Shown: positions 1 through 63,644, counted from the first letter of the whole stretch. The stretch: 63,644 nucleotides of DNA, filler included, from Olpidium bornovanus S191 (GCA_017911155.1; 27 parts of 27 records of this genome joined end to end with filler, not necessarily neighbours in it); one strand, 5' to 3'. Notes: generated from the letters alone by a model not told the origin. A program made the numbers and translations.

Positions 1-716
1 CATGAGACCGATCCGACTCTCGGCCCGAAGGGCTCCGCGTCTTACGCGCCATAACGAGCCGCGGTAAAATTTGCCCTCTATCCCCCCCGCCCGCGGGTGT
101 TTGTGTGGTATGCGGGATTGACCTGGCTGGGGCCGCCAATTGCCATCAAAAACGCCGAAACGTTCTTTCCGGCTCCGCCCCTTTCCCCTTCCCGTCGGGT
201 TCACGTTTTGGCCGAGCTTGCACATCGCACTTTTGGCGCTAGCAAGGTCCCCCCCCCTCCCCTTTACCCACCGGAGTTTTTCCCGCCAATGCCCGAGAAT
301 GCAGGCTGTCATCTGTGTTTTTCTGTTTGCTCTTTCTCTGGGCTCGCGTCCCCCCCCCCCTCTTCCGTCGGTGGTCTTCCCTGAATTGCGGGAAAAAAGG
401 AAAAAAGGAAAAGTACAGCGCGAAAGGCCTTTTCCCCCGGCAGGCCGCGTCCTACTGCGACTCTGTTGCAGTCCCCGCGTGGAAACGATCTCGGGAAGCA
501 GGAGGCGGGAGGTTTGGCTTGCATCCCGGCCCCCCGCGGCTTGGCGTGGGTGGGAACGCGGAGGGCGACGGGCGGGCGGGCGCGCGGGGGTGGCACGCGC
601 GCGCCGGACCGCGCGTTCGGGGCAAGGGGCGTGCGCCGCGCGGCGACGCGCACCTTTCTCACACGCACGCACACAAACTCTCTCCTCCGCTGTTACCGCC
701 CCGCCGCGCTCACGCA

Positions 717-2388
717 ATGATCCGGTCCGCCCCGCCGGCCCCTGCGGCAGGCGGGAACGATGGCGCCGAGGATCGCGCCGTGGTGCGTCCGGTGGCGCCT
801 GCTGCGAAGGCTGCGGACGGCGGATCCGGGACGCGCGAGAGCCAGCCGCTTGCTTCCCGGCCGTCGTCGGCCGGGGGCCGCCCGCCGATCTCGACGACGC
901 CCGCGGTCGGCTCGTTCGCCCTCCGAAACGACTGGCGGCTGCCGCCGCCTAAGCCTCCGCCGTCACGTCTCGTGCCCGATCCGCCGATCGCAGCGGGTCG
1001 GCTCCGCGCTTCGCCCACAGCGTCGCTGAGCTCCGCTCAGTTGGCAGCCGCCGCCGCCGCTGCTTCCGCTTCCGCTGCCGCCGCCGCCGCCGCCGCTGCC
1101 GCCGCGTCGGAGGAGATTCTCCGTCTCCCGGCGTCCCCCTCGCCGCTTTCCTCTCCCGTCGGCGCCGGCGGTGCCCGCGAAGAAACGCTTTCGGATGCTG
1201 TCGGGCGGAGAGAAAGCCGGCCGGGAACCGCGCCGCCGGGTCTCTGCCCGGCCGCCCCCGAAACGCTCGCGGCGGCGCCCACAGCGGTTGCGCCCGTCGC
1301 CGGCCCAGGTCAGCAAGCCGCGCGGGCGGCGGCGGCGGCGGCAGCGGCGGCGGGCGGCGCCACGTTGCATTACCCTGCTCGCCACGTCCAGTCCGCGCCC
1401 GGCGCCGCGGCGGAACTCTCCCGGCCGGAACCGCCGGCGACGGGCCGCGCCGAAGACGGGCCGGCCGGTTCGCATCCCGCCGCGCCGCTGCGGCCCCTGG
1501 AAACGGGCGCGCTGCCGGCCCCCGCCGGAGCCTGCAAATCTCCGACGCGGCCGGCCGGCGCCGTCACGTTTCCCGCCGCCGCGCCGCCGCCGCCGCTGCC
1601 GCAGCCCGCGGCGGCGAACCCCGAAAAAAGACAGCCGCCCCAGGGGCAGCAGCGGAAGCTCTCCGCTCACAAGGAAGAGTGGCCTCCCGCGCCGCCGGAG
1701 GAGGCCGCGGACCCGGCGCCCGCCGCCGCGATGCACTGGTCGCGGGCGGTCACCTACGGCGACAAACCCGGCCCCGTGCGGGCGCACACGGCGACGGTGG
1801 TCGGGGACCTACTCTACGTGATCGGCGGTTGCGACGAGAAGGCGTGCCTCAACGACGTCTTCGTGTTTGACACGGGTGAGGTGGGGCGGACGGGGAAAGG
1901 GCGGGGGAACGGGGGGGGGAGGGGGGGGGGCCGGGATCGGGGTTCGCAGTTTCGGGAACGGTCGACCGTTCCTTAGGAGTGTTTTTTTTTGTGGGGCGAA
2001 ACAATTTATTTGTTTATTTCTGTTTTTTTAGTTTTTATTGTTTGGTTCTATTTTTTTTAATTTTTTCTTATTTTTATTTTTTACTGTTTTTATAATTTTC
2101 TTGTTCACTTCTATTCTTCTGATTTTTGTTTGTTTCCATTTTTTTAATTTTTTTGTTTATTTCCGTTTTTCTACTTTGTTTGTCCTTTGGATTTTTTTTT
2201 TGTTTATTTTTTTTTTCTTTTCTTTCCACATTGAGCAGAGACGCTGTACTGGACGAAACCCGACGTCAGCGGTGATGTCCCGCCTCCGTGCCGCGCCCAT
2301 TCGGCCGAGTTGGTCGACAGGAACATTTACCTGTTCGGCGGAGGCAACGGGCCAAGTTACTTCGGCGATCTTTACTGCTTGGACACCG
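717..2388 (+). CDS. Kelch-repeat protein with long Pro/Ala-rich N-terminus, 3' partial
   Basis: Kelch blades HWSRAVTYGDKPGPVRAHTATVVGDLLYVIGGCDEKACLNDVFVFDT (exon ends 1875, GTGAG donor) and TLYWTKPDVSGDVPPPCRAHSAELVDRNIYLFGGGNGPSYFGDLYCLDT (2239-2388, CAG acceptor, GTGAG donor). Start codon uncertain (717 or 1731). Confidence 0.8.
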
Positions 2389-2529
2389 GTGAGACTGCAA
2401 AACCGGCTGCCGGGACTCTCAGGGAGGACGAGGGGGGAGGGGGAGGGGGGGGGGAAGTGGGGAGGGGTCGGATGGCCGTTAGGGTTCCGTCCTGAAAGCA
2501 TCTCCGTTTTCCTTCCCCGCCCGCACTCC

Positions 2530-2581
<52 letters not shown>

Positions 2582-2953
2582 GAGGCGGGGGGGGGGGCGC
2601 CCGGGGGGGGGCCCCCCCCCCCCCCCGCCCCCCCCCGCACGCAAGAGCTCGGAGCCCCGCGTGGGAACCGTGCGGGAAGGGACTGGACGCACCGCATCGA
2701 CGGACGCGACGTCAAACGACGGCTTTGCCGTCTGTCACAGGCGCACGCCTGCAGGCCGCTCTAGTCACGTGCCTGGCCACTAGACACACCAAGGTGCGCC
2801 TACCCCGCGGTGTGGCCCCCGTCCCCGTCACATGACCCACATGGGCCCGCCCANNNNNNNNNNNNNNNNNNNNNNNNNNNNNNNNNNNNNNNNNNNNTTA
2901 ATTAATTAANNNNNNNNNNNNNNNNNNNNNNNNNNNNNNNNNNNNNNNNNNNN

Positions 2954-3261
<308 letters not shown>

Positions 3262-3971
3262 TCAACATCATCACGTAACATTTACGTTTATGTTCGTAGT
3301 TGATGCAGTGCTTGCCTATCCACTTGCCCGCCTTCCCCGCCCCCCCACCCCCCCCCCCCTCCCCCTCTCACGGGGTGACGCGCGCGCGAGCAACATGTTC
3401 CAAGGCGAGCAAAACTTTCCGCAATTCTCATCCCCCCTCTCCCCTTCTTCTCCGGGCCGCTTGGGCGAAAAACCGGGGGAAAAAAACGACTACCCGACAC
3501 TCCCTCGAAAGCGAAAAAAAAAATAATTGACGGCCGCGCTTGGAAAACTTAAAGCTGTAAAGTTAACGCCCGTGTGTAGTGATGAAAGTGTGGCTGAAAC
3601 GCAACAAAGACTTATCAAAAACGCATGTGCGGCGGAAAATGGGTTGGGGGTGGGACAAGAAGGAGCTGCAAGGGGGTGATCGCACAGTAGTTGCCGTGAA
3701 CGGAGAGAGGGGGCCCAGGCGCCGTAGAGTGGAATTGTAACTTACCACCATGTTCAATAAAAGGGGAGGGGACGACGATCCGGACTTCCCATATATGCAG
3801 ATGCAGCTTTCTGGGACGGCGGAAGACAACAACGGCGCATTCAGGACAACCAGCAAAAAAAAAAACTAGTTTAGCAACCGGCTGACCGGCCGGCACAGGT
3901 CTCGAAACGCCGGCACACACGTGACGACGACCAAGCAGCTTACCTTTATCGGGGCGACCGTTGCGCGGAGC

Positions 3972-4980
3972 TCACCGGATGGCAAACAAAAACAGCCTGC
4001 CGCCCTCCGCGGCGATGGTCTTCCGGAGGTCGTCGTCCGACCGCAGCCGGACGAAGCTGCGGCGCGATCCGGCCTTGTGGGCCAGCACCAGGTCGTCGTG
4101 AGCGTCGAGCCGCTCGGAGACGCTACGGACCAGCTCCGACAACTGATGTCCGCCCGCACGTGCATCACGATGATCTCGTCGCTGCAAATCACTTTGATCT
4201 TCACCTTCAGGAGGCAAACACCGAAAGAGGTGGGGATGGCGGCGGCGCGGGGGCGCAGGGTATCAAATCTCCGGAACAGGAAAATTCAAACCGGTATAGA
4301 TGCGCTAAAGAAAAGCACGCGCCAAATCGTGTCGATCCGGCCTTTTGAGGAGTCTTCGTCCGCGGATGGCCCATTCGCCGCCAGTCTTCGCTCCGTGCCA
4401 GGCTTTGCAGGCGGGATCAGGACGTCGAACTGCGCTGCAGCCCAGGTGGCGATTTCGGAGGCTGCGGTCTCCCAAGGGGCAAGCGGGACCTCGAAACTCT
4501 CCTCCGCCGCGCCCGCGCCCGAGCGGGCGTTCAGCAACCGGCTTCTGCGCTCCCGCACCGCGCCTACGACGTCAGAGTTCTGCATCACCGGGGAGTCAGA
4601 CGTCGACGTCACCGTCGAGGCGATGTGCGTTCCGGACGACGCCGAGCTAGAGGAAGTCGGCAAAGTGGAGTGCGAGCTGGGATCCATAAGATACGACGCC
4701 GCCCCTTTGCGCTTTTTCACGTCGTCCAAAACATCCCCCGCCTCGGATTTCTGCTCCCTCGCCAAGCCCTCGTAATCTAATCCGCCGCCGTCCGTCCGAA
4801 CGCGAAAATTTTTTTCCAAGGCGCGATCGTCCAAGGTGCACAGAGAAAGCTTGATTATTTCCTGCAAGTACGCGGAGAGCTGAAAACTCCGCTGGAACGT
4901 GGCCTCGCCCGTCACGCTGGTGCGCGGATCTGGCATGTACGGCAAAACGCGCGGCTCGCCCTCCTTCCCGGCTTCCTTCT
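3972..4980 (-). CDS. BEM1: Bem1/Scd2-like polarity scaffold, C-terminal part (end of PX domain + PB1 domain); apparent 1-nt frameshift in PB1
   Basis: EAGKEGEPRVLPYMPDPRTSVTGEATFQRSFQLSAYLQEIIKL resembles the Bem1 PX C-terminus. After an intron, VKIKVICSDEIIVMHVRADIS / SELVRSVSERLDAHDDLVLAHKAGSRRSFVRLRSDDDLRKTI has the PB1 beta1 Lys and an acidic OPCA-like motif. Confidence 0.7.
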
Positions 4981-5987
4981 GAATTGGTGGGACAGTGTTT
5001 CGCTCGACAAGACCGCTTACTACGAATACACAAAGGGTATCAGCAATGCGGTGTCTGTGGTGTATGCAATGTCATTTAAATTTCCTACCATCTATGTGTC
5101 TTCTCCAATCGCAGTTGGGCAACCACAAGTAGTTGCTCCACTCTTCGCATTGAACCGAGGTTCATCTCCGTTCCCGGTCGAACCGACGTAGGACCCGGAA
5201 CCCCAGGCTCCAATGGTTCGTCTTCATCAGAGACCGAAAAAGGCGGTTCCCTCGAAGTCAAATTACTACTACGAGTGCTCATGGTCGGCTGGCTTGTACG
5301 TTCTTATGTCGCTGCGCTCTCGGAGTCTCGCCGTCACTCGTAATTTCCCATCAGGGGTTTGTCGTTCTTTCTCGTCGCGCCAGTATTGTCGTTGCTTTAC
5401 ACCGCTGCCGCTCTTCGTCGGGGGGTTTGTCGCCACACGTCTTCGTCCGATCTCGCCACTTCTTGACACCGTTTCTGTTGCTCTACGTTGTCGTTGCTCT
5501 ACGCCGCTCTACGTCAGGGATTTGTCTTGGTCCGTCGTCGTCGTTTCTTGTCGTCGTCCAATTTCGTCGCTTCTCGTCGCCGTCGCGATACGCCGGGGGT
5601 TCGTCGTCGCCCCGGCACAGTCGCATTGTACTCTGACAATTTCAGCACCGATTCTACGAGTGACTTACTGCCGGGGAGCGCCAGCTATTGCAGAACGAGG
5701 GGAGTTCTCAGGGCGGCGCCGGGCATTTCACTCGTATGGCCGTTCTCCCTTCTTTCCCTCTTTGTACATGCGGTGTGAGGTTGAGTTTTGAACGGGGGTG
5801 GGGTGAATGCGCGAGTGGTTCGGAGCACGGGAAGAATTCTCGTACGAAAGGAGAAGGACTTTCAGGGAGGGGTTCGCAGCGCGTCCANNNNNNNNNNNNN
5901 NNNNNNNNNNNNNNNNNNNNNNNNNNNNNNNTTAATTAATTAANNNNNNNNNNNNNNNNNNNNNNNNNNNNNNNNNNNNNNNNNNNN

Positions 5988-7005
5988 CATGCATTTGCTC
6001 GAGGGTCACGTTCGGAATCAATTTGTACGCGCAGCCACACGTCGGGCAGCGGATAGGGTCGCTTTCCTCGCACACCTCGACGACCCTCAACCACATAATA
6101 GGATGGGAGTCCGAGGGCCATCCTAAATTTCCGTTTGGATAAGGTGCAAGCGCGATAACGACGTGTGAGTTCTTAAACCGGTACGAAAGCAGCCGCCTGA
6201 CCCGTCCTCGCACAGCTGAAATCAAACGACCGCATCCGAACGTAGAAGTGGTTTGAAAATTACCGGTGCAGCCAACAATGCGGTAATCGAACGCAGACTT
6301 GATGATGCGGGGCCTCTTCCTGGTGCCGTAATATGTGGGCTTTTGCTTCCTTTCTGGATAGAACCAGTCGAAGCCTTGGACCTTGGCGAGGTACTCGATA
6401 CGGTCTAAACCAGTAAGCTGGTCAAACTCGGTGGGCACCGCGCCGGGAGCACCTCCTATAAAACACGACAGGGACAGGCAGACACGCGTGAGACCGAAGA
6501 CGAGCAAGAAATGAACGGTCGAAAAACCAGCAGCAAAACAAAAGTCAACAGCAACTCACCAGGTCCAACGAAAATCGGCATCTCTTCATCATGGTCATCG
6601 TGGTCGCCGCCTACGGAAGGCCCACGGGAGAGCGGCAGAGAGGGAAAGAGAAAATATGTCAGCTTGGCAGGAGTACGCTAAAGGCATGTACGCGTTTGGA
6701 GCAAACACGATCACTGCTAGAAGGCATCAGTTAAGCGGTTGTCGCCGCTTAAAATTTTTTCTGGCCTGCTACGGCGGAAAGGTGGAAGCAGCTACCGTCT
6801 TTTTTTTTGGTTTTGTTTTTTTGCGCAAACTAAAAGGGTCGGACGGGATTCCACCTCCCCGGGACCGTGGGAACGTACTTTTGGCAGTGGCTGAGCGCGA
6901 GAATGCCCTCCCGGCAACAGACACGCCGCCGGCTGCCGCCCACGGAGCGCGGGCGCGCGCCGGGAGGGCGAAAGCCTTCGCCAAAACGGCGGCGCGCGTG
7001 AACAT
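5988..7005 (-). CDS. COX4: Cytochrome c oxidase subunit IV (fungal Cox4 / COX5B family), 4 exons
   Basis: Presequence MFTRAAVLAKAFALPARARAP (ATG 7005), then MPIFVGPG|GAPGAVPTEFDQLTGLDRIEYLAKVQG...YRIVGCTG|...SHPIMW...RCPTCGCAYKL with the Zn ligands retained. Confidence 0.92.
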
Positions 7006-7273
7006 CAGGTGGCGTCTCTTCCGAGGTCAAACAAACCGTGCGGTGGGCGCGTGGAGTCCCCCGGTTTGCGCAGCGGGCGAAGGGAGGAGGGGGGGAGGAC
7101 CGGTGTGGTGCGGGGGGGGGGGGGGGGGGGGTGAAAAATTACCCTGCCCCCCCCCCCCCGGGGGGGGGGGAANNNNNNNNNNNNNNNNNNNNNNNNNNNN
7201 NNNNNNNNNNNNNNNNTTAATTAATTAANNNNNNNNNNNNNNNNNNNNNNNNNNNNNNNNNNNNNNNNNNNNA

Positions 7274-7312
<39 letters not shown>

Positions 7313-7416
7313 ACCACCACCACCACCATCCGCCGACGCACGTTCCCGAAACCGAATAAAAAGAAAAGGCGAACCCGAGTTTAGATCCACCCCCGGGTTC
7401 TTGCACGAATTCCACG

Positions 7417-8176
7417 ATGGTGAAACTCCAAACCCTCTTCTGCTTCGCTGCCTCTCTCGTCGCCGTGGGAGCGGCCATGGCCCAGGAGGCTCCGCCGCCT
7501 CCGGGACCTCCGAGCCAGGAGCCGGGACCAGAGCCAGCGGAACCCACCGCCGCCGGCAACGAGACGGCCGGCCCGTTGTCGGTTCCCACCGACTTAACGG
7601 TCACCGTCCCGAGCCAGGTCGTCTCCACAAGCACCTCCATCAACATTTTTGTCACGAGCGTTGCCGAAGAGACTACCCTGGTCCGCACGTTCGCCTTCCC
7701 CACGCCCGTTTGATACGATGCGCCCGCCATTCGGGGAACGAACGAAAGCTAATCAAAACGCGCGCTGGAACTTCTTTTTTGATTTTTTTTTCTTTTTTTT
7801 TTTCCTCGCTCCTCTTCCTCCTTCTTGCCCCAACCAGGTCGCCGTGCCCTCGACGGCTGTCAGCGCCGTCACCGACGTCAGCGTCGAGCAGACCAGCACG
7901 GTGTTGACGCAGGAGTCCACCTCTACGGAAGTCGTGCTCGCCACGCCGATCCCAGGCCCTGACGAGTCTCCCGCGTCTCCGGGCGACATCCCGCCTCCCT
8001 CGACCTCGACCCCCGCGGCCGACTCGACAACCCCGACCCCCGCCGTAGACAGCGCAAGTGCCGCCGGTCCCTCCCCGACGCCCACCGGCAGTTTCGCCAA
8101 CGCCGCCGTCGCCCCGGCGTTCGGTGCGATTGTCGGCCTTGCCGGAGCCGGACTGGTGGCCGTCAATGCCTTCTAA
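7417..8176 (+). CDS. Secreted Ser/Thr/Pro-rich, probably GPI-anchored surface protein (2 exons, intron 7708-7837)
   Basis: Signal peptide MVKLQTLFCFAASLVAVGAAMA; S/T/P-rich body; C-terminal GSFANAAVAPAFGAIVGLAGAGLVAVNAF* resembles an omega site plus hydrophobic tail; GT..AG intron in phase 0. Confidence 0.75.
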
Positions 8177-9573
8177 AATAGACATAAAATAAATTCTAAA
8201 CGGGGAAAAATAGCTGATTTCCTAACCCGCCTCCCTATCTAGTGGACCGACCCCATTCCTTTTTCCGCCTTATTTGTCGTTATACGGATAGCCTCCTCCG
8301 CCCCCTGGCGCCTTTACCTTTCTCTCCGTTCGGTTCCTATACCACTCTGGCCACTAGACCTTACTAGACCCTTATTCCCCGCCTCTTATACTAAAATAAA
8401 GAAAAAAAATGAAAGAAAAATTAACGTCACCCGGGCGGCGACAAAATTTAAAGTTTGAGCCCGTTTGAAAATTGCTCCTGCCGATGTGGTCGACGCGTGC
8501 ACGTTCTTGGGTCGCCGGGCTTGTTGCTCATGCTCTTTCTTCCTCTGTCACTCCTGAGACCTTCTATTTGTTTTCCAGTCATGATCCCCGGCACAAAAAT
8601 GTTTTCTCTTGCTCGGATTTATACTTCAGATGTGTTGTGGACCTTCCTGTTTTGGCGTCCATGAAAGTTATGGAATACTTTGCTCGCAGTACAAGCAGCT
8701 CTGGCGGAATTCGTCATGCAGCTGTTGAACACGCCGAGCGAACTCTAAAACACACTGGCTGCGACATTACGCGGGGAGCTCAGAGGGCTCGGGAAAACGT
8801 TTTTTCGTATAACTGGCGTCCGAAGACGAATCATGCCAACGCATATGTACAAGTTCTGGGAAATAACGCAAAAATCCGTGAGCGGACGGAGATCGCATTT
8901 GGCAACCCTCCGCCGTCCTTGTCACAAAGCAAAATTTGTCTGGGAGACGGCTACAGGTCGTGCTGCCCGTTTCAACCGTCAGCCGTCCAGCTCGGTGATT
9001 TCCATCTCGGATTTCTTGATCAGCTCGGATACGTTTACGGTGACATCTGAATAGGAACGCCACTAAGGCGCGCTGGCGTCAGACAAGTCGCGCTCTCAAC
9101 GCCAGTCCTCGGGCGTTCTCCTGATATCGGCGAGAGCCATTTCTGGTAATTCTAAACCAGCAGTCCCGGATGAACCTCCCTTTCTTTCTGCCGCCGTTCC
9201 ACACCACCCCGTCCCCTTTTTTCAACTACGGATCCTAACCGCTCCGCAGGGACTTCACCTTCTCCGGCATCCATCCTCGCCTTCAGCTTCAGCAGCATGN
9301 NNNNNNNNNNNNNNNNNNNNNNNNNNNNNNNNNNNNNNNNNNNTTAATTAATTAANNNNNNNNNNNNNNNNNNNNNNNNNNNNNNNNNNNNNNNNNNNNC
9401 AAAGGCGCGCAGGGCTAGGTATACTTAAACGAAATGTAACCCGTTGACTTCCGTTTGCGAGATGCGCAGGTCGACTGTATTGATGGTAAGGAGTCGGGCG
9501 TTAGGAAAGATATATCCATGCCGACTTTTTAGGACTTACATTGTTGATTTTTGTACTTATTGGCGCCCTGCAG

Positions 9574-10423
9574 GCGTAAAATCCGCAGACCCCATTGACC
9601 AATACGTCGAATTGAAGACCTCAAAGGTCATCAACTCCGACCGGGACGCGTTTATGTTTGAGAAGTGAGTGGAGAACCGCGCTTGCGGCACGACTTTTCA
9701 TGCTGACCGCCGGATTGACGTTTCTGGTTTACTCAGACATAAGCTCATCAAATTTTGGGCCCAGTGAGTCACCGATGCCTACTTTTTTGGTTGGGGGGGG
9801 GGTGCGTAGATTTTGCGGTTGAGAGAGGCACTCCACAATGCAATACGCTGGGATTTTCGGTGCCACTGCGTTCCGTGCTCGAGTCGACCGCGATCGGGAA
9901 TGGCAGGTTTCTCGAAGCCAGCGGAAGTTGCCGTAGTAATCGCCTGTATATTCATTCTTTCTCCGCTTCCGAACCCCTTTTCCCACCTCCTTTCCCCGGC
10001 CCGGGCTGGCCTCCTTCCCACTTCGCACGCTTTCCCAGGTCATTCCTCCCGGGCATCCCGCGGGTAGTGGTTGGCTTTCGGCGTGAGGACGGCACGGTGG
10101 CTTCGATACGCGAGTTTCGAACGCTGGAGATCCCGCGGCTTGTCCGCGGCAAGCACGGGATGTGGGACGCGGCGGTCTGCGTGAATTTCGCGGACGAGCT
10201 GCTGGACTTCCTGAGGTCTACGATTGAGGCCGAATCCGGAGAACAGGAACGAACGGGAGGAGGAGGAGGAGGAGGAGGAGGAGTAGGAGGCAACCCGAGG
10301 GTGACGTGGACCGTGCGCATCCGGTGTCCTTTTCGCGAGGTCGAGCTTGTGAGCGAGGGGGAGAAGAACGGGTTCTTGGCCGAACGGTATATCAGGGCCG
10401 TCGACGGTTTCGACGCGCGATAG
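9574..10423 (+). CDS. RAI1: Rai1/DXO decapping nuclease, 3' part
   Basis: YVELKTSKVI...FE|KLIKFWAQ|SFLPGIPRVVVGFRREDGTVASI matches the RAI1/DXO EhKT and KxWxQSFLxGhpxhhhGFR motifs; three exons with GTGAG donors. Confidence 0.88.
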
Positions 10424-13400
10424 CTGTGAAATCGGGACCGACCGCTCCGTGCGGGTGGTGGGCGGGAGCCCAGAATCATCTCATTGTTCTACCTGGACAA
10501 GGCCCCAAAGGTTATGTAGCGGATGGAAAGCCTCGTCCCTCCACATTTCCGATATCTTTCGTCGTATAACTTTGGATTGGAATATGGAGTCTGATTCCCG
10601 CTTGCAGCAAATATTTCCCAAACGCGACGTTTCTGGCCGGCGTCGTTTTAATCTCGCTTGTTTCTGCTCGGCGTCGTCCTGTTCGACGTCCCTCTGCTCG
10701 GGTTCGCCATTCGTTTGGCCCGTCGCTCCTGCTTGCTATCATTCTGCTGAGTTTGCGTATGGTCAGCAGGGCATGACGCGTAATACCATCCGCCACGCGT
10801 CGCGCCTGCGTGCTCATCAGGGGTGTGTGAAGAAAATCCTCCACAAAGCTGCACGCCCTTCTTCCACGGCCGTTCTTTCTTTCCACATCCGTTCCATTCC
10901 TGGATCGTTGCAGGGGGGCAGATCGTGGCCGGCCGTTACCTGCCGCATAGTTACTTTTAAAAAAAATGTATAACTACGCTTCCGAAATCTGTTTTTTGTC
11001 TACTTCCCGCTGCGCGTCAGCGAGAAAACCACGCGATGCTGAGAAAAGCAGCCAAGGGCAAGTGGCGAATGGAGAGGGCTTCGTGAAGAAGAAGGCCTAT
11101 TGTGGCGAAACAGGGCCAGAAAGCTATTACCAGACGATGGTTGCGCCGGCGGAAGGGGAGCTTTCTTTGTCACTGAGTCGTGGTTCGGTATTCTAGTCAA
11201 CAACCGCCCCCCCCCGCCCCCCCCCCTGCCTTTTTGGGCTTAGAAACAACGGGTTCTTTTGTAGGAGGGCAGACGGCAAATTCTCGATGCTGCGGGTTGT
11301 CGTATGGTGATATGCCCGGGATGGGCTTGTAGCGATTTGATCAGCAGTCTGCACGCAGCGCGATCTGGAGACTTCAGGTTCTGCCTCTGAATTCTGGCTT
11401 AAATTCTGAAAATCTTAACAGGCGAAGGGGTGGATTCCTTCCCCGTGAAAACCCAAAACTCGTCGCAATCAGTATTGTGGGGTCCTTCAATGGTGCCCAA
11501 GACCTGGACCTGAACTCCTGGGTGCAACACTATTTTACACTTGTCCCAACGGTTCCCTCAGAGAAGGACGGAGTGGGAAACCGGAGACGAAATCTTTCGG
11601 AGCTTGTCGTAGGCAGTGTACTCCAGGTCGAAGCCTTCTTCCTGAATCTTGGTGACTGTCCCGACCACAACTGAAAACGTGGGAGGGACTTAGGGCTGGG
11701 TCGATGCCCGTTATGCGGCGGAAAGTTGTCAGACTTGCCGTTCCGGGAGATGGACAGAACTTCACAAAGCTGAAGAGGTCCCCCTCGATTGGTTCCTCCA
11801 GGAGACCATCCGTGATCCAGAGGCTCCTTTCAAAGTGGTAGCCCTCTGGGGTCTGGAACGAGAAGGATCGGAACCGACCCCTGGTCTTCAGCTGGTGTAC
11901 GACCTGGCAGAAACCCTGAAGGACAAACATGCTGCAGAGAGGAGACGAGCAGGAAAAGTGACTGTGCGAGTGCTGTACGAGGACAGCAGAGGACAAGGAA
12001 AAAAACTAGACCAACTCACCCTTTTTATGTCCCTGAAATGGGTGGATCTACCTCGGTAGAAGGGCATGGAGAACGTTTCCCTCCGTCCTTCTTCCTGAGA
12101 TGTTCCCCAGACGTCCTTTCGCTTGAACTTACCCCTCCAGGGGGAGAGAACAAAAGGGGCAAGGGTGAACAGGGGGGTAAGAAGGGGGAGGGGTGAAAAA
12201 GGACCTGGTCGAGATCGTGGTAATGACAGGAACGAGGGGGAAACCCCAGGGAAATGAATCAGGGGGACAAATTAGAACAAAGCAGGGGAAAGGGGGGGGG
12301 GGTTCAGGGGGCCAGAAATGAGGGATAAACAGCCGGGCAAGCATCAAATAACGAATCAGATGAAAAGTGAGGGGGGAAAAGGTGAAACGAAAAGGGGCTG
12401 CATACCCCTGATGTTGACGCGGGGCTTCATCCTTGATGTTTCCTCCAGTCGACTTTACGTTGCTCAACGGGAAAGCTCTGGCCAGCCCCTGATGATGTGC
12501 AGGGGCAAGGAGTATTTGTAATATGCCGGCAAAACGTCGAATTCGGAACCCAAGTTTTATTCTTGTGTGGTGTTCGGGTTTCGTTGTTTTTTACGCGTAC
12601 TCTACGTTACACCTCCCCAAAGCTCGACTTCCAGGAGCTTTTCGCTTCCGTCATTGATTCACATGACGAGTCTCGTACTCTAAAANNNNNNNNNNNNNNN
12701 NNNNNNNNNNNNNNNNNNNNNNNNNNNNNTTAATTAATTAANNNNNNNNNNNNNNNNNNNNNNNNNNNNNNNNNNNNNNNNNNNNCATGTAGCTTATATC
12801 ATTATGTAGGCCTCGCCAAGAGCTTTTGTTGGGCCCAGGATGTCATCTGTAGCACAAATAGGTGAGGAGTAATGATGATTGTAAGTGAAGGTTCTTTGTG
12901 AGATAGGCCTTAACCTTACAACCAACTACGTAAAAGCCACCCTGGTGCCCGTTAATCTTCGATTTGCTACACATCGGTGAGCTTCACTCCCTCAGAGATA
13001 GCGCCAGGGTTACCACTGATATTTACCTGCGCAAGCAACGGAGAACAGGGAGGAATGGAAGGTGGGGACGTGAAGGACATTCTCGAGCAAGAGAGGTTGT
13101 GAACTTGCTTGATTGAGCAAAATAGTCCCCGTTCCCGCGGAGGAGAGGAGGGAACCATTCGCCACTTCAATGTCGGTCACGGCGGTTGTAACAAGTCTAT
13201 TATCTGCTACGCACAGAAAAGTGCTATCGAGGAACAGATTCGGGGGACTTGTGGGATTTCTGGCTAGATCTAGATTGAGGGGTTCGGTAGCGCGGGTTCA
13301 AGGAAAGTTCTGTGCCTTTCAACGTTGATTACGATGTATACAGGCTTATATACGTTGTAGACAAGCATTGCTCGACTACAGGTCTTGGCGCTCGGACGTC

Positions 13401-14509
13401 GTCGTATTTCAATGTACCCTTGCGTGGTTCTCGTTGCGTGGTTCCCGGGCCCACCAAAAACCAAAAAAAACAAACACCTCGGAAACCCCGCCCCGCCCCG
13501 CCCCGCCCGTCACTTTTTCTCCTTTTAGCAAGGTTTGAACATGGAGGCTGACTTCGAAACCACACCACCAAACACACAGGTACCTACCCAAGCCGGTTTA
13601 ATGCTCGTTCAAAAGGCCTTGTCGAAGCCTTTAAAACGAGTCTAAAACCAGAAGGCGCGGGGAAGCTCAGAGGACGAAGGTGCAACGCAGGTTCAGAGGA
13701 AGGGAGCAAAACGGGGTTCGCGGAAAATGAAAAGCTCGGAAGCCAAAAATGAGTCGCCAAAAACCAGAGCGGCCGGGAACGGCCATGTGACTGGACTGCA
13801 CGCAAAACCAGAGGAAATGTGATAGTCAAGCCGGCTTGCCTGTCCCCTGGGGGCGACTATAGCAAAGAAAACGGTAGGGCGCAGCGTTGAGCAGGTTGGG
13901 TGGTGTGAGAAACCAAAAGCGGGGAATAGGATACCAGAAGGGGATTCAAAATACCAATGATGGAAAGAAGGTGACGGGCCGTTGCCACGGGGAACCGAGT
14001 TGCTGGAACTACGCGTAGCCCCCTCACAACGATATAGAAATTTTTTCTCGTTTCCTTCCTCCCGCCATCAGAAACTTTTTCTCCCCACTCCTCTCCCGAA
14101 TAGAACGATCACCGAATGCGCCGCAGCGAAACGGCGATCCGACGAATAAACGGCCCTGTGCCGCCTTTAGAGTCCTGCCTTTTTTCCTTAATAGCGGCGG
14201 AAACACGGAACGAAACTCTTAGCGGCAAATACGCGGGGAGGGAAAGGGAACAAGACAGCAACGAGGAGGGCGAGGAAGAGAGGGAGTGCGGTGGTTGATA
14301 GACCGCCCCGAAGCGGAAGTTGACGTTGAAGGCCGGGCAACACCGAGGGGAAATTGTGGCGCTCGCGGCGAGCGGGGACACGAAGAAACTCGTGAGCCAA
14401 AAGAGCGTTACGAAAAACCAGAATACGAGGAAGGGGGACCTTCGATCACGTGCTGCACCGTGACTGCCGAAACAAGCTCGTCAGTCCCGGGGGGGCAGCT
14501 GTTGTGAAG

Positions 14510-14660
14510 CGAGAAGCTCGAGGGGAGTGGGCGTATGGGGGAAGAGTGGCGGAATTCAAATCTGCTACAGAGAGAACCAAAGTCGCAGTATTAAAATTCC
14601 AAGGCGCCACCAAAGAATGGGATGATGGACTGGCCTGACAGCAAGGCTGCCGGAGAAGGA
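14510..14660 (+). mobile_element. Possible degenerate LTR-retrotransposon gag remnant
   Basis: RTKVAVLKFQGATKEWD loosely resembles the retrotransposon gag motif KVxxAxxxLxGxAxxWW; frame interrupted by stops. Weak. Confidence 0.25.
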
Positions 14661-16009
14661 GTGTTACGCGTTGTGGTTCGGCATACGTACGGTCTCCCCA
14701 AACAGAAACCAAAAAATTTTCCCCCCTCCTCGTACATTCCGTAACGACTCCCCAAACGCCCACGCGCTGCAAAAACTTCGTAGGGTAGAACGAACATGTC
14801 CACGAGCGGCGTGAGAACCGTAGAGCGGAACGAACCACAGGAAAAGTAAGAGCGAAAGAGAGAAAGAGAGAAGAAGAGGAAACTTGAGAGAACTGGAATT
14901 CAGAGACCGAGCATTGGAGTTTTGGGTGGAAAAACTGGAACAAGAACTCTCTAGAAGGCCTGGCGCCGCCTGTCTACAACTGCTCGCCTATTTTCCCAAA
15001 AACGCCAGTACCGGCCCCATAACATGGGATATTACAGAATATTTCTAAGCCTGGCACCAGTACCGGAGCCGCAATACTGGATATTACGCACTAGTATGGT
15101 ATCGCGCACCGGTACGCGCCACACTATTGAGATCACATACCGTATGACCACGCCAACGCCGGCATTAGGCTGCGCCTATATAAAGGGCTATGCCCTACGT
15201 ACTTTTAGACGTAGAACGAGCACACATCATAGAACACGCACCCATTCCAGAACACAAAATCCCTGACCCAGATCCAGATCCAGATTCTAGAGCCAGACTC
15301 GTGTATTTACTATCTGCAGATAACGTACCGCACGGGTTGGGTAATACACTTGTTACACTAACGAGTACGGTAAACTCGGTGGAGTCTGCCGAGTCTGAAG
15401 TTGGGCAGGGAGCTACGGAACGGGAAGGGCGCTATTTATGCCAGCTAATCGCGCGGCGGGGCTGAACAGCAGCAGAGCCCGTTCCTCACCCGCACGGTTG
15501 CGGGCGAGGTCGCGGTTCCTTTCCCGTGCAGTCGTGGTTCCCACGCGGGGCTCCGTGTTCGTGCGGTTACGTGCGAGGGCAGTCTCATTTGCCAAGGGGT
15601 GCGGTGTGGTTGGAAGTGGGGTACCGCGTGTGGCGTGGCTACAGGAGGGGGGGCTATTCTATTGATCGGGTCACGTGACCGTCCCATCTCCGCCTCCGAA
15701 TCCACCGGCCGCCGCCCCCCGCCCGCCGCCGCGCCCTCTTTGGCGTCCTCCGTGGGGGCCCTGGGGCGGCGGTCGGGGCTGTGGACTGTACCACAGCACA
15801 GACCGCCAGAACCCGTGTGGGCGCCGGGCGAAGGGTGGAGCGACGCAGCAAGGCGCGCAGCGCGCGCCGCTACATAAATAGCGCCCTTCCCTTCTCCGTT
15901 GTACCTCACACGTACCTCGGCTTACCCACTCGCTTGGACCTTATCCCCTCTGGTGTATCGTACACGTAGTTAACCCGAACCTGAATATAATGCTTCGTAC
16001 CTCGCGACC

Positions 16010-16245
16010 TCCTTTTGCAAAAGGACCTGACCGCGTCATACGAAGCGCGACTTGAATTTCCACAGTATACAAGGATGGCTGCACAAGTTTCAGCAGCGCC
16101 ACAAACTCCATGCCGTTCATATCCATGGTGAAAGTGGTTTCGGAGACATGACTGGTCTTGAGGCAGCTTTGCCGGATCTCAAGAATGTGGTAGCTCAGTA
16201 TGCTCTTCGAGATGTCTACAATATGAACAGAACTTGCAAGGTGTT
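16010..16245 (+). mobile_element. Pogo/Tigger (Tc1/mariner superfamily) transposase remnant
   Basis: FHSIQGWLHKFQQRHKLHAVHIHGESGFGD...LKNVVAQYALRDVYNMNRT matches the CENP-B-type HTH consensus FxASxGWLxxFKxRH...HGES...YxxxDIYNxDET; frameshifted upstream and the first catalytic Asp motif is degraded. Confidence 0.85.
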
Positions 16246-17563
16246 AATTTTTGAAACGTGTTGTGGGTGGTGTGGTTCCGTGAAGGTTTCTTGTGTTTAT
16301 TAGAAGACGGGGGTGCCAGGGGCTTTACGTACTGGGGCCCCCCTCAATTGGGGGGCCGAACAATGGGGGGAAGCGGGTGGTACGTCGAGGAAGCGGGCGG
16401 TACATTGAGGTCGAGCGAGGGGCATTGAGGTCGAGCGATACATCGAGGAATGTTCGGTTAAGGCATCAGGGCGAACATCGAAGGGATGAACGAGCGGTAC
16501 ATCGATGGGGTAATGGAGGGTCCACTACAAACGTTTTGTGGCCATGGCTTTGTGCTCATCTGCCATACAGCTCTTTTTTATAGCATGGCTCCTGTTGTCT
16601 CAACACCGTATCGTAAAAGCTTTTCTTTCGAAGAACCTGTTGAAGGGTTCTTCAAAGGACGAGCTGGTGGCAATCAATGCACTCTCTGTTGCGCCAGTAT
16701 CACCCATACCGACTTTATTCCAATGCGCTCTCTGTAGCGCCCATAACGACTTCCCTCTGATGTACCCATCGAAGCGCCCGCCTCGGTGGGCTAGACGGCT
16801 TCCTTGAGGAAGAATAAAAACCCCCTCGGGGAGTGCACCCACAGGTGAATTCGCGCTTCGCCCTCACCTGAACACAACAATAAGAAAACAAACGTTTTCC
16901 CTTCCAGCTCCGCCCGTCGCTCCCAGCTCACGCTCCCCGGCCCCCCTCCTACGCTTCCGGCTCGGCTTCCGCAACTGTGTGCCTTACCACCATCGTGTAG
17001 CTCATCGTGCCCTCCGGCAACTTCAGTTTGGTCTCCGTACTGTTATCACCACCCAGACTACTCTTGATTCCTGGCTTCAGTAGTTTCCTTCCCTTGAATT
17101 CAGGTTTTTCATCACTCTTCCACCTATACAAAAGTGCTTTGTTTAGATTTCTGCCTTGCAATAACTAGAAATTATCCCTCTAATATGGGATAATGTGGCC
17201 TTTTGGGTATTCCGTATTCCGTATTCCATAGCGACCATAAAACTGGGTCAGTGGAAATGATATTCCATTCCGAGCAGAGGATATTCCATACAGGAAGATT
17301 CCATATCAGAGGGAAGACTGTATATCTCTTTTTGCTTAGCGCAAAAAATTTTGTTCTTAGTAGACGGGAATCTTTATATTGGAAACAGGGGAAAATAAAA
17401 CGGTGGCAGATGTTCTCAATATGCCACTGAAAAGACGGGTACGGCGTATCATCACTCTTGCGACTTTCCTTTGAAACCCCTTAGCCTCGCGGCCACACCG
17501 CGGATACCGCTTTCGGCGGCCAAATTGTCCGTCGCGGGCGTGACCTGCTCCGGGCCGACCTCC

Positions 17564-20500
17564 TCACTTTCGGCAGCCAGGGCGCCAGCGAGAGCGATGG
17601 CGCCTTCTGCGGCGCTTTTTGACAACTCCGCCCCCGACGGCCGCCGCTTGCCGGCTGTGTCGCTCTCGACCGCCGGACCGACCCGCCTGGGGAAGGAAGG
17701 CCAACGTTGCCTGTGAGTCGTTTACCGCTCGTAGCACAATCGCCGGGAAGCCAAAAAATATTGTTGGAGGTGGGTGTTACACTCACCAGATGAGCCATCC
17801 GCCGTAGCACCACAGCCAGAATTTTGCCGACAGCACCGCGGCCCAGGGCCCGTAAAACGCGCCCATCAGGAGGCTCCCTGACAGGACGTACAGAAACACG
17901 CCCGCCGCCGCCGCCTTGACGTACCACCGGGTATGTAAAGTCCTGGCCCGCCGCGGGTTCATCCGGCAATACATGAGCTCCGATGGCGTGGCGCGGAAGC
18001 TCAGGTAGGCCACAAGGAGGCCAAGCTGCTTTCGGCAATACCGAAAGGCATCGGAGCAAGATAAGGGACTCTTATGGGGCTAACAAAGAAATACGGGGAA
18101 AAATCAAACCGAGGTTGAACCCCACGCACGTCATAGGTCACGGCAAAGGCGATGTACGTCCATGAGTCCGTTAGCGGTATCCATTTGCCATCGATGTACA
18201 GTCCGTACAGGTACATGGTGCCCCATCCGGCCGTTCCCGCTGACGGCACGAAATCCCCAGCGATCCAGGGACCGACGACAATGTACAGGCAAAAAGCCAT
18301 TAGTCCGTAGAAGGCCTCAGGAACGGCAGCGAGGAGGCAAAACCGCAGAACGTTCGCTGTCACAAAGTGCTGTTCGATGAACGGAAAATCCAGACGACTC
18401 AATTCGATGCCGATTATACCCGCCCCTGCAAACCGGGTTGCGCACCTGTAACTTGTACCAGGCCTTGCGCACGGGTGAAGACACGACTGACGTCTGCAGG
18501 GATCGCGTGTCCAGGCTGATAAGTGCTGCAGCCTTTGCCGCCTTCCACGCCTGGTATTTACCACTGGAGATGAGCCACGTGACGTGCAGCTTCGGTATCA
18601 GGAGGAAACCTAACGTAACAACTAGGTATGAAACAAGGAACATTTTCCTGAACTTTAATCCAGGCCCAAAAACGGCCGTCAGACGATGGAAATTACGACC
18701 GTAAACAGAGGCATTTCTTCAAGTTCCGGTCCATACCAGCTTGTTAAAATTCGTCGATATAATCCACTCGCCTGGTCCGCCGTGCAGCGGCAGCAGCTTG
18801 CCGTCCACTCGGAAGGGAACATCCAGCCTCGCTTCCCGCCCATCGGCGTCTGTTGCCTCGACGACGAGCATATGTTCCCTCCCGTCGTCATACTGCTGCG
18901 GTTGCCATGCCACGGTCCAAAGCGGCACGCGCTCGACGTCCTTCTCCAAATCTGCATCGGTCACGCCCATTCGCAGCGCGCCAACGACGGGCCGCCGCCT
19001 CACGAACGACCTGTCCACGGGTATGCTTTCTAGCCGCCGAGCATCAATCGACACCCGGACTGCCTCCACCTTCGAGTTCGACCAGATGAGAATCCTAATA
19101 TGCGTGCTTTTCGAGATCCGGCCCAGGGGCTCGTGGTGCGAAAGGACGAAGCGGCCGTCCTTGGGGTTGGTGACTTGGATAATGGGCGGTGACGGTATTG
19201 CTAAATCGTTCAAAACGGTAAGTTAGCCCAGCGTGCAGAATCTAAAGGTCTAAGGTGCAGCAGGGCTCGTGAAAATCACCAGGAGGAAGGACAAGCTGCG
19301 CTTTGACGGGATCCCACTCAGTGTAATTGTGCCAGGCCGGCAAAATAGGCAGCGGAAGTGTGATATCTCTGAATGAAATCTGCGATAATCGCGAGATATC
19401 AACATTCAGAAGAGATCTCATGACCCGCCAACGTGACGAACGTACCATGTCATGATCGACAGTGACAATGCGGTACGTGCCATGCTCCTTCAGATCCGCC
19501 AATTCCTACCCAGCGGTGGAGGCAACTTCAGCAACGGATCGCCCGAACCGCTGGTAGATCCAAAGGAAAATTGCATCGAACGAGCTCACCAGCTCAAGGA
19601 AATTTGTCGGCTTGTGCGCGTAAAGCTGCTTGCCTAATCCTAGTATGCGGACAACACGCTGAGCACGGACAGAAATAACGCATCTATTCAAGAGATCACC
19701 AACCTAAAAACAATTTGTGAAGGTGGCTGGCAAGAAACATTGTCGTTTTAATGAAAATTCAAAGTACGACACGCGTCGCCACGGCAGACCACGTCGCCAG
19801 CAATCTCCACTCACCCACATATGAACAAGCTGACTCGATGCGAAAGCTCGTCAAAACTCGCGCCGCTGCTCGACATCCCAAAATGGATGTTTCCGACCGG
19901 ATAGTGCGCCAACAGGAACGTGTGATTTGAGTCTTTCATGAGAGCATCTTCTAAATTGTCCATATCTTCACTGTACAGAGGTTAGAAATGCTCAGCTCAA
20001 AAATCAAAACTATTTGGTCTAGGTGATTCACGACAAGCCGTACCTATTCACATAAGAAAAGAAATCTTTAAGCGGCGCCATCGGAAGGCGCAGAATTCAA
20101 GTCAGGTCAGGCTCATTACAATTTCTCGGCAAGCCGATATGCGATGACGCACTGAATGGCCGGCATGGTCCTTTGTGCGGGCTAAAGTCAAAATGTTGTT
20201 AGAGCAGAACTGGGCCAAGCAATTCTATTGCCAGACTTGGTGCACACCATGCGTCTAGTCCGACAAAGCGGTACTTTCCGAAACGAAAATTTAAGTCATA
20301 GGTGTAACCCTTGGATTTTAATACGCCGTACGTCTTCCACAAGTTTTCGTCGCTCTCCCAGCTCGCGACGCTAATAAAAAAGAAGAACGTAAATACGAGT
20401 GGAATCTTAAAACCCTCTTTGCCCGTTTGTTGAACCCTCACGTGCGTCCACGTCGCAGACACGCATAAACCTACTTAAACGTGTCGTGGTTTCCACGCAT

Positions 20501-21290
20501 GTCCAGCCAAAAGTCGCTGGTGCGGTTAACTGCGCCTGCGATCCGCAAGGCCTCTGCGTACAACTGCCACTCGACACGAAACCTGGGACCCTCCGAAAGC
20601 GCGAGGTTGGAGACCCGTCGTTGAATTCGCCGTTTGCGTGCGAACAAAGACGGAAGCTTTTATTCTCACGCACTGCAGGGAGTGCAATTTTGACTTGGAC
20701 TTCGCGTCAGTCAGATCGCCCGTCGCGGTGACCTGGTCGAGGGCGAAGCAGGGTGAGACCGCCGTTGACGCACGTCCGAGTGACGAGAGAGACCTGGAGA
20801 CTTACGAAAGCCGGGCTGATGAGGGGCAGAACGGATGACAAGAAGTGCAGGAAATGACCAGACGCGCCCCTCCGGAAAAAGCGGCTGACATGGAGATCAC
20901 TGATCTGGGTAGGCGGCGCAGGCAGGAAATACTGGGATCAGAGAGCAGGTTTTCTCCCTCCCTCCTTCCCCTCCTCCCCCATTGCCACCCCGCTTCCCTC
21001 TCCCTCCCTCGGTTCCAAATCGAACGCGCCGTCATGGGCGGCCCACGCACGTGCACGAAGCTGAAAACGTTGTCCATTGCGTCTCCGATGATAAGGTCGC
21101 CGGGCTCCCCGCCGCTTTGCGCCCGCCTCGGCTCCGGAATGTGCCGACGCCCGGCGGCGCCGCCGTCATCCGGGTAAAGCGAGCTCAAGGCGCTCTGGTT
21201 CAAGGAGTAACCCCTCCACCAGCACAGCAGCGTGACAGGCACGAGCAGGAACACGAGCAGCGCCTCCAGCCGGCTTCTGCGAGAACCCAT
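17564..21290 (-). CDS. TMEM62: TMEM62-like calcineurin-type metallophosphoesterase with C-terminal TM segments, multi-exon
   Basis: N-terminal TM (LEALLVFLLVPVTLLCWW); ISDLHVSRF and VTGDLTDAK metallophosphoesterase motifs; YRIVTVDHDM|ISFRD; LWTVAWQPQQYDDGREHMLVVEATDADG; hydrophobic C-terminal exons. Same order as TMEM62 orthologues. Confidence 0.85.
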
Positions 21291-23387
21291 GGTCCGGGGC
21301 GGGCGGGCGCGTCCTGGGGTGGGGGCGGGGCCGCTCGCCGCTCTCTATCTCTCTCTCTCTCTTTCTCTTTCGTTCTCTCTCGTTCTTTCTGAGTCCCGAC
21401 CGACTCCCGCCTCTGCCGGTTTGGGGTATGCGCGGATGAACAAAAAAAAAAATGTTCCCTCAGGAGTAAACTACACAACCCGGAATTCTACGCACAACGG
21501 CTGGAATCCGCGCCCATTTGGCCTCAAAACTGGTATCGCGGACAACGACAACGTCAGAGTCACGGCAACACACGAAGACGTGAACAGCGTGCTCGGCAAC
21601 GGTGACTCTGCTGTAATCGATCAAAAAAAAACTCAGGTGTTGCCGCGGCAGCATCTTGTGACGGCAGCATCGTGCCCAATATGCGATGGTTAGTTTAGAA
21701 CGATCAGCATGCCTGCGGAATCAGTGGCTCATTGCGCAGAAGGAAGTGTATGCGGTGTGTGTCGAAAGCAAAACTCAATCGGAGATAAACCCGCAGGTCA
21801 GCAAGTGAGTGGACAGGTATTGCGCAGTGGCCAAAAAAACAAAAAACCGTGGGGGGGGGGGAGACCGACAAGTAATTAACGCTGGTGACTTTCTGAAGGA
21901 GAGAATGGCTTAAGAGCATTCACGAGCGAATCCGTAATGAGTTAAACAGCAAGCAGTACAGAGGCTACTTTAGTGAGGAAGTTGACCGCCGGCTCTGGCC
22001 GGGTATAATCACCACGTCGAGCAACGCGACCCATTGCCCAGACGATGAAGAAACAGGAAGCAACAGGGATTTTTTGCTGTGGCCGATCGTCAAACGGTCG
22101 GCTTGCATCTCTTCGTGTTCGTTGAGTTTGCAGTATCCTGACGGTGCTGCGCGCCAATGTGTGGAAGTTGCCGTCCCTAACGTTTTTTCCGTGCGTATGA
22201 AGGCAATGGCAAGGATTTCCGCAGTTGGCGCAACCACATGGTGCTCGCAGCCCCTTCGAGTCTTTTGTTTTCCGATTACTCTATGCTGCCCGTGTGGTTT
22301 TTCTCAAAAGTGGGAGATACGACGTCTAGCATCGAGGAACTGGCGGAAAGGTGTACGGACGAGCTGGTCGAGTTTATCGTGACCAAAGATCTGCAGATTG
22401 CGAGAATGAGGTGTCTTTTGTGCGGTTACTTTCATTTTTGTTACTTTTCTTCCTTTATAGCCCGCTGGCGTTGTCGTGTGTGCTCGCCGTGACGTGTTCC
22501 GTGCCTGCAAAATATCGTGAATGCCGTTCCCATTTTTCCAAGCTTTGTATGCCATTCAATGGGGGTCGTTGTCGTCCGGCAAGCTCTCGGCGGACCCCGG
22601 CTAGACGCCTGGAAGCCGACGCTGGACCTCTTCTTTCTCGCTCGGCTCTCTGCATCTCGGCCTTCGGCACTGCAGGAACGGCCTGTTGTCCCGTTCGCTT
22701 TGGGCGCTGAGGACGCTCCGGATGTCAAAGTGCGTGCGAGAGCTGACATTGGACGACCGACCGCCAAAAGCGACCGCGAAAGGGCACGGAGCGGCACCGG
22801 CCGTTCCCCGCGGAGTGCGGTCTTCTCTGGTGTACAGGCTTAGCGACTCTGTCGGTTTCCTGCATTTCCGCCGAGTCGTGGTCGTCGCCGGCCTCCGCGA
22901 CCGCTACGTCCCCTTCTCATCGGCGCGGGTGGAGGAGATGTCTGGACAGAAGTATGGTACGGGAGTATCTGCCGGGAGACGGCGAAATGGGAAAGGGCAT
23001 ATGAGCCGGTTGACATTAAGGTTCTGCCCCCCCCCCNNNNNNNNNNNNNNNNNNNNNNNNNNNNNNNNNNNNNNNNNNNNTTAATTAATTAANNNNNNNN
23101 NNNNNNNNNNNNNNNNNNNNNNNNNNNNNNNNNNNNAGGCATCTAATAACAAGCAGAAATTTCAAAAGCAAAGTCAATTTTCTTTTTGTTTTGTCTCAAA
23201 ACAAACTCGCAGCATTTTCGTGAAGAACCCGAGCTCCGTTTTTTTTTTTTTTTTTTTCCTGACCATAAAAAACGCAAGATATTCAGAGAGAAATTTGGCG
23301 GTTCCACGTAAACACGTTTTGCGGGTTCAATTCTGGCAGGCGTGCTGACGAAAGGAAATAAGGCGGCTGCTCGTCACCTATAGGGAA

Positions 23388-23885
23388 ATGCACGTTACCC
23401 AAATCAACAACCATACCAGGGTAGACCTCAACAGACAAGGTGTGACCTGTCGGAAATCCACGCCCCGTGCCGCGGCGCATAAAAGGATCAATGACTGCAG
23501 GGACGTAGAGGTACTCGAAAAACCGCGACGCCAACCCCGACGTGCACAAGAAGACGCCCAGCGGCAGCATCAAGGGAACGCGGAGCTCGAACGAGATCTC
23601 GACGAGATCCTCGAAGAAGTCGTTTTCAACGGGAGTGACGATGAGCAAGGAATTATCGTACCCGACCCTGCTGCGATCGAGGAGCGCAGCGGCACGCGGA
23701 ATAAGGCCGGGAATCGCGACGGGACAACACATTTCGATGCGAACACCGGCATCAACCCTGATGCGGAAGGGACGCTCGACGCGTCGGTACACAATCTGTA
23801 CCAGCAATGCAACGGAATCCGACAAACCGCCGGTTCGACGAGACCGACACCGCCATTTCAGCAAAGGCGACTGCAAAGACGCTAA
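23388..23885 (+). CDS. Hypothetical ORF, no recognised family
   Basis: 165-codon ORF with protein-like charged composition (ELERDLDEILEEVVFNGSDDEQG); possibly TE-derived. Confidence 0.25.
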   Translation: MHVTQINNHTRVDLNRQGVTCRKSTPRAAAHKRINDCRDVEVLEKPRRQPRRAQEDAQRQHQGNAELERDLDEILEEVVFNGSDDEQGIIVPDPAAIEERSGTRNKAGNRDGTTHFDANTGINPDAEGTLDASVHNLYQQCNGIRQTAGSTRPTPPFQQRRLQRR

Positions 23886-25749
23886 TCTCAAAGGCACCAA
23901 ACCTGTAGGGGATCTTCCGCCACACCGATCTTGCCCAACCAACGGAGCGTGAAGTCGAATCAGCGCTGGAAGAAGGGAAAGGAACGTCATTGGTGATAGC
24001 GCAGTTCGCTGGCAGCCGGTACTCCGACCGACCGCCCGGCCTTTGCTCCCGGGGACGCCTACCGCATCGATTACCCTCGAGGCTCTGCCGGGTGCTGGAC
24101 GGCCTTCACCGAGCTCAAGACCACGCCATACGACGAGTTTCCCCGCACGCGAAAGTCGAGCCGCTGCTCGACCCAATCTCAAAGTGCTACCCGCAACCCC
24201 GAGAAGCGCACCACCCGACTTCCACGCACACTGCTGTCAAGTTCCTGCATCTTAAAGCGAGGAGGCGTGGCGGCCGGCCTTCATTAGCGGCCTGGCCGGC
24301 GAAAAGTAACGCCGCGCGCCCCTCGTGGCCACAACTTGACAACCCGCAATCAAATGTCAAGCGCACAAACGAGACCGCCCGGCGTGACCACAGCGCACCA
24401 CGGGCAACTCGACCAAAACAGTCGCGCTCCTCTGTCAGCGGCGCTGGCAACGCGGACGATTTGACGGCCCCGACTTTGACAACCCCTTCTGTGGAATTAA
24501 AAAAACTACTGGATCCGCCTTCGGAAATCGCACGCAGCTACTGCGCGGAGAAGAGCAGCGCCGCGGAAGGATTGCCGAAAAACGTCAACGAGATAAGGAC
24601 AGCGGTGGAAACCAAAAAGGCAAAAGGCCAAGACGGGCGTAACAGTTGTGGTCGCGGGACGCGGCACAGGCCGGAGTAAGGCACGCAAAGGCCGCAGCAG
24701 CAGCCGCTGGCGGGAGCAGTACCAACCGATGGTGCTGCCAACGAAAACGACGATGGAGACGACGCCAAAAACCAGCGGATCCACCAATGGGGGAGATCAC
24801 ATCGCAGCAAAGACTCCATCCGGCTTCGCTGCACTCGCTGCAACTCACGTCGCCAATGCATAGAGAACCAGATTCTTAGCATTTTAACCATTAAACTATG
24901 TCTCTATGTCTTATTGATAATAATTTTATATTGTTACATATGTTTGATCTATATTTACCGCATGACGGAGCGCTGAGTTCATTGATCAATGGTAGTGAAA
25001 GGTACCCCCCCCCTCCCTCCCCGCGGAGACGTGTCGTTTCATGCATTTATTTTTAAACGGCAATAAATTCGATCCTTCATTGGCCAGCGTCCGGATGGTG
25101 GCATCAAGCATTACTCGAGCGCTAACCAAAGCCAATATATCAGAGCTCGACACCGTTCAGCCCAACCTGGCGCACTCCTGGGACAGACGCATGGCCGCTG
25201 TAGCAAGCATTACCGTGCCGTAGTCATAGATAGTAGAACCAAAAATCACTTTATCCCGATTACAGAATGCTTTGTCGATAGCCAAAAGGATACCCACTCG
25301 ATCCGGACAGCCACTTTGAACACTCCCGCGCACTTCGGCCTAAGTTCATCAGCACCATACCGATCAATTACAAGGATACCGGCTGCCGACTGGAACTTCA
25401 AAATGCCACCCACGCCGAAAACTTCCGATTACCACCTCTTTTTGTCATCAGCGGACATGNNNNNNNNNNNNNNNNNNNNNNNNNNNNNNNNNNNNNNNNN
25501 NNNTTAATTAATTAANNNNNNNNNNNNNNNNNNNNNNNNNNNNNNNNNNNNNNNNNNNNAGGTACAGGTCACGTGCCAGTCGACGTCGAGGGCACACTAC
25601 ACTTGGCTGGAAAGCAGCTCAAGTTCAAGCTACAACGTGTAGGATAAACGCAAACCACCTGTGAGAATCCCGAAAACATGGCCCGAACTTGCTCCGGCGT
25701 GGTGCGCGTTCGCCTAAAGAGAATTACGAAGGTTTTCACGAGTCACTTA

Positions 25750-26858
25750 CAGTACCAATCTCCTGCCCGGAACGTGGAAGCACCCCCGCCACCGTGGACA
25801 CCACCGCCGTAGCCCCCACCGCCGAAACCCCCACCGCCGTAGGTCCCACCGCCGTAGGGCCCGCCGGGGTACCCCCCACCGCCGTATCCCCCGCCCTCGG
25901 CACCAAAACCGGCCGCGTACCCGCCGCCGCCCCCGCCATAACCCCCGCCCCCGTAGCCGCCACCCGCGCCGCTCTGGGTCCCGCACCGGAAGCACTGGTT
26001 CCTGGAGGCGAAGTTCATAAAATGGCACTGCAGGCAAGTCCAGTCGCCCGGCCGCGCTCCTCCGCCGTAACCGCCGTAACCGCATCCGCCGCCGCCCCCG
26101 GCTTCTCCTCCTCCGCCGCCCTCGAATCCGCCTCCGTACCCCCCTCCTCCTACACCGCCGCCTCCGTAGCCTCCTATGCGGGCGCCCTTCAACGTCCCGC
26201 AGCGCATGCACTGAGAGCGGGAGGCGAAGTTGTGAAAGTTGCACTGCGGGTTCAGGCACGCCCAGTCGCCAGGGCGGCCGCCGTCGCTCGGGACAGAGCG
26301 CTGCGGGGCGCTGGGGTCGGGGTTGGGCGTCGAGCACTTGAAGCAGTGCGACCGCGAGGCAAAGTTGTGGAACTGGCAGTTCGGACAGGACCAGTCGCCC
26401 GGACGGACGGCCTGGCAGCACGCAAGAATGTTGAGAAGGACCCAAAGGCGGAAAAAGACGATGTATTTTCAGCCAAAACAGGGCGGGGCTTGGGGGTGGG
26501 GTGGGGGGTGAAGGGGGGAGGAAAAAAAAAGCGAGAATTTGGGCGACGTTCCTCCGCGCGCGCAAGATGCGCGCCGCCCCTTCCGCACCGCCGGCGTGTG
26601 CAAGTAACGGAAACAGCTTTCGCTCGGGACCCCGCCTGCAGAACCAGACGGTCGCGCGGTGTGTCGTGGAAAAGCAATGGCGGGAAACGGGAAAGGGCGA
26701 TGCCGGGGGGACGAGCAGAAGCAAAACGAGGGGTGGCAGGAACCAGCCGGAGTAATTTGGAGCGGTCACGGCCGGGGAGGAGGAGAAGGAGGGGGGAGGA
26801 GGGGGAGGAGGGGCAGGCGGTTTCGGGCCGGCCGACGCACCTGATTTTCAAAGCTCAT
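25750..26858 (-). CDS. Gly-rich RanBP2-type zinc-finger RNA-binding protein (at least 4 fingers), 3' partial
   Basis: MSFENQ|intron|AVRPGDWSCPNCQFHNFASRSHCFKC, RPGDWACLNPQCNFHNFASRSQCMRC, RPGDWTCLQCHFMNFASRNQCFRC, RAGDWYC|, linked by GGGGY repeats. Confidence 0.9.
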
Positions 26859-26997
26859 GCTTGCGGGAGAGGGGGAGTGTCGGGAATTTTCGGCTGCTTT
26901 CTCGCTCTCTCTTTCTATCTCACTCTCTCTCTCTCTTCTCGTCTTTTCCTTGGTGGTGGTGGATGTGCGACGGCGGTTCTTGGAACGCCCGGAGAGG

Positions 26998-27033
<36 letters not shown>

Positions 27034-27226
27034 NNNNNNNNNNNNNNNNNNNNNNNNNNNNNNNNNNNNNNNNNNNNTTAATTAATTAANNNNNNNNNNN
27101 NNNNNNNNNNNNNNNNNNNNNNNNNNNNNNNNNGTCGGGATCGGAGTGGGCGAGGCAGTGGATGAGCGCTTTCATTCCGCCGTGTTTCCTGATCTCCACT
27201 TTGTTGGCGACTTTTTTTTTCGGCCG

Positions 27227-27264
<38 letters not shown>

Positions 27265-51607: not shown

Positions 51608-52687
51608 GTGCGGTACTGCAGCATAAAGACCAGGAAATTCGAGCTTTGCCCTGTTTGTTACTTGGAAGGGCGCTTCCCGTCTACGATGTTTAGTGGAGAC
51701 TTCATAAAGGCAGAGGACACCGGCGCGACTTCCCGCTTTAGGCAGGCAGACGGGTCCACGGCGGATTGGACGGACGAGGAGTTGTACCTTCTGCTAGAGG
51801 GAATTGAAAACTTCGAGGACGACTGGAACCGCATTGCTGACCACGTCGGCACCCGCACCCGGGAGCAGTGCATAACGCACTTCCTCCAAATGAACATTGA
51901 AGATCCGTACCTTGAGAATACGCCCGAGTCAATTGGCCCTATGCAGCACGACCGCGCGCCGTTCAGCCAAGCGGATAATCCCGTAATGTCTGTTGTAGCC
52001 TTCCTCGCCTCAGTCGTCAACCCGGGCGTTGCCGCCGCAGCGGCCCAGTGCGCAATCCGCGAACTTACGGGCGCGGCGTCCGCGGCGGCGACGGCGGAGT
52101 CAGAAACTCAGTCTGTGGCCAGGGGAAACACGCCCTCCAAAGCGCGTGGCGAGTTCACCGACGTGGAAAACTCTGTCCCCGTGAAGAAGAAAGACGAAAG
52201 TTTTTCTGCGGCAGAGTTGCCGCCGGGACTCTCCAGAACCAACCTCCAGAAAGCCGCCTACGCAGCCCTGGGTGCCGCAGCGGCCAAGGCGAAGGTGCTG
52301 GCCGACTACGAGGAGAAAGAGATGAAGCGGCTTGTCCATATGGTCATCGAATCGCAGATGAAGAAGCTTGAGCTCAAAATGGAACAGTTCGCTGAGATGG
52401 AGGCCGTCCTCGAGGGTGAGCGGCGCGAAGTCGAGCGCCAACGGGAAGCGCTTTACGCCGAGCGCCTCAGCCTCAAGAAGGCCGTCAGCGCCCTTGACGA
52501 ACGCGCTGCTGCGGCAGCTGCCGCCGTCGCTGCTGGAGGTCTGTTTTCGACACCGAATGTTTCGGCGGCACCCGCTACCGCCACGCAGGACCCACCACTG
52601 GCTGCTGGCGGCCTGCAACCGCCGGATATCGCCGGCGCAGCAGTCGGGGTGACGTACGGTGAACAACAGAAGGGAGGCAATTCGTAG
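51608..52687 (+). CDS. RSC8: SWI/SNF-RSC core subunit Rsc8/Swi3 (SMARCC family), C-terminal part
   Basis: ZZ-like LCPVCYLEGRFP; SANT WTDEELYLLLEGIENFEDDWNRIADHVGTRTREQCITHFLQM; PFSQADNPVMSVVAFLASVV; AAAKAKVLADYEEKEMKRLV...KKLELK coiled coil. Confidence 0.93.
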   Translation: MRYCSIKTRKFELCPVCYLEGRFPSTMFSGDFIKAEDTGATSRFRQADGSTADWTDEELYLLLEGIENFEDDWNRIADHVGTRTREQCITHFLQMNIEDPYLENTPESIGPMQHDRAPFSQADNPVMSVVAFLASVVNPGVAAAAAQCAIRELTGAASAAATAESETQSVARGNTPSKARGEFTDVENSVPVKKKDESFSAAELPPGLSRTNLQKAAYAALGAAAAKAKVLADYEEKEMKRLVHMVIESQMKKLELKMEQFAEMEAVLEGERREVERQREALYAERLSLKKAVSALDERAAAAAAAVAAGGLFSTPNVSAAPATATQDPPLAAGGLQPPDIAGAAVGVTYGEQQKGGNS

Positions 52688-53888
52688 CGCTGGCACGGAC
52701 GGTTGGTGCAGACAATTTGCCAGACTGCGGAAAAATCCTGACGTGAGCGTCGTGAGGAGGTTGAAGCCTGCTGAGTTTTCAGCGACGGTTCTGGATGACA
52801 TTTTACGGCTTTAACGGTGCGCATTCCGCCCGTTGATCGACCATACGAAAAGCAGCTTTTGGTCAACTATTCCTCTTCCAGGCTATGAAATTCAGCATGC
52901 CTTCACGTTGTGACTGCCCATCGGCGGGCCAAACCACAACATTGTGTGTGTCAGTACGGATGGCGCAAACGTTTGATGATCACTATTTATGGTTAGCGAG
53001 ATCCCGGTACTGCGGCCCCTGGACCAATCGTTGTAATGGATTATCGACAGTTCTTTTTGCACGCCCATTGACTATCGTGCATTGGACCGACGCACTTGTG
53101 TCCGGCTCGAATGCTCGGGTCATCCACGGTAATAAACATTCTCCGTTGGACGGGTCGAAGTCACAATAGAGCTTATGGCACCCAAAATTCCCCCAAACCA
53201 AAATTCGGTGTTGCGGCCTTTTTTCGATGTGTTCAGTGTTCAGTGCGGGAGGGTTTTTTTGCTGCTCTGCTGCGTGACCTGTCTGGGCCTCAATTTGATC
53301 TCCGTCCTGCACCAGCGGCGCGCCTCACCCAAAGTCCTCCACGGCGTCTCGGCAAACCATGAGAAATGCGCATTACGTGCAGTCAGGGTGAATGCCTATG
53401 GTCATCGCGCAGGGGCGAGGGAGAGGCACCGAACATCAGGGCTGCTCAAATTTCAGCTTTCAACAGCAGAATTTGGCANNNNNNNNNNNNNNNNNNNNNN
53501 NNNNNNNNNNNNNNNNNNNNNNTTAATTAATTAANNNNNNNNNNNNNNNNNNNNNNNNNNNNNNNNNNNNNNNNNNNNCCCCCCCCCTCTCCCTTTCCGT
53601 CCGTCAGTCCCTGTTCCGCCCTTCGCGAATTCCCCCAGGGGGCCCCGCGTTGCGCATCCTATTTCGTTTCATCTTTTTTGTTTCGTTTCCTTTTCCGTTT
53701 TCCCTCTCTCTCACTCTCTCTCCCTTTCCCCCGCCTCCCGACAACCCCCCCCCCCACCATCCTCACCCATTACTTCCCGTTCACACCTCTCGCTCTGCCT
53801 TTCGGCAGATCAGCTAAGAGAACCCTGAAAAAAAGCCCCCCCCCCACCTTGTCGACCTGCGTATAAACCTACCCTAGGGAAAGCCGTT

Positions 53889-54971
53889 ATGCTTGAGTGC
53901 TGCAGGTTGCTGCTGCTAGCAGTCGCGGCGCTGGCCGCGATCGGCGGCGCCGTTGGTTCAGAAGAGGCGGCCGTGTCGGTGAGCATCAGGTTCTCGCCGG
54001 ATGCGCCCGGGCCGCCAATCCTCGTCGCGAAACGCTCCGTCGGGTTCGAGCGGGCAGCAGAGCTGCCCGAGCGGGCCGATCGCCGAGCGCTGCAGAAACG
54101 CAGGGCGGTCGACGGCGCCGGCCGGTCCCGGCTCGAGAGGCGCCAGGAGTCGGCCCCGACGTTCATCGGCGAGCCAAGGCTGGACGTCCTGCTCGGCAAG
54201 CGGGACGAAAAGCCCGCCGCCTCCAGCCGCCTGGAGAAACGCCAGGAGTCAGGCCCGACGCTCATCGGCGAGCCCCGGCTGCACGTTCTGCTCGGCAAGC
54301 GGGACGTAGAGCCCGCCGCTTCCAGCCGCCTGGAGAAGCGCCAGGAGTCGACCCCGGCGCTCATCGGCGAGCCCCGGCTGCACGTTCTGCTCGGGAAGCG
54401 GGACGAAGAGCCCGCCGCTTCCAGCCGCCTGGAGAAGCGCCAGGAGTTGACGCCGACGCTCATCGGCGAGCCAAGGCTGCACGTCTTGCTCGGCAAGCGG
54501 GACGAAAAGCCCGCCGCCTTCAGCCGCCTGGAGAAACGCCAGGAGTCGACCCCGACGCTTATCGGCGAGCCCCGGCTGCACGTTCTGCTCGGCAAGCGGG
54601 ACGAAGAGCCCGCCGCTTCCAGCCGCCTGGAGAAGCGCCAGGAGTCGACGCCGACGCTCATCGGCGAACCCAGAATGCACGTTTTGCTCGGCAAGCGGGA
54701 CGGGTCCGGGCCCCGGCTGCGGAAGCGGAACTCTGCCGCCAAGTCGCCCAAGAAGGCTCCCGCTACCGCTTCTGCCCAGAATGAGGGCGGCATCCTGTCG
54801 CCCATCCAGTTTAGGCCTTACGCGCTGGAGCTATCCATGCCCTTCAGCGTGGCCGGCCTGGCCCTGACTTTCACCGTCTTCTTCCTCATGCTCCGCGGGT
54901 CAGCGGCGATCGACGACCGAGCCCGCGCCGCGATGCAGAAGTCAGCCATCCAAATGGACTGGAAAGCATAA
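53889..54971 (+). CDS. Kex2-processed repeat peptide precursor (prohormone-like): signal peptide, 6 core peptides, 5 spacers, C-terminal TM helix
   Basis: Signal MLECCRLLLLAVAALAAIGGAVG; units (K/R)R-QExxPxxIGEPRxxVLLG-KR-DxxPAAxSRLE; hydrophobic FSVAGLALTFTVFFLML near the C-terminus; uninterrupted 360-codon ORF. Confidence 0.9.
   Translation: MLECCRLLLLAVAALAAIGGAVGSEEAAVSVSIRFSPDAPGPPILVAKRSVGFERAAELPERADRRALQKRRAVDGAGRSRLERRQESAPTFIGEPRLDVLLGKRDEKPAASSRLEKRQESGPTLIGEPRLHVLLGKRDVEPAASSRLEKRQESTPALIGEPRLHVLLGKRDEEPAASSRLEKRQELTPTLIGEPRLHVLLGKRDEKPAAFSRLEKRQESTPTLIGEPRLHVLLGKRDEEPAASSRLEKRQESTPTLIGEPRMHVLLGKRDGSGPRLRKRNSAAKSPKKAPATASAQNEGGILSPIQFRPYALELSMPFSVAGLALTFTVFFLMLRGSAAIDDRARAAMQKSAIQMDWKA
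54144..54698 (+). repeat. 99-nt coding tandem repeat, 6 cores
   Basis: Gln codons of the cores at 54144, 54243, 54342, 54441, 54540 and 54639 (exact 99-nt period). Confidence 0.97.
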
Positions 54972-55432
54972 ACATTTTTTTCCAGTCCAGCCCCTTCCCC
55001 CTTCCTTCCTTCCATCACCTGCCATCAGGCAAAACCGAATTTCGCCATTAACGGAATCAAGGAATCGTGATAGAAAAAAGCCCCCGTGCTCCCCCATCAA
55101 ACTGTCGAATCATCACAATTTTTTGTTTGTATACCATCATTTTTCAATATAATGGGGCTGAACGCACTGCCGGGGAACGGCGCCGGGCTTCTGAAATAAT
55201 TTTCCTGACAACATGAAATTTTCTGAACGCACTGCGGCCAGGGTTGGCCAGAGTTGGTCGGTTACAGGTGGGGCCTGCCGTCACCCCCTGCGCTCGCACT
55301 GGTGCACACTGCCACAGCTACTCCTACAGCGCNNNNNNNNNNNNNNNNNNNNNNNNNNNNNNNNNNNNNNNNNNNNTTAATTAATTAANNNNNNNNNNNN
55401 NNNNNNNNNNNNNNNNNNNNNNNNNNNNNNNN

Positions 55433-55477
<45 letters not shown>

Positions 55478-56284
55478 GACCGAGCGGCGGGTTTCTGCGC
55501 GCTCCGCATTTTCCTTTTTTTGTTTCTTTTTTTTTTTGGACCGCGTCGGGATGACAGCGCGTAAAACGTTAGGAGTCCGCAGAGGGTGCCGCGTGACGGT
55601 CACGCGGGCCGGGAGCGGCGTGCCATTTTTGGACGAGGAGAGTTTCCGCGAATTTGCAGGTGCAAAAAAAAAAAAGAAAAAAGCTTTTCTATATCACGTG
55701 TTGAGAGTTGATGGCGATTTTCGAGTGAGAGATTTTCCGTCGGTGACGGGCGGAAAATCTCCGAAACCGCCGCGTTCCGCAGCGTTTCGTTTCGAGGAGT
55801 AAGCTTTCAAACAGGTCGCGGGCGACTTGCCCCGGCCGCGAACACGCCAAAACCAGCGGCCGGCAAGTCTTTTGGGGCTCGAAGTCGAGAGCGTGAGACG
55901 GAGGAGAGGGCGCGGAAGGAGAGAGAACGGGAGGTTTTCCCCCCACGCCGCCGCTTCCATCTTTCACCCCGCCTGCGGGCTGTTTGTTCCCCTGCTGCCG
56001 CCTTGCCCGGCCGCCGCACGCGCACCGCCCCCCGTCTGCGTCCGCTCGGCTACCCCCACGCCCGGACTCGACATTCTGCCGCCGCCGCCGTCATATGGCT
56101 TCCTAGGCTGCGCCGCCACCGCAGGGATCCGCCGTCTGTTCAACCGCGCTTCGGCCGCCGCGACGTCCGCTGTTTTACCCCCTCCATTCGGTGCCGCCTC
56201 CGCCGCGACTGCGCCCAAACGCGCCCGTCTGCTCACTCGCCGGAGGGGACCGCGCGGGATTCTTCGCGCCCCCTTTTGGCGGCG

Positions 56285-57355
56285 ATGGTCGCCGGTGGCC
56301 ACGGTCTGGCCTGCGCCGCCGACCGCCCAGTGGACGCTCTTCTGGGCCTGCTGTCTCGAGGCAAACAAGGGGGAATCTCCGACGACGTGCCGGGCCTGAT
56401 CGTGCTCCCGCCGCCCGCCGGCGCGGCGCGCCGTTGGCCGCGGCGGGCCGGCCAACCGAATCCCCGGCGGAGGGCGAGCTTTGATGCCGGAGTTTCCCGG
56501 CGCACCGCCGCCGACGCCTGCGGGGCGGCCGACCGAACCGACCACGTTCCGCCAGCCGCCGCCGCCGCGGACGCGGCCGAGGTCTCCGGATGGCTCTCCG
56601 AGTTCCGTTCGCTGGCCCCTCCGGCAGCGGGACAAACCGGGCCGGGCGCCGCGGGTGCTTTCGACGCCGCGGCGGCTCCTCCCGCCCCGAGCGCCGCGCC
56701 GGCGCGGGAGTTCGCCGAGATCTGGGAAACGGCGGCGGCCGGGGCCCGGCGAGCGACGCATCCGGCGGAAGGGATCGCCGCAGAGGACTTCAGCGGAGAC
56801 TACGACCCGGAGCACGCGACCGCTTCGTACGTCGAGTCCCGAGGCGGGCCGGCCGCCATACGCCCGGTGTACAGCTGCCTGGTGCCCGCCGCGTCCGCGG
56901 CCCCTCTCTCCGCCGGCCGCGCGCGCGAGTTGTCGGGCCCGCCCCGCGCCGTTCGTCCCGGCGCCGCGGGCGGCGGCGGCGGCGACGGCGGCGGATTCGA
57001 GACGCGAAGGCCGTCGTCGATCCCGCCGCTGCTCAACGCCGGCCTGCAGGGCATCGCCGAGGCGGAGCAGATCCTATTGGGGATGCTTTTCGGGAAAGCG
57101 GAAGGCGGCGGCCGCGGCGCCGACGACGACCGGCCGCCCTCCCCTCCGGTTTGCGGCCGCCGGGCGCTCTGGGACTGGAACCGCGTGTCAAAGGTCGCGG
57201 GGCGCTGCCAGGACGTCGAAGACGCCGCGGCCCGGGCCAAAAGAAACCAGGAGCTGGCGCACACTTCCCGCCGACGGCTGGCGCTGCTGTGGCGCCACAT
57301 GAGCGAGGAGTATTGCACCGTGATATCAAGGGTTTGTCTCGTTAGCGCTGTTTAA
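56285..57355 (+). CDS. Low-complexity protein with Pex5/Pex20-like N-terminal features
   Basis: Cys at residue 10 (GLACAADRPVDALL), a WLSEF (WxxxF) motif, FAEIW, and C-terminal RRRLALLWRHM; no TPR seen. Start codon inferred. Confidence 0.4.
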   Translation: MVAGGHGLACAADRPVDALLGLLSRGKQGGISDDVPGLIVLPPPAGAARRWPRRAGQPNPRRRASFDAGVSRRTAADACGAADRTDHVPPAAAAADAAEVSGWLSEFRSLAPPAAGQTGPGAAGAFDAAAAPPAPSAAPAREFAEIWETAAAGARRATHPAEGIAAEDFSGDYDPEHATASYVESRGGPAAIRPVYSCLVPAASAAPLSAGRARELSGPPRAVRPGAAGGGGGDGGGFETRRPSSIPPLLNAGLQGIAEAEQILLGMLFGKAEGGGRGADDDRPPSPPVCGRRALWDWNRVSKVAGRCQDVEDAAARAKRNQELAHTSRRRLALLWRHMSEEYCTVISRVCLVSAV

Positions 57356-58372
57356 GGAAGCTCCTGTCTACCGATTCTCGTGCGGCCTTTGGGAACCTGC
57401 CCTTTGGCTCGCCGTTTCNNNNNNNNNNNNNNNNNNNNNNNNNNNNNNNNNNNNNNNNNNNNTTAATTAATTAANNNNNNNNNNNNNNNNNNNNNNNNNN
57501 NNNNNNNNNNNNNNNNNNCCCCACGCATTCCCGTACGAACTTCGGACCGCCGGAGGATGAAAAGCAAAAAGAAAAAAAATCGCAAAAAAAAAATGGTGTA
57601 GGAGGTCGGCGTTCAAAAATTTTTTTGCTGTTCTCTCTCGCGTTCCGCCGTTGGAATCCCCTCTCTACACGAAAAGCGCAAACGGTGTCGCGCAGGTCTG
57701 CGAGTTCAGAGTGTTCGCAGATGAAGGACCAACACGAGGACTCACAGGCTTTGGTACCGGTGTTAACGTTAACGCCGTTACGGAATCCCTTCCGAAAGGC
57801 ATTAAACCGGAGAGAGGGACACCTTACCTTGGTCGATTATTTGTCGGCGTGGCGATTTGGGCGGCCTCTTGTTTTCCCTGGCGGCGGACTTTTTTGTCGT
57901 GGACCAGAAGAGGGTGGCGTATGTACGTTCGGACGCGCTTTTTTTGTGCCTTAGGTTCGGCTCAAATTGTCGTCGGCCGCCATTCCAAAGGTTGCCAGAA
58001 ACGCGAATTTCAAATCGTTTTTGGTCCTGTCCGGCGGTCTCACCCGGTTGGGGGGGGGTGGGGGGCGGGGGGGGGGGGGGGGGGGGGGGGGAGAGAGGGG
58101 ATCTGACGCCGCTCCACGAAATGCCGGGCGAAAGCAGCGGCGGGCCGCCTCCCCCCACGGTTTCCGCTTCCACGGCCCCGGCGTCGACTGGACAAGCGGC
58201 GCGGGCGTGTTGCTCACGGCCGTGCGGGCCTGCGGGGGGCCCGTGCACGCGGGGCGGGGGTTTGCTGCCGCCATCAAATCGCGACCGCGGGCGCGCGGCG
58301 GCGGGTCCTCTTCACTCACGCGCTCTCTCGTTCTCTCTCCGCGTCGTTCAACGCGCGGTCGCAGCAGCCGCG

Positions 58373-58408
<36 letters not shown>

Positions 58409-58860
58409 ACGCGCGGCACGCAGCGCGCATGAAACAAAAAAAAAAAACCGACACAAAAAAAAAAAATTCTCCTAAAAAAAACATCCCCCCCTAAACCTCC
58501 TTACCCCCCCTCCCCCCCGCCTCTATCCGGGGCGCCCGCCTCTCTCTCTCGCCCAGAACAAAAACGCGCGCCGCGGCATCGTACCGCTGGGCGGGTGGGG
58601 CGGGGTTGGGTTGTCGCGTTCCGGCGGCTCTAAAAGAAGACCGGCGGCGGCGCGCACGCGGGAAGGGCGACGGCAGGGCAGGGAAGGAAAAACGAAGGGC
58701 AGCCCCCCCGTGCCAGCGATCCTCTTCGGCGCCCGCTCCCGAAAGAGCCCCTCTCCCTCCGCGTTTACGCCGCCCCCGCCGCCTCTCGGCCCCTTCCCCC
58801 CCCCTTCGTCTGACACGACGGCCCCTCCTTCCCGAACCGGGCAAGGATTGGTTAAAAAGC

Positions 58861-60529
58861 ATGCCTTCGCGGACTCAAGGGCACGCCCGCCCGACATCTC
58901 GCCGCCGGCGGCCGCGTGCATGCCGGCCGATCGGAGGAGGGCGCTCGGCGGCCGCGCTGCTGGCAGTGCTGCTCGCCCTCGTCCAACGGCAGGCTGCCGA
59001 GGGCTCCATCGTGAGCGAAGCGAAGACGTGTTTCAAGCCGCTGTCGTACCCGGCCCACCGGTACGGCCCTCTTTCGACTCGCATTACGTCGCCGGGAGAG
59101 AGAGGTACCGCGAAAAACGAATCGCCGCGGGAGGTCCGTCCTCCAGTGGGCACATACGCCTTTCCCCTTGCGCTCATGCCACCCGCGCCCTTTTCCACGG
59201 GGGGCCCTGGGGGACTCCAGGCAATATGAATTGTACGACTGCACGGCCAGCCCCACGACGGAGGCCGCGATAAGCGCGATGCAGACCGCCGCGAACACCT
59301 CCGACGGCATCGTCTTCAACAGCGTGTGCACCGAAACGGCAGCCTGCAGTCGCCTCCAGCCGGCCCTCGACCAGGTCAAGGCCGCCGTCGAGAGCACGAT
59401 CGTATTTGACCCGCCCGTTTACGTCAACATGACCTTCCTCTCCTTTTGCAAAGAAGCCCAGAGTGGGCAGCTGGCGATCGACGCGAACTGCAAGGTAGTG
59501 CTAGGTAACGGGCCACGATGCGTCGTTAAGGAAACATCTTTTTATGTCATTTTTTTTCTTAGTTCGGCTTTTCTGTAAAATTCGACTGAGTGCACCAAGA
59601 TGGTGCTAGTGCGTCGTCGGCCCGATGTGAGGAATTCATCGTGTGTCGTTTTCTTTTATTCTCCGCATTTTCGCCCTTCTTTTTAGGCGCTGCCAGTCCA
59701 TATCTGTTACCGCTGCAGGACGACGACGGCGTCCAACGAATGTACCCGAAGGTTAGAGAAGCGGAGCTGACGACCGGGACCTCCTACGTCCCTGGCACTT
59801 TTGGTTGCTCAGATTTTGGATTCGGTGTACTGCGCCGTATTATTCCGGCCAGGCTCTCGCGAGGCAATGGGGTTACGCGTCGGACGGGGACCCAGACATC
59901 TACGCGTATTTTAATACGTACGTGGGGAGCGGAGAAGGATGGTGGGGCCGGGGAATACAGTGGTATTCTCTTGTCCGGTTAAAATTTCCTTTCCCCAAAC
60001 ATTATACGGAGTGCCCCGTTCACAACTTCCGTCTATTGTTCCCGCCGTTGGCGTTACTTTTCCGTTCCTTGCGTTTTTGGCACGCAGTGACGCGCAATGG
60101 TTTTACCCGCAAGACAAGAATAGCACGCTTGACCAGGAGGACATCGTGTTTGTGATTGGTAAATAGACGATGAACCGATGCAGGCGGATTGCAGAATCGC
60201 CTTCCCTCGCTATCCAGTTTTTTCTTCCGTTTCCGTCATCGCGCCCTTGTCTATGCCGCGGTCTTCTTCTTCTCTCGTCTCCATAATCACTGATATGAAG
60301 TAAAAAAAATTCCTCCAACGAAACAGCCCACGAGTTGCTTCACGGACTGGGTTTCCTTAGCCAGTGGTCGAGCGACGGAACAAAGTTGTATCCGATGGTG
60401 CGCACGGACATGGTCGTTACCCCTTCGCTACTGGCCAATGAAAAGTCTTTGCCGAGGAGGTTTATGGGATTCACGGAATCTGCGTTCGGTGAGTTGCCAA
60501 GATCATTCTGAAAGTGTTCTGCCACGATC
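58861..60529 (+). CDS. Secreted zincin-like metallopeptidase (HELLHGLGF), multi-exon, 3' partial
   Basis: Hydrophobic AAALLAVLLALV; exons YDCTAS...VYVNMTFLSFC, AASPY...RMYP, WFYPQDKNSTLDQEDIVFVI. The phase-1 splice G|CC (60157/60327) joins these to AHELLHGLGFLSQW. Confidence 0.78.
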
Positions 60530-60629
60530 NNNNNNNNNNNNNNNNNNNNNNNNNNNNNNNNNNNNNNNNNNNNTTAATTAATTAANNNNNNNNNNNNNNN
60601 NNNNNNNNNNNNNNNNNNNNNNNNNNNNN

Positions 60630-61136
60630 CATGACAAAATTTTCGATGGCATCTGCAGGATCGTGATAAAGTTGATGAGCATTTGCCTCCCGGGAAAAGC
60701 GGAGCACACTTGTGACACCACCTCCAACCTTGTACTTCGTCACGTTTGTCTGCTCGGACGACCACAGGCCAAAATCGGAGGCGCTGCACGACGCGACCTG
60801 GCCGGTCACTGGGTTGTGAGCGATGGCCTGTATGTGGTCACTGTGGGTGTACTTGAGTACGGCGTCGAGGTTTTGGCTCCATATGATCACGGTTTTGTCT
60901 GCGCCGCCGCTCGCGAACCGGGTACCGTCCGCGGCAAAGTCGACGCAGTAGACGGTGTCCTTATGGCCTTTGAGCGACTGGATAAGCTCGCCGTCGGCCG
61001 TCTTGTATACAAGCACCTGCGCACCCGCGGCTGCCAGCAGCTGCGTGCCGTCCGGCTTGAAGGCCACGCTGTACACGACCTGTGCGACTCCGTCGCGGTC
61101 GTGTATTTTGTCCGACCACGTGGTAAACGTTCGCAT
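60630..61136 (-). CDS. IFT122: Intraflagellar transport protein 122 (IFT-A, WD40), 5' part
   Basis: [10 protein letters not shown]...[22 protein letters not shown]...[39 protein letters not shown]...[33 protein letters not shown] is typical of IFT122. Confidence 0.95.
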
Positions 61137-61717
61137 GGCCGCCGCTGCGGTCTTCAGAGGATCGCCCCGCGTTATGCTAACTCCCGCCTTTGTTACCGGC
61201 TTCAGAGTCCGGAAGGTATGGCCGTCGCGGCGTCGGTGGTGGAACCTGAGATCGCTACGACGATGATCTTTCTTTCGCGTTCAGCGTCGGAAAAGTGCAA
61301 AGTCCGGCAAAGAACTGTTTGGCAGCACTTTTTCAAAACTTTGAGCGCGAAGAGCGCGCGTGACGGGGCCTGCCGCGGCCGCTCTCTGCGTTCTGCGAGA
61401 CAAAAGGTAAGTGGCGACGGGCCGGAGGGTGACAAAAGACGCGGCTTCATGCTGCAAGCACGCGTTATGGAAGGAGCCGACGTACAGGAGAGTCGGTCCA
61501 AAATACGGACGCGAGGACAGGCCGTCACGCGGGACTGCTTGTCCAAGCAGACGCGGAAGGTCAACGGCTGGCAAGTGCTTCGCAGCGCGTCCGCGATGGA
61601 CGCCGCGCTTGCCGGTTTGCGTTTCTGTTGACTTAGCCAGCGATGACAGGAGGTCTAGACGGGGGCAGACAGGCGGTCGCCGCCCTTATCGCAACAAAAT
61701 AACAAAAACGCGTCGCC

Positions 61718-61748
<31 letters not shown>

Positions 61749-62076
61749 CCCCCCCCCCCCCCCCCGGGGGTTTTTTTTCCCGGAAGGAAAGGGATATCAA
61801 AGGTTAACGGCGAGCGAGAAGCCAGAGGCGGGCCAGGGGGGTTGGCCCCGTCGGACATTTTGCGCGCNNNNNNNNNNNNNNNNNNNNNNNNNNNNNNNNN
61901 NNNNNNNNNNNTTAATTAATTAANNNNNNNNNNNNNNNNNNNNNNNNNNNNNNNNNNNNNNNNNNNNTTCAAAGGCTATTAAGGAGAGAACAACGTTTGG
62001 AGGGATTATTAGGAGAAGGGTTAAGTTACTCGCACAGAGGGCGGCGCCGGAAAAGTACGAAACTTTTTTTCTATTT

Positions 62077-63469
62077 TCAATCCATGGACGGGTTTCCGAG
62101 GGTCCGAATGGATACGGACGAAGGCGCTTCGTGCCGATTTAGCTTTACCTGCGAAGGCCAAAGAGGACGCCAAGCAAATGTCAGTCGCGTCCTCGCCGCG
62201 TACGTGCGGTGATGGTACAGAATTTGAATGCCACTCGCCATGAATCGTCGGTACGCCACGGCATTTAGGACACCGCCAGAGTTCGTCAGCGTAACAACGA
62301 TTGCGTTCAGCACGAAAAAATCTGGAGAAGGTGCGCCGCGGTTACGTGTCCCGTAATATGCGCTCCGGTGACAGTAGAGCTCGAGTTCGAACCGGCTTCG
62401 GCACGGGTGTCGCGGCGGCGCGCACCTTTCCCGGCGAGAAGCAGCAGGGCGTAAACGAGGTACGGGGTCCATTGGAACAAGTAGATGGCGACGAAGATCG
62501 GCAAGTGGCGGATCAAGCGTCCGAAGCGTCCTTGGGGCCAGCCGGCCGGTAGACCGTCGCCCGGAACGCCGGGCGAGCCGCAGGAATCGTTCCGATATTT
62601 CGTGCGACCGGAATGGTGCAGCACATGCCGGTGCTTTATCAGGAACATGACAAGGTATCCGTAGAAAAACGCGCTCGTGAGCATGCCGCCGAGCACGACG
62701 ACGCCGTTGAAGATGAAGAGCCGGTCAGGGACACCGCACCACATCTAATGGGTTGTTTCCGTTAATCAAAGCTGGCACCTTCGATAGGTGGGGCCGAACT
62801 TCCGTTCGTGAAGCCTGGAAAAGCCACGAGTGGCTTACCGGCTCCGGTCCATAGTCATTTGTGACGAAGGGCACCAGGCCCCAAACAAGCGGCAGGCCCC
62901 AACAAGCGACATGGAGCTTCCAATCTTGTCGTCCTGTGTCGATCTCGTGGTTACGAACCACCAGCGACCATAAATAAAACGCCACCGCCGAGACCCAAAA
63001 AGCGGGTAAATTCTACCCAGCGCGCCACAAGAAAAAATTCAGCCGATGTCATGGTTCCAAAAGCTTTGCAATTCAATAAGCGGAGCAGGCAGCACCATTG
63101 CAAAAACTGTTCCGAAACCAAGGAACTGGCAAAAAACTCCAGTAGAGACGTAGCCCCTGGAAATCGACAACGCGTGGTCCTTGTTTTCATTTTACGGCGT
63201 TAGCAAAAAAAATAAAAATAAAAAATAAAAAATCGCCAGCTGCTTGACGGACTTCGTGAACTGAATTCCGAACAAAACGCCGGGCGCGGCCACTTACCAC
63301 ACCGTGGAAAACCGAAAAGAGGAGGTCGGTCATGGAGATCCACATGGGAAATTTTTGCGTCGTCCGGAGCGACGCTTTCGTCCATTGCCGTAGGGTTTCA
63401 TGTACAATGTAGCACGAGCCCGATAAGCTCAGGGATATGACGCTGAGCGCTAGCCCGTGTATGATCAGC
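62077..63469 (-). CDS. 7-TM GPCR of the cAMP-receptor-like / Git3-Gpr1 type, N-terminus missing
   Basis: Reassembled exons: TM1 LALSVISLSLSGSCYIV; TM2 FPMWISMTDLLFSVFH; TM3 FCQFLGFGTVFAM...FWVSAVAFYLW; TM4 LHVACWGLPLVWGLVPF; YGPE..WCG; TM5; TM6 LPIFVAIYLFQWTPYLV; TM7 VVTLTNSGGVLNAVAY. Confidence 0.85.
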
Positions 63470-63644
63470 CTGCAAGAGAAAGAATGTTACGTTGTTCTTT
63501 TACGGCGCCCCGTGTTCGTTCCGCCGCCGGGAGGGGGAAGCGGCGGGGGGAAGGGGGGGGGGGGGGGGGGGGGGGGGGGGAGAATCGCAGGTTTTTACGA
63601 CGCGAAAAGGTTCAGCAACAGCGGCGGCAAAAAAACAAAAAAAA

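Follow-up and report, generated by a model that had tools for sequence, protein, structure and literature searches.

Does a flagellated fungus build its peptide signals in the manner of an animal neuropeptide precursor? This question is raised by a locus in the genome assembly of Olpidium bornovanus S191, a member of a genus that marks the passage from flagellated to terrestrial fungi and is widespread as a parasite on the roots of crop plants. A sequence-only reading of this DNA had described a neuropeptide-style prohormone. We analysed the locus within the window, that is, the whole stretch of 63,644 nucleotides in which 27 records of this genome are joined end to end with filler. We found that the ORF of that reading is confirmed, that its signal peptide is supported by sequence rules and that its six cores are exact letter for letter, including Gln after RR/KR and the Gly-Lys-Arg end in 6/6 units, and that its view of a precursor with dibasic sites holds as a polyprotein architecture. 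A soluble prohormone was not borne out, as a transmembrane anchor is present, and amidation is unsupported. The account to which we give somewhat better than even weight is that the protein is a membrane-tethered variant of the fungal KEX2-processed repeat proteins, a type I anchored polyprotein that would release six peptides.

The locus and its occurrence in sequencing runs

The gene lies alone on contig JAEFCI010009332.1 (assembly GCA_017911155.1), a complete contig of 1,754 nt that corresponds to window positions 53579-55332. Its extent is as follows (plus strand in both lines).

53835..55135, +, minimum extent covered by contigs of putative RNA runs, collinear with the DNA and without joints
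53889..54971, +, ORF of 360 aa, the only long ORF with a coding signature

GC content at codon positions 1/2/3 of the ORF is 0.70/0.51/0.86. The ORF and its repeat are clearly beyond chance on account of this GC3, the frame kept in a relative (P0002, see below) and a pN/pS of 0.09 in the C-terminal half of the repeated core; the same GC3, in-frame relative and synonymous excess rule out a non-coding repeat with a chance ORF. An antisense ORF of 331 aa and other overlapping ORFs were rejected as by-products of the G+C-rich repeat. Pfam searches with the window protein and all of its matches gave nothing above noise, and Rfam and tRNA scans of the contig piece gave no matches. Upstream of the gene there is a C/T-rich tract.

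The gene is likely transcribed, judging from runs that are marked 'RNA?' and whose kinds are guesses. Contigs of these putative RNA runs (run records X2 span 53835-54219 and 54620-55135) follow the DNA with 0 joints in all four runs, so the gene has no intron. It is present in putative RNA runs from at least two other studies. A 2012 run, in which 98% of the words sampled from the unique 3' part are present and the gene has a word depth of 746-1027, most likely represents the source sample. Copies that are nearly identical were found in runs from at least four studies, several of them putative RNA runs and all labelled with one other much-sequenced organism; our guess is that the many large RNA-seq projects of this second organism fit a host plant carrying a common root parasite. 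Inside the array two strain differences are found, of which one is V140E, lying in a spacer, and the other is synonymous and lies in core 6; they fit the pattern of constraint described below. We regard the gene as real and intronless, and most likely as belonging to Olpidium bornovanus.

Architecture of the proposed precursor and its membrane stub

The translated ORF was divided as follows; ↓ marks a cleavage position, here and below.

53889..53957, +, signal peptide, aa 1-23, predicted cut after A-V-G (rules, AlphaFold2 helix 2-21, kept in P0002)
53958..54143, +, pro-region, aa 24-85, modelled as disordered
54128..54702, +, tandem array of 99-nt (33-aa) units, 5.8 copies (Tandem Repeats Finder)
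54144..54197, +, core 1, aa 86-103 (translation)
54243..54296, +, core 2, aa 119-136 (translation)
54342..54395, +, core 3, aa 152-169 (translation)
54441..54494, +, core 4, aa 185-202 (translation)
54540..54593, +, core 5, aa 218-235 (translation)
54639..54692, +, core 6, aa 251-268 (translation)
54714..54728, +, last basic site RLRKR, aa 276-280, in alignment opposite RLRKR↓Q of P0002 and HLVKR↓Q of P0003
54729..54782, +, Ser/Ala/Pro/Lys-rich linker, aa 281-298, of varying length among relatives
54783..54836, +, juxtamembrane motif, aa 299-316, GG-I-L-SPIQFRP-x-A-L-x-L-S (family alignments)
54837..54893, +, predicted transmembrane helix, aa 317-335 (Kyte-Doolittle, AlphaFold2 helix 319-359)
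54894..54971, +, predicted cytoplasmic tail, aa 336-360 (RGSAAIDD...), and stop codon (family alignments)

The signal peptide is rule-based (R6, a Kyte-Doolittle value of 2.23 over aa 4-22, A-V-G before S24) and is strongly kept in the relative P0002. Directly after it the pro-region begins with a degenerate first unit that ends in ILVAKR, with KR at aa 48-49, and the site ILVAKR↓SVG is identical in both proteins; more basic pairs follow at aa 65-66 and 70-72, and then the first RLERR site. In the array (89% matches, no indels, with a weaker higher-order period of 297 nt) each unit is laid out as LE[KR]R, an 18-aa core, KR and an acidic 11-aa spacer, so that the two basic sites per 33-aa unit define two products, core and spacer. 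The consensus of the six cores is QESTPTLIGEPRLHVLLG. Before each of the six stands RLE[RK]R and after it KR; their first residue is Gln and their last, before Lys-Arg, is Gly. The five spacers are acidic and 11 aa long (DEEPAASSRLE and variants). The cores have no Tyr, Trp or Cys, and the units are not Ser/Thr-rich. The whole protein holds 16 non-overlapping basic pairs, or 17 when the overlapping KRR at aa 70-72 is counted, and the 17 [KR]R pairs observed compare with 7.3 expected from composition. Every repeat site has Leu at P4 and is followed only by Q-E or by D-E, D-V or D-G, never by the X-Ala/X-Pro dipeptides of Ste13.

The degenerate first unit, the five spacers, the membrane helix with its 25-aa tail and the metagenomic origin of the contig are features beyond those described in the sequence-only reading.

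The 19 residues of aa 317-335 form a hydrophobic stretch with a Kyte-Doolittle value of 2.0 in the window protein and in P0002. The AlphaFold2 model has a mean pLDDT of 38.8, a low confidence, and was used for its two helices only (2-21 and 319-359), between which the pLDDT stays under 50. A GPI anchor is ruled out by the 25 polar residues that follow the hydrophobic stretch. Hydropathy and model together predict a type I membrane protein whose lumenal part is disordered, rather than a soluble prohormone, given the C-terminal transmembrane anchor.

Relatives were searched for in 5.8 billion proteins with word-indexed searches (whole protein, C-terminal region and a four-sequence profile), and in 1.84 billion representatives with an exhaustive profile search. 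Three true relatives were found across these searches, all of them on short, unlabelled contigs.

P0002, 278 aa, Logan contig: three repeat units, 52% identity over the aligned part
P0003, 136 aa, ENA contig: no repeats; has a signal peptide, a single [KR]R↓Q site, a linker and the membrane module at the C-terminus
P0006, 200 aa, Logan contig: no repeats; composed of the same parts as P0003

The word-indexed searches returned only P0002, plus P0006 when it was itself in the query; the exhaustive profile search added P0003 and P0006, the repeat-less members having E = 2.7e-13 and 8.7e-7. No second copy from the same assembly was found in these protein searches. A JGI metagenome scan gave 457 pattern matches and 0 confirmed ones, and in the ESM Atlas all scores were below 0.9 and served as leads only. 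P0004, P0005 and P0007 were set aside as unrelated multidomain proteins matched via repeats or low complexity. P0008 has a 36-aa core-like repeat, but its neighbours are Tra genes in a bacterial conjugative element, and it was rejected as a chance match.

P0002 shares with the window protein the signal peptide, the first KR site, the final RLRKR site and the membrane module. Conservation between the two proteins is highest in the juxtamembrane and membrane part, at 74% identity versus 52% overall. In all four members (the window protein as P0001, P0002, P0003 and P0006) we found a signal peptide, a [KR]R↓Q/N site, a linker, the motif GG[IV]LSPIQ[FI]RP..L..SMPF, a membrane helix and the tail motif [RH][GA]S[AT]A[IV]. 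S-P-I-Q-x-R-P and S-M-P-F are invariant, the [KR]R↓Q site is present and the tail motif is kept in 4/4. By their alignment, these SPIQFRP membrane-stub proteins appear to form a new, small, unannotated family of four members. The stub module has no Pfam match in the window protein or its relatives, and a PDB sequence search with the stub profile gave no match. In this sense, the membrane stub of about 80 residues behind the basic cleavage site would be the ancestral and family-defining part, and the peptide array would be a lineage-specific expansion of the pro-region, with six units here and three in P0002. As for the role of the anchor, it may hold the precursor in the membrane plane of a membrane-bound convertase; alternatively, a sorting signal could reside in the conserved tail, or the functional product may be the stub itself. 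These three readings of the anchor are mutually compatible.

Constraint on the units, proposed processing and rival readings

Over site, core and KR, units 1-5 are identical at 64-71 of 75 nt and unit 6 at 62-69 of 75; the six units do not differ at 12 of the 18 core positions. The sequence-only reading had stressed that both of its signatures, Gln and Gly, are invariant in every unit. That is correct within the six units. As evidence it carries no weight alone, because the units are recent duplicates: the chance that two named core positions are both invariant is about 43% (12/18 x 11/17, by hand). When the six units are compared with one another, the lowest pN/pS values are those of the core's C-terminal half (EPR-L-H-VLLG), at 0.09, and of the LE[KR]R site, at 0.10; the N-terminal half of the core has 0.58 and the spacer 0.67. 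Counted as minimal mutational events, 7 synonymous and 2 non-synonymous changes stand against 4 and 8 (one-sided Fisher p = 0.056), statistics that rest on few, non-independent changes. The stronger constraint on the core C-half and the sites than on the core N-half and the spacer is suggestive, not strong.

More can be learnt from a comparison between units and species. P0002 keeps [KR]R with Leu at P4 at all six unit boundaries and Gln next in 3/3 units; one of its cores ends in Ala, and the other two relatives have no repeats. Over both repeat-bearing proteins, Gln follows the cut in 9/9 units, and the last core residue is Gly in 8/9 (6/6 here, 2/3 in P0002) and Ala in 1/9. The core of P0002 that ends in Ala-Lys-Arg has its PR-V-N-VLL motif intact, and the degenerate first unit ends in AKR in both proteins. 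Spacers and core N-halves diverge between them and unit number differs, with the PR-x-x-VLL motif kept; the overall pN/pS is 0.79. From this comparison, much of the protein would evolve almost freely around a few fixed points, namely the sites, the Gln, PR-x-x-VLL and the stub, and the conserved functional part of the peptide would be its C-terminal half, PR-[LIVM]-x-VLL-[GA]. This half corresponds to P3-P9 of the downstream site, and its constraint could partly reflect protease recognition, not peptide bioactivity.

These fixed points are the ones to be expected in a precursor that Kex2 cuts and Kex1 trims, the route of fungal KEX2-processed repeat proteins. The signal peptide would direct the protein into the ER, leaving the stretch up to the membrane helix lumenal and disordered. 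Once in the late Golgi, it would be cleaved by a Kex2-type convertase behind the 14-16 [KR]R pairs; a Kex1-type carboxypeptidase would trim the basic residues, and the cut at the last site, RLRKR, would free the membrane stub. The predicted products are six 18-residue peptides, five acidic 11-residue spacers, pro-region fragments and the stub of about 80 residues. With no Ste13 dipeptides behind the sites, the mature peptide would begin with Gln, which once exposed probably cyclises to pyroglutamate. In agreement, pyro-Q peptides from KR↓Q sites of KEX2-processed repeat proteins were detected by MS in Coprinopsis cinerea, which has a putative glutaminyl cyclase, and pyroglutamate also forms spontaneously in Pichia (PMC9769878). 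The pyroglutamate half of the double signature is already known in fungal KEX2-processed repeat proteins. The C-terminus of the peptide would most likely stay a free Gly with no amide. The computed monoisotopic mass of the commonest core is 1942.05 Da with pGlu and Gly-OH, and 1884.05 Da with pGlu and a des-Gly amide; for the spacers about 1202.5 Da is expected. A repeated and species-variable peptide, if secreted, would be a candidate zoospore or gamete signal, or a host-directed peptide.

C-terminal amidation of these peptides is unlikely, since the amidating enzyme PAM was reported missing throughout fungi, chytrids included, in a 2019 review (PMC6529398), and since Gly is not kept in P0002. 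A literature search retrieved no paper linking Olpidium with PAM. From the doubly blocked peptides that had been proposed, the pyroglutamate end is plausible, with the precedent of C. cinerea, and the amide end is not supported, in view of the Ala-ended P0002 core, the AKR of the first unit and the absence of PAM according to the review. The tests run here lend no support to animal-style amidation in a fungus.

Taken whole, the neuropeptide-style prohormone, in which Kex2, Kex1, glutaminyl cyclase and a PAM-like enzyme would yield six doubly blocked 17-mers (pGlu ... Leu-NH2) acting as zoospore pheromone or chemoattractant, is very improbable. It draws on the Gln after the cut and the Gly before Lys-Arg in 6/6 units, and on their 9/9 and 8/9 counts over two species, on the amidated chemotactic peptides and PAM of a ciliated alga (PMC6919629), and on the fact that the 2019 statement on fungi is older than the Olpidium genome; but invariance among recent duplicates carries no weight, a small residue at P3 of a cleavage site is explicable without amidation, a P0002 core with an otherwise intact motif ends in Ala-Lys-Arg, the first unit ends in AKR in both species, and no paper on Olpidium and PAM came to light. 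That a doubly blocked 17-mer (pGlu ... amide) is secreted from the membrane-tethered precursor as a zoospore or gamete signal is hardly to be expected; if true, no amidated peptide signal would precede it in the fungal kingdom, and it would overturn the statement that fungi are missing PAM. A different possibility, which we consider unlikely, places the function in the stub, which would be a small type I membrane protein that a single dibasic cut matures; the repeats would then be an expanded, largely dispensable pro-region or a sorting or chaperoning leader. The stub is indeed the only part common to 4/4 members, two of which lack repeats, the last basic site aligns in three of them, and the juxtamembrane and membrane region is the best conserved (74% vs 52% overall identity). 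However, a disposable leader hardly explains six units with both flanking sites strictly kept and a constrained core C-half, nor a PR-x-x-VLL motif that is kept though the unit number changed between species. The type I topology would also suit a surface protein that stays uncleaved or is only partly shed and whose ectodomain is repetitive and disordered (of a mucin, sensor or adhesin kind), or a Rep1-like source of peptides bound to the wall instead of diffusible signals, and among the language-model neighbours are proteins of the Mid2, Msb2 and mucin types, each scoring under 0.9 and so a lead only. This is quite unlikely, as there is no Pfam match to Mid2, Msb2 or another family, the units are not Ser/Thr-rich, and paired basic sites with Leu at P4 flank every unit and are conserved across species.

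A further alternative concerns the organism and not the protein. If the contig came from another eukaryote on cucumber roots, the framing as a flagellated fungus would fall. The gene stands on a 1,754-nt contig with no link to any marker, and its three relatives are on short, unlabelled contigs; against this, its word depth is high (746-1027) in the 2012 run, probably the source sample, and a near-identical copy in runs of at least four studies fits a host plant with a root parasite. C/T-rich promoter tracts are known from fungal genes, and the tract upstream of this gene resembles them. The sample consisted of non-axenic zoospores washed off cucumber roots, and the assembly is a tetranucleotide bin that keeps 29 Mb, or 16%, of a raw assembly of 187 Mb, but the binning of its authors was conservative and similarity-filtered (PMC7865070). 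A non-Olpidium source is, on balance, rather improbable, and the assignment to Olpidium bornovanus, with the 'flagellated fungus' resting on a composition-based bin, is probable.

Comparison with known precursors

Animal precursors of the pro-TRH type carry repeated Lys-Arg-Gln-His-Pro-Gly-Lys/Arg-Arg units and need PAM and dense-core granules. The window units resemble them in having Gln after a basic pair and Gly before the next, but differ in their 18-residue cores, in a Gly that is not kept in P0002, in a precursor that is predicted to be membrane-anchored and in belonging to a kingdom from which PAM is reported absent. With the Saccharomyces alpha-factor precursor MF(alpha)1 the window protein has in common a signal peptide and a pro-region, along with tandem copies suited to Kex2/Kex1 release; unlike it, the protein is membrane-anchored by prediction, has no Ste13 X-Ala/X-Pro dipeptides, gives no Pfam match to MF_alpha or MF_alpha_N at E <= 10 and has no known pheromone-receptor context. 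Unlike ustiloxin-type (dikaritin) RiPP precursors, it has cores of 18 aa with no cross-linkable Tyr. In the case of the Ustilago maydis Rep1 repellents and Candida albicans Ece1, cleavage at KR turns a single secretory precursor into many peptides with extracellular action (PMC6339444); in contrast to the window protein, their peptides are longer or non-identical and they have no membrane anchor, nor any sequence similarity to it. Chlamydomonas proGATI (Cre03.g204500) likewise is a precursor with basic cleavage sites in a flagellated unicell, but it is a 91-kDa protein with folded domains, a single C-terminal amidation site and no tandem array, whose amidation was shown by MS in a PAM-bearing organism and whose product is a gamete chemotactic modulator (PMC6919629, PMC9351486). 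For zoosporic fungi, our literature search found no report of a peptide signal.

The closest likeness is with the KEX2-processed repeat proteins (KEPs), which are found throughout fungi, including Chytridiomycota, Blastocladiomycota and Zoopagomycota (PMC6339444, PMC7329392), with 178 in 14 Chytridiomycota strains (PMC7329392). The window protein shares with them a signal peptide (rule-based) and tandem, near-identical cores flanked by KR/RR, with at least four KR/RR fragments that carry a repeated motif. Its core and spacer fragments also have a parallel, as 77 catalogued KEPs have two repeated fragment types (PMC6339444, PMC7329392, PMC9769878). It likely works like a KEP and is an anchored variant of this known protein class. 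Unlike KEPs, it has a conserved C-terminal transmembrane anchor and cytoplasmic tail, and it has no sequence relative among the named ones; Olpidium is absent from both surveys. One KEP pipeline discards proteins with transmembrane helices via TMHMM (PMC6339444), a filter that the helix at aa 317-335 does not pass, and tethered precursors would be uncatalogued for this reason. The anchor shows that secretome pipelines that drop membrane proteins can miss tethered peptide precursors.

Array structure and overlapping antisense frames

Within the array of six 33-aa units (54128-54702), a 297-nt period outscores the 99-nt period, which denotes a higher-order structure. Units 2, 3 and 5 are mutually closest, while units 1 and 6 are each nearest to unit 4. 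Together, this period and the kinship among units suggest block duplication or gene conversion in the array. Two reading frames overlap the gene on the opposite strand:

Window 53810-54805, minus strand: antisense ORF of 331 aa
L001 (a locus carrying the gene) 232-588, minus strand: antisense gene call of 118 aa, from the public annotation

The GC3 pattern favours the plus frame, so each of the two appears to be a by-product of the G+C-rich repeat.

Flanks of the gene

The region upstream of the gene (53579-53860) is a low-complexity, C/T-rich tract with a GC skew of -0.63. The tract and the segment that follows it contain:

53704-53722: (CT)n run, within the tract
Near 53745 and near 53838: C runs, within the tract
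53862-53867: TATAAA, 22 nt upstream of the ATG

Contigs from the low-depth sequencing runs break near the second C run (~53838). Despite the position of the TATAAA so close to the ATG, contigs from runs guessed to be RNA start upstream of it. The 3' end of the genomic contig (window 55153-55332) behaves like a dispersed repeat: in three runs it is matched at 90-95% by several contigs (13 differences plus a single 1-nt gap), which run on into differing flanks beyond the match.

Repeat-less relatives and a bacterial look-alike

In each of the two repeat-less relatives, P0003 (aa 1-27) and P0006 (aa 1-29), the predicted signal peptide ends in the form A-x-A|Q-P, so Gln could also be the mature N-terminus of these proteins. 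The ENA contig that carries P0003 (locus L003) ends in Illumina adapter sequence (~770-808), which is untrimmed read-through in the public assembly.

Locus L005 (9980-10765) encodes a 261-aa ORF made of 36-aa repeats (RQEKS...GEEPRVASLLGGRR). The ORF belongs to a bacterial conjugative element, where TraL/TraE/TraK/TrbI/TraC genes surround it; given this setting, the superficial likeness of its repeats to the fungal unit was judged to be chance.
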